Shown: positions 1 through 64,000 of the stretch, piece after piece | Layout of the letters: each line of letters begins with the position of its first letter | Numbering within the stretch: position 1 is the stretch's first letter | Source: an uncultured bacterium | GTDB taxonomy: Bacteria; Chlamydiota; Chlamydiia; Chlamydiales; JAJFMA01 | Assembly (NCBI GenBank): GCA_964445105.1 | Contig: CAYUJS010000005.1 | Span: 3,791 to 67,790, forward strand | Direction: 5' to 3' | DNA length: 64,000 nucleotides | Position numbers and translations under genes: made by a program | Notes under the pieces: model-generated | The model's input: the letters and a program-made list of their open reading frames with translations, nothing else | What the model was told of the DNA's origin: nothing | Databases searched by the model: none

Positions 1-8521: not shown

Positions 8522-9662
8522 TTAAGCAAGGGCACCGAGCTCAGCAAACTCATTTACAAGTGTTTTAAAAGCTTCGCGGACCTCTCGATTGGGAAAATCT
8601 AACTTATAATTATGGCTGACTTCATCATACCCTTGGATCGTAAGGTACCCGGTCTGCCACATAAGAGGGATGAGTTGGAGACTCGCCAGATTGCCGACGT
8701 CCAAAGGGCTGCTTTGTTCCTCAGCCACCATATTCCAACCGGCTGTTTGCGCACTTGTTGAACGAGAAGCGTGGTCGTACCTGTTTCAAACCAATAACTC
8801 CGCACCCTGCCAGTGTCCAGAAAATTTAGGATAGAGTGGGGGTTGTAGACCGGCTCTGCGCCCCAGGCGAACCGATAACCATTGTACCACTCTTTTATTT
8901 CGGCTAAAACAGCTTCCTCATTTGCTTTGGTCGCGCCCGTAGAACGGCGCTTTTCGGCTACTCGCTTTATTTGATCACCCAGAAAGCTTTGCAGATCCGA
9001 CGCTGCATAGCCCGCTAAAGTGGCGTAATCTGTGTTGGTCGTGATGTCCTTTAGGTTGTTAAATCCAGAAAAGAGAGAAGTCTTACAAAATTTGGTGACT
9101 CCCGTGGGAAATACAAAGCGCAACTGTTTATCGAGCGACTTGAGCGTGCTGTAAAAATCTTTTAGCAAAAGTTGGTTACCCTTGGCTATATCGATCTGTT
9201 CAAGGTGGTCTAGTAAGGGCTTATCTTACTCATCGATTAGGACGACGACTGGGCCCAACTCGGCGAGCTCCTTTACGAGATTGACTAATCCGTGTTGTAG
9301 GTCTGAGCAGTCGATGGACTTGCTGTACAAAGCGGCGGTGTCTTCCAAAACTCTCTGCAACCCAGAGGCCAGTTTTTCGGGATTTTTCGTTGAGATTTGC
9401 GCAAAATCGAAATAACGGGGTGTTTTTTCGAATCGTAGTCCGTGTTGTAGATATGGCAATTTTTAAATAACTCCTTATCGCCCTTAAAAATCGCTTCGAG
9501 CGTGCTCAGAAGGAGTGATTTACCGAACCTGCGTGGGCGCGACAGAAAATAGTACTGTCCATCTGTGATTAATCTGTGGATTATATCCGTTTTGTCTACA
9601 TACAAAAAATTCCGATTAATAATGTTTTCGATAGATTGCATGCCGATCGGTAACTTTTTCAT
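8522..9662 (-). pseudogene. AAA-ATPase-like / PD-(D/E)XK (DUF1703-type) family gene, multiply frameshifted and 3'-truncated
   Basis: The N-terminus MKKLPIGMQSIENIINRNFLYVDKTDIIHRLI..YYFLSRPRRFGKSLLLSTLEAIFKG is the hallmark of this family. The homology then hops between four ORF-track fragments in different frames. These are 9285..9662, then 9226..9459 (..VVVLIDE), then 8599..9168 (..RFVFPTGVTKFCKTSLFSGFNNLKDIT..WYNGYRF..VYNPHSILNF), then 8522..8731 (..QTGYLTI..YKLDFPNREV). The expected C-terminal nuclease domain is missing. Confidence 0.75.
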
Positions 9663-9931
9663 CTCGATTTTATAAATTTTTCGATACGTTTCGCTGTTTA
9701 GTTGTTAATATCTACGGACTACTCCATTTTAGCGTAATTAGCGCTAATAAATCGAGGTTTTTAAGAAAACGCTCCCTTACGCTAGTTTGTAAGCCAGGGC
9801 GTACCTCTCGATCGTATTGGTTCATGGGGCTCGCATATGCGTCTAAAGGGGCAAGATCGGTCGTTGCGCTCTTTAGCCGAGAAGCTTAGCTTCGTCTAGA
9901 GCGTACATTTCGAAACTCTATTCAAAGCCCT

Positions 9932-10687
9932 CTACTCCTTGTACTCCCTAAGTCGTGAATTCTCTTCCATTAGCTTGAGGTATTTATAGTAAGCTGTGTG
10001 GGCGTTGTAGGCGGAGATGATAAATCCTTCACGGCCAGCTAGGAAGCCTTTTTTTAGAATGTAGCTTTTGAAAAAGGCGAAGCTGCCGTGCCGTATGGCG
10101 CGGCCTAGGGAGGAGGAGCGCTTTCCAGCGTATTGTTTGGCAAAGAGCTCTGAGTAGAGTTGCATTTTGGTTAGAAAATCGCCTACGGAGCTGTAGGGAT
10201 AATGTTTGACCGCATGGTTAAGGCGGATCAATTGCAGGCCATCTGTGATGACCGCTTCGTGGACTTGGGCGTCGCAGTATTTTGTGGTTCGGCGTTGGTA
10301 GAGCTTAATTTGGTAGTCCGGGTACCAGCCGCAATATTTGATCCATTTCCCATTCAAGTAGTTATTTCTTCGGATACCAAAAACCTGCTGAGCATCAAGT
10401 GAGAGCGAGGCTATTTCTTGTATGAGCTGGTCTGTGGCGATTTCATCGCTGTCGATGGAGAGAATCCAGTCGTTCTTAGCGAGAGCCGAGGCGGCATTGT
10501 GGGTGGCGCCAAAGCCGATAAACGGCCCCTGGTGGACGTTCACGTTGGGGAATCGGTTAGCGATGGCTAGGGTGTCATCTGTGGAGCCTGTATCGTAGAG
10601 CAGCACCTCGTCAAAAGTAGCTAGTGGAGTTAGTACCTCTGCGAGGTATTTTTGGCTATTTTTAGTTAGGATGATGACGCTTATCAT
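9932..10687 (-). CDS. Family-2 glycosyltransferase
   Basis: The N-terminus ISVIILTKNSQKYLAEVL...LLYDTGSTDDT...ILSIDSDE is the typical GT2 (GT-A) layout with a DxD-type motif. It overlaps the upstream gene by 4 nt. Confidence 0.8.
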   Translation of the reverse strand: MISVIILTKNSQKYLAEVLTPLATFDEVLLYDTGSTDDTLAIANRFPNVNVHQGPFIGFGATHNAASALAKNDWILSIDSDEIATDQLIQEIASLSLDAQQVFGIRRNNYLNGKWIKYCGWYPDYQIKLYQRRTTKYCDAQVHEAVITDGLQLIRLNHAVKHYPYSSVGDFLTKMQLYSELFAKQYAGKRSSSLGRAIRHGSFAFFKSYILKKGFLAGREGFIISAYNAHTAYYKYLKLMEENSRLREYKE

Positions 10688-11868
10688 AGCAGAGCTTCCA
10701 GTTGTGGCCAGATCTGGTTGAGGTGCTCTAAAAGGGCTTGTGCGCGAGCATCCCAGGTGTGCTTTTGGCGAATAATTTTTCTTCCATGCTGTACCATTTC
10801 AAACCGTTGACTTTCGTCTCTGAGTAGATGTCCAACTAACCCGTTGAGGGCATCGTATTGGTTGTGTTTGTAGAAAGCAAGACCCTCTTGGAAGCTTTCA
10901 TTCAAGAAGTGGGTTTGATTGGTAATGACGGCGCTGCCGGCCATCAGGCCTGCAAAGACGCGTTCGTGGGCTCCATCTTTGATGGTTGGTGTACTATTGA
11001 GGATGAGTTTGCTTTTTTGCATGACCGTCAACGTCTCCTCGTAGGAGATGCGATCGTGGATGACAGCATTTTTCATGTGGCGGAGATAATCTTGCCAGCC
11101 GCGCGGGCCGCTTTTGGTGCCGAAGACGTGCACAGGTACATCGCGGATGGCAGTGATGGCTGCAAAGCGGTCTTTCCCGCGGATGTAGAACTCTAGCTGG
11201 TCGAAGAGTTCCGCTTGAATGAATGTCGTAGGGTCGATGTCGCCTTTCGTTCTTAAGCGGCGCTCCAGCGCTTGTGCGTACGCCTCCAGATAGGAGGTAG
11301 TTTGATCGCATAGAGTGATCTCAGCGGCTTCTTCGAGGACTGTGGCCATGGCGGGCGAAAAGCGTGTAGGCCAGCTGGTACGCAGGCTCTCGAAATCTAT
11401 GCAGGTGCCCGTAAAGGATACTTCGTAGGGGCGCTCGGCGTAGATATCCCCTTGAAAGCTGGCTTCTACGGCGTGGGGTAAAAAAAAGCTATGGGCACTT
11501 TTTAGGCCTCGAAAGAAGTGGACAAACTGGCGGTCATCGCAGGTGACAACGGTCAATGGAGAGTCGGCAAGCGACATATAGAGATTGGGAGAGTCGACCA
11601 GGATTGCTACGTGTGGAATGCGCAGCATTTCACAGAGAAATTTGCCTTCGCGATCAGGTAGGAGGCCGTTAAAGCAGAGCGTTAGATCGGGGGCGTCGTT
11701 TAGTAGGTCGCTGACCAGCATAGGGTTGTAGCCCTTTTCGTTGCCTAATATGCGGCAGTCAATGCCTTGCTGGCTGAGCGCCTGCGCAAAGCAGCGCGTG
11801 AAATAGGGTAATACACCGTAGCCTGTGCGGTGCCTTGGCGGCATCAGCAAATCGATCCGTTCGATCAT
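10684..11868 (-). CDS. Glycosyltransferase-like protein (CgeB / Glyco_trans_1_2-type C-terminal domain)
   Basis: In the 394-aa ORF, the C-terminal segment LNSTPTIKDGAHERVFAGLMAGSAVITNQTHFLNESF....HTWDARAQALLEHL resembles the CgeB-type GT-B half-domain. Operon context with a GT2 supports this. The family assignment is from memory only. Confidence 0.5.
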   Translation of the reverse strand: MIERIDLLMPPRHRTGYGVLPYFTRCFAQALSQQGIDCRILGNEKGYNPMLVSDLLNDAPDLTLCFNGLLPDREGKFLCEMLRIPHVAILVDSPNLYMSLADSPLTVVTCDDRQFVHFFRGLKSAHSFFLPHAVEASFQGDIYAERPYEVSFTGTCIDFESLRTSWPTRFSPAMATVLEEAAEITLCDQTTSYLEAYAQALERRLRTKGDIDPTTFIQAELFDQLEFYIRGKDRFAAITAIRDVPVHVFGTKSGPRGWQDYLRHMKNAVIHDRISYEETLTVMQKSKLILNSTPTIKDGAHERVFAGLMAGSAVITNQTHFLNESFQEGLAFYKHNQYDALNGLVGHLLRDESQRFEMVQHGRKIIRQKHTWDARAQALLEHLNQIWPQLEALL

Positions 11869-12338
11869 CGAATGAAGGTCCAGTTTCTTTTACGAGCCCC
11901 CACGCCTTTACTCTTTTGTCGGTTTTCTTGTTCTTTGGCTTGGGCAGCGAGGATTTTTTCTTTGTCTGCCTGGCCTGTTTTACGCCAGATGTCCTCTTGG
12001 TATTTTTCGCGCTGCTCCAGATAATTTTTGGCGTTTACTCCTTCATAAGTAGCGGGGTTATTCAAGATGCGTCCTACCATTTTTAGATTTACGCCTGTGC
12101 GGTCAAAAAGGGTGCCTAGTTGATTATCTATGTCATCCCTTTGCTTCACTATTTTGGCATAGGTGACCTTCATATCCTCCAGTGTTTTAAGAGAGTCCAC
12201 TGGGACCGTTGGTTGGGGAATGGATGGAATTCTTGCTTTTGATTTAGGCCGGTCGAGGCCCTTTTGCGAAGCAAAGTCAAAGATGCTGTCAGGCATGGCT
12301 GTCCGTTGGGTAGCTCTACTACCCACCAATTCTAACAA
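11865..12338 (-). CDS. Hypothetical charged/coiled protein, first gene of the glycosyltransferase operon
   Basis: The 157-aa ORF (an internal ATG, MPDSIF.., is also possible) has a 4-nt overlap with the downstream GT gene. I recognised no motif. Confidence 0.4.
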   Translation of the reverse strand: MLELVGSRATQRTAMPDSIFDFASQKGLDRPKSKARIPSIPQPTVPVDSLKTLEDMKVTYAKIVKQRDDIDNQLGTLFDRTGVNLKMVGRILNNPATYEGVNAKNYLEQREKYQEDIWRKTGQADKEKILAAQAKEQENRQKSKGVGARKRNWTFIR

Positions 12339-12465
12339 ATTAATTATCCGATGTAAACTTCAAAATTTATAATTTAATAAATGTAAATTTTTTAATTAAT
12401 TAGTTAATTAAATGGCATGTTTTTTGCTAGATAATAAACAACAGATCTTGAAGAGAGGAGTTTTT

Positions 12466-13902
12466 ATGGAGCCCCCTTCATCAGCAAGTTCTAGCAGTAC
12501 CAGTAGGATTATTGGACCAGAGGAAAAACCTAGGTCATTGTCTGAGATAGAGCAAAAAGTGCGTGACCAGGCTGGAAAAATCTCGAGTCCCGCGCCTTCT
12601 GTACAGAAAATTTCAGCGCAAGCTGCACCACAAGTAGGGAGTCGGCTCCGCAATTTCTTTGCCTCTATTTGGGGCAGCACGAAGGCAGAGCCCGCTCCGA
12701 TAGCTGAGGCTAAACAGGCGGCTAGCTTGGCTCACTGGACGCAATCGAAAACGTTTACGGGTCGCGAGGATATATTTGACAGGATTTCGCCAACGGTAGC
12801 TCCTATGGACGTTGAGATCCAAGGGGTCAAGACCCCGCGGGATCGGGCGTCAGCCTCTCTAGAGGAGTTAGCTGGTGTCGCTCTTGCGCCAGACTTGGGT
12901 CGGCTTGTGAGCCAGGAAATGGTATTTAAGCTGCTGCTACCGGTTCAAGAGCGGCTGGTGCTTGGCAATCCTGACTTGGAAGCCAGGATGGATCCTTCCC
13001 AAGCTCAGGTGACGTGGACGGTTTCTCGAGATCCCTTCAAAGATGGTGCTATCGTGGTTAAAGGGCAAATATCTTGCCCGCTTCACACCATTGATGGAGC
13101 CTCGGTTAATGCTGGGCTTATTAAGCTGCAGATCTCTGTCGACACGTTGAATTGGACTGCTGAGGTTAAAGAAAGTTATCAAGATTTGGAGGCTAGTTTT
13201 GATTTTACCTCATTGACGGCTCCTACGCCGGAGGCCTTGACAGATCATGTATACCCGGGCACGCCTGGCCTATTGGACCTCAGATCAGGGGTTTTTGGAG
13301 ACAAAAGCCTGTTCTGCCATCACGTCACCTACAGCGGCAGGGAGAACATCATGCATTTGGAAGCCGCTACTTCTGCCATCGAAACCATGCAAAAAGACGG
13401 GGTGGACGTGCATTTTTCGGCACAGCAGCTTAGGGACGCACCCCGATGGATAGCTCATACCGAGCTAGATTCGCCTGACGCACCCATCCGCAGCTCTGTG
13501 ACAATCGATGGCGAAGTGGTGGATCTGAGCAACCGCGAGGAGGGCGTAAGCGCTAGGGCGCTGGTGGGCCGCATCTGGGACTTCACCCAGGACCTAGAGA
13601 CGACCTATGCTATTTCTCGCATTTTGACCCAAGGACCCTTGAATGACATGTACGGAGGCATTTCCAAGGCCCTAGGACCTGAGGCTTTCATCGCTTTGCT
13701 GAGCGATACCAAACGCGTGCGCTGGACATTAGAAAAAGACGAACAAGAGCATATTATTCTTAAGGCATGGATGAGGTGTGATCTTCAAACCCCCATGAAC
13801 GGCTCTGAGGCGAAGATGGGCGAGTATGAAGCGACCGCAGTATTCGATTGTACGGATTGGACGGCAGATCTAAAGATCCAGTTGATGGTCAAGCTTGGCT
13901 AG
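12466..13902 (+). CDS. Orphan protein with a Ser/Pro-rich, probably disordered N-terminus
   Basis: The ORF-track ORF starts at 12412, but the ATG at 12466 is preceded by AGAGGAG at good Shine-Dalgarno spacing. It encodes 478 aa starting MEPPSSASSSSTSR. No known domain was recognised, and there is a possible internal duplication. Confidence 0.55.
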   Translation: MEPPSSASSSSTSRIIGPEEKPRSLSEIEQKVRDQAGKISSPAPSVQKISAQAAPQVGSRLRNFFASIWGSTKAEPAPIAEAKQAASLAHWTQSKTFTGREDIFDRISPTVAPMDVEIQGVKTPRDRASASLEELAGVALAPDLGRLVSQEMVFKLLLPVQERLVLGNPDLEARMDPSQAQVTWTVSRDPFKDGAIVVKGQISCPLHTIDGASVNAGLIKLQISVDTLNWTAEVKESYQDLEASFDFTSLTAPTPEALTDHVYPGTPGLLDLRSGVFGDKSLFCHHVTYSGRENIMHLEAATSAIETMQKDGVDVHFSAQQLRDAPRWIAHTELDSPDAPIRSSVTIDGEVVDLSNREEGVSARALVGRIWDFTQDLETTYAISRILTQGPLNDMYGGISKALGPEAFIALLSDTKRVRWTLEKDEQEHIILKAWMRCDLQTPMNGSEAKMGEYEATAVFDCTDWTADLKIQLMVKLG

Positions 13903-14062
13903 TCTCAATGGTCCGAGCTAAGGGTGCTGTCAGCCCTGATTGAGTCGGCTTCTTTTTTAGCGGTAGCTGCCGGCGACCGCCAAACTTTCTTTGATCTTAA
14001 AGTGCTCACGCTCTATACTCGCCTGGTGGATTCAATTTAATAAAGATATGCGGGGCATCTCG

Positions 14063-16207
14063 ATGGGCTACCTAGAGGATTTTCAAGAACAAATCGCCAA
14101 GAATGATTTTCAAAAATTCTTCCGCCTGTGGGAGGAATATTGCAATGGAGATACAGACCCTGTCGAGCTGATAAAAGTGTTGGAGCTCATAAAGGGCTCT
14201 GATGTGGCAGCGACATTCGGTAACTATGTAGAGACTGCTCTTCCCCTCTGGCAATCTGTGCAAGATGAAAATCTTTCTTACGAAATCCTGCGGCTGCTGA
14301 TGGATCTTCAGACAACTGATAACACTTTGATGGCCGATACAGCCACCCAAGCGCTGCAGAGTAAATATGGCACTTTGCCTGAATTTGCTAACTACATGCG
14401 CTTAGTGGGCCTGCGGGCGCGCAAGTCTTTTCAAGGGGCAATCAGCCACTTCGAACTGCTCCTGCATATGCAAGAAGGCAATTTCGTGTTGCACACTAGT
14501 GGCTGGGGTACCGGCGAGATCGTGCAAGTTTCGCCGGTGCGCGAAGAGGTAGGTATCGAATTTGAAAATGTCACTGGGCGCAAACAGCTCTCTTTTGCTA
14601 ACGCATTCCGTACTCTGTTGCCATTGAAAAAAGACCATTTCCTCGTGCGTCGGTTTGCCTTTGCCGATGAGCTCGAGGCGGAAGCTAAAAAAGCGCCCGT
14701 AGATGTGATTAAGCTGCTACTGCGCGACATGGGGCCTAAATCTGCATCGGAGATCAAAGATGAGCTAGCCGATTTGGTAATCCCGGAAGCAGAGTGGACG
14801 CGCTGGTGGCAAGGCGCGCGCACGCGCGTAAAAAAAGATACGCAGATCGAGTCGCCTGAATCTTTAAAAGAAGCCTTTCGTTTACGCGTGGGTTCTATAT
14901 CTCACGAAGAGTTATTCCACAAAGAGCTGAGCAAATCTGCAGATGTGGGCCAGGTGCTTGTGGCTACTTACAACTTTGTCCGCGACCTACCAGATATGTT
15001 GAAGAAGCAGGAAGTGAAAGATTCGCTCAGGCAGCGCCTTTTTGCGCTGCTGGAGGAACCTACTCTGACTCCTTCTCAGGCATTACAGGTGCATATTTTC
15101 CTGGAGAACCACTTTGGCGAAAAAGTTGCGGGAAAAACTGTAGGTGAAGTGATCCTGGGGATGCCGCAAATCAAAGCGATCGTGAACGGCATGGAGATTA
15201 TTGCCTTCAAAAAGCGCGCCTTGGTCGCCATTAGAGAGCACCGCGAGGATTGGGCGGATCTTTTCCTTAAGTTGTTGCTTTCCGTACAACCCAATCAGTT
15301 GCGCGACTATATTTTGAAGGAACTCGATGCCGAACCGACGCGTCCTTTGCTAGAAAAAGTGATTAAAGATCTATTGATCCACCCGGCGACCTATCCTGAC
15401 GTTTTTGTCTGGTACTTCCAGAAGGTGATGGTTAGCGATTCTGTCCCTTTCAGCAACAAGCAAGGGCAGTGCGAATTTCTAGAAAATTTCTTGATCCTTT
15501 TTTCTATTATCGAGGAGCAGCCCGCGCAGCGTGAGCTCCTCAAAAAAATGTATGCTCTGCTTTCAGGTAAGCGCTACCTAGTCGTACGCAATATCATCGA
15601 AGGCACTTCCCTAGAATTTATTAAAGAATTTTTACTGCTGGTGGCCAAGTGCTCAAGCCTGAGCGATCATGACAAGAAGATCATGAATTCATTAGCCGAA
15701 GTGGCACATCCTTTGCTGTCGCAGCATAATGAGCCGGTTGACGAAGAGGTCATATGGACCACTGAAGAGGGATATTTCAAAACTAAACAACGTATTCAGT
15801 ATTTGGGCACAGAAGAGATTGTGGATAACGCTCGCGAGATCGAAGCAGCTCGTGCTTTAGGCGACTTGCGTGAAAATTCGGAATACAAGTTTGCTCTGGA
15901 GCGGCGTCAGCGCCTTCAGACAGAGCTCGCCTCGTTATCTGAGCAGCTCAACCGCGCGCGCATCATCACCCCCGAAGATGTCCCTGCCCACGAAGTAGGT
16001 ATCGGGGTGAAGGTAGAGCTGACCAATCGAGAAGGAAAAACGGTTTCCTACTCTATCTTAGGGCCTTGGGACACGAATCCGGCTCAGAATATTCTTTCCT
16101 TCCAATCGAAGCTTGCCGAGAGTATGATAGGAAAGAAAGAGGGTGACCCGATCAGTTTCCGCGGGGAAGATTTCACCATCACCAAGATCCGCAGTCATTT
16201 CGAATAA
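14063..16207 (+). CDS. greA: Transcription elongation factor GreA, long chlamydial form (~714 aa)
   Basis: The C-terminal ~150 aa are canonical GreA (ARALGDLRENSEYKFALERRQ...ILGPWD...ISFQSKLAESMIGKKEGD). The long N-terminal extension starting MGYLEDF...LWEEYC is, as I recall, typical of Chlamydiae. The start was chosen at the ATG at 14063 rather than the ORF-track start at 13991. Confidence 0.85.
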   Translation: MGYLEDFQEQIAKNDFQKFFRLWEEYCNGDTDPVELIKVLELIKGSDVAATFGNYVETALPLWQSVQDENLSYEILRLLMDLQTTDNTLMADTATQALQSKYGTLPEFANYMRLVGLRARKSFQGAISHFELLLHMQEGNFVLHTSGWGTGEIVQVSPVREEVGIEFENVTGRKQLSFANAFRTLLPLKKDHFLVRRFAFADELEAEAKKAPVDVIKLLLRDMGPKSASEIKDELADLVIPEAEWTRWWQGARTRVKKDTQIESPESLKEAFRLRVGSISHEELFHKELSKSADVGQVLVATYNFVRDLPDMLKKQEVKDSLRQRLFALLEEPTLTPSQALQVHIFLENHFGEKVAGKTVGEVILGMPQIKAIVNGMEIIAFKKRALVAIREHREDWADLFLKLLLSVQPNQLRDYILKELDAEPTRPLLEKVIKDLLIHPATYPDVFVWYFQKVMVSDSVPFSNKQGQCEFLENFLILFSIIEEQPAQRELLKKMYALLSGKRYLVVRNIIEGTSLEFIKEFLLLVAKCSSLSDHDKKIMNSLAEVAHPLLSQHNEPVDEEVIWTTEEGYFKTKQRIQYLGTEEIVDNAREIEAARALGDLRENSEYKFALERRQRLQTELASLSEQLNRARIITPEDVPAHEVGIGVKVELTNREGKTVSYSILGPWDTNPAQNILSFQSKLAESMIGKKEGDPISFRGEDFTITKIRSHFE

Positions 16208-16216
16208 GGTCTTTGA

Positions 16217-16813
16217 ATGCAATTAATTATTGCTAGCACGAACTGGCACAAGGTTCGGGAATTTCGTGAAATTCTGAAGTCGGTGCCTTGCTGGGACGTG
16301 CTGTCCTTGTTGGATTTTCCTGATTTTAAACTGGAAACTCCTGCTGGCAAGTCATTCGAGGAAAATGCCGTGCTCAAGGCTGAATCTGCGGCCAAGGCTT
16401 TGCAGCGCTGGGTTTTGGCCGATGATTCAGGGATTATCGTGCCATCTTTGCAAGGGGCTCCTGGGATCTGTTCTCGCTATTATGCTGGGGATGAGGCTAG
16501 TGAAGCTGAAAATCGCAAGAAGTTGTTGGAAGTCATGCGCGACAAGTCGGGCCCCGATCGCGCGGCGCATATGGAATGCTGCATCGCGATAGCCAGCCCA
16601 GAGGGCTTACAAAAAGTGGTTACCGGCAGCTGCGAAGGCGAAATCGTTGAAGAGGAACGTGGGCGACATGGTTTTGGCTATGATCCACTTTTTCGTAAAT
16701 ACGATTACGACAAAACGTTTGCTGAGCTAGACGAGTCGGTCAAGGTGCGTATCTCGGATCGCCGCAAAGCGTTTGAGAAGCTGGCGATCTACCTCGAGTC
16801 TGTCCAAAGATAA
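16217..16813 (+). CDS. rdgB: Non-canonical purine NTP (dITP/XTP) pyrophosphatase RdgB/HAM1
   Basis: It has LIIASTNWHKVREF, DDSGIIVPSLQGAPGICSRYYAG, GFGYDPLF and a length of 198 aa. Confidence 0.85.
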   Translation: MQLIIASTNWHKVREFREILKSVPCWDVLSLLDFPDFKLETPAGKSFEENAVLKAESAAKALQRWVLADDSGIIVPSLQGAPGICSRYYAGDEASEAENRKKLLEVMRDKSGPDRAAHMECCIAIASPEGLQKVVTGSCEGEIVEEERGRHGFGYDPLFRKYDYDKTFAELDESVKVRISDRRKAFEKLAIYLESVQR

Positions 16814-17424
16814 TGCATTACTACATCGACGGTTATAATTTGCTGTTTCGTGTCCTCGATGTGGACGGGGAATTTCAGGCACAGCGTGAGGCGGTACTTC
16901 GAGATCTTGCCACCAGTGCGCAGCTGATTGACCTGAGCGCGACTATCGTGTTCGATGCTCACTATCAGCCTGGCGATGTTAGCCGGGGTCATTTCAAAAA
17001 TCTCGAAGTGGTTTATACATCGGAAAAAGAATCTGCGGACGATTACATCCACAGGTCTGTCATGCGGATTAAGAACCCGCGTTTTGTAACAGTAGTTACT
17101 TCAGATAAGAAGCTTGCTTGGCTTTGCCGTAACCATGGCAGTAACATAGCGACAATTGCTGCATTTCTAAGTTGGCTCGATAAACGTTGCCACAATAAAA
17201 AAGCTCCGCGCTTAGCTAAAGAAACCAAAAAGCTTACCGAGGCGTTAGATCTTCCTGCCGTGCCTCCGAAGCCTGGCACGATAAGTTATTACGAAGCGAT
17301 TTTTGAGGCAGAGATGAGTAAGGTTCTTGCCAATGCGCCCGATAAGTCCACGCTTCGCGCAGAAAAGAGGGACCAAAAAAAAGGAAGGGTAAAAACTCGT
17401 CTCACCCTTCCTAAATACCCATAA
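16813..17424 (+). CDS. YacP-like NYN-domain protein (predicted RNase)
   Basis: It has YIDGYNLL, IVFDA, VVYTSEKESADDYI and VTVVTSD motifs. It has a TAATG overlap with rdgB. Confidence 0.7.
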   Translation: MHYYIDGYNLLFRVLDVDGEFQAQREAVLRDLATSAQLIDLSATIVFDAHYQPGDVSRGHFKNLEVVYTSEKESADDYIHRSVMRIKNPRFVTVVTSDKKLAWLCRNHGSNIATIAAFLSWLDKRCHNKKAPRLAKETKKLTEALDLPAVPPKPGTISYYEAIFEAEMSKVLANAPDKSTLRAEKRDQKKGRVKTRLTLPKYP

Positions 17425-17435
17425 GTAGCAGGTAG

Positions 17436-17876
17436 CTAACAAACTTTAAGCTTCTTGCCTTTGCCTTCGAGATGCTTGTCTTGGTAATCTTTCACATCTT
17501 TTACGTGGATGACCCAGGCAGCGCCACGGCGAGAAGCATTTAGCTTGCCAGCGCGTGTTGCGTAATAGATTTTCTGAGGGGGGACCCCAAGCATCGAAGC
17601 CACTTGATTGACCGAAAAATATCCCTTGTGATTGTCAAACAGAAGCTCGCCGTCAAAAGTCGATTTCGCTCTGGAATATTTGTTTTTCCGATATTCGTTT
17701 AGGTCGTTAATGTGAATCGTCCAGCGGGTGGCTGCTTTTGTTGCTCTCAATTTGTTTAATTTAATCGCAACGTAGATAGCCTGACGGGTTACATTATTAA
17801 GTTTAGCAGCTTCAGTAATCGTAAGCTGCTCTTTGTTTTTAAGGAACTTGATGCCCTTTGTTTTTTTAGAAGTCAT
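17436..17876 (-). CDS. Tandem excisionase/MerR-type HTH DNA-binding protein; possible Euo ortholog
   Basis: There are two internal repeats of about 55 aa: LTITEAAKLNNVTRQAIYVAIKLNKLRATKAATRWTIHINDLNEYR and FSVNQVASMLGVPPQKIYYATRAGKLNASRRGAAWVIHVKDVKDYQ. It neighbours tsp and gltX, as euo does in Chlamydia (from memory). Confidence 0.55.
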   Translation of the reverse strand: MTSKKTKGIKFLKNKEQLTITEAAKLNNVTRQAIYVAIKLNKLRATKAATRWTIHINDLNEYRKNKYSRAKSTFDGELLFDNHKGYFSVNQVASMLGVPPQKIYYATRAGKLNASRRGAAWVIHVKDVKDYQDKHLEGKGKKLKVC

Positions 17877-18034
17877 AATTCCTCCATTATGATTTTAAAA
17901 TTAATAACCAAAGGTTCCAAATGCTCATCATTTAAAACTTTAGCGCATAACAAAGCATCTATTGTACGGATTTTTGGTTTATATGCAAGCTTTTTTTCTA
18001 AAAAATTTGCGTATCTTCGTAAATCTCTCAAAGT

Positions 18035-18063
18035 TTGTGGAAAACGAGCCTGATAGGTACAAT
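18035..18063 (+). promoter_or_regulatory. Candidate sigma-70/66-type promoter for tsp
   Basis: TTGTGG (18035..18040), a 17-nt spacer and TACAAT (18058..18063) lie about 35 nt upstream of the tsp ATG in an AT-rich divergent intergenic region. This is motif evidence only. Confidence 0.3.
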
Positions 18064-18098
18064 CCGGGATAATCTTGATAGATTGTGGAGAGGCTTTT

Positions 18099-20039
18099 AT
18101 GCACAGGCGTATGTTCATCTTTTTAGCGGCGATTTTCCTGCCTCTAATTGCCCATGCACAGCTTCCAGAGCTCGATCCTCCAAAAGTACAGACCAAAGTG
18201 CAGGAGATGCTTAAAACCCACGCGGTGCATAAAGAACTCACACCAACGCTCATGCGCCGTATCCTCACGGGGTATGTGGACCAGCTGGATCCCTCTAAAA
18301 CTTACCTCATTAAGACCGATATCGTGCGCTGGATTGCTCCAGACGATACTTTGGTACAAAAAACCTTGGATAGTTACAAAAAAGGGGATTTTTCGGCATT
18401 TGAAGCGATCAGCTCCAAAATGCAAGAGGCAGTGCTTAGACGGAGAGAGCTCGAAAAGACCATAGACAGCAAAACCTTGCCAATCAAAGTAGACCCCAAA
18501 GAATTCAAAGATTTGGAATGGGTGGAAAATTCTGAGCAGCTAGTTGATCGCCTAAAAAAACTGCGCACACTGCAGCGTGAAGTGGTGGAGAAGCTCACGC
18601 CAGAGCTCAAGGAAAAAGCGTTTGAGCGGATCGCTAAGAACCAGAACAAGCAAGAAGATAAGCTTCTGGACAAAGACCCCATTAGAATGAAGCGCCTTAT
18701 TTACTCTAATTTTTTGAAGGCCTTTGCCTCCTCATTGGATGCTCATTCGGTCTATTTTACCCCTGATGAAGCGCTGGCGTTCCTCATGGCGGTGCAGCAG
18801 CGCATGTTTGGTATCGGCGCACAGCTACGCGATGACATCAATGGCTTTACGGTGATTAAGATCATCGAAGGCGGACCAGCAGGGCGCAACGGCCAGCTGA
18901 AGGCTAAGGATCGCATCATCGCTGTCAACGGTGAGCCGGTAGTAGGCATGGACATCCAAGACGCTGTAGATTTGATACGAGGCAAAGAAGGTACCACCGT
19001 GCAACTTAAAGTTGTACGCGAGATAGAGGTCGCTGAGGATAGGCCTAAGAAACAGCAGGTCCTTGACCTAGTCGTTCCGCGCGGCGAAGTAGTCTTGAAG
19101 GACACACGCTACGAAAGCAACGTGGAACCCTATGGCAATGGGGTGATTGCCTATTTGCGCCTGCACACTTTTTACCAAGATCCCGAATTTTCCTCCGCCT
19201 CTGACCTAACGAAAGAGTTGAACAAATTAAAGGCCAAGTACCAGATCAAGGGCGTGGTGCTTGATTTACGCTCCAACACTGGCGGCCTTTTGGCCCAAGC
19301 TGTTGATGTGGCTGGTCTATTCATCACCAAAGGGGTAGTTGTCTCTATCAAAGACGAGCATGGGCGCGTGCAGCATCTGCGCGATCTAGATGGAAAGACC
19401 ATCTGGGATGGCCCTCTGATCGTATTGACGAACAAGGGCAGTGCCTCAGCCTCAGAGATTGTGGCGCAATCTCTACAGGATTATGGCCGCGCGATCGTGG
19501 TGGGCGACCCTCACACATATGGCAAGGGCTCTTTTCAGACCTTCACGCTCAATGCCACTTCAGAAGGCGATGTCAACAAGGAAGGCGAATACACGGTCAC
19601 GCGTGGGCGTTACTACACCGTTTCAGGCAAGACGCCACAGCTTAAAGGCGTCAAGGCTGACATTGTCGTACCAGGCGCTTTGTCGCGGTTAGACATTGGC
19701 GAAGACCAGCTCAAGTACCCCTTGGACCAGGATTCTATCCCGCCAAATTTTGACGACCAGCTCGCAGATGTATCTATCTTGCAGCGAGAAAATGTGCGCA
19801 AACTGTATAAATTTGATCTCCAGCCTAAGTTGGATATCTACGCCAAATACATAGACCAGCTACATAAAAATTCGGAGCTGCGAATCGCCCAAAATAAGAG
19901 CTACCAAGCGTTCTTGAAGGAGCTAGACAAAAAGGATAAAGAGATCGAAGAAGAATCTTTTGAATCGTTTGGACAGAATGACCTGCAATTAATCGAGACT
20001 TATAATATTATGAAAGACCTCGTTTACCTCATGCAATAA
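18099..20039 (+). CDS. tsp: Tail-specific (C-terminal processing) protease, S41 family with PDZ domain
   Basis: The start at ATG 18099 follows GGAGAGG. It has a signal peptide (MHRRMFIFLAAIFLPLIAHA), a PDZ domain (GIGAQL..GFTVIKIIEGGPAGRNGQLKAKDRIIAVNGEPV) and the catalytic motifs GSASASEI and TYGKGSFQ. Confidence 0.85.
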   Translation: MHRRMFIFLAAIFLPLIAHAQLPELDPPKVQTKVQEMLKTHAVHKELTPTLMRRILTGYVDQLDPSKTYLIKTDIVRWIAPDDTLVQKTLDSYKKGDFSAFEAISSKMQEAVLRRRELEKTIDSKTLPIKVDPKEFKDLEWVENSEQLVDRLKKLRTLQREVVEKLTPELKEKAFERIAKNQNKQEDKLLDKDPIRMKRLIYSNFLKAFASSLDAHSVYFTPDEALAFLMAVQQRMFGIGAQLRDDINGFTVIKIIEGGPAGRNGQLKAKDRIIAVNGEPVVGMDIQDAVDLIRGKEGTTVQLKVVREIEVAEDRPKKQQVLDLVVPRGEVVLKDTRYESNVEPYGNGVIAYLRLHTFYQDPEFSSASDLTKELNKLKAKYQIKGVVLDLRSNTGGLLAQAVDVAGLFITKGVVVSIKDEHGRVQHLRDLDGKTIWDGPLIVLTNKGSASASEIVAQSLQDYGRAIVVGDPHTYGKGSFQTFTLNATSEGDVNKEGEYTVTRGRYYTVSGKTPQLKGVKADIVVPGALSRLDIGEDQLKYPLDQDSIPPNFDDQLADVSILQRENVRKLYKFDLQPKLDIYAKYIDQLHKNSELRIAQNKSYQAFLKELDKKDKEIEEESFESFGQNDLQLIETYNIMKDLVYLMQ

Positions 20040-20055
20040 TCAGGACTGAAAACAC

Positions 20056-21561
20056 ATGACTGTTCGCGTACGCATCGCTCCATCACCTACGGGAGACCCC
20101 CATGTAGGGACGGCTTATATGGCTCTATTCAACCTTATCTTTGCTCGGCATAATCAGGGGAAATTTATCCTTCGTATTGAGGATACTGACCAAAAGCGCA
20201 GCCGGCCAGAATATGAAAAAAGTATTTTTGATGCGCTAAACTGGACAGGTATTACGTGGGATGAAGGGCCCGATGTGGGCGGTCCCTATGGTCCGTATCG
20301 CCAGTCAGAAAGAACCGAAATTTATCGAGAGCATTGCCAGAAGTTGTTAGACGAAGGTAAGGCCTACAAATGCTTTGCCACGTCGGAAGAGCTGGAAGAG
20401 ATGCGCGAGCTGATGCGCGCGCGCGGTGACAAAATCGGCTATGATCGCCGCTATCGCAATTTGAGCGCAGAAGAGGTCGCTGCACGCGAAGCCGCTGGAC
20501 AACCCTACGTCGTCCGCTTAAAGGTGCCGCTGCGCGGAGAATGCGTGTACGAAGATGCCATCAAGGGCCGCGTTGTTGTGCCTTGGGCGGATGTAGACGA
20601 TCAAGTCCTTATGAAATCGGACCATTACCCTACCTATCATTTGGCCAACGTGGTCGATGACCACCTGATGCAGATTTCGCATGTCATCCGTGGAGATGAG
20701 TGGATGAGCTCCACACCCAAGCACGTGCTCCTTTACGAGGTGTTTGGCTGGCAGCCCCCAGTATTCATGCATATGCCTCTATTGCTCGGCATCGACGGGA
20801 AAAAGCTTTCCAAACGAAAAAATCCCACCTCTATTTTCTACTACCGAGACTGTGGGTACCTTCCAGAGGCGTTTGTGAACTTCCTTACCCTCATGGGCTA
20901 TAGCATGACCGGAGACCGGGAAATTTATCCTCTACAGGAGATCGTCAGCGAGTTCGATCAGAGGCGCATCGGGGTTTCTGGTGCCGTCTTCGACGTCAAT
21001 AAATTAAACTGGTTGAATCAGCAGTATCTTATGCAAAATATCCCTGTAGATAGACTGTGGGAGCGTTTGCGCGACTGGTGTTTTCCAGAAGAAAAAATGC
21101 GTCAAATCATGCCTTTGATCCATACGCGTATCCAGACGTTCGGTGAGTTTATGGATCTGTGCGATTTCCTGTTTGTAGGTAGCCTCACCTATACGCCCGA
21201 GCTGTTCAACGTCAAAGGCATCACCTCAGAACAGGCCGCGTTGCTACTGCAAGCTATGATTTGGCATATGGATGAGGCAGAAGATTGGGGGCGAACGGGT
21301 ATAGAAGCCGCTTCGCGTGCCGTTGCCGAGGCTTTTGGTGCGAACCACAAAAAAATCATCATGCCCCTACTTTTCGCTAGCATCATGGGCAAACGCTTTG
21401 GTCCACCACTTTTTGACTCTGTAGGTGTTCTAGGTAAGTTTTTGACCCGAGCCCGGCTTATGGCGGCGATCAATTTTCTTGGCGGCGTCTCCAAAAAAAT
21501 GAACGACGAGCTGAAAAAAGCTTGGCAGTCAAAAAACGGTGCACATCTAATCGTAAAATGA
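20056..21561 (+). CDS. gltX: Glutamate--tRNA ligase
   Basis: It has [24 protein letters not shown] (HIGH-type motif) and KLSKRK (KMSKS-type motif). It is 501 aa long. Confidence 0.9.
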
Positions 21562-21708
21562 GATTTGCGATAAGGGCTCGCACCGTGAAAACAGCCCACG
21601 GCATTACTCTGGGTGGCCGATGAGCTTGTTTTACAGGTTAAAGGATGAAATTATAAATTTCTATAAGAGAGCGCCTCTCCACGCACTATGAGTGGGTATA
21701 CAATCCTG

Positions 21709-23253
21709 TCAATTTTCGTCGCAAGGATCAATGTGCGTATTTACTACCAAAACTACGATATCATCCTCACACGCGTTAATGATGGCAAAATTCCGTAGAT
21801 ATTCGGCTTGCTCCAAGGTGGAAAGACCGGAGAGGCTAGACAAAAGCTCTGCAGCTTGTCCACAAGTTACCACATCCCAGAAGCCATCGGAGGCAATGAT
21901 GAATTTGTCTCCGTCTGCTACAGAAATGCTGGTAATTTTAGGTCTGGGCGTGACCAGACAAGAGCCCGTTAGCCCAATGTCGCGTGCGCACTGTAAGCCA
22001 AGGATTCTTGGATTGCGTGCGTCTTCAAGTTGATTGCGGATACCGTCTATTTCGAAAGGCCCCGGCTCAACCCCTTCTATTAACGCTTTAGCCTCTTTCC
22101 AAACTTTGAGTGCGCTTTTTTGAAAGCGCTCTTGGCTGGTCTTAGCATCTTCCGACAATTGAATGACTGTTCTTCCTTTGGCGGGCCCCTCATTGCAGGG
22201 CACCTGCTTAACGACCATCGCTCTGCAGTCGCCTACGTTGGCGGTGTAGGCCCGGTTTTCGATCACGAGCACGAAATTGATGGCTGTCCCGCATTTGTGG
22301 TTTTTGCGGCGAAACTCAACGTCAAGCGTCACACACGCCTCGCAGAGGGTGTTGGCAATCAGTTCTGGCGCTAAAGGTTCCTCGCCTGCGCGTTCAAAAA
22401 GTGATGTCAGTAGCACAGGAAGCCGGTCTTTTACAAATTGGGCTGCCTGGAGGCCCAGAGGTTTTGCGGAGCTATGTCCGTCAAACACCCCGTAAAGCGT
22501 AGCTGGGACGCCCGCGCCCAAAGGGATCAGCAGTTCTGCAACCAGGTAGGAGTCTTCCATCTTGTCCTGACCGCGACTGTTGATTTCGCGTGGCGATTCA
22601 GCTACCGCTGCATTTAGTTTAGGAAAATAAACAGATCGGTTTTGATTTGGCTTATCTCTTATGCTGTCAGCTGTGAGTGTATGATTGGAAAGGAAACTGA
22701 GGTCTAGCGGTTGTTTTTTTTCTTCGAACTTGTCTTGCTGTGCGACAGCAAAGCCCAATTGCTTATTTAGTTTGGCGTCAACCGGTCCTTTCTGCGCGTA
22801 GAGGAGGCTGTACTGCGGGGGCACGGGATCTATTAACGCCTTGTGAAGCGGTTCAGGCCATAGGTAAAGCGTTATTTTCTTAGCAACTGCCCCGCATAAT
22901 AATGCTGCGGGGAGGGTTAAAACGCTTAAGCCTCTGTCCCAGCCTTCCAAAGAGGATTCGGCCTGTACGTAGGATTCTGAATCGTACTCTTTCCTGCCGG
23001 GTTCGTACCTACCCCCCGGCTGGTCCTCGTAATCGGCTCCCCTATCGTATTGGCGGACGACGAACTCATAACGGCGGCCTCCAAAAAGCCCTCTGTAGGG
23101 GCTAAGCAACCAATCTGCAGCTTTATCTAATTGCCCCTTGCCTGGATAGATGGCCTTTGTGCTGAGCGCCGACGAAAAGCTTTCCATAGGTTGATCTCCT
23201 TGGTCTTTTGTGAACGATCCATACATGTTCCAGTATAGATGTACATAATTCAA
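21709..23253 (-). CDS. PP2C-family Ser/Thr phosphatase with a ~230-aa N-terminal extension containing one TM segment
   Basis: The C-terminal half carries PPM motifs YGVFDGHSS, VGDCRAMVV, LSEDAK, ARDIG, IIASDGFWDVV and DDIVVLVV. The N-terminal part has a hydrophobic segment (LSVLTLPAALLCGAVA). An alternative start at MESFSS is possible. Confidence 0.8.
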   Translation of the reverse strand: MNYVHLYWNMYGSFTKDQGDQPMESFSSALSTKAIYPGKGQLDKAADWLLSPYRGLFGGRRYEFVVRQYDRGADYEDQPGGRYEPGRKEYDSESYVQAESSLEGWDRGLSVLTLPAALLCGAVAKKITLYLWPEPLHKALIDPVPPQYSLLYAQKGPVDAKLNKQLGFAVAQQDKFEEKKQPLDLSFLSNHTLTADSIRDKPNQNRSVYFPKLNAAVAESPREINSRGQDKMEDSYLVAELLIPLGAGVPATLYGVFDGHSSAKPLGLQAAQFVKDRLPVLLTSLFERAGEEPLAPELIANTLCEACVTLDVEFRRKNHKCGTAINFVLVIENRAYTANVGDCRAMVVKQVPCNEGPAKGRTVIQLSEDAKTSQERFQKSALKVWKEAKALIEGVEPGPFEIDGIRNQLEDARNPRILGLQCARDIGLTGSCLVTPRPKITSISVADGDKFIIASDGFWDVVTCGQAAELLSSLSGLSTLEQAEYLRNFAIINACEDDIVVLVVNTHIDPCDEN

Positions 23254-23306
23254 GGAAAATCTAGATATTTTTAGTGGCAGTTGCTGCTCTTTCTACCTAG
23301 AAACGG

Positions 23307-23795
23307 TTATGTGTGTTTTTTGTGGCAAGCATGTTCCACTGTCACCGTCTCTGGTACATTTCCGGACAGCCAGTCCACTAAATCCATCCCCAGGCCGTAA
23401 CCTTCGGCTGCGGAGGCTGTTTTTACATAGGGCCCGGAATGATGATGGTCTTGTGCACATACCCAGAAGAAAAAGACTGTTGATAAACGCGCTAAAAAGG
23501 GGTTAAGTTTACGGCCGCTAGCTGATTCAATGATTCCATGTCCGCAGACGGCTCCTATTTCAGCAATTCTTGGAGAGTTTTGGCCACGCAATTTAAAGTA
23601 GGCACCCAGCCCTAGTCCGGCCGCTAAGCCGCCACAAAACCAGCTGATTGTCTGTCGTCGGTCGATGAACAGGCAGACAGCGACCATTGCGATGCGCGAA
23701 ATTTGGTCCATCTGTTTGGAGTTGAGATGCCTGTAATAGTAGCAATCGGTGCACTGGCAGTTGGAGGGGTGGGCGGAGGGTTGGCAAGATGACAT
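23307..23795 (-). CDS. Hypothetical Cys/His-rich membrane protein
   Basis: The 162-aa ORF has an N-terminal CQPSAHPSNCQCTDCYYYRH, two or three hydrophobic segments, and the His/Cys clusters DHHHSGP and HACHKKHT. It sits between, and is co-directional with, the ankyrin and PP2C genes. Confidence 0.45.
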   Translation of the reverse strand: MSSCQPSAHPSNCQCTDCYYYRHLNSKQMDQISRIAMVAVCLFIDRRQTISWFCGGLAAGLGLGAYFKLRGQNSPRIAEIGAVCGHGIIESASGRKLNPFLARLSTVFFFWVCAQDHHHSGPYVKTASAAEGYGLGMDLVDWLSGNVPETVTVEHACHKKHT

Positions 23796-23822
23796 TACGA
23801 AGATCCTTGATTTGAGGGCTCC

Positions 23823-25007
23823 CTACAGATGGGCGCCGTTATCGATGAGATAGCGGATGACTTGTTCTTTTCCACTAAGAATAGCTCCTCCGAGAGGAGG
23901 AGGGGTAGCATTTACCTTGGCGCCTTTTTCGACCAGTATTTTGACGGCCTCGTAGTTGCCGTGCTGAGCTGCCACATAGAGTGGCGTACGGTTCTCTCCA
24001 TCGTTAGCTTCCATTTTGGCGCCGCGTTTGATGAGCAGTTCGAGGGTAGCGGCGTTCCCGATTTCCGCTGCTCTATGTAGGGGCGTGTCGCCGGTTTCGG
24101 TGACAAAGTTCACCTGGGCGCCCTGTGTAAGCAGGAGATTGACCACTTCGGTATTTTTGGAAGTTGTGCCAATCGCATGGTAGATGGCGCGTTTGCCTTC
24201 CCCGTCCTTGGCGTTGACGCTGGCGCCGTAAGTGAGAAGCATATCCACCACATCTTTCTGTGCGGATTCGGCGGCATAATCCAGTGGGCTTCTGCCTGTT
24301 GAAGGAGACTCTTCGTTCACATCTGCACCTGACAGTACTAGCACGCCTACCATGCCGTAGTATCCTTTCTGAGCTGCGAGCATGAGGGGAGACAGGCCGT
24401 CTCGGTTGGCGATATCCAATCTAGCGCCCGCCAAAGCGAGCTTGCCCGCTTCTTCTGGTTTGCTATTCTGAAGAGCCACAAAAAGCGGCGTATCGCCCTC
24501 TTTGTTGATCGCTTCTAAGCTAACATTTTTTTTCAGAAACTCATCGATGAAGAGGGGCTGATGATGCTTGAGCGCGATCATAATTGGCGAGTTGCCATTC
24601 TTATCTTCTTTCTCCGGAGAGGCGCCTGCATCGAGCAGTAAGCGGGCCACGTCGGTCAGTCCGAGGCAAAGGGCTTCGATCAGTGGCGTTTGCCCATTGG
24701 AACCGACCGCGTTGATGTCGGCACGCGCTTTGATTAGAGTTTGAACCATCAAGAAACCAACCGGATCTTTTTGTGCCATTTCGATGGCTAGCTCCATGGC
24801 CGTGGCGCCATTAGAGGCGCGACTGCTAGGATCGATGCCTGTCACTAAAACCCGTTGTACCTGATCCAAACGCTTATTGACGATGGCCTGATGTAGAGGG
24901 GACCCACGAAGCTGCGCAGGCGATTCTTTCTGCGGGGCAGAAAAGACATCTGCATAGCACACAGCCAAACAATAGAGAGAAATAAAGAACAGAAGGCGTA
25001 TCAGCAT
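23823..25007 (-). CDS. Secreted ankyrin-repeat protein (~10 repeats)
   Basis: It has a Sec-type signal peptide (MLIRLLFFISLYCLAVCYA). Repeats of about 33 aa with G.TPL..A...G....V..LL..GA..N recur throughout. Confidence 0.85.
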   Translation of the reverse strand: MLIRLLFFISLYCLAVCYADVFSAPQKESPAQLRGSPLHQAIVNKRLDQVQRVLVTGIDPSSRASNGATAMELAIEMAQKDPVGFLMVQTLIKARADINAVGSNGQTPLIEALCLGLTDVARLLLDAGASPEKEDKNGNSPIMIALKHHQPLFIDEFLKKNVSLEAINKEGDTPLFVALQNSKPEEAGKLALAGARLDIANRDGLSPLMLAAQKGYYGMVGVLVLSGADVNEESPSTGRSPLDYAAESAQKDVVDMLLTYGASVNAKDGEGKRAIYHAIGTTSKNTEVVNLLLTQGAQVNFVTETGDTPLHRAAEIGNAATLELLIKRGAKMEANDGENRTPLYVAAQHGNYEAVKILVEKGAKVNATPPPLGGAILSGKEQVIRYLIDNGAHL

Positions 25008-25060
25008 GCCTTTGATTTTACAGAGATATATATTATTCTCCTAGCAAGAGGTGAATCGCG

Positions 25061-25804
25061 ATGCAAAGAAAAAGCAAATTCGGCGTCGATTGGCTAGAGT
25101 TTGACCATCTGCAGGGACTGTGTCACGGTGTCATGCTGCGCAGGGGCGGTGTAAGTTTAGGCTCACGCGCGGCCCTCAATTTAGGATTTGAAGGCGATGT
25201 CGAAGAACATGTGTGTGAAAATCTAAAACGTGTTCAACAATGCCTCCAGATGGAGTCTATTCACTATCCGACCAAACAGTTGCATGGCATTAACATCGTG
25301 GAGGTTTGTGTCAAAAGTTTTGTGGAGTTGCCAAACTGCGATGCCTTGATGACTTGCGAGCCTGGCGTCCCCTTGATGGTGAGGCATGCCGATTGCCAAG
25401 CGGCCATTTTTTTTGATCCTATCAAAGCGGTGCTGGCAGTGGCCCACTGCGGTTGGCGCGGCAGCGTACAGAATATTTACAGCAAAGTAGTAGAGGCCAT
25501 GGAGGCGAAACATAACTGCCGTCCAAAAGACCTTTTGGTTGGTATCTCCCCGAGTTTAGGGCCTCAAGCCGCGGAGTTTGTCAACTACCGTCGTGAGCTG
25601 CCAGAATCATTTTGGCAGTATCAGGCCGCGCCCAATTATTTTGATTTTTGGGCGATCAGTCAGAACCAACTACAGGCTTGTGGGATAAAAGAAGAAAACA
25701 TCGAAATCGCCCGCATTTGCACCTACGCAGATACTGAAAATTACTTTTCTTATAGACGTCACAAACAGACTGGCCGACACGGTACGGTTGCCTGCATGCG
25801 CTGA
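25061..25804 (+). CDS. pgeF: PgeF/YfiH (DUF152, laccase-domain) purine nucleoside phosphorylase family protein
   Basis: It has QLHGINIVEV, CDALMT, VRHADCQAIFFDP and VAHCGWRGS motifs. It is 247 aa long. Confidence 0.8.
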   Translation: MQRKSKFGVDWLEFDHLQGLCHGVMLRRGGVSLGSRAALNLGFEGDVEEHVCENLKRVQQCLQMESIHYPTKQLHGINIVEVCVKSFVELPNCDALMTCEPGVPLMVRHADCQAAIFFDPIKAVLAVAHCGWRGSVQNIYSKVVEAMEAKHNCRPKDLLVGISPSLGPQAAEFVNYRRELPESFWQYQAAPNYFDFWAISQNQLQACGIKEENIEIARICTYADTENYFSYRRHKQTGRHGTVACMR

Positions 25805-25810
25805 GTAATG

Positions 25811-27358
25811 TCAGTGACTAGCTGGTATGCCCGCTGGGGCGCGCACGAGTTTTTTACACAGAAATGGCACGGGGACCATCAAGAGGAAAATCCAAGCGGC
25901 TAACCAAGATAGGTCGTTTGTGGATAGCACGTACGCCTGCGTTTCTAGAGTGTTCTCTAGCAATTGGTCGATTGCAGGAGTCGTTACAAAGGCATGCCTT
26001 TTAGACAAGGTATGGTAGGTTTCTATTGTTTGCGGACTAAAAATGGTTACGGCCTCACTTAAGCGGCTATGATGGAAAATAGCCAGCCGGTTCCAAAGAT
26101 ATACAGAGAGGGAGGTCCCAAACCCACTGCCGACGAGAATACGGATAAAATTGAACAGCCCAGAAGCACTTGCCATTCTCGCAGGGGGCACTTCCCCCAT
26201 AGAAATTTGTATGAGGGGGATAAAAAAGATAGCCACCCCCAGGCCTTGGATAAGACGTGAAAACATAATCACTTGCAAGCTGACCTGTGGAGTGAAATTA
26301 GACTGGTAAAAGAAGGCCATCGAAAAAAGAAAGAAGGAGAGCGACGATACTATCCTCAGATCAAATCTAAAGAGGTTTTTGCCGATCCAGGGGGAGAAAA
26401 GCACCGGGAAGATACCAACTGGTGCCACTGCCACCCCCGCCCAATAGGCGTCGTAGTTCATCTGCGTTTGCAGCCACAGAGGGACCGTGACCGTACTGCC
26501 AAAGTAGATCAGATAGCCGACCGTTGCCACTAGGGTACCAAACGCAAAGTTTCGGTTTTTGAAGAATGAGAAGTCGACGATCGGAAATTTTTCGTAATGG
26601 TTCCAGACAAGGAAATAAGAAATACAGATCGCGGAGACTACGCCAAGAATGCAAATCGTGCTGGATTCAAACCAGTCGAGGTCTTGACCTTTATCCAGCA
26701 TGACCTGTAAGCAGGCCACACCAGCGGCCAAAAGGAACAGACCTACCCAATCGATGGGGTGACGAGTAATTTCTGATTCGCGATCCTTCAGCATATTCCA
26801 TGTAATCAATGCGGAGAATAGGCCTAGGGGAACGTTAATGTAAAAAATCCACGGCCAAGAATAAGTTTCCGTTAAGTATCCGCCTAAAATGGGCCCGATG
26901 ATAGGGGCGACAATGACCACCATGCCCCAAAAGCCTAAAGCGGCTCCCTGCTTATCTGGGGGATTATTGGCCAACAAAAGGCTTTGAGAGAGCGGAATTA
27001 AACTGCCTGCAACTGCGCCCTGCAGCACTCTCAGCGCGATCAGCATGTTGAGATTTTGTGATAATCCGCAGAGGAGCGAAGTAAAGGCAAAAAGGATGAT
27101 CGACCAGCAAAACAGTTTAACCCGGCCAAAATAATCGGAGAGCCATCCTGTCAGCGGTAAGATGATAGCGTTGCTAGCAGAAAACGAAGTAATGACCCAA
27201 GTGCCCTCGTCCGCACTGACAGACATGCTGCCAGCTATATACGGGATGGCTACGTTAGCAATCGAGCTATCCAAAATTTGAATGAATGTACCTAATCCTA
27301 GAGCTATGTTGAGAAGAAAAAGTGTCCGGCTCTTGTAAAACCCTTTAGACTCTTTCAT
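25811..27358 (-). CDS. emrB: MFS DHA2 (EmrB/QacA-type, 14-TMS) drug efflux transporter
   Basis: The 515-aa polytopic ORF starts LDSSIANVAIPYIAGS and has GWLSDYFGRVK (MFS motif A-like). It has a 4-nt overlap with the upstream HlyD-family gene. Confidence 0.8.
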   Translation of the reverse strand: MKESKGFYKSRTLFLLNIALGLGTFIQILDSSIANVAIPYIAGSMSVSADEGTWVITSFSASNAIILPLTGWLSDYFGRVKLFCWSIILFAFTSLLCGLSQNLNMLIALRVLQGAVAGSLIPLSQSLLLANNPPDKQGAALGFWGMVVIVAPIIGPILGGYLTETYSWPWIFYINVPLGLFSALITWNMLKDRESEITRHPIDWVGLFLLAAGVACLQVMLDKGQDLDWFESSTICILGVVSAICISYFLVWNHYEKFPIVDFSFFKNRNFAFGTLVATVGYLIYFGSTVTVPLWLQTQMNYDAYWAGVAVAPVGIFPVLFSPWIGKNLFRFDLRIVSSLSFFLFSMAFFYQSNFTPQVSLQVIMFSRLIQGLGVAIFFIPLIQISMGEVPPARMASASGLFNFIRILVGSGFGTSLSVYLWNRLAIFHHSRLSEAVTIFSPQTIETYHTLSKRHAFVTTPAIDQLLENTLETQAYVLSTNDLSWLAAWIFLLMVPVPFLCKKLVRAPAGIPASH

Positions 27359-28557
27359 GGGCCGACAGGGGCCAAGTTGTCCTGGAGGATTTTTTCCATA
27401 AGCGCGTCGACTTCGTTCATGGACAATTCAAAGACACTTGTAGTAGCGACAGCTTCAGTAGAGGGGGATTGGGCTACTATAGGTAAATTAGTTTCTGCAA
27501 CATTGACATCCACCTTAGCTGAGAGGCCTAAACGGAGCGGATGCTGTTTTATCTGCTCAGGGTCTAGCCCGATGCGCACGGGGACACGTTGTACAATTTT
27601 GATCCAATTGCCTGTGGCGTTCTGAGGCGGAATAAGGGAAAAGACGCTACCCGTGCCGAAACCGATACCTATCACTTTTCCGTTGTATTTAACTTCCCTG
27701 CCATAAATGTCAAAGGTGACGACAGCAGGTTGCCCGATGCGCATATTGGTAAGCTCGGTTTCTTTATAGTTGGCATCTACCCACATATGTGTCAGCGGGA
27801 TTACCGCCATGAGAGCATTATTCGGGGAAGCCCACTGGCCAAGTTGCACAGCCAGTTGTGCAACGTAGCCTGTGGTGGGTGCATAAATAGAACAGTGCTT
27901 TAGACGATAGAAAGCATCTCGCACTACAGCCCTTTGCGTGGTGATGAGTGGGTGCTGCTCAATTGTAGTGTTTCCAGCCGCGTCTTGCGCGATTTTGAGT
28001 TGATACTGTGCCTGCTCTAGTTGCTTTCTAGCGCCCACCAAGTCATCTTTCGTCCGGTTGAACTCTTGCTCAGAGATACCCCCAGTTCCTTCTAAGCGGG
28101 AGCGCTGGTCATAGTTGAATTGCGCCGTAGCGAGCTGCGCCTGTTTGACACCCACATTTGCTTCGCTTTCGTGAACACTATTGTACAATTGCCTTACCTG
28201 CAGAATAGTTGCGGCCAATCCACGGAGCTCCTTGTCATAGGCCACTTGGTAAGCGGTGGGGTCAAGTTGGATCAGTAGCTGTCCTTCCTTGACCAGATCT
28301 GTGTTGTCTGCAAAAAAAGCGATAGGCGTACCAGGAATCACCGAGGTGATGACGATCATATCCCCATTGACGTAAGCATCGTCTGTCGTTTGATGGTACT
28401 TTAGGTAGCAAAACCAAAAGGTAAACCAGCTCAAGCCGATCAACACCAAGCCCAGCGTGAGATAGATCACCATCTTGCTACGCTGGTGCTGCTCTTTATC
28501 GCCTTTGCTTGCCAGCTGCTGAAGGGCAGAGCTAGAATCCTTCTGTATGTCGGGCAT
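27355..28557 (-). CDS. emrA: HlyD/EmrA-family membrane fusion protein
   Basis: It has a single N-terminal TM, TDDAYVNGDMIVITSVIPGTP, a coiled-coil middle and a beta-barrel C-terminus. It is 400 aa long. Confidence 0.75.
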   Translation of the reverse strand: MPDIQKDSSSALQQLASKGDKEQHQRSKMVIYLTLGLVLIGLSWFTFWFCYLKYHQTTDDAYVNGDMIVITSVIPGTPIAFFADNTDLVKEGQLLIQLDPTAYQVAYDKELRGLAATILQVRQLYNSVHESEANVGVKQAQLATAQFNYDQRSRLEGTGGISEQEFNRTKDDLVGARKQLEQAQYQLKIAQDAAGNTTIEQHPLITTQRAVVRDAFYRLKHCSIYAPTTGYVAQLAVQLGQWASPNNALMAVIPLTHMWVDANYKETELTNMRIGQPAVVTFDIYGREVKYNGKVIGIGFGTGSVFSLIPPQNATGNWIKIVQRVPVRIGLDPEQIKQHPLRLGLSAKVDVNVAETNLPIVAQSPSTEAVATTSVFELSMNEVDALMEKILQDNLAPVGP

Positions 28558-28985
28558 CTAACCTATCCAAGGTAAAATTTGACAATGTAAGGATGACAAT
28601 AATTTAATGCAAAGCGAAGCGTGGGAGAGCAGTAGAAGGCTTTTTATTCGTCGATAAGTCCGCCTGGCGTTATAGAGTCTGGGTAGCAAAAACCTTCCAG
28701 CAAGTCCTTCAAGGATGTAGGTCTTATTTTGGCTGTAACTCTACCGTTGCGCATGGGCACGTTCTGGCCAGCTAGGGCTGGTGGCGGACTAACCTTTAGA
28801 ACCTTTACCGAGAATTCTAAGCTGAGCTATTTTGCGATGAATTCGCCGTCTTGTCTTATGGATAAGCAGTGAAATGGAGCTGTCGACTATCAAAAGGCTA
28901 GCCGGTTTTTCTTTTTAGCGGGATCAGCCAAGAGAAAGGGGAGCCCCCCTGGCAAGTAAAAGAGAAGCTCCCCTAAGCGAAAATA

Positions 28986-29312
28986 TTATTTCTTCTTTGC
29001 AAGCGCAGAAAAAATATTTGCCACTTTTTGTGCCTGAGCCAAATTCAAAACCGAATCTCTGAAAGGCTTGAAATGAGCAGTCCCATCTTTACTGCGTATA
29101 CGTACGGTGTCGATTACAAAGTTACCGTTGCAATATGTGTAATGATCGGTCACTTTGCCGTCGTAGACGCGTTTAAAATAGAGAGGCATTCCGTGCTTAG
29201 TAGTATTAACAGTCCATTTCTTGTTCAAATTGAGGCGTTTCAGGGTAACCCCGGCTGCATTGCAGATATCAACAGGTGATTTGTTGATGTTTTCAAAAGT
29301 AATTGATGTCAT
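28986..29312 (-). CDS. Hypothetical small protein (108 aa), divergent from the LuxR gene
   Basis: It is a clean ORF with a Lys-rich C-terminus, and a GGGGAGC..GCTCCCC hairpin lies just downstream (28939..28972). I recognised no family. Confidence 0.4.
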   Translation of the reverse strand: MTSITFENINKSPVDICNAAGVTLKRLNLNKKWTVNTTKHGMPLYFKRVYDGKVTDHYTYCNGNFVIDTVRIRSKDGTAHFKPFRDSVLNLAQAQKVANIFSALAKKK

Positions 29313-29394
29313 AAAATTCTCCCTTTTTGAAGTGTTTCAACAGAGGCCACCGTTGGCCTGTGCGTACATTTTTAAAAATTAAGAATTGCAAAAA

Positions 29395-29413
29395 TAGGGT
29401 AGAAAATACCCTA
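29395..29413. promoter_or_regulatory. Perfect 7-5-7 inverted repeat (TAGGGTA-gaaaa-TACCCTA) in a divergent promoter; candidate operator
   Basis: It was read directly from the sequence and lies 55 bp upstream of the LuxR-family start. A second palindrome, AGGCCA-ccgt-TGGCCT, lies at 29344..29359. Confidence 0.3.
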
Positions 29414-29467
29414 ATAGAGAGTCATTCGAATTTTCTGGCTATGAATCAGGTCGCTTAAGGGGGTCTT

Positions 29468-30292
29468 GTGGCAGATATCGAACGGATGGCGCAGTATTCG
29501 CTCAAAAATGCAGATACTATTAGGCGGATTTGCGCCCCGCTAGAGCAGTTTCGCGTGAAGCACTTCTGGTGCAGTAGAACCTCTGAAGATGGTCAGTTCC
29601 TGTGCATCGGAAGTAATCCCGCCTTACATGAAGACTATTACTTATCGAAAAGCTACTTGGATAATCCCTCTTTTCGAAGCCCAAAACTGGTCGTACCCGG
29701 GTTTTACTTTCACCAGAACTACGAGGACGACAAGTATAAGAAAACCATAGAAAATTACAGAGAAAAGTTTGATACTGAATTTTGCGCTATCCACCTCCTG
29801 AAGCAAGGCAAGGAGCTAATACGTTGTGGATACGCCTCGACCCCCGCCAATGCGTCGAAGTTCAACACCCTCTTTTCAAACAACATAAAATTGTTTGAAA
29901 AATTCAATAGATACTTCTTGAGGGAAGCTAGTAATTTGTTCGCGAAGGGCATTAATTACTCCGTTAATTTAGTGAAAGAAATCGGGGAGCGATTTGATCA
30001 AAAAAGCAGCCTTTATTTTTTAAGCAAAGAGGAGAAATGCTCTTTTTTAGGTCGCTTAGAGCCTGAGCTTGTCAACATCAAAAAGCTGAGCCCCCAAGAA
30101 ATGTGCTGTATGAGGTTTTTGACCGAGGGGTTATCCGCGCCTCTTATTGCTGCCAGGATGGGTCTTTCTGCGCGCACGGTGGAACATTACCTCGACTCTG
30201 CTAAAGATAAGCTATTCTGTGAGTCAAAACGCGAGCTATTCAGGTATGCCACGCTGCTGCAGACGACCTGCGGCTTTTTTGGGGATGAGTAG
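29468..30292 (+). CDS. LuxR-family transcriptional regulator (GerE-type C-terminal HTH; unassigned ~200-aa N-terminal domain)
   Basis: The C-terminus reads LSPQEMCCMRFLTEGLSAPLIAARMGLSARTVEHYLDSAKDKL, a LuxR/GerE HTH. It has a GTG start. Confidence 0.75.
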   Translation: MADIERMAQYSLKNADTIRRICAPLEQFRVKHFWCSRTSEDGQFLCIGSNPALHEDYYLSKSYLDNPSFRSPKLVVPGFYFHQNYEDDKYKKTIENYREKFDTEFCAIHLLKQGKELIRCGYASTPANASKFNTLFSNNIKLFEKFNRYFLREASNLFAKGINYSVNLVKEIGERFDQKSSLYFLSKEEKCSFLGRLEPELVNIKKLSPQEMCCMRFLTEGLSAPLIAARMGLSARTVEHYLDSAKDKLFCESKRELFRYATLLQTTCGFFGDE

Positions 30293-30454
30293 CAGCCTTT
30301 AACCCTTTGACAAATGGCAGAGGGTAAAAGGCGTAAGCGCTTTCTTGTAGCAGCAAGCCCGCGCTCTGCAGATTTTTGGAAGAGCATTTCGCATTAACTG
30401 TCTGTTCGGTTATCCTAGCCGTTCTTTACTACCTTGGAGCGAGGGCTTTTTTGT

Positions 30455-30976
30455 ATGTCCAGAATGGTAAATGTCTCCAATGTGCTCTCTGCATCGCGTG
30501 GCCTGTTGGCGTTGATTTTTCTGGTGCCTTCTCCAGCAACCCGCGGCCTGGTGATCGCATTGGCTATGCTTACGGACGGCTTGGATGGGTTTTTAGCGCG
30601 GCGTTGGCATCAAACTAGTCAGTTCGGCGCGATGCTTGACCCTTTGATGGACAAGTTTTTTGTGATCTTTGTGCTGGGCGTGCTGCACTTTGAGGGCGCG
30701 GTCCAGTTTCCGCAAATTGCGGCTCTTCTTTGTCGCGATGTGGCCATAGTGATCTTTGGCATTCATCTTTACAAGGCGGGCGAGTGGTCGCGCTACTCTT
30801 TCAGAGCAATTTGGAGCGGTAAGGTGACGACTACGTTGCAGTTTTTTGTTTTATTAGCTCTAAGTTTTGGTTACCCGGTCCCTAGCTATGTTTATCCAGC
30901 TTTTGTGGTGCTCGGCATATTTGCGTTGATTGAGCTTTCGCTCATGGCGCGTCAACAGGGAGATCCGATCGGATGA
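30455..30976 (+). CDS. CDP-alcohol phosphatidyltransferase (PgsA-like)
   Basis: The signature D-G-x2-A-R-x8-G-x3-D-x3-D is present as DGLDGFLARRWHQTSQFGAMLDPLMDK. It is about 173 aa long and polytopic. The start was taken at ATG 30455. Confidence 0.8.
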   Translation: MSRMVNVSNVLSASRGLLALIFLVPSPATRGLVIALAMLTDGLDGFLARRWHQTSQFGAMLDPLMDKFFVIFVLGVLHFEGAVQFPQIAALLCRDVAIVIFGIHLYKAGEWSRYSFRAIWSGKVTTTLQFFVLLALSFGYPVPSYVYPAFVVLGIFALIELSLMARQQGDPIG

Positions 30977-32100
30977 AAGTCGCTTGGAGCGTGTTTGTAT
31001 TAGATGGCGGTGTCTCTGGAATTTCTACCTATGTATTGTCCTTAATCCGTGCCTTGAGCGGGGTAGACCAGACGAACGAGTACGAGATATTGCTCCCCTG
31101 GCCGGCGCAGTCTATGCTGCCTCCTCTAAGCGGTAAGTTCAAAATTAGGCCGTCGCGGCCTTTGGTAAACAGCCCCTTGATAAATATTTTATGGCATAAC
31201 TCGCTTTTACCAGCTCTCGCCCGTAGCCGCGGCTACGATCTCGTTCATTTGCCCAGTATTCGCCGCATCCCCCTGATCAAGAGCTGTTGTCTGGTGGCGA
31301 CAGTACACGACATGGCCCCTTGCGCTATGCCCGAGAAATATGACGCCTTGCGCTGGTTCTACCACCAACATGTGCTGGGGCGCTTGATCCATAGATGTGA
31401 CCGGATTATTGCCGTGAGTCATCATACTAAAGCGGATATCGTGAAGTACACTGGGTATCCAGAAAATAAGATAGATGTCATTTATTCAGGCATCGACCAG
31501 AGCGTCTTTCAGCCTCATGCAGGAGACGCGGTTCTTCAGCAGCGTTACGGCTTATATAAACCGTTTTTGGTCTATGTCTCGAGAATCGAATATCCTGCTA
31601 AAAATCATTTAAATCTCATCAGAGCCTTCGAGCTATTGAAGCAAAAGTATGACTTGCCGCATGAACTGGTTTTTGCTGGCCCTGAGTGGTCCGGAAGCGA
31701 GGTAGTGACTAATTATATCCTGCATAGTCGCTACAGAGACCAGATCCGTTCATTGGGGGTTATTCCGACTGAGGATGTGGTGCGGCTTTATTCCGCTTGT
31801 GACTTGATGGTATTCCCCTCTTACTTCGAAGGATTTGGTTTTCCCCTGTTGGAGGCAATGGCTTGCGGTGCACTGGTGGCCTGTTCTAACGCCACCGCGC
31901 TCAAAGAGCTTGCAGAGGGCTATGCAGAGCTTTTTAATCCGCGCGATCCAGATGATATAGCCCAAGCAATGCTCAATGTACTGAATAGTCCTGAAAAAGA
32001 GCTGTTGCGGGCCCGTGGGCGCGTGTACGCCTCCAAGTTTCGTTGGGAGGCCGCCGCACAGCAAGTATTAGAGACCTATCAAAAAGCACTCGATTCATGA
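30973..32100 (+). CDS. GT4-family (GT-B, retaining) glycosyltransferase
   Basis: It has the E-x7-E motif region FPSYFEGFGFPLLEAMACG and is 375 aa long. It has ATGA overlaps on both sides (30973..30976 and 32097..32100). Confidence 0.8.
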   Translation: MKVAWSVFVLDGGVSGISTYVLSLIRALSGVDQTNEYEILLPWPAQSMLPPLSGKFKIRPSRPLVNSPLINILWHNSLLPALARSRGYDLVHLPSIRRIPLIKSCCLVATVHDMAPCAMPEKYDALRWFYHQHVLGRLIHRCDRIIAVSHHTKADIVKYTGYPENKIDVIYSGIDQSVFQPHAGDAVLQQRYGLYKPFLVYVSRIEYPAKNHLNLIRAFELLKQKYDLPHELVFAGPEWSGSEVVTNYILHSRYRDQIRSLGVIPTEDVVRLYSACDLMVFPSYFEGFGFPLLEAMACGALVACSNATALKELAEGYAELFNPRDPDDIAQAMLNVLNSPEKELLRARGRVYASKFRWEAAAQQVLETYQKALDS

Positions 32101-32933
32101 CCGTTGCGATTATTATGCGCTCTATGAACGAGCAGCCGTACGTGGAACAAGTCTTTGAGGCACTGCGTAAGCAGAGCTTCCGCGATTTTACCTTATATAA
32201 CGTGGACTCAGGATCAACGGATGGCACCTGGGAGTGTGTTTGCAGAGAAAATTCTAGGGCAGACAAAAGACGCCGTATCCGCCTGGAGCAGTATGTGCCG
32301 GGTAAGGTGCTGAATGACACGATTGCGCTGACGACTGAGCCTATCATTGCTCTTTTGAACGCCGACGCTATTCCCCTCTCTACCGCATGGCTGGAGGAAC
32401 TTGTACAACCCCTGTTGCGCAATGAAGCCGATGCTACGTTGAGTAGGCAGATCGCTAGGAAAGATGCCCATTTTATCGTAAAAAACGATTATCTGCGTGC
32501 CTACGACCCGGCCCGGTATACAACGCAGTCCCTCGATCTATTTTCGGCAGTATCCTGTGCCTTTAAACGGTCCATATGGGAGCAATGCTCTTTCCCTTCA
32601 GAAGGGTATGCGGAAGATTGGGCCTGGTTTCAGGCATGTCGGCAGCTAGGTATGCGGTTTCGTCTTGCGGCGGGTTCTGTGGTCGAGCACTCCCACAACT
32701 ATTCACTGAATGCTTTGTATCGCAAGCGCTTCCGGCAAGCGAAGACGTTTGTTAGGGTGGACGGCGTGCCTCCCTCTGCCTGTAAGCAAGCGCTAGCCGC
32801 CCTAAAAGAGGTAGCGCGAGATCTCTACAGCGCCGCCAAGTGCCTACAATTCCATACTATCCCCTACAATATCGCCTATAGGGGCGTCATCCACGCAGCT
32901 ACCTATTGGGGCCGCAAAAAAGCGCAGGGTTAG
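32097..32933 (+). CDS. GT2-like glycosyltransferase
   Basis: The start at ATG 32097 overlaps the GT4 stop. It has MTVAIIMRSMNEQPYVEQVFEALRKQSF..YNVDSGSTDGT and LLNADAIP (DxD-like). Confidence 0.7.
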   Translation: MTVAIIMRSMNEQPYVEQVFEALRKQSFRDFTLYNVDSGSTDGTWECVCRENSRADKRRRIRLEQYVPGKVLNDTIALTTEPIIALLNADAIPLSTAWLEELVQPLLRNEADATLSRQIARKDAHFIVKNDYLRAYDPARYTTQSLDLFSAVSCAFKRSIWEQCSFPSEGYAEDWAWFQACRQLGMRFRLAAGSVVEHSHNYSLNALYRKRFRQAKTFVRVDGVPPSACKQALAALKEVARDLYSAAKCLQFHTIPYNIAYRGVIHAATYWGRKKAQG

Positions 32934-33194
32934 CCCGTAGGCCCTGCAAAATTAAAAAGTGTTGCAGTCTAGGTGTCCAAGATGCGTTTCCGATCCATTC
33001 TTCAAGAGGGTTGCGTGGTTAGAGATGGCAATAATTCATTATCCCTAGGAATGTGGGTTTAAAACGCTCTTTAGCGTCAGCGGATGTTTGGTTGTGTATT
33101 TCTAGTTTCACTTGCTGGGATTTTTGGTTAATAAATTCGCCCTTACCTTTTTCGCGGACGCTGCGGGTTTCCTCTAAGAGTTTCAAGCGGCTAG

Positions 33195-33431
33195 TTTGCG
33201 GGCGCCACAAATTTCGTCGGCCGATTGGATCTAATTTGCTTCAAGTTGTACGCTAATGTAGATCAAGGACGGTCTAGTAAACATTTTATTTATTTGGAGC
33301 AGTTCGGCCCAACTCATGAAGAGCTGTCAATAGCAAAAGCGTGGTGTATGACGCAAGATATGTCTACAGAGTTTGCCGATTCGCTGGCGCAAGCACTAAG
33401 AGCACTGGGAGAAAAATTTGGGGGTAGCTAG
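33195..33431 (+). pseudogene. Startless gene fragment; possibly the remnant of a nucleotidyltransferase C-terminus or the frameshifted 5' part of the next gene
   Basis: The open frame begins right after a stop at 33192..33194 and has only a TTG start. Its product ..DLICFKLYANVDQGRSSKHFIYLEQF.. resembles the L.A.KL.A..DR...KD..DL helix of AbiEii/DUF1814-like NTases (weak, from memory). It ends inside an AAAAATTTGGGGG run where the next ORF starts. Confidence 0.25.
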
Positions 33432-34275
33432 CAAGCAGCTCGATAGGATCTTAGCTCGCCTCGCTTGGAGCCTTTGGACAGAGCTTGGGATAGCAGGCCT
33501 TGAACGGGGTCACGAGTCGTTTGCCGTCGCGCCCGAAAAGTTAATTCTACTGACTTCGGTTTTGTCGGAGTTCGATCCGCGTCTGCGCGATGAGGCACTT
33601 GATTGGTGTAGCCGGTATCATCATTTTATTTGCCCTATCCGTCTTCAAATTCTTGCGAAGAGATACAAAGTCTTTGTGCCAAGGCCCTTCTCAATTTTTT
33701 CAGCGACGGTCAATGCTGCTGTAACCATGCGGACCAAATGGATTGTCTTACAAGCAGAGTCGCCTCTGAAATTTCGGCCCAGCGGCAAATCAGTTCTTCG
33801 AGATTTTGAGGCTCCCTCGATGATCTACTTTCGTTTGCAGGCTTTTTTAGGGGTGGGCGCACGCGCTGATGTCCTGGCTTTTCTACTGCATCAAGAGAAC
33901 GGCGGCTTTACCGCTTCTGACTTAATAGAAATAGGCTACTCCAAGCGGCGTCTTGCGCAAATTTTAGACGATCTCGCGGCCGCTGGAGTGCTCACCAAAA
34001 CAATGGTTCGCAACCATTGGCGTTATGTTTTTGCAAGGATTGACCCATTCATTCACCTACTAGGGGGCCTGCCGCAGAACATGGTATATTGGGATCGCGT
34101 GTTGGCGGTTTTTTTGCCTATCCGTGCTTGCCTCCACGAGACTGAAAATGCCCCATTGGGTGTGCGAGCCGTCGATATGCGAAACCTGCTAAATACGCTC
34201 AAAAACCAACTCCTACAGCTTGGGCTAAATCCACCAGCCCTGCAAAAGATATTGAGGCTTATTGGGAGAGCTTAG
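33418..34275 (+). CDS. Hypothetical protein with a central winged-helix DNA-binding domain
   Basis: Residues ~148-205 (nt ~33859..34032) read ADVLAFLLHQENGGFTASDLIEIGYSKRRLAQILDDLAAAGVLTKTMVRNHWRYVF, an ArsR/MarR-like wHTH. Only a TTG start is available, so the 5' end is uncertain. Confidence 0.45.
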   Translation: MGVASKQLDRILARLAWSLWTELGIAGLERGHESFAVAPEKLILLTSVLSEFDPRLRDEALDWCSRYHHFICPIRLQILAKRYKVFVPRPFSIFSATVNAAVTMRTKWIVLQAESPLKFRPSGKSVLRDFEAPSMIYFRLQAFLGVGARADVLAFLLHQENGGFTASDLIEIGYSKRRLAQILDDLAAAGVLTKTMVRNHWRYVFARIDPFIHLLGGLPQNMVYWDRVLAVFLPIRACLHETENAPLGVRAVDMRNLLNTLKNQLLQLGLNPPALQKILRLIGRA

Positions 34276-34454
34276 TCGCGTGGATCTTAGATTTTTCTGC
34301 TTTTTATCGCGTCCAGAAGCGATAGGGTGCGCTAAACTCAATGGATATTCTTGCGTTTTTCTAACTGCTGGGCGTAAAAACAAAAGTTGAATGCCTAGCC
34401 TAGGCGCAATGAAACTGTGTCGGTCGAAAAATTTCAAACCGTGGTTAGTGAGTG

Positions 34455-35582
34455 ATGTCCAAGTATTCTCTGCATGGGTCTTTGGCATTCGACGAGCGGG
34501 TTGAAGCTGACATGAAGCGGATCGTGGATGCCATTACAAGCGACCCGCAGGGAGATCAGGTTAATTCTATCGTTCTTCTTGGAGGATACGGGCGCGGGGA
34601 GGGCACGCCTTTTAAGGTCAAGGGGACAGAAGTGCCCTTCAATGACTATGACCTTGTGGTGGTGGTCAATCTTAACAGAAACAGGCGGTTTTCTAAGAAT
34701 TTTTCCCAGCGTATGCAACTGCTCAAACAGAGCCTAAAAAAGCAGTTAGGCATTACTGTGGACCTCTACGTTCACTGCCTCTCATCACTAAAGCGAGCCG
34801 AATGTTCTCTGCTCAACTACGAAATGCAAAATGGTCATCGCGTGCTGTGGGGAAATCCCAAAGTTCTCGAGATTATGCCCAAAGTTTCGCTAGAGGCGGT
34901 ATCTCTGAGCGAAGGCAGCCGGTTGCTGATGAATCGAGGCAAGCTGTTGCTGGATATACGAGGGCGATTGCGCGACCCTAAACCTTTGACTGAACAAGAA
35001 ACAGTCTGTTTTCGTAAATTCCTTTGGAAAAATCACTTGGCCTTTGGCGATTGCCTTCTTCTTTTGAAAAAAGAGTACGATGTGCTCTATCGATTAAAAG
35101 CGGGACGCATTCAGAAATATGAAGAGTCGCAAGAAATCCCCGAGGCTCGCTGGATGATCTCGTTATATCAGCGTGCGGTTGCCTTTAAGCAGCGGGGAGA
35201 GATCGAATTGTTAAGCGGGACGGATTTAGTGGAAGAGTGGTATCGCACTAAGAGCTATTGGTTAGAATTTTTTTTGTGGTTTGAAGGAGCTCGCTTGGGA
35301 GTTGAGTTAGCGTCTTGCCAGGATTACTGCAACGCGATTGCTCTCAGAGAACCGAAGAGTTTCGCTTCAGTACTGCGTAACTTTAGCTTGCTAGGCGGTC
35401 GCATGGTTTATCCGTCGGTAGCTTGGGCTTGTGTGCCTCTACGTAAACGCTTGTGTGCAGCTCTCTATCTTCTTTTACAAGAAAAAGGCGGGGATTTTTT
35501 GTTGGCACAGCTTTTAGGGGGTGGAGGGACGCTCGGGCAGCAGGTTGAGCGATTTTATGCTATGCGCTTGAGGTGTTCGTGA
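34455..35582 (+). CDS. Pol-beta-fold nucleotidyltransferase, GlnD/GlnE-like GGYGRGE variant, with a helical C-terminal domain
   Basis: It has LLGGYGRGEG-x13-NDYDLVVVV (nt 34581..34652) and a later VDLYV (third acidic residue). About 280 aa of helical region follows. I recognised no specific family. Confidence 0.65.
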   Translation: MSKYSLHGSLAFDERVEADMKRIVDAITSDPQGDQVNSIVLLGGYGRGEGTPFKVKGTEVPFNDYDLVVVVNLNRNRRFSKNFSQRMQLLKQSLKKQLGITVDLYVHCLSSLKRAECSLLNYEMQNGHRVLWGNPKVLEIMPKVSLEAVSLSEGSRLLMNRGKLLLDIRGRLRDPKPLTEQETVCFRKFLWKNHLAFGDCLLLLKKEYDVLYRLKAGRIQKYEESQEIPEARWMISLYQRAVAFKQRGEIELLSGTDLVEEWYRTKSYWLEFFLWFEGARLGVELASCQDYCNAIALREPKSFASVLRNFSLLGGRMVYPSVAWACVPLRKRLCAALYLLLQEKGGDFLLAQLLGGGGTLGQQVERFYAMRLRCS

Positions 35583-36712
35583 ATCTTTTCTTTTTTATCG
35601 ATGCACTGGGCTGGGAGGTGCTGCAGAGGCACAGCGATTTTTTAGCCGATTTGGCGCCGCATCGCAAGCCGCTCCGCACGATTTTTGGCTATAGTAGCGC
35701 TTGTGATCCGGCGATTATTTCGGGCCTGCTTCCCAATGAAAATCAGCACTGGTCAAGCTATTACTACTCCCCAGAGACCTCGCCATTTAAAAATCTCTGG
35801 TGGTTGCGGCTGCTGCCCGCATTTCTAACCAATCGGCACCGCGTCCGCAGTCGTCTGAGCAGGTTGGTGCGTAGGCAGTTGGGCTACACCGGCTATTTTG
35901 AGCTTTATTTTATCCCTTTCGAAAAACTGCAGTATTTTGATTACGTCGAAAAAAAACGCATTTATGAGCCAGGTGGGCTGGTTCAAGGAAAATCCATTTT
36001 TGATCTAGCGGCCGAGCAAAGCATTCCCTACCATGTCAGCGGCCCACTTCTTTCGGATCAGGAAAAGCTCAGGCGGTTAACTTATGATTTAAAAAATCGA
36101 CAACTGGCGTTTACCTATGTCACCTTAGGAAAACTAGACGGTGTGATGCACACCCACGGTAATGCTGGCAATCTGATCGACGAGCAAATCGCCTGGTACG
36201 ATCAGCAAATTCGCGCGGTCTTTAAGTGCGCGCAGAAGCGTTACTCTGAGGTTGCTCTTCATGTTTTTTCTGATCACGGTATGCATAACGTTAGCCAGAC
36301 CCTAGACCTACAGAGAGAAATAAAAAAACTAGGTCTCAAATATGGCGTAGACTATGTAGCGATGTACGACGCTACGATGGCTCGCTTTTGGTTTTTAACG
36401 GATCATGGTCGAAACGATATCGTGGGATTGTTGCGCAGTCTTAAGGCAGGATCTATCTTATCCGATGAACAGCTTAAAAAATGGGGAGTATTTTTTCCAG
36501 ATCGTCGATTCGGCGAAATCATCTTTCAAATGCACTCTGGCGGGCTTATTACGCCTAGTTTTGTGAACGACAAATGGCTTCCCGGGATGCATGGCTATCC
36601 ACCAGAAGATGCTGATTCTCACGCTTCTTTTGCCTCGAGTGAACCAATTCCCGAGGGAATTGAGGGAATTGAGGATATTTTTAAAATGCTAAAGTGCGGG
36701 CTTACGCACTGA
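35573..36712 (+). CDS. Alkaline-phosphatase-superfamily protein (nucleotide pyrophosphatase/phosphodiesterase-like)
   Basis: Motifs are FFIDALGWEV, FGYSSACDPAIISGLLPNENQHW (nucleophile region), HVFSDHGMHNV and PGMHGYPPEDADSHASF. The GTG start at 35573, or the GTG at 35579 preceded by GAGG, overlaps the NTase stop (GTGA, 35579..35582). Confidence 0.7.
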   Translation: MFVNLFFFIDALGWEVLQRHSDFLADLAPHRKPLRTIFGYSSACDPAIISGLLPNENQHWSSYYYSPETSPFKNLWWLRLLPAFLTNRHRVRSRLSRLVRRQLGYTGYFELYFIPFEKLQYFDYVEKKRIYEPGGLVQGKSIFDLAAEQSIPYHVSGPLLSDQEKLRRLTYDLKNRQLAFTYVTLGKLDGVMHTHGNAGNLIDEQIAWYDQQIRAVFKCAQKRYSEVALHVFSDHGMHNVSQTLDLQREIKKLGLKYGVDYVAMYDATMARFWFLTDHGRNDIVGLLRSLKAGSILSDEQLKKWGVFFPDRRFGEIIFQMHSGGLITPSFVNDKWLPGMHGYPPEDADSHASFASSEPIPEGIEGIEDIFKMLKCGLTH

Positions 36713-36727
36713 ACCCGCGAGCTTGAG

Positions 36728-37498
36728 TTAGGCTTCCCTGTCTGGAAAGCTAAAAAGGTCTTTGACGGCCTGAAGGGTTACGTCGCGCCCAATGGCGGCG
36801 ATGGCGTCTGTTAGGGGGATGTTTTTAGGGCAGACGCGTACGCAGTTTTGTGCGTTGCCGCAGTCGTGGACGCCACCCTCTTGCATGAGGGGATGAAGAC
36901 GCTCTGCAGCCTGCATGCGGCCGGTAGGGTGTGCATTAAACAAGCGCGCTTGAGCTATGATCTGCGGGCCGACGAATTTGCTGCGTGCATTCACCTGAGG
37001 GCACGCTTCCGCGCAGCACCCGCAGGTCATGCAGGTGCTGAGTATGTAGCGCACTTCTTGCGTTTGCTGGCTCATTTTAGGGCCGGGTCCGCGGTCGTAG
37101 GCCCCATCGACTTCAATCCACGCATGCACTTTCTTCAGATTCTCAAACATGTTACTGCGGTCGATGATGAGGTCACGCACGAGGGGGAATTTAGTCAGAG
37201 GGGCGATTGTGATGACATCGCTTGCCGTAGCGAGCAAAATCTGTTCAATGAGGGCTGTACAGGCTTGGCGCGGTTTGCCGTTGATGAGCATGGAGCAAGA
37301 GCCGCACACCTCTTCTAAACAGCCTTGCTCCCAGACGATGGGTTCTACCTTCTCGCCTTTATTGGTGAAGGGATTTTTCTGGATTTCCATCAGAGAGGAG
37401 ATAACGTTGGCGAAGGGGACGAGGTCGAAATCAAACTCTTGCCAATATTGGTGGCCTGGTGCTCCACGATAAATGCGCAGGGTATAGCTTTGCGCCAT
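36728..37498 (-). CDS. sdhB: Succinate dehydrogenase iron-sulfur subunit
   Basis: It has three Cys clusters: CGSCSMLINGKPRQAC, CMTCGCCAEACP and CGNAQNCVRVCP. Confidence 0.9.
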   Translation of the reverse strand: MAQSYTLRIYRGAPGHQYWQEFDFDLVPFANVISSLMEIQKNPFTNKGEKVEPIVWEQGCLEEVCGSCSMLINGKPRQACTALIEQILLATASDVITIAPLTKFPLVRDLIIDRSNMFENLKKVHAWIEVDGAYDRGPGPKMSQQTQEVRYILSTCMTCGCCAEACPQVNARSKFVGPQIIAQARLFNAHPTGRMQAAERLHPLMQEGGVHDCGNAQNCVRVCPKNIPLTDAIAAIGRDVTLQAVKDLFSFPDREA

Positions 37499-37506
37499 AG
37501 GCTCCT

Positions 37507-39396
37507 TCAGAAGGGCGGTTTAATGGTGGTGGGTACATTTTTGAGCGCGGGCTTCAGTTTTTTCGCTTCTAGATAGCTGCGTGGGGTAGGGTCTAGATAG
37601 GCTGTATCTACCGGTTTGTAAGTGAGCTCGGGCTCATCTTTGCTATAGCTAGCAATGGTTGTTTTTAGCCAGTTTTTATCATCGCGGTTGGGAAAATCAC
37701 GCTTAAAATGTGCCCCTCGAGATTCATCGCGCGCTAAAGCGCATTTGGTGATGACGATGGCCAGTTCAAGCATGTAGCGGAACTGATTAGCGAAGATGTA
37801 CGTTTGATTGGCAAAACGCGTGCGGTCGGCCAGGGAAATATGTTGATAGCGCTCGCGGTACCCTTTTAAAGCATCAAGAGTGTTTTTGAGGTCGTGATTA
37901 TTGCGTGCGACGGTGACATGTTTGACCATTAGTTTGGACATTTCGCCATACAGCGCGAAGACGTTTTCAGGGCCCTCGCGAGCCATCAGGTTATCGTGAA
38001 AGTCGGTTTCGATGGCGAGTTCGTGTTCAAAGATGGAAGCGGAGGTCTCTTCGTGGGTGTGGATAAGCGCTTGAAGGTAGCGTTCTATCTCTACGGCGGC
38101 AGTGAGACCGCCAAATATGCATGAGAGCAGAGAGTTAGCGCCAAGGCGGTTGGCCCCGTGAAATTCGTAATCCGATTCACCGGCGTTGAAACAACCCGGC
38201 AGGTTGGTCATTTGACGATAGCGATTAGAGCGATCAGGTGCGTCTACAGCTGGCCAGTCTACCCAGCTGCCGCCCATCGAATAGTGGACCGCCGGGAAGA
38301 TTTTCATCGGTAGTTTGCGAGGGTCTTCATTGGTAAATTTTTCGTAGATGTCTAGCACTGCTTCTACTTTTTTTTGCGCGGTGGCAGACAGGTGGGAGAC
38401 GTCCAGGTAGACCTGTTGAGAGCCATCGACGCCCAGGCCCAGTTCGCAGACGCGCAGAATCTCGCGCGCTCCCACGTCGCGTCCCACTAGGTTGCCATAG
38501 CCTGGATAGAGTTCTTCGAGGAAATACCAAGGCTTACCGGTTACGCCACAAGTGATGGTTTGCCCGTCGGTTGTGGTTAACGTTTTGCTGGAGTCTCCTG
38601 GTACCCAGATGCGCCCTCCTTCACCCCGCAGTGATTCGGACATAAGGCGTAGTTTATCAGCTCCTGGAATAGCAGTGGGGTGGATTTGGATAAATTCGGC
38701 ATTGGCATAATGCATACCCTGTGTATAAAGGCGCCCATTTGCTGAACCGGTACAAAATTTTGAATTGGTAGAAAGTTTGTAGATCATGCCAGGGCCGCCG
38801 GTAGCTATCAGTACGGCGTCGCCTTTCAGGATTTCAAGCTTAAGGTTGAAGAGGTTCATCGCTACGATGCCTTTGGTGTCGCCATGGCTATCGCGGATGA
38901 GGCGCATGAACTCCCAGTACTCATATTTTTGGACAAGCCCTTTAGCTTCGAAACGGCGTACTTGTTCATCAAGCGCATAGAGAAGTTGTTGGCCGGTAGA
39001 GGCCCCACAGAAGGCTGTGCGGTGGTAGAGCGTGCCGCCAAAGCGTCGAAAGTCTAAATTTCCCTCAGGGGTGCGGTTAAAGGGACAGCCGAAGCGATCT
39101 AGCATATTGATGATGGCGGGGCCTGCAAGGCACATTTCTAGCACGGGTGGCTGGTTGGCGAGGAAGTCGCCGCCTTTTAAAGTGTCGTAGGCGTGGATGT
39201 AGGGGGAATCATCCTCGCCCATCAGGTTCATGGCAGCGTTAATACCCCCTTGGGCACATACAGAGTGCGAGCGCTTCACCGCGCTGAGGCAGACTAATTT
39301 GACGTGGCAGCCTTTTTCGGCCAGCTTCATGGTGGCAGACAGGCCCGCTAAGCCTCCTCCGACGACGATAACTTGACGGGGTTTGCTGTCGGTCAT
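37507..39396 (-). CDS. sdhA: Succinate dehydrogenase flavoprotein subunit
   Basis: It has VIVVGGGLAGLSA (the FAD fold), RSHSVCAQGGINAA (the covalent-FAD His region) and HYSMGG. It is 629 aa long. Confidence 0.9.
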   Translation of the reverse strand: MTDSKPRQVIVVGGGLAGLSATMKLAEKGCHVKLVCLSAVKRSHSVCAQGGINAAMNLMGEDDSPYIHAYDTLKGGDFLANQPPVLEMCLAGPAIINMLDRFGCPFNRTPEGNLDFRRFGGTLYHRTAFCGASTGQQLLYALDEQVRRFEAKGLVQKYEYWEFMRLIRDSHGDTKGIVAMNLFNLKLEILKGDAVLIATGGPGMIYKLSTNSKFCTGSANGRLYTQGMHYANAEFIQIHPTAIPGADKLRLMSESLRGEGGRIWVPGDSSKTLTTTDGQTITCGVTGKPWYFLEELYPGYGNLVGRDVGAREILRVCELGLGVDGSQQVYLDVSHLSATAQKKVEAVLDIYEKFTNEDPRKLPMKIFPAVHYSMGGSWVDWPAVDAPDRSNRYRQMTNLPGCFNAGESDYEFHGANRLGANSLLSCIFGGLTAAVEIERYLQALIHTHEETSASIFEHELAIETDFHDNLMAREGPENVFALYGEMSKLMVKHVTVARNNHDLKNTLDALKGYRERYQHISLADRTRFANQTYIFANQFRYMLELAIVITKCALARDESRGAHFKRDFPNRDDKNWLKTTIASYSKDEPELTYKPVDTAYLDPTPRSYLEAKKLKPALKNVPTTIKPPF

Positions 39397-39397
39397 C

Positions 39398-40405
39398 TCA
39401 TAGCCTCAGATTTATCCAGTAGGTGCCAATGACAGAAGCTAGTCCCAGGAAAGCAGTTAGGATCATCAAAACAGTTGTGACGATAAGCCACAGCCATTGC
39501 GAACGGGCTGTAAGCGTTACTCCCCATTTGATCATAGCCGTCCAAAGCCCATTAAAGGCGTGAAAACAGGCTGCTAAGACAAAGATGGCATAGAGGGCCA
39601 CTAGCCAAGGTTTTTTGAACACATCGCGGATCATGAGCAGGGTGGCTGTGCCGAAGTCTTTCCCCACGGCAATCACTTCGCCATCTGCGACCGGTTTGCG
39701 GCTTAAGGCTGCGACCCAACGGGCGTGCTGGTAGCTCTCTTGCTGTTCTTGCAGCAGAGCGGCTTTTGATGGGTCGTATGTTTCTTCGGGAGGCCCAAAT
39801 AGTAGCTCCTTAGCAGAAAAATAGGTCTCAGGAACTTCTGTGTAAGCGTTTACAACTTTTGACTGAACTTTTGCGATACGAGAATGGTCATAGATATCGA
39901 CATCGAGTCGGTTGGCGAGGGTATAGAGCCCAGAATCAAAGCTGATGCGAGTCATGTAGTAGTTTTGGCCTCCTATCTCGGCTTCCCAAGGCGCCTCTAA
40001 AAATCGCATGTGCAGCACGTGCAAGAAAATCGCAAAAAGTAATAGCCATGAGGTGAGCCTCATCCAGGTGAATGCTTTGTTGCGCGCATATTTGCCTAAA
40101 GCGGGCTTAGATCCATCGGAAGGCCATGAATTGGCTTCTGAGGTAAGCAAATACCTCACTCCCCAGAATATGTGCGTGGCAAAGGGCACAGCTAAAAAGA
40201 GGGTTTCAATGATGGGTAAGTAGGGGAGATGGTGGATATCTTGTACAGCCGCAATAAAGCCCTCTCCGTCGGCTCCTACAAATAGAGCGGCCTGCGAGTT
40301 TGTTAATAGGTGCAGAATGAGAAAAAGTGCCATCCATATGCCCGTCAGCGAGTGTGTACGCCGCCAGACAAAGGAAGTAGGGAGCGCTTGGGCCTTGGGA
40401 GTCAT
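39398..40405 (-). CDS. sdhC: Succinate dehydrogenase membrane cytochrome b subunit (single large subunit type)
   Basis: The 335-aa ORF lies immediately upstream of sdhA (1-nt gap). It has about 5 hydrophobic helices with conserved-looking His residues (LILHLL, ATHIFWG, FLHVLHM, CFHAFNG). Confidence 0.7.
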   Translation of the reverse strand: MTPKAQALPTSFVWRRTHSLTGIWMALFLILHLLTNSQAALFVGADGEGFIAAVQDIHHLPYLPIIETLFLAVPFATHIFWGVRYLLTSEANSWPSDGSKPALGKYARNKAFTWMRLTSWLLLFAIFLHVLHMRFLEAPWEAEIGGQNYYMTRISFDSGLYTLANRLDVDIYDHSRIAKVQSKVVNAYTEVPETYFSAKELLFGPPEETYDPSKAALLQEQQESYQHARWVAALSRKPVADGEVIAVGKDFGTATLLMIRDVFKKPWLVALYAIFVLAACFHAFNGLWTAMIKWGVTLTARSQWLWLIVTTVLMILTAFLGLASVIGTYWINLRL

Positions 40406-41922
40406 AGAATTTGGAAGGCAGCGTTCAGCGCTTGGAGACTGCCTGAAAGGTCGGGCGCGATGCTGGATAGGTGCGTAGAGGCGTAAGAATCGGCTATATC
40501 AATGCTACATGTAGGCTCTTGAACCTCGAATTCTGGCTCCCAACCACCTCCGAGGGCGCGGTAGACGTCGATGATGGTAAGGAATACATTAGCTTGGGTT
40601 TCGACTAGGTTTAGTTGTGAACTAAAGAGGTTGCGTTCGGCATCGAGCACGGTGAGGTAGTCGGTTTGTCCGTTGTCGTACAGTAGTTTTGCTAGGCTTA
40701 GGTAGTTCTCCAAGGCCCTCACCTGATCGCTTTGTGCTTTTAGTAGAGACGTGGATAGTTGATGCGCGATTAGCGCATTATTGACCTCTTTGAAGGCTGT
40801 TTGGATGGTTTTTTGATAGGTGTAGATGAGTTCTTGCGTTACCCAATAGGCGCTGCGCGTTTGAAAATAAATTTGACCGCCTTGAAAGAGGGGGCCCAAA
40901 AGTGAGGAGGCTATATTCCAGTTGCGTGCAGCTGGTGTGAAGGTATTATCGAGGCCACTTCCCGAAAATCCCAGTATACTAGAGAGATTGAAAGAAGGGA
41001 AAAAAGCAGCCCTTGCGATCCCTAGCCTGGCATTTGCGGCGTAGAGGTTTTGTTCTGCTTGGAGAATATCTGGGCGTTGACAAAGAATTTCCGATGGCAG
41101 GTCGCAAGGTATTTCGGGTGCGCGCAAGCGGTCAATGGTTTTTCCACGGCAGATCTTTTCGGGATTGCGGCCAATCAGCACTGAAAGTTCGTTTTCTTTT
41201 TGTGGAATCAATACTTGCAGCTGTATTTTTTGTATACGCGCTGTTTCGAGGTCAGCCTCTGCTTGATTGACCGGCAATTCGGAGGTAAGGCCCTCTTTAA
41301 ATCGCAAAGCGGCCAGCTCTAGAGAGTAGATGCGCGATTTCAGGGTATCTTCAGCGATCACAAGCTGTTTATCTAGGGTCCGTAGCTCAACGTAGGCTCG
41401 GGCAACGGCACTGATCAGCGTAATGATGACTCCTCGTTGCATCTCTTCGCGGTTTAGCAGCTCATGTAGAGCTGCTTGTGTCGTGTTGCGGATTTGACCC
41501 CATAGGTCGACCTCGTAAGAGATGTTAGCTTGTGGTGCAAAGATGTCCAAGGTGCGCACAGCGCCAGGGCTCAGCGGCGTAGTGATTTGCGAGGACTCTT
41601 GTCTGAGTGCCGTAACGCTATATCCAAGAGAGGGCCAGAAGGGAGCCTGTGCGATACCAAGGCGCGCGTAGTATTCGTTGACAGTGGCAACGGCCAGAGC
41701 TAGGTCCCGGTTATTCGCGAGCGCCTCTTCGATCAGTTCATTGAGAACGTGGTCTTCAAATAGCTCCCACCAAGGCATATTGGCGATGATCTGGGGCTCG
41801 TCGCTTGCTACGCGCCATTCGCAAGGTGTAGGCCAGTCGGGGCGACAATTTTGAGGTGCAAAATTGCACGATGGAGCTAGCCCGACAAGAAGGCAAGTAG
41901 TCGCTATGAGGGCGGTTCGCAT
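40402..41922 (-). CDS. Outer-membrane efflux lipoprotein (NodT/OprM family)
   Basis: It has a lipobox-like N-terminus ([11 protein letters not shown]) and two repeated TolC-type halves. Its position is downstream of the RND pump gene. Confidence 0.8.
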
Positions 41923-44900
41923 GTCTCTCCCTTGGCAGGTTTTTGTTTGGGTTCCACCAATTCTTGTAGAATGCGGTAGAAGAGGGGTACGAAGAAGATG
42001 GCTAGCAGCGTGGCAGCGGTCATGCCTCCTAGCACGCCTGTACCGACCGAGTGGCGACTAGCGGCGCCCGCCCCGGTGCTGGTGACCAGAGGGATAACAC
42101 CAAACACAAAGGTCAAGGAGGTCATCAGGATCGCTCGAAAGCGCATGTGACAAGATTCGAGAGCGGCGTCTACGATGGACAGGCCTTCTTTTCGCTTCAG
42201 TTCTGCAAACTCTACGATCAAGATAGCATTTTTGGCAGAGAGTGCAATGAGAGTAACGAGGCCGATTTGGAAGTACACATCATTACTCATGTCGAAGAAA
42301 TAAACGGCCAGCAGCGCCCCGAGAATGCCGAAGGGGATTGCGGAAATCACGGCGAAGGCAAGAGACCATTTTTCATAGAGCGCAGAGAGAATCAGAAAGA
42401 CGACCACGAGGCCGGCGACGACCACGAGGTTACCGGAACCCTCTGTTTGTTTTTCTTGGTAGGATTCTCCGCCCCAGGCGAAGCCAAAATCGATTGGCAG
42501 AATCTCTTTTGCAACCGCTTCCATAGCTTCCATCGCCTGTCCTGAGCTATACCCCGGTGACGCTTGGCCATTAATTTTAGAGGCTTGAAAAATGTTGAAG
42601 CGATTGAGCACATTGGCGCCCATGGAATAGCGCCAATTGATGAGAGATTTCAATGGAATCATTTCGTCTTTGTCGTTTTTTACGTACGCTTCTCCAAGGT
42701 CTTCTGGGCGCGCGCGCGCGGATGGCTCGGCTTGAATCATAACCTGAAAAACACGCCCATATTTATTGAAATCGTTGATGTAAAGTGAGCCTATTAAGCT
42801 CTGTAGGGTTTGGAAGACGGAACTAATTGGCACGCCAAGCATCCTGCTTTTATCGCGGTCGAGATCGACAAAAAGCTGCTGAGAGTAGACGTTAAGGCTA
42901 GTGCTCAGGTTTTGCAGCTCGGGCCGTTGTTTTGCTTTTTCGAGAAATAGTTGTGTTGTACTCGCCAAGGCGTCGGCGCCCCCTTGACCGCGGTTTTGCA
43001 GCCAGAATTCCATCCCACCTACTGTACCCAGGCCTTGAATAGCTGGGGGATTAAACGGCAAGATCCGCGCTTGCGGGATTTTGTGGAATTGCGAAGCTAA
43101 AGAGCCCAGGACAGTTTCGGCCCACATGGAGCGTTTTTTTCGCTCATTCCAGTCTTTGAGAATGACAAAGTAGCTGCCCATATTCGTTTGATTCAAGCTG
43201 TCGATGAGGGTGTAGCCGCTAAAAGCCACTATATGTTCGACAGCTGGGTGTTTTTTGGCGATATCGACGATTTGCTCCTTTACCTCTGTAGTGCGGCTGA
43301 GGCTAGCTCCGTCTGGCAGTACCCCCAAGGCCATGACATACCCTTGATCTTCGTTGGGCACGAAGCTGGTTGGCACCACCCGATAAAGCAGCACCATACA
43401 AGCGATAATGAGAACGAACAAACTCATACCGGTTTTGGGGCGATGAATCATCCAGCGTGCGCCCTTCATGTACTGGGCGGTCAATTTTTCAAAGCCACGG
43501 TTGAACCAGTTGAAGTATTTGCTTTCGCCCATTTGTGAGGGTTTTAAAAGCACAGCTGCAAGCGCTGGGCTGAGCGTCAAAGCGACGATGCCCGAGATGA
43601 CCACAGACACGCTGATCGTGATCGCAAACTGTTTGTAGAGTTGGCCTGCAATCCCTCCTAAGAAGGCGACAGGGATAAATACAGCGCATAAAACGAAGAC
43701 AATAGCAATCGCCGGGCCAGCTACCTCATCCATGGCTAAGCGTGTGGCGTCGCGCGGAGAGAGCTTTTTCTCGCGCATATTGCGCTCCACGTTTTCGATC
43801 ACTACGATGGCATCATCGACTACCGTGCCGATCGCCAATACCATGCCAAATAGCGTTAGTGTATTGATGGAGAAGCCCAGCATGTAAAGTCCAGCAAAGG
43901 TGCCGATGATCGATACCGGGATAGCCAACAGAGGGATTAGGGTAGCTCGCGGATTTTGTAAAAAGAAAAAGACCACCAAAACAACAAGAAATGCTGCCTC
44001 AAATACGGTACGGATTACTTCCTGAATAGAAACTTTGACGAATTCAGTTGTGTCATAGGGGATAGAGTAGACCATGCCGCTGGGAAAGCGCTTCGACAGT
44101 CGCTCAACAGTATTTTTTACCTCTTGTGCTACGTCTAGCGCATTGGCGCCAAATTGCTGATACACAGCGATCAACGAGGTAGAAACGCTGTCTAAACTAC
44201 CGTCTACAGTATAGTTTTGTGCGCCTAGTTCTATCCGGCCGACGTCCTTCACACGTACGTACGCGCCGTCGGGTAGAGCGCGGATAATGATATCGCCGAA
44301 CTCTTCGGCATCTACTAAGCGCCCTTGTGAGGTGACAGAAAAGGTGAGCTGGACAGGATTGTCCGTCGGCTCTTGGCCAAGTTGCCCTACTGCGTATTGC
44401 CGGTTCTGCTCATTGATAGCGTCAGCCACTTCAGAAGTAGTAATGCCAAGCTGCGCCATGCGATCAGGCTTGAGCCAAAGCCGCATGGCGTAATCGCGCG
44501 CGCCGATAATTTGCGCGTTACTGACACCCTTAAGACGCTTGATATCGTCTAGAATATTCAGACTCACATAGTTGCTAGTGTAGATTTCGTCATATCTACC
44601 ATCGGGCACCTGGACAGCTACGATTAGCAGTATACTTGGCGACTGCTGTGTGATCGAGACGCCCGTTTTTTGTACCTCTTTGGGCAGCTGAGGGAGAGCT
44701 AAATTGACTCTGTTCTGTGTGTTTACCTGCGCGCTTTCCGCATCGCTGCCAATCTCGAAAAAAACGTTTAAGGTGTAGTTTCCCTGTGCCGAACTGGTTG
44801 AGTACATGTAGATCATGTCTTGAACGCCGTTTACTTGTTGCTCGATGGGAGCTGCAACGGTCTCAGAGAGGGTGTTTGCATCAGCGCCAGGATAGGAGCA

Positions 44901-45041
44901 GGTGACTTGAATCTGCGGTGGGGTGATGTCCGGGTACTGCGCAATTGGCAGCGTAAGCATCGATGCAAACCCGGCCAGCACGATCAAAATAGAGATCACG
45001 CCAGCAAAGATCGGTCGGTCAATGAAGAAGCGCGAAATCAT
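41904..45041 (-). CDS. RND (HAE1, AcrB/MexB-like) efflux transporter
   Basis: The 1045-aa ORF starts [24 protein letters not shown], has 12 TMS and two large periplasmic loops, and has [15 protein letters not shown]. Confidence 0.9.
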
Positions 45042-46243
45042 GCAAGCCCATCGCTAGATAAGAGGATGAGCCAGCGGCTAGCAGGGCGTTTGGTCAGCTT
45101 TTTAGCCTCGTTTGTTTTTTGGAATGTGGGCAGCGGTTCTTCTTTGATTATCTTCACAGGTTGTCCGGGCTGAACTTTGGCCACACCGTTTGTAATGACC
45201 TTTTCACCTGCGATTAACCCGTCATAAATGAGCCAATAGCTCTCCAGCCATTCGCCTACATTGACGGGTCGCATTTCGGCCGTACCGTCTGCCTTCACAA
45301 TGTAGACAAATTTACCCTTTTGACCCTGCATGACGGCCGCTTGCGGTACGAATAATGCCCCCGGTCTTTCCGCTCCGTACACACTTACGCGTACAAACTG
45401 GCCCGGTTTTAGCGAACTGTTTGGATTGGAAAATTGCGCACGCACCTCCATGGTGCCCGTCTTAGGGTCTAGCCATGGCTGTGCAAAATTGACCTTGCCC
45501 AGCTGGGGAAAGGAGGAGCCATCGGCTAGCAGTAATTTCACGTCAAAGTTCATGTCTTTTGGATAGACGAGGAATTTTTTTTGTCTTTCGCTCTCGTTCT
45601 GTAGGATTTCGTTGTCCGAAACATTAAATATCACCCAGATAGGATCTAGGACAGCGACGTTTGTTAGTAACCCTTCAGGGCCCGGTGTAATCAACGCCCC
45701 TTCACGGAAGCGCGATCGACCTGACAGGCCTTTAATGGGGGAGGTAATCTTGGCATATCCCAAATTAAGCTCTGCCTCATCCAGCTGGGCTTTAGCTTGG
45801 ATGACAGCAGCCTTTTTGGCCATGACAGAGGATAAGGCATCGTCCAGGTCTTTACGGCTGGCGGCATTTTTTGCGTATAGGGGTTCCATCCTCTCTGCAT
45901 CGCGTTCTGCCTTCCAGAGTAGCGCTTTCTGCTCTTCCAGCATGCCTCTAGCGCGTTCAACGGAAGCCACGAATTGGGCGGGGTCTAACTGAAATAACAG
46001 GTCATCTTGGTTAACCAATTCGCCTTCAGTGTAGCCAATGGTGTTCAAGTAGCCCTCTACGCGCGCCCGAATCTCTACCAAATGAGAACTTTGCGTCTGC
46101 CCTATAAATTCAAAAACAGCGGGGACGGTCATTGGCGTGACCGGAAAGACAGACACTTCAACAGGCGGTAGTTCAGCTGGTTTAGGTTTTCCATGACAAC
46201 CAGTCAGAATGACGATAAGCGTAACAAGTAGCGTCCTAAGCAT
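45038..46243 (-). CDS. RND periplasmic adaptor (AcrA/MexA-like membrane fusion lipoprotein)
   Basis: It has a lipobox (LTGCHG), [11 protein letters not shown], a coiled-coil hairpin and [10 protein letters not shown]. It has a 4-nt overlap with the RND gene. Confidence 0.85.
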
Positions 46244-46338
46244 AGTTTCCCTGCAGATCCGGTAAGAATCCCATACAACCGATCTTTTGATTAACAGGCA
46301 AGAAAAAATTTTATTTCTGCTTGAAACTCAGCGCTTGC

Positions 46339-46575
46339 TTAGTCTTTGAAAGATTTTATAGACCAATCCAGTACGTACTTTAGAGCCATCAATAACAGCC
46401 AAGTCGGCAGTGCGATCCAGAAGGCGCAAAGAAGGCGTTCAAACAAAGATACCTGTATGGTGAATATGGTGATGATCGCAACGAGGAGAGTGAACCCCAA
46501 TACAATCATGCTACCGAGAGAGATAGGCCGATTAAATATGTCCATGCCTATTGCGTATAGCTTCTCCAACGACAA
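46339..46575 (-). CDS. Hypothetical small two-TM protein
   Basis: The 78-aa ORF has two clear hydrophobic helices. I have no other support. Confidence 0.3.
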   Translation of the reverse strand: MSLEKLYAIGMDIFNRPISLGSMIVLGFTLLVAIITIFTIQVSLFERLLCAFWIALPTWLLLMALKYVLDWSIKSFKD

Positions 46576-47098
46576 TCGTCAATTAAAGTTTATGTTTTTT
46601 ACAGCATAGGAAATTAGGGTAGGTTTTTGATCGACCAGGATAAGTAGCTCGCTGCCGGCAAACCAAGCCTACTCTCAAGGCTTCCTCTTCAGGTGATCAG
46701 AGCCGCGCTAACCCCCTCTCGAGCGAAATTTGAGCCTGGGTTGGGGCCGCAGGCAAAGGTTCTGGTGGCTAGCACGCCAGGCTGACTATATTCCTGTCAT
46801 CGGTCTGGCGTTTTGAATTAACTAATAGATTTGGGCGGCGGTTTCCCCGAACATGATGATCTTCTCGCGATTTGTATTAAGGTTGACAACGAACTCCTGA
46901 CGGACTTGTGTAACGGACGGATCGTAGCAACGTATTAAGAGAGCGAGCTGCGCATGGGCGTAAGAATAAGGCTTGCCCTAGCTGTGCAATCTACCCAATA
47001 ATGGACCGAGCAAGTACTAAACCTTGCAGGGAAAGATAGTTCTAAAAAATTTAGCAAAACCATGGGGCGCGCCGGGCCCCCGACAAAGTAGAGTTCTC

Positions 47099-47644
47099 AT
47101 GTCGACGCAAATTCTCTACAGCAGTGTTCGGCCCAGTTTGAAGCAATCAAAGCTACATCTTGGGTTAATTTTGGGGCTGCTTGGAGTGGGACTTTTTCTT
47201 TACATGGGCATCTCCTTGGCCCCCGGTGAGCTGCAGTTTTGGGGTATTCCAGGGTTTTTCGTTTCCGGAGTGCTCGTTACGCTGGGGCTGAAGCCTTATC
47301 GAAGGCTAATGACGCTTGAAGGCTGTCCGCATCATCTTAGACTCGGCCCTGGGCATAGAATCGAGTTTGCGTACGCGAGTAGGCCATTCCTGGCCCTGGC
47401 TGCAAAAGACATCGCTGAGCTTAGCTACCGAGACGCGGCCGATAGCTATGGAATTGTGGTGCGAGTGCGTGACCTAAAGGCCGTTCAGAAGTTGAGTATT
47501 GAACTAGATCTGGAAGCCTATGTGGCAGTGACGCAGCGGCGATACGGGGGCGATCTATTTTTTCCCTTTTTTTCGCAACGCAGTTTTGACCTGCTTGTAA
47601 ATCATTTTAAAGCCCAGACTGTAAAATATCGTGCATCTTTATGA
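47099..47644 (+). CDS. Hypothetical membrane protein (2 TM plus a soluble C-terminal domain)
   Basis: The ATG at 47099 was chosen over the ORF-track TTG at 47024. Hydrophobic segments are LGLILGLLGVGLFLYMGI and GIPGFFVSGVLVTLGL. The 3' end overlaps the convergent kdsD by 38 nt. Confidence 0.45.
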   Translation: MSTQILYSSVRPSLKQSKLHLGLILGLLGVGLFLYMGISLAPGELQFWGIPGFFVSGVLVTLGLKPYRRLMTLEGCPHHLRLGPGHRIEFAYASRPFLALAAKDIAELSYRDAADSYGIVVRVRDLKAVQKLSIELDLEAYVAVTQRRYGGDLFFPFFSQRSFDLLVNHFKAQTVKYRASL

Positions 47645-48566
47645 GCCCCAGCAGGCGTTGCTGGTCATCGACGACTGGCATGGCGGTGATGGCTTGATTT
47701 TGATGAGCCTCCATGGCTTTCATGGCCTCCCAAGCCAGCAGGCCGCCCTGTATCGCACGCGGCGCTTTCGTCATCAGTTCTCCGATAGATTTATGTAAAG
47801 CATCAGCGCCGTGCGTATGGAGGGCGCGGCGCAGGTCGCCGTCGGTAAAAATACCGCACAGAATGTTCTGCTCGTCGACAATGATGACACAGCCGCAGGC
47901 TTTACTGGAGAGCTCTCCAAGAATGTCGCTGACTTTATCTTGAGCCATGCATTTTGGTACGTGCGCGCCATGAATCATTAGGTCGTTTACCTTCAAAGAA
48001 ATACGCTTGCCTATGCGCCCGGCTGGGTGGTTCAAAGCGTACTCGTTTAATGAAAATTTTTTAGACCGCATGATAGCGATAGTTAGCACATCTCCGAAAA
48101 TCATCTGGATCGTGGCTGAAGTAGTGGGGGCCAAGTCAAAAGGACATAGCTCTTTAACCAAGGGCAGGCAAATAGTGAGCTGGCAGGCGTGCTCTAGCCG
48201 ACTATTCGGCGAAGAGACGATAGCAACGGGTACCGCGCCTTTATTGCGGATAAAAGGGACCAGGCTAAGGAGCTCTTCGCTTTCGCCGCTCTTACTCAAA
48301 AATAGAAACAGGTCTTTGTTGGCAACCATGCCAAGATCACCGTGCAGAGCGTTGATGGGAGAGATATACAGCGCTTTGGTTCCTGTCGAAACCATAGTAA
48401 CCGCAATTTTTTTGGCCACGATTCCGCTTTTGCCAATACCTGTCAAAAAGATTGTGCCCTCGCACTTGAGCAAGAGTTGCAGAAGCTTTTCGGCTTCTGC
48501 AAGATCGATATGGTCAAAAAAATGTTCGATGTACCTTCGATTGAGTTCGAAGAGCTCTTTGAGCAT
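47607..48566 (-). CDS. kdsD: Arabinose-5-phosphate isomerase (KpsF/GutQ/KdsD; SIS plus tandem CBS domains)
   Basis: It has the SIS motif FLTGIGKSGIVAKKIA and SKSGESEEL, plus a C-terminal CBS pair. It is 319 aa long. Confidence 0.85.
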   Translation of the reverse strand: MLKELFELNRRYIEHFFDHIDLAEAEKLLQLLLKCEGTIFLTGIGKSGIVAKKIAVTMVSTGTKALYISPINALHGDLGMVANKDLFLFLSKSGESEELLSLVPFIRNKGAVPVAIVSSPNSRLEHACQLTICLPLVKELCPFDLAPTTSATIQMIFGDVLTIAIMRSKKFSLNEYALNHPAGRIGKRISLKVNDLMIHGAHVPKCMAQDKVSDILGELSSKACGCVIIVDEQNILCGIFTDGDLRRALHTHGADALHKSIGELMTKAPRAIQGGLLAWEAMKAMEAHQNQAITAMPVVDDQQRLLGLIKMHDILQSGL

Positions 48567-48682
48567 AATGGGTTACTCCAGGTAGCCAGAAGGGACGATT
48601 GTAGACGGTGCGGCCGATCTTGTCAAAAATGACATACAAGAGCAGGATCTGAAGGATGCAACGCAGACAACGGAGACGCAAT

Positions 48683-50119
48683 ATGGGTAAGAAGGCAGCC
48701 ATAGCGGTAGCTTACGGGGATGGAATCGGCCCTGAAATTATGGCAGCTACGCTGCAAGTGCTGCAAGCTGCAGGAGCTCAGCTGGAAATTCATCCGGTAG
48801 AGATAGGCGAAAAGGTCTACCTTGAGGGCAACCGGGCTGGCATTCGCCCAGAGACTTGGGACGTTTTGCGGCATGCCGAAGCGTTTCTTAAAAGCCCCAT
48901 CACCACTCCTCAAGGTGGGGGCTATAAAAGCATCAATGTGACTATCCGCACGCTGATGGGTCTTTATGCGAACGTGCGCCCCTGTGTGTCTTATCACCCC
49001 TTTGTGGGCACCAAGCATCCGGTAATGGATGTGGTGATTGTGCGTGAAAACGAGGAGGATCTGTATACAGGCATTGAATACCGTCAGACCCAAGATTCTG
49101 TCCAGGCACTAAAGATCATGACCCGTTCTGGCTGTGAACGCATTGTGCGCTACGCTTTTCACTACGCCGTTGCGAACAAACGCAAGAAATTAACCTGTTT
49201 CACGAAGGATAATATCCTGAAATTCTCTGACGGCCTCTTCCACCAGGTGTTTGAAGAAATAGCTCAAGAATTCCCCCAAATAGAAAACGAACATTGGATC
49301 GTTGACATCGGTGCCGCAAAAATGGCAGACACCCCACAAGCTTTTGATGTGATCGTGCTGCCAAACTTATATGGCGATATCTTGTCGGATGTCGCCGCCC
49401 AAATTGCAGGCTCGGTTGGCTTGGCAGGCTCGGCCAATATAGGGGTGCATGGAGCTATGTTTGAAGCCATTCACGGTTCTGCTCCGCGACGCGCGGGGCA
49501 AAACCTTGCCAATCCCAGCGGATTGCTGCTCGCCGGCGTGATGATGATGGTGCACATCAACCAGCCTGAAGTAGCCACACAGGTACACAACGCGTGGCTA
49601 AAGACCTTAGAAGATGGTATTCATACCTACGATATTTTCAAAGAGGGGATCAGTAAGCAAAAAGTTGGCACCAAAGAGTTTGCCGACGCAGTGAGCCAGC
49701 GGATTGGCCAGCAGCCCTCTAGCCTTAAGGCAGTTACCTACACCGCAGATCAAAGTCAAAGAGCTCCCCAAACAAAAGCCACAACCTTTGTCGCGCAACG
49801 TAAGGAGCTTGTCGGCGTGGACATCTTTATCGAGGCCCAATCTTCGGTAGAAGAATTACGCATAAAGATGGCCAGCCACAACGATCAGCTGGTTCTGGTC
49901 TTGATTACTAATCGTGGAGCAAGGGTCTGGCCCGACACCATTGCCGAAACCACTCTATGCGACCAGTGGCGCTGCCGCTATCAAAGACCGGACGGTAAAA
50001 CCGTTTCCTTGCAAGAAGTAGTGGGGCTGCTGCAAAAATTGTCACAGGATAACGTAGAGTTCATCCAGACAGAAAACTTGTATACGTTCGACGGGAGCCC
50101 CGGCTTTTCGCATGCGTAG
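48683..50119 (+). CDS. icd: Isocitrate dehydrogenase, ~480-aa subfamily with a C-terminal extension
   Basis: It has the isocitrate/isopropylmalate dehydrogenase fold (AVAYGDGIGPEI, NLYGDILSDVAAQIAGSVGLAGSANIG, EAIHGSAPRRAG) plus about 140 extra C-terminal residues. I recall the same arrangement in the Rickettsia-type Icd subfamily. Confidence 0.8.
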   Translation: MGKKAAIAVAYGDGIGPEIMAATLQVLQAAGAQLEIHPVEIGEKVYLEGNRAGIRPETWDVLRHAEAFLKSPITTPQGGGYKSINVTIRTLMGLYANVRPCVSYHPFVGTKHPVMDVVIVRENEEDLYTGIEYRQTQDSVQALKIMTRSGCERIVRYAFHYAVANKRKKLTCFTKDNILKFSDGLFHQVFEEIAQEFPQIENEHWIVDIGAAKMADTPQAFDVIVLPNLYGDILSDVAAQIAGSVGLAGSANIGVHGAMFEAIHGSAPRRAGQNLANPSGLLLAGVMMMVHINQPEVATQVHNAWLKTLEDGIHTYDIFKEGISKQKVGTKEFADAVSQRIGQQPSSLKAVTYTADQSQRAPQTKATTFVAQRKELVGVDIFIEAQSSVEELRIKMASHNDQLVLVLITNRGARVWPDTIAETTLCDQWRCRYQRPDGKTVSLQEVVGLLQKLSQDNVEFIQTENLYTFDGSPGFSHA

Positions 50120-50290
50120 CCAAGGCCCCTGATAGCCAAGGCTAGCGCGGTATGATGTTTTAGTGGCTTGTCCGTCCTTTTGCAGAGCCGTTCCTTGCTG
50201 GTCCAGAACGCGCGGCTCTGCCAGATTGCTTGCACCAAGTATGCCTCTTTAGGCATACTTTCAGCGAAAGTTGTCATGGAAAGCCAAAAC

Positions 50291-50438
50291 ATGAAGCGAT
50301 TTTTATGGATCGGCCGTAGCCGCGAAGACCTCAAGGAGCTTTCAGACAAAGTGGCTTAATCTAGCTCAAACTGGAGATAGACGTAAGGATGCAAAGACTT
50401 TTCGAGAAATGGGAAACGCCAGAATTATAGAGCTTTGA
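50291..50438 (+). pseudogene. HigB/RelE (Gp49-like) toxin remnant: one frameshift, C-terminal half deleted
   Basis: MKRFLWIGRSREDLKELSDKVA runs to a stop at 50357..50359. It then continues in the -1 frame as NLAQTGDRRKDAKTFREMGNARIIEL*. Joined together these match the family consensus W.GSS..DL..FP..V....L..LQ.G....DAK.....G....EL. Confidence 0.6.
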
Positions 50439-50788
50439 GAGGCAGGAGGAAAGCTCCGGTAACGTTTTTGCCGACTTAGGCTTTGAAAACCCTGAGGAGG
50501 CCTTGGCCAAGGCAGAGTTGGCCCGGCAGATAACCAAAACCATCAAACAGCGCAAAATGACCCAAAAGAAGGCCGCTGAAATTTTGGGTATTGACCAGCC
50601 AAAGGTTTCCGCGCTAAATCTGCGGAAGACTGCGTAGTTTCTCGCTAGAACGCCTTTTTCGCTTTCTTAGCGAATTAGGCCAAGACGTGAGTGTTGTAGT
50701 TCAACCGGCTAAATCACATTCAGGGCTTGGCCATACTTCGATTGGAGATTCTCCTTCTGGTATCCCCATTGCTGCTTTGGGCAAGTAA
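50431..50788 (+). pseudogene. XRE-type HigA-like antitoxin remnant: start codon lost, one frameshift
   Basis: ..SSGNVFADLGFENPEEALAKAELARQITKTIKQRKMTQKKAAEILGIDQPKVSAL.. ends at the stop at 50635..50637. The homology resumes in the +1 frame as CGRLRSFSLERLFRFLSELGQDVSVVVQP, running to the stop at 50786..50788. Confidence 0.7.
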
Positions 50789-51055
50789 GGCACTTCTACT
50801 GCTGAGATAGGGTTTGCTTTCTTGGCGCACTTTCTGCGTAGTTTAAGACGGTAGTTGTCGCAGCTTATTGAAGATTTGCCCTAGTCTTGTGTGTCCTTCT
50901 CCCGGTTTTGCATCCCGATGGCCGTTTTAAGAATGCAGTAGAAAGTCTCTGCTCTCCAAAGCCCTCGCGAGCTGGTACGTATTTGAGCGGTGGTTCTTTG
51001 ATCTGCCGTCTGACGCAGGTAATACCAGTAAGGAGCGCTCGCTTGGCAGATGCTT

Positions 51056-53446
51056 TTAAGAAACCTTTGTCTTAGCCTTAGGTTTCGCTTTTGTTTTTGC
51101 CTTGGGCTTTGCCTTTGCTTTAGCTTTTGGCTCGGCTTGGCTTTCCTTGCCCTCTTTGGCTATTTTTGCGCCGACTTTGCTTTTGACAGAGGCTCCACGG
51201 CGAGGTTTTTTCACGTAAGGAGCTTTGGGGTGGTCTTGGTATTTTTCTTCTAAATCGGCTAGATCATTCACGATGACATCGCAGTCGGGGTAGTTTGAGC
51301 AAGAGTAAAATGTTTTACCGAAGCGCGACTTGCGAGCATTGAGATGGCCTTCGCACCCGATGGCCGGGCAAGTTGGCATGTCTGCTGCGGGCAGGACGCC
51401 TGTTTCTCCCTTCTTTGGTATGTTAACAATGCCTTTGCATTCGGGGTAGCTCTTACAACCGAGGAATGCACCGTAACGGCCATGGCGTATTTTCATCACA
51501 GAGCTGCAGTTAGGGCAGAGCTGTTCAAAATCGAAGCCATCTGCGTACTCGTCTTTGTTGAAATGAAACTGCTCGATAGGCGCGGAGTAGCTACAGTCTG
51601 GATAGCGTGAGCAACCGTAAAAGTACTTGTTTTTGTACCAAATTTTCTGCAATTTGGAGCTGCAATCTGGACAATCTAAGTCAGTTTCTACGCGAGGGAT
51701 AAAAGCCTCTTTCTGCGCAATTTCCAAGGTGGCTGAAAAAGGTACCCAAAACTCACCGAGCAGTGTACGCCAGTTCTTTCTATTTTCGGCAACTTCTTCT
51801 AGTTCGTCTTCCATGCGCGCTGTGAAGTCGATGCGCATGATTTGCGCAAAGTTTGCCTCTAAGAAGGCCGCCAGCACGCAACCGAGTTCGGTAGGTTTGA
51901 GTCGTTTGCTCTCCTTGACAGTGTAGTCGCGGCTTTGGATCTTGTTCATGATTGCCGCGTAGGTAGAGGGACGGCCTATGCCAGATTTTTCCAATTCTTT
52001 GACCAGAGAGGCTTCTGTATAGCGTGGAGGGGGTTTGGTGAAGGCTTGATCGTGGGTTACTTTCTCTAGATCGAGTAACTGATTTTCGACCAAGGGGGGC
52101 AGTAGTTTATCCGACTCTGATTCAGCGTCGTCGAATTTTTCTTCGTAAATAGCCAAAAAGCCCGCAAATTTTAGCACAGATCCTGTTGCCCGTAGGGTCA
52201 ATTTGCCCCCATCAGCCGTAATGTCTGCGGAGACAGTATCGTAGACGGCGGGGTTCATCTGTGAGGCGAAGAAACGCTTCCAGATCAGCGTATAGAGATT
52301 AAATTGCTCTCTTGAGAGGTAATCTTGTATTTTTTCGGGGTGGTGATCGAGATTGGCCGGTCGTATCGCTTCGTGGGCATCCTGCGCGCTTTTCTTGGTG
52401 GCGTAGTTACGCGGTTCGTCTGGGACGAACTCCGGGCCGAATTCGGCCTTGATCTGTGCACGAGCTTGGGTAATGACTTCAGGCGTGACGCGTACGGAGT
52501 CAGTACGCATATAAGTGATCAGGCCTTCAGAGCCTTCGCTGCCGAGATCCACCCCTTCATATAAGCTCTGCGCAATACTCATTGTTTTAGCGGCATTGTA
52601 TCCGTGGTGACGACTAGCCTCTTGCTGTAGCGTAGAGGTGATAAATGGAGGGACAGGAAAGCGGCGCTTCTCTTTTCTTTCGACCGGGCCTACTTGGTAG
52701 GGGCCTCGTTTCACTCTTTCTACGATATCTTCAGCAGTCTGTTTATCTGAAATGAGCGTGACTTCTTTGCCGGCAATGGGCTCTTTTTCCACACGTTTGC
52801 CATCAACGGCATAAAGGTAGGATGAGAAAACAGTGTTATCTGTGCGGAAGAGAACGTGAATGTTCCAGTACTCTATCGATTTAAATGCTTCGATCTCTTT
52901 TTCGCGGTCTACGACGAGCTTGAGTGCGACTGATTGCACGCGTCCAGCGGAGACGCCTTTTTGGGCACCACGCTGAATACGGCGGTTCAGGATAGGGGAG
53001 ATTTTGTAGCCTACAATGCGGTCTAAGAGTCGGCGCGCTTGCTGGGCGTTGACCAGTGCTTCGTCGAGCTCGCGCGGGTTTGCTAGCGCCTTCAGTACAG
53101 CGTCTTTGGTCATCGCGTTTGAGGCCACGCGTTTAAACTTAGTGCCCTTGGGGAGGATTTGCGTGATATGCCAGGCGATCGCCTCTCCCTCGCGGTCAGG
53201 GTCTGAGAACAGGTAAACCATCTCCGCGCCCTTGGCGGCCTGACGTAATTTTTCGATTACCCCTTTCTTATCAGCCATCGTTTCGTAGTGGGGCTCGAAA
53301 TCGTGCTCGAGGTCGATGCCGAACTCTTTTTCTGGTAAATCGCGAATATGCCCTACGCTTGACTCAAGCAGGTAGTCCGAGCCCAAGAACTTCTTTAACG
53401 TTTTGGTTTTGGTAGGGGACTCGACAATGATTAATTTTTTTCCCAT
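51056..53446 (-). CDS. topA: DNA topoisomerase I with three C-terminal Zn-ribbons and a Lys/Ala/Pro-rich basic tail
   Basis: The start was chosen at ATG 53446 (MGKKLIIVESPTKTKTL, as in E. coli TopA) rather than the TTG at 53455. It has a TOPRIM domain and the active-site region ITYMRTDS. The Zn-ribbons are CPDCSS..GCSRYPDC, CPNCSS..GCKSYPEC and CPAIGCEG..SCSNYPDC. The tail reads EPKAKAKAKPKAKTKAKPKAKTKVS. Confidence 0.9.
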   Translation of the reverse strand: MGKKLIIVESPTKTKTLKKFLGSDYLLESSVGHIRDLPEKEFGIDLEHDFEPHYETMADKKGVIEKLRQAAKGAEMVYLFSDPDREGEAIAWHITQILPKGTKFKRVASNAMTKDAVLKALANPRELDEALVNAQQARRLLDRIVGYKISPILNRRIQRGAQKGVSAGRVQSVALKLVVDREKEIEAFKSIEYWNIHVLFRTDNTVFSSYLYAVDGKRVEKEPIAGKEVTLISDKQTAEDIVERVKRGPYQVGPVERKEKRRFPVPPFITSTLQQEASRHHGYNAAKTMSIAQSLYEGVDLGSEGSEGLITYMRTDSVRVTPEVITQARAQIKAEFGPEFVPDEPRNYATKKSAQDAHEAIRPANLDHHPEKIQDYLSREQFNLYTLIWKRFFASQMNPAVYDTVSADITADGGKLTLRATGSVLKFAGFLAIYEEKFDDAESESDKLLPPLVENQLLDLEKVTHDQAFTKPPPRYTEASLVKELEKSGIGRPSTYAAIMNKIQSRDYTVKESKRLKPTELGCVLAAFLEANFAQIMRIDFTARMEDELEEVAENRKNWRTLLGEFWVPFSATLEIAQKEAFIPRVETDLDCPDCSSKLQKIWYKNKYFYGCSRYPDCSYSAPIEQFHFNKDEYADGFDFEQLCPNCSSVMKIRHGRYGAFLGCKSYPECKGIVNIPKKGETGVLPAADMPTCPAIGCEGHLNARKSRFGKTFYSCSNYPDCDVIVNDLADLEEKYQDHPKAPYVKKPRRGASVKSKVGAKIAKEGKESQAEPKAKAKAKPKAKTKAKPKAKTKVS

Positions 53447-53451
53447 GTATG

Positions 53452-54546
53452 TCAACCTTTATAGATAACTTTTTTATAGATCTTGCCGGGGAACTCTTTA
53501 ATCGCGCGCTTCAATATTAGGCTCATTAGCAGAACAGTTAATTTCGAGACAGGTAGTTTTGTCAAGGAAAGAAGTTCGTCGATCGCGAGCTCCTGCTCGG
53601 GTAGTTGGTCCAAAAGGGCGCGCTCTTCTGCTTCTAAAGGCATAGCGGTGGCTTCTATTGACTTAACAAATAATTCTCCAAAATGGCTGACAATATCCTC
53701 AGCCGATTCGATAAGGTGGGCCTTATCGCTTTTCAGAAGTGCGTGATTGCCGCGAAAATGGGGGGTATCCGCGCGGCCAGGTAAAGCAAAGACGGGGCGT
53801 TTACCTTGACTGAGTGCCTGCTCTGCTGTGATCAGCGCGCCACTTTGGCTGGGTGCTTCTACCACAACGATACCTAGTGAAAGGCCACTGACGATACGAT
53901 TGCGTCGCGGAAACTGCTGGCGGCTGGGCGGTGTGAACATAGGGAACTCGCTAATAACCGCGCCTTGTTTTGCAATGTGCTGTGCCAGAAGCGTGTTTTC
54001 TTTCGGATAGATATCGGAGAGGCCGGAGCCGATGACGGCAATGGTGCGCCCTTTGCTCTCTAGCGTCGCTTGGTGGGCTGCTGTGTCAATACCACGTGCC
54101 AGGCCGCTAACGATGGTGAATCCCTGGCTTGCAAGGTCTCTAGAAAGCTGTTGGGCCATCTCCATGCCGTAGATGCTTGCATTGCGGGTGCCTATCAAAG
54201 CCAAGCAGCGTTCATCGCAGGGCTGAAGCGTGCCTTTCACGTAAAGAACCGCCGGCGCATCGGGCAACTGCGCCAGCCGGCTGGGATAGTTGGGGTCGGT
54301 GTATGCGAGAATGCTTACGCCTTTGTCTGCAGCTTCGTCCAGATCCGCACGCCATTTGGACTGCTCTTTGCAAGTGGCCAGCCCTTGGATTACCTTTGGT
54401 GAAAATCCTGGCAGCTCAGCTAGGGCTGCAGGTGGCGCATAAAACGCTTCTAAGGCCGATCCAAAATAGCTGAGCAGTAGGCGGATTCGCATAGGCCCTA
54501 CCTGCGCAGCGCTGTTTAGCGCCACCAATGCTTCAAGTTCATCCAT
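53452..54546 (-). CDS. dprA: DNA-processing protein DprA (Smf)
   Basis: It has ALIGTRNASIYGMEMAQQLSRDLASQGFTIVSGLARGIDTAAHQATL. It is 364 aa long. Confidence 0.85.
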   Translation of the reverse strand: MDELEALVALNSAAQVGPMRIRLLLSYFGSALEAFYAPPAALAELPGFSPKVIQGLATCKEQSKWRADLDEAADKGVSILAYTDPNYPSRLAQLPDAPAVLYVKGTLQPCDERCLALIGTRNASIYGMEMAQQLSRDLASQGFTIVSGLARGIDTAAHQATLESKGRTIAVIGSGLSDIYPKENTLLAQHIAKQGAVISEFPMFTPPSRQQFPRRNRIVSGLSLGIVVVEAPSQSGALITAEQALSQGKRPVFALPGRADTPHFRGNHALLKSDKAHLIESAEDIVSHFGELFVKSIEATAMPLEAEERALLDQLPEQELAIDELLSLTKLPVSKLTVLLMSLILKRAIKEFPGKIYKKVIYKG

Positions 54547-55570
54547 CGAGAAGCTGCTCTAATGCTAGATTTCGTAACAGTTCCGCTTGGCCCTCTTCCC
54601 TTAAAAGCACAAATGCAAGCTCGCCTTGCTCGGTTTTTTTATCCCTCTGCATCCAAGGGATGAGATCGCGCATACTTATCCTGTCGGGCAGGGCAGTAGG
54701 CAGGCCTGCTTTTAGGCAAAGGGCTTGCAGGCGATCGGCTACTTTTTGTGGGGTAATCGCTAGCTTTACACCCAAACGCGCGGCTACGTTCATGCCGATG
54801 GCTACCGCCTCGCCGTGAAGTAGATGAGAGTCCATAGCTCTCTCTAGTGCGTGGCCGGTCGTGTGGCCAAAATTGAGAATAGCGCGCTGGCCCATATCCC
54901 AGGGGTCAAGGCTAACTATCCTTTGTTTGTTGTTGATGCAGCGCTGGATTAACTCCGCTAGGGAAGTTGAGCGCCGCTGCAATAGAGCGTCCATTTCTAT
55001 TTCCAAGAAAACCAGCAAGCCCGGATCGCAGACAAAGCCGTACTTAATCGCCTCGGCCAAACCCGCGCGCAATTCCCGGTCGGGTAGGGTTTGCAGACAG
55101 TCGATGTTTGCATACACAGCCTTCGGTAGATGAAAGGTGCCGATGGCGTTTTTTAGATCGCCAAAATTGATGCCATTTTTTCCACCAACCGCTGCATCGA
55201 TCATTCCTAGCAGGGTGGTGGGGATCGTTAGAAGGTCTATCCCGCGCATGTAACAGCTGGCGGCAAAACCCGCTGCATCTGTCAGCGCGCCACCGCCCAG
55301 ACTTACCATTACCGAGCGCCTATCTAGACCTGCCGCTCGCATCGCAGCCCAGCAAGACTGTACGCAGGCGAGCTCTTTGGCCTCCTCGCCGCAGGGAAAA
55401 AGAAATTTTTGGTAAGACCAGCCAGCGTTTTCCAGCTCCTGCGCCACCGCAGCTCCGTAGCGCGTGTGTGCTGAATCGGTAGAAGCGATGATCCCCCGGC
55501 AGCCCACTGGCCAACGGCTCAAAAGTGTGCGCAGTTCGCGAAACCCCAAAGATACAATAACTTCTTCCAT
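54539..55570 (-). CDS. aroB: 3-dehydroquinate synthase
   Basis: It has GGGALTDAAGFAASCYMRGIDLLTIPTTLLGMIDAAVGGKNGINF and HTTGHALE..LLHGEAVAIGM. It has an 8-nt overlap with dprA. Confidence 0.85.
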   Translation of the reverse strand: MEEVIVSLGFRELRTLLSRWPVGCRGIIASTDSAHTRYGAAVAQELENAGWSYQKFLFPCGEEAKELACVQSCWAAMRAAGLDRRSVMVSLGGGALTDAAGFAASCYMRGIDLLTIPTTLLGMIDAAVGGKNGINFGDLKNAIGTFHLPKAVYANIDCLQTLPDRELRAGLAEAIKYGFVCDPGLLVFLEIEMDALLQRRSTSLAELIQRCINNKQRIVSLDPWDMGQRAILNFGHTTGHALERAMDSHLLHGEAVAIGMNVAARLGVKLAITPQKVADRLQALCLKAGLPTALPDRISMRDLIPWMQRDKKTEQGELAFVLLREEGQAELLRNLALEQLLDG

Positions 55571-55755
55571 GACACTGCGAAATAAATGATAAACTGTTGG
55601 AAGATCTTACAGAGCAGTGCCTTACCCCACAAGAAAAATAACTAAGTCACTAAAAAACAATGGGAAAGGTGTCTTTTGAACGGGTATTAAGGATCTTTTG
55701 CAAATTAATCCTAAATCATTCAACATAGTAACTTTTCGGAAGAGACAGGTTGAGT

Positions 55756-56496
55756 ATGGTACAGAAACAGAAGACAGAATCCCAAGAAATCGAACTGATT
55801 CCGGGCTCCCCGCTCATTTTTCAACTAGTCGACTGGTTTCATGAGCATGGGCGATTTGTGGCCTACGCTATTGTAGCTCTGCTCGTGGTTTTGCTGTCTG
55901 CGCTAGTCTGGGCCGGTCAACGTCAAGGCACTTCGGAGAAGTCATATATCGGAGCTCAAGTTTCTTATGAAAAATTTTTTAAAATAGCTGCTGATCAGAT
56001 CGATCCTGCTAAAGAACAGCCGTTTTTGGCCTTGCAGGAGGCCATGGAAGAGCACCCAGACTTAAGCGCTCGTTACGAGGGGCCTGTAGCGCAGGTATTT
56101 CTGCGCGTTGCGGCCATGGAGCCCGCCCTGATCTACGGCGGTAAAGCGTTGACCAGGCTTTCGAACGAGAACTTTCCCTTCTTCGAGGACTTTTCCAAGA
56201 CCTCCTTGCTGATCGTGCAAGAAGAAGAGCAGGAGGCTTTAAAACGCGCGCTGTTCTTACAAAAGAAGATGTTAGAGGCCGGCGGTAAAGATGCTATTAC
56301 AATGCTGAACCAGCTGCGCATTGCCATGCTTTATGGTCGAATGGGTAACAAAGTTGAAGAAAGCAATGCTTGGAGGCAGTGGGAGCGGCTGGTTATTACT
56401 AACCCACAAGCAGCACAGCAGATAGCCGATGGTTTTAAAACGGGCAAGGTTTCTCTAGCTGATTATATTGCTGCTAGAAAAAAAGATTTAAGTTAA
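55756..56496 (+). CDS. Hypothetical N-terminally membrane-anchored helical (TPR-like) protein
   Basis: The ATG at 55756 was chosen. It has a single TM (FVAYAIVALLVVLLSALVWAG) followed by an all-helical region. I could not assign a family. Confidence 0.5.
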   Translation: MVQKQKTESQEIELIPGSPLIFQLVDWFHEHGRFVAYAIVALLVVLLSALVWAGQRQGTSEKSYIGAQVSYEKFFKIAADQIDPAKEQPFLALQEAMEEHPDLSARYEGPVAQVFLRVAAMEPALIYGGKALTRLSNENFPFFEDFSKTSLLIVQEEEQEALKRALFLQKKMLEAGGKDAITMLNQLRIAMLYGRMGNKVEESNAWRQWERLVITNPQAAQQIADGFKTGKVSLADYIAARKKDLS

Positions 56497-56680
56497 ATAA
56501 TAAAGCAACCCGAAAATAGTGGGACAACGGAGCAATGAGGGAGGTGACACCAGTCGTTATGACGCTCGAAACCACGGCCTTTGGGATTTTGAAAAAGTTG
56601 AATTAGATATTGGACTTGTGCGCAACTTAGCGGACGAGATTGGAAAAATTTTATAGAGAGAGCTTGAAGGCGCATCTTAA

Positions 56681-56944
56681 ATGCCCCACATGCTCTCTTT
56701 CAGCTGCCCGCAAGGGCAGGTGGAGTATTTTACAGTGAGTACAGCTATTGGCTTGCTGGCGCTTGATGAATTGGAACGAATAGAGAGAGTTCAACGCTAT
56801 GCCGCAAGGATTGCTTTGCAGCCGCTATTCAACTTCAGTCAAGGCGCCGGAATGGTATCAGAGGAGCGTTTTCCTCTTGGAACAGCCGCAGTGCCTGCAA
56901 AGGAGACTGTGCAAGTGAAGGGGAAGATTACCGTTTCTTTCTAA
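56681..56944 (+). CDS. Hypothetical 87-aa protein
   Basis: It is an isolated ORF followed by a strong hairpin terminator. I recognised no motif. Confidence 0.35.
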   Translation: MPHMLSFSCPQGQVEYFTVSTAIGLLALDELERIERVQRYAARIALQPLFNFSQGAGMVSEERFPLGTAAVPAKETVQVKGKITVSF

Positions 56945-56967
56945 AACGAGAGAAATAACAATTGTTT

Positions 56968-57005
56968 ATGGCTGTTTGGTGAGTAATCGCCAAACAGCCA
57001 TTTTA
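56968..57005 (+). terminator. Rho-independent terminator candidate
   Basis: A perfect 12-bp stem, ATGGCTGTTTGG (56968..56979) paired with CCAAACAGCCAT (56990..57001), encloses a 10-nt loop. It is followed by TTTA. Confidence 0.6.
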
Positions 57006-57035
57006 GTATGAGCTTTTTAACGCAGGGTTTAGGGC

Positions 57036-64000: not shown

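Follow-up and report, generated by a model that had tools for sequence, protein, structure and literature searches.

A nucleotidyltransferase and phosphodiesterase gene pair in a conserved glycosyltransferase operon, separated from its upstream half by a decayed AbiE-like cassette in an uncultured Chlamydiales bacterium

The genes for a nucleotidyltransferase (NTase) and an NPP-type phosphodiesterase (PDE) in an uncultured bacterium of the order Chlamydiales lie at the distal end of a conserved cytoplasmic operon with the gene order GT4-GT2-NTase-NPP and form its second half, which is translationally coupled. In this genome, a decayed 2-gene AbiE-like mobile cassette has been inserted between the genes for GT2 and the NTase. 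The window, meaning the whole stretch of DNA analyzed, comprised 64,000 nucleotides. Its initial annotation had grouped the NTase, the PDE and an upstream winged helix-turn-helix (wHTH) protein into an orphan 3-gene module, and had mentioned as an alternative that the NTase and PDE decorate a glycan or lipid produced by the operon upstream. Membership in the operon favors this alternative, and we consider it reasonably likely that the pair belongs to a glycan or glycoconjugate operon that was split by the insertion.

Results

Gene content of the operon

The operon in the window consisted of the following genes:

30434..30976, + strand, CDP-alcohol phosphatidyltransferase (PgsA-like, membrane protein)
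30973..32100, + strand, GT4 glycosyltransferase, soluble
32097..32933, + strand, GT2 glycosyltransferase, soluble
34455..35582, + strand, NTase of the Pol-beta fold with a large C-terminal helical domain, 375 amino acids (alignment, AF2, Foldseek)
35579..36712, + strand, cytoplasmic NPP-type (alkaline-phosphatase superfamily) phosphodiesterase or phosphotransferase, 377 amino acids (Pfam, AF2, Foldseek)

The first gene encoded a protein with hydrophobic segments that matched the Pfam domain CDP-OH_P_transf (E 5e-22) and scored 76.7 bits against the NCBIfam pgsA model, which is under the cut-off of 109. This gene is a chlamydial addition to the operon, and was present upstream on the same strand only in the chlamydial loci L003 and L004. 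The GT4 protein matched Glycos_transf_1 (E 6e-28) and Glyco_transf_4 (E 8.5e-20), with MshA, BshA, and GlgA as its best solved relatives, and the GT2 protein matched Glycos_transf_2 (E 8e-15). No receptor domain was recognizable on the glycosyltransferases with Pfam, and no transmembrane segments were found in the 4 core proteins GT4, GT2, NTase, and PDE.

The genes overlapped by ATGA, ATGA, and GTGA. The first of these (30973-30976) joins the stop codon of the phosphatidyltransferase gene to the start codon of the GT4 gene. The GT2 gene probably starts at ATG 32097, overlapping the GT4 stop codon; the mechanically called open reading frame starts at TTG 32043, and matches to orthologs begin near amino acids 19 to 21 of this frame. 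The GTGA at 35579-35582, correctly described in the initial annotation, contains the GTG start of the PDE gene (35579) and the TGA stop of the NTase gene (35580-35582). The resulting PDE product of 377 amino acids agrees with the gene called in 2 independent assemblies.

Conservation of the operon across phyla

We compared 80 related loci from Chlamydiae, Lentisphaerae, Kiritimatiellia, and Verrucomicrobia. The tight coupling of the NTase and PDE genes was borne out across the 4 phyla: in 69 of the 72 testable loci the PDE gene was downstream of the NTase gene and in the same orientation, and in 66 it abutted the NTase gene. In 54 of 75 loci, at most 150 nt separated the end of an upstream GT2 gene from the start of the NTase gene, and 9 further loci had the GT2 gene within 10 kb. 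Orthologs of GT4 with 41% to 60% identity were encoded upstream of the NTase; the gene was contiguous in 29 of the 68 loci, and another 17 had it at a greater distance. Start/stop overlaps were also seen in loci with gene calls (L083 and L085). The surroundings of the pair were syntenic and of housekeeping type in the 4 phyla, with identities that tracked the taxonomy.

A fusion of GT2 and NTase was identified (P0409), as was a fusion of the PDE with a REC domain (P0168). The Kiritimatiellia operons encoded an extra REC protein, and the Lentisphaerae loci contained an additional GT2 gene along with genes for a WecG/TagA-STAS glycosyltransferase and a polysaccharide pyruvyl transferase. Of the 80 loci, 33 had REC-domain genes in the same orientation and within operon range, with none in the chlamydial loci or in this window. 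The Pontiellaceae locus L039 contained a gene for a sensor kinase of 1,396 amino acids inside the cluster, and other Pontiella-type loci had open reading frames of similar size, ~1,380 to 1,480 amino acids, at this position. A distant NTase-PDE pair (30% and 25% identity) was found in a deltaproteobacterial locus (L082), among genes for a Wzx flippase, a methyltransferase, a GT2, an epimerase, and a GT4. Surroundings linked to glycans were thus found from close to distant relatives.

The NTase-PDE pair was also found without glycosyltransferase genes within 10 kb in 6 loci (L010, L043, L045, L062, L069, and L080) and in the closest relative, L093. Since some genomes keep the pair in this manner, it can work away from the glycosyltransferase genes. 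No gene for a flippase, polymerase, or priming transferase was found in the core operon of the Planctomycetes-Verrucomicrobia-Chlamydiae group, so the product may be a soluble glycoside, a glycolipid, or a polymer.

Features of the NTase

The NTase contained the motifs LLGGYGRGEG (amino acids 41 to 50) and NDYDLVVVV (amino acids 63 to 71) noted in the initial annotation, with a spacer of 12 rather than 13 residues. Residues D64, D66, and D103 were invariant in an alignment of 24 homologs, as were G43-G50 and N63-D66, and the 3 aspartates are predicted to be the catalytic carboxylates of an intact triad. The AF2 model (pLDDT 93.6) placed helices from amino acid 152 to 374 after the core, in line with the long helical domain described earlier. 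The family comprised 2667 clusters at 50% identity and has no Pfam family of its own; NTP_transf_2 gave only a weak match.

Among the structural matches listed by Foldseek, the nearest solved folds were aminoglycoside nucleotidyltransferases and MNT proteins, with AAD(9), AadA, and ANT(3'')(9) as the best matches (E 3e-4). ANT enzymes attach NMP to hydroxyl groups of sugars or pseudosugars, and these 3 adenylylate sugar hydroxyls. They share with the NTase a Pol-beta core and a helical domain, which is substrate-binding in the ANTs. The similarity was weak, with TM scores of 0.34 to 0.41 on the query, 8% to 14% identity, and no match to solved NTases at the sequence level. Furthermore, the NTase is ~110 amino acids longer and encoded in a conserved biosynthetic operon, whereas the aminoglycoside enzymes belong to resistance cassettes. 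The NTase also resembles LicD/FKRP-type phospho-alcohol transferases in having an NTase fold and in being encoded in glycan biosynthesis clusters, but none of the 24 family members matched the Pfam LicD domain (PF04991), and no LicD- or FKRP-named entry was among the fold matches listed.

The enzyme had previously been labeled as GlnD/GlnE-type, which would fit a role in which it AMPylates or UMPylates a protein, such as a glycosyltransferase or a REC protein, with the NPP-type enzyme erasing the mark. The label holds for the motif, as GGYGRGE...DYD is the form that the Pol-beta signature takes in GlnD, and a large helical domain follows the core in GlnD and GlnE as well; regulatory REC or STAS partners in many loci would also suit such a role. 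The label did not extend to domains or folds: no GlnE or GlnD_UR_UTase domain was detected at E <= 0.1 in the 24 members, and GlnE structures were not among the 50 fold matches listed. To our knowledge, NPP-type enzymes do not act as de-AMPylases, and both the fusion of GT2 with the NTase and the setting in polysaccharide loci suggest that the substrate is a carbohydrate. We therefore regard protein nucleotidylylation as improbable.

Features of the PDE

The PDE matched the Pfam domain Phosphodiest (E 5e-11; score of 43 bits, cut-off 23), and the superfamily motifs described earlier, FIDALGW, GYSSACDP..SGLLP, FSDHGMH, and GMHGYPPED, were all present. We searched for a hydrophobic N-terminus, a signal peptide, and transmembrane segments and found none, in agreement with the initial annotation. 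The AF2 model (pLDDT 94) aligned with TM scores of 0.68 to 0.70 to Xanthomonas (Xac) NPP, ENPP6, ENPP5, and ENPP4. Residues D8, S39, D187, H191, D232, H233, and H338 were invariant in the alignment; they include all presumed metal ligands of a predicted 2-metal site with Ser39 as the putative nucleophile. The enzyme shares the fold and the DHGMH and GxHGY motifs with the NPP/ENPP proteins (Xanthomonas NPP, ENPP4-7; PF01663), but is cytoplasmic, has only 12% to 14% identity to them, and is encoded next to an NTase. The position of the nucleophile is occupied by Ser, which aligns with the nucleophile Thr of ENPP7, whereas the NPPs have Thr, and the Asn position is occupied by Cys, as in ENPP7.

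By analogy with the control of exopolysaccharide synthases by GGDEF/EAL proteins, the NTase might make a small nucleotide messenger that controls the glycosyltransferases and is degraded by the NPP-type enzyme, with REC and STAS domains tuning the 2 activities. The tight coupling of the pair, the REC-domain genes, the PDE-REC fusion, and the sensor kinase with its size-matched counterparts would be consistent with this, and NPP enzymes can hydrolyze cyclic dinucleotides; structures of ENPP1 with cGAMP were among the fold matches of the PDE. A receiver domain coupled to an AP-superfamily zinc phosphodiesterase is also found in PorX, a response regulator of the T9SS (PMC11320123). PorX is comparable to P0168 and to the neighboring PDE and REC genes of Kiritimatiellia, but its domain order is reversed relative to P0168, it has no NTase or glycosyltransferase partners, and this window and the chlamydial loci have no REC. 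The folds nearest to the NTase are of the ANT and MNT types, with a single CD-NTase-containing entry among the matches listed, at rank 27 and a probability of 0.15, and no PADLOC, CBASS, or SMODS model matched. The lack of a recognizable receptor domain on the glycosyltransferases also argues against a messenger, and the GT2-NTase fusion fits a hand-over of substrate better, which leaves a messenger role unlikely.

A decayed cassette upstream of the NTase gene

The genes for GT2 and the NTase were separated by a segment with the following features:

32934..34454, lineage-specific inserted segment of ~1.5 kb with a decayed DUF6036-wHTH cassette, absent from relatives
33014..33025, + strand, 12-nt direct repeat CGTGGTTAGAGA, with its partner CGTGGTTAGTGA at 34440-34451, directly before the start of the NTase gene
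33165..33431, + strand, pseudogene remnant, C-terminal ~89 codons of a DUF6036 mini-nucleotidyltransferase (tblastn)
33418..34275, + strand, cassette partner gene for a putative central wHTH protein with a TTG start (450 homologs)

The remnant was 53% identical to amino acids 94 to 182 of 183 in the intact partner proteins from L087, L089, and L091 (tblastn, E 8e-24). Proteins of this type (~190 amino acids) contain the domain DUF6036 (PF19502), and matched AbiEii models weakly (E 2.6e-4 to 0.04). The N-terminal catalytic half was missing, and the homology reached past an in-frame stop codon as far as 33165, which is 5' of the previously proposed limit of 33195.

The homologs of the wHTH protein are alike at the N-terminus and typically ~303 amino acids long. 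The 3' end of the gene was frameshifted at an A4 run (34244-34247), and the frame of the family continued to 34325. The sibling assembly L002 contains A5 at this position, yielding a product of 302 amino acids. The central winged helix was recovered as weak matches only, to Pfam MarR_2 (E 0.015, amino acids 149 to 199) and to the PADLOC model PDC-M05A (E 0.0013, and up to E 1.4e-6 in relatives), and AbiEi Pfam models did not match the protein.

In other genomes, members of the wHTH family are encoded 3' of a DUF6036 gene with an overlap of 17 nt, in unrelated genomic contexts. The open reading frames, the TTG start, and the A5T3G5 run (33412-33424) were present as first described, but the remnant and the wHTH gene represent 2 overlapping cassette genes rather than a single frameshifted gene. 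Because the fragment is the C-terminal half of a DUF6036 protein preceding its wHTH partner, the segment carries a decayed AbiE-like cassette. The 2 repeats, CGTGGTTAGAGA and CGTGGTTAGTGA, are identical at 11 of 12 positions with a spacing of 1426 nt and might represent microhomology at the junction of the insertion, although short 2-copy repeats often arise by chance.

The likeness to AbiE, a type IV toxin-antitoxin or abortive infection system composed of the wHTH antitoxin AbiEi and the NTase toxin AbiEii, applies to the cassette only, and the 375-amino-acid NTase and the PDE are unrelated to it. As in AbiE, a small NTase gene overlaps a gene for a putative wHTH protein of ~300 amino acids at varied genomic sites, but the NTase gene comes first, contains DUF6036 rather than DUF1814, and is a truncated pseudogene here.

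The AbiE-like logic proposed for the trio thus belongs to another gene pair. A toxin-antitoxin or defense module of the wHTH protein, the NTase, and the PDE was suggested by the 3 consecutive genes on one strand in this window, and the match to PDC-M05A, a candidate-system model, would agree with it. Matches to the fragment and the wHTH gene were found in none of the 80 related loci and only in L002, which represents the same organism; the conserved partner of the wHTH gene is the DUF6036 gene, here present only as debris, and no PADLOC model matched the NTase or the PDE. The initial annotation had stated that placement of the pair in polysaccharide-type loci would refute the trio, and this is where it was found, because in the relatives GT2 abuts the NTase without the wHTH gene and debris. 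The NTase-PDE pair is conserved across phyla and the wHTH gene is not. The trio, to which we assign a negligible probability, is refuted by synteny and was rejected as a system, the adjacency being an accident of insertion.

Discussion

We suggest that the operon serves the assembly and decoration of a glycoside, glycolipid, or glycan. The cassette, consisting of the DUF6036 mini-NTase and its ~303-amino-acid putative wHTH partner, landed between the GT2 and NTase genes and has decayed. GT4 and GT2 would assemble a short sugar structure, and the NTase would place a nucleotidyl or nucleotide-activated phospho-group on a sugar hydroxyl, yielding a sugar-phosphodiester. The NPP-type enzyme would attack this bond through its 2-metal site and Ser39, and either remove or trim the group, for editing or regulation, or hand the phospho-group to an acceptor. 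AP-superfamily transferases that pass phospho-groups to acceptors include LtaS, EptA, and BcsG. NTase-fold enzymes of the LicD family add polyol-phosphates to glycans through sugar-phosphodiester linkages (PMC11666461). The specific chemistry of the 2 enzymes, including the substrate, is a tentative proposal.

The literature search found no paper on any member of the pair or the operon. The product of GT4 and GT2, a glycoside or glycan, probably receives a phosphodiester-linked group that the NTase and the NPP-type enzyme install and process, and the association with REC and STAS domains and the PDE-REC fusion would also be compatible with a role in signaling.

The NTase and the phosphodiesterase are encoded in a conserved glycosyltransferase operon

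The Pol-beta-fold nucleotidyltransferase (NTase) and the NPP-type phosphodiesterase (PDE) are encoded by the last 2 genes of a four-gene operon, GT4-GT2-NTase-NPP, which is conserved in Chlamydiae, Lentisphaerae, Kiritimatiellia, and Verrucomicrobia. This operon, and not a three-gene toxin-antitoxin or defence system, is the real unit. The segments of the window that are referred to here are as follows:

29468-30292, LuxR/GerE-type regulator, 274 aa
30434-30976, forward strand, CDP-alcohol phosphatidyltransferase
30973-32100, forward strand, GT4 glycosyltransferase
32097-32933, forward strand, GT2 glycosyltransferase
32934-34454, insertion with a DUF6036 gene remnant and a putative winged-helix (wHTH) gene
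34455-35582, forward strand, NTase, 375 aa
35579-36712, forward strand, PDE, 377 aa
36728-41922, reverse strand, succinate dehydrogenase/fumarate reductase operon

When one genome was scanned for each species, 80 loci with an NTase homolog were identified in Chlamydiae, Lentisphaerae/Victivallales, Kiritimatiellia (cultured Pontiella and Pontiellaceae isolates among them), Lentisphaera marina, and Verrucomicrobia. The same scan also gave distant matches in one Deltaproteobacterium and 2 DPANN (small-celled) archaea. Synteny was counted by tblastn searches with the window proteins against the loci. The gene for the PDE was located downstream of the NTase gene on the same strand in 69 of the 72 testable loci, and directly abutted it in 66. 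The GT2 ortholog ended at most 150 nt from the NTase start in 54 of 75 loci and was located farther upstream, within 10 kb, in 9 more, while the GT4 ortholog was contiguous in 29 of 68 loci and located farther upstream in another 17. The gene calls of 2 loci, L083 and L085, showed the order GT4-GT2-NTase-PDE with 2-nt gaps or overlaps. Fusions were also identified, one of GT2 to the NTase (P0409, 676 aa) and one of the PDE to a REC domain (P0168, 580 aa).

The window contained the complete order GT4, GT2, NTase, and NPP on the same strand, with 41% to 60% identity to the orthologs, and departed from the operon order only by a 1.5-kb insertion between the GT2 and NTase genes. ATGA overlaps joined the genes for the CDP-alcohol transferase and GT4 (30973-30976) and for GT4 and GT2 (32097-32100). 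The GTGA overlap of the NTase and PDE genes that had been described in the initial annotation is real, with the TGA stop at 35580-35582 and the GTG start at 35579, and both proteins were called at exactly 375 and 377 aa in 2 independent public assemblies of the same organism. Decay of the 2 genes after the insertion was considered and rejected: 5 and 10 near-invariant columns deviated in the NTase and PDE, respectively, as in the range of other lineages, and all catalytic residues were retained. Since none of the GT4, GT2, NTase, and PDE proteins contained a transmembrane segment, the chemistry is placed in the cytoplasm.

In some genomes the pair had no glycosyltransferase genes within 10 kb. 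The closest relative of the window pair (58% and 75% identity), in locus L093 (3-1586), was preceded by a gene for a large repetitive adhesin-like protein and not by GT2, so the linkage to the glycosyltransferases has been broken more than once in the clade.

The genes for the CDP-alcohol transferase, GT4, and GT2 are closely preceded by that for the LuxR/GerE-type regulator, which has a terminator-like hairpin and T-run at its 3' end (30256-30274). No family was assigned to its N-terminal domain, and it may control the operon in this genome. On the other side, the genes for the Fe-S subunit, flavoprotein, and cytochrome b of a succinate dehydrogenase/fumarate reductase form a convergent operon that is separated from the PDE stop by 15 nt, and the far end of this operon is overlapped by 4 nt by a gene for an outer-membrane efflux (OEP) protein. 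The surroundings on this side are an ordinary housekeeping context.

A decayed AbiE-like cassette separates the GT2 and NTase genes

The initial annotation had joined the wHTH gene, the NTase, and the PDE into an AbiE-like toxin-antitoxin or defence module. Homologs of the wHTH gene and of the startless fragment that precedes it were found by tblastn in none of the 80 related loci, and the trio is an insertion artefact rather than a system. That annotation had itself named a location of the pair in polysaccharide-type loci as grounds for setting the module aside, and such an embedding follows from the glycosyltransferase synteny of the pair together with the absence of the wHTH gene and the fragment elsewhere. 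A defence system was also ruled out by searches of PADLOC-DB v2, in which neither the NTase nor the PDE matched any family at E ≤ 0.1. The 375-aa NTase is thus no member of AbiEii/DUF1814, its only Pfam match being a weak one to NTP_transf_2. We regard the toxin-antitoxin or defence reading of the trio as extremely improbable.

The wHTH open reading frame (33418-34275) starts with TTG, as had been described, within an A5T3G5 run (33412-33424) and overlaps the startless open reading frame that ends at 33431. The central winged helix ascribed to its product was matched weakly, by MarR_2 at aa 149-199 (Pfam, E 0.015) and by PDC-M05A (PADLOC, E 0.0013). The protein had 450 homologs, typically of about 303 aa, of which the few named ones were chlamydial. 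These homologs share the N-terminus of the window protein, and the fragment and the open reading frame are therefore not one frameshifted gene, contrary to the earlier suggestion; the fragment represents a separate upstream DUF6036 gene. A DUF6036 protein (Pfam, 183 to 192 aa) was encoded 5' of the wHTH homolog, with a 17-nt overlap, in all 3 distinct genome contexts examined, which were located beside clpP-clpX/tig, an HD-domain gene, and a SNF2 helicase/tRNA synthetase. Positions 33165-33428 of the window corresponded to aa 94-182 of these DUF6036 proteins (tblastn, 53% identity, E 8e-24) with an in-frame stop, and the N-terminal half with the NTase core (GGGS...DLDL) was missing.

The wHTH gene is also damaged, by a frameshift at its 3' end. 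Positions 34244-34247 form an A4 run in the window, giving 285 aa, versus an A5 run in the sibling assembly L002 (1421-1431), which yields a product of 302 aa whose C-terminus (…DIEAYWESLVAWILDFS…) agrees with the family. The 2 assemblies also differ by a substitution 4 nt from this site. A short C-terminus was found in the more distant homolog P0242 (71% identity) as well, and P0280 is likewise of 285 aa, so the short form, instead of being an error of sequencing, may be a variant that is fixed in a lineage.

From the DUF6036 pairing elsewhere, the C-terminal remnant, and the damaged wHTH gene, we infer that the insertion between the GT2 and NTase genes, at 32934-34454, contains an AbiE-like cassette of 2 genes that has decayed. 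The likeness to AbiE lies in a small NTase gene that is conserved beside, and overlaps, a wHTH-type gene. The DUF6036 partners matched AbiEii models weakly (E 2.6e-4 to 0.04) and the wHTH partners matched the PADLOC candidate PDC-M05A (E 1.4e-6 to 0.003), with no match of the latter to any AbiEi model. The AbiE logic belongs to the debris and the wHTH gene, not to the 375-aa NTase and the PDE, and a decayed cassette of this kind can give its neighbors a spurious appearance of a regulator with an NTase.

The only flanking repeat found was a 12-nt imperfect direct repeat, CGTGGTTAG(A/T)GA, which brackets the cassette at 33014-33025 and 34440-34451. The second copy ends 3 nt 5' of the NTase start codon, and the repeat may represent a junction microhomology or chance. 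A tRNA integration site was rejected, as the window contained no tRNA gene. It was also noted that 3 wHTH-family proteins (P0320, P0342, and P0346; 410 to 479 aa) carry a C-terminal helical extension of 100 to 170 aa that matched no Pfam family; P0342 gave a weak match to the PADLOC "2TM effector" model (E 0.004).

The NTase is structurally nearest to aminoglycoside-type adenylyltransferases

The NTase open reading frame and its motifs, LLGGYGRGEG (aa 41-50) and NDYDLVVVV (aa 63-71), were as initially annotated, except that the spacer between them is 12 residues long and not 13. GGYGRGEG (aa 43-50) and NDYD (aa 63-66) were invariant among 24 NTase homologs. So were D64, D66, and D103 and many Arg and Lys residues of the helical domain, which argues for an active enzyme. 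Homologs numbered 434 at 90% clustering, and a profile search recovered 2,667 clusters (50% identity), of which 577 reached E ≤ 1e-30. Neither Pfam nor NCBIfam has a model for the family; NTP_transf_2 was the only Pfam match, weak or below threshold, in 18 of the 24 members, and the few named members found were all annotated as "hypothetical protein" or "nucleotidyltransferase".

When the NTase alignment was used as a profile against the PDB, no solved NTase was found at the sequence level; a single match to a racemase (E 0.07) was judged spurious. In Foldseek searches of the PDB with the AF2 model (pLDDT 93.6), the top ranks were held by the spectinomycin/streptomycin adenylyltransferases AAD(9), AadA, and ANT(3'')(9), with E 3e-4 and TM scores of 0.34 to 0.41 on the query and 0.44 to 0.56 on the target, followed by MNT antitoxins and LinB. 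These ANT enzymes, the nearest solved folds, nucleotidylylate sugar hydroxyls.

The GGYGRGE...D.D form of the Pol-beta signature is typical of GlnD, and its presence bears out one half of the initial "GlnD/GlnE-type" label. The other half failed, since the GlnE/GlnD_UR_UTase helical domain was detected neither by profile (no match to these Pfam families at E ≤ 0.1 in 24 members) nor by fold among the 50 matches listed. A writer and eraser of protein nucleotidylylation of the GlnD kind, to which the signature would point, is accordingly an improbable reading of the pair. Among the 50 fold matches listed, none was named GlnE, LicD, or FKRP, and the sole entry containing a CD-NTase had a match probability of 0.15. 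The family differs also from the LicD phospho-alcohol transferases, whose profile (PF04991) matched none of the 24 members at E ≤ 0.1.

The PDE is a cytoplasmic member of the NPP/alkaline-phosphatase superfamily

The PDE belongs to the NPP/alkaline-phosphatase superfamily by profile, fold, two-metal ligands, and Ser/Thr nucleophile. The motifs FIDALGW, GYSSACDP..SG, FSDHGMH, and GMHGYPPED were all present, and the protein matched Pfam Phosphodiest (PF01663) with E 5e-11 and 43.1 bits, against a curated cut-off of 23. The AF2 model (pLDDT 94.0) aligned in Foldseek to Xanthomonas (Xac) NPP, ENPP6, ENPP5, and ENPP4 with TM scores of 0.68 to 0.70 (E 1.8e-16), and the profile search ranked ENPP7 before ENPP6 and ENPP5. 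D8, S39, D187, H191, D232, H233, and H338 were invariant in 22 sequences, and S39 aligned with the position of the nucleophile Thr in ENPP7; these equivalences to the metal ligands and nucleophile of NPPs were assigned by motif and not by superposition.

Characterized NPPs are typically secreted or ecto-enzymes, a topology that the PDE does not share. The signal peptide had been said to be missing, and there was indeed no hydrophobic N-terminus or transmembrane segment (maximum 19-residue Kyte-Doolittle score 0.95), with the first beta-strand of the model beginning at residue 2. Judged by their conserved residues, both the NTase and the PDE look catalytically competent.

Additional genes suggest polymer synthesis, regulation, or lipid anchoring

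Chlamydial loci had the order GT4-GT2-NTase-PDE; in the window and in loci L003 and L004, a CDP-alcohol phosphatidyltransferase gene of the same orientation was located upstream. This coupling in some Chlamydiae is the extent of the support within the operon for a phospholipid-anchored glycolipid as the product, which we treat as a sub-variant. The distant archaeal NTases (25% to 28% identity) also speak for it, as they adjoin LPG_synthase_TM (MprF-type membrane) proteins in the DPANN loci L081 (440-4380) and L076 (142-2426), a hint that these remote relatives may belong to a lipid head-group context. An APH-family kinase is also encoded next to the archaeal NTase in L081.

In Lentisphaerae/Victivallales, 7 loci contained a WecG/TagA (GT26)-STAS fusion and 5 contained a polysaccharide pyruvyl transferase; an additional GT2 was also present. 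Such additions were located at L009 3844-6659, L025 12318-13871, and L011 12577-13746, and the GT26-STAS fusion is in itself unusual. The pair in the Deltaproteobacterial locus L082 was distant (30% and 25% identity) and was located amid a Wzx-type flippase, a methyltransferase, a GT2, an epimerase, and a GT4. A role of the operon in making a compatible solute was suggested by weak matches of GT4 to MshA and BshA and of GT2 to GpgS, but the surroundings of the pair in Lentisphaerae and in the Deltaproteobacterium resemble polymer loci, and this reading was not adopted.

Same-strand genes for REC-domain proteins were found within operon range in 33 of the 80 loci. In Kiritimatiellales, a REC protein of 220 to 235 aa with a hydrophobic C-terminus follows the PDE gene with an overlap; genes of this type that overlap the PDE stop in Kiritimatiellia were noted at L085 12254-12922 and L034 4228-4896. 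The order in the Pontiella-type locus L039 (3880-9190) was GT4, a 1,396-aa SBP-PAS-GAF histidine kinase, REC proteins, and GT2-NTase-PDE, and open reading frames of about 1,380 to 1,480 aa, known by length only, were found at the kinase position in other Pontiella-type loci. These REC links, together with the precedent of PorX (PMC11320123), would also suit a pair that makes and degrades a nucleotide messenger controlling the glycosyltransferases, a reading to which we assign a low probability, though a higher one than to protein nucleotidylylation.

A candidate route of glycan modification

The reading favored here, which the initial annotation had kept as its fallback, is that the pair works on the glycan or lipid of the upstream operon, and modification of a glycan or glycoconjugate is somewhat probable. 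Of the solved structures, those of enzymes that transfer a nucleotidyl group to sugar hydroxyls are nearest to the NTase, and its partner is an NPP-type two-metal phosphodiesterase or phosphotransferase. The chemistry of the NTase/NPP step can be proposed only tentatively. The product of GT4 and GT2 would be a short glycoside, glycolipid, or glycan, on which the NTase would form a sugar-linked phosphodiester, either with an NMP, as in the ANT enzymes, or with a nucleotide-activated phospho-group, an outcome that is reached by LicD-type enzymes of the NTase fold (PMC11666461). The NPP enzyme would then attack the diester via Ser39, and would either remove or trim the group or pass the phospho-group on. 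The REC and STAS partners suggest that this step would be regulated.

No description of the GT4-GT2-NTase-NPP operon or of the NTase-NPP pair was found in the literature searched, and the pair in this PVC-wide glycosyltransferase operon appears to be undescribed. It is possible, if still doubtful, that it represents a cytoplasmic two-enzyme device, widespread in PVC bacteria and beyond, by which a nucleotidyl- or nucleotide-activated phosphodiester is written onto a glycan or glycolipid under synthesis and is resolved afterwards, in many lineages under direct control by two-component (REC) or partner-switching (STAS) proteins. A sugar as the substrate of the pair would imply a new route of glycan or glycolipid modification, with a sugar-linked phosphodiester that is made and processed in the cytoplasm, and if the diester is both written and resolved, this would be a new chemistry to decorate glycans or to switch them on and off. 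Little is known of the surface chemistry of these phyla, and cultured carriers of the operon exist in Lentisphaera araneosa, L. marina, and Pontiella strains.
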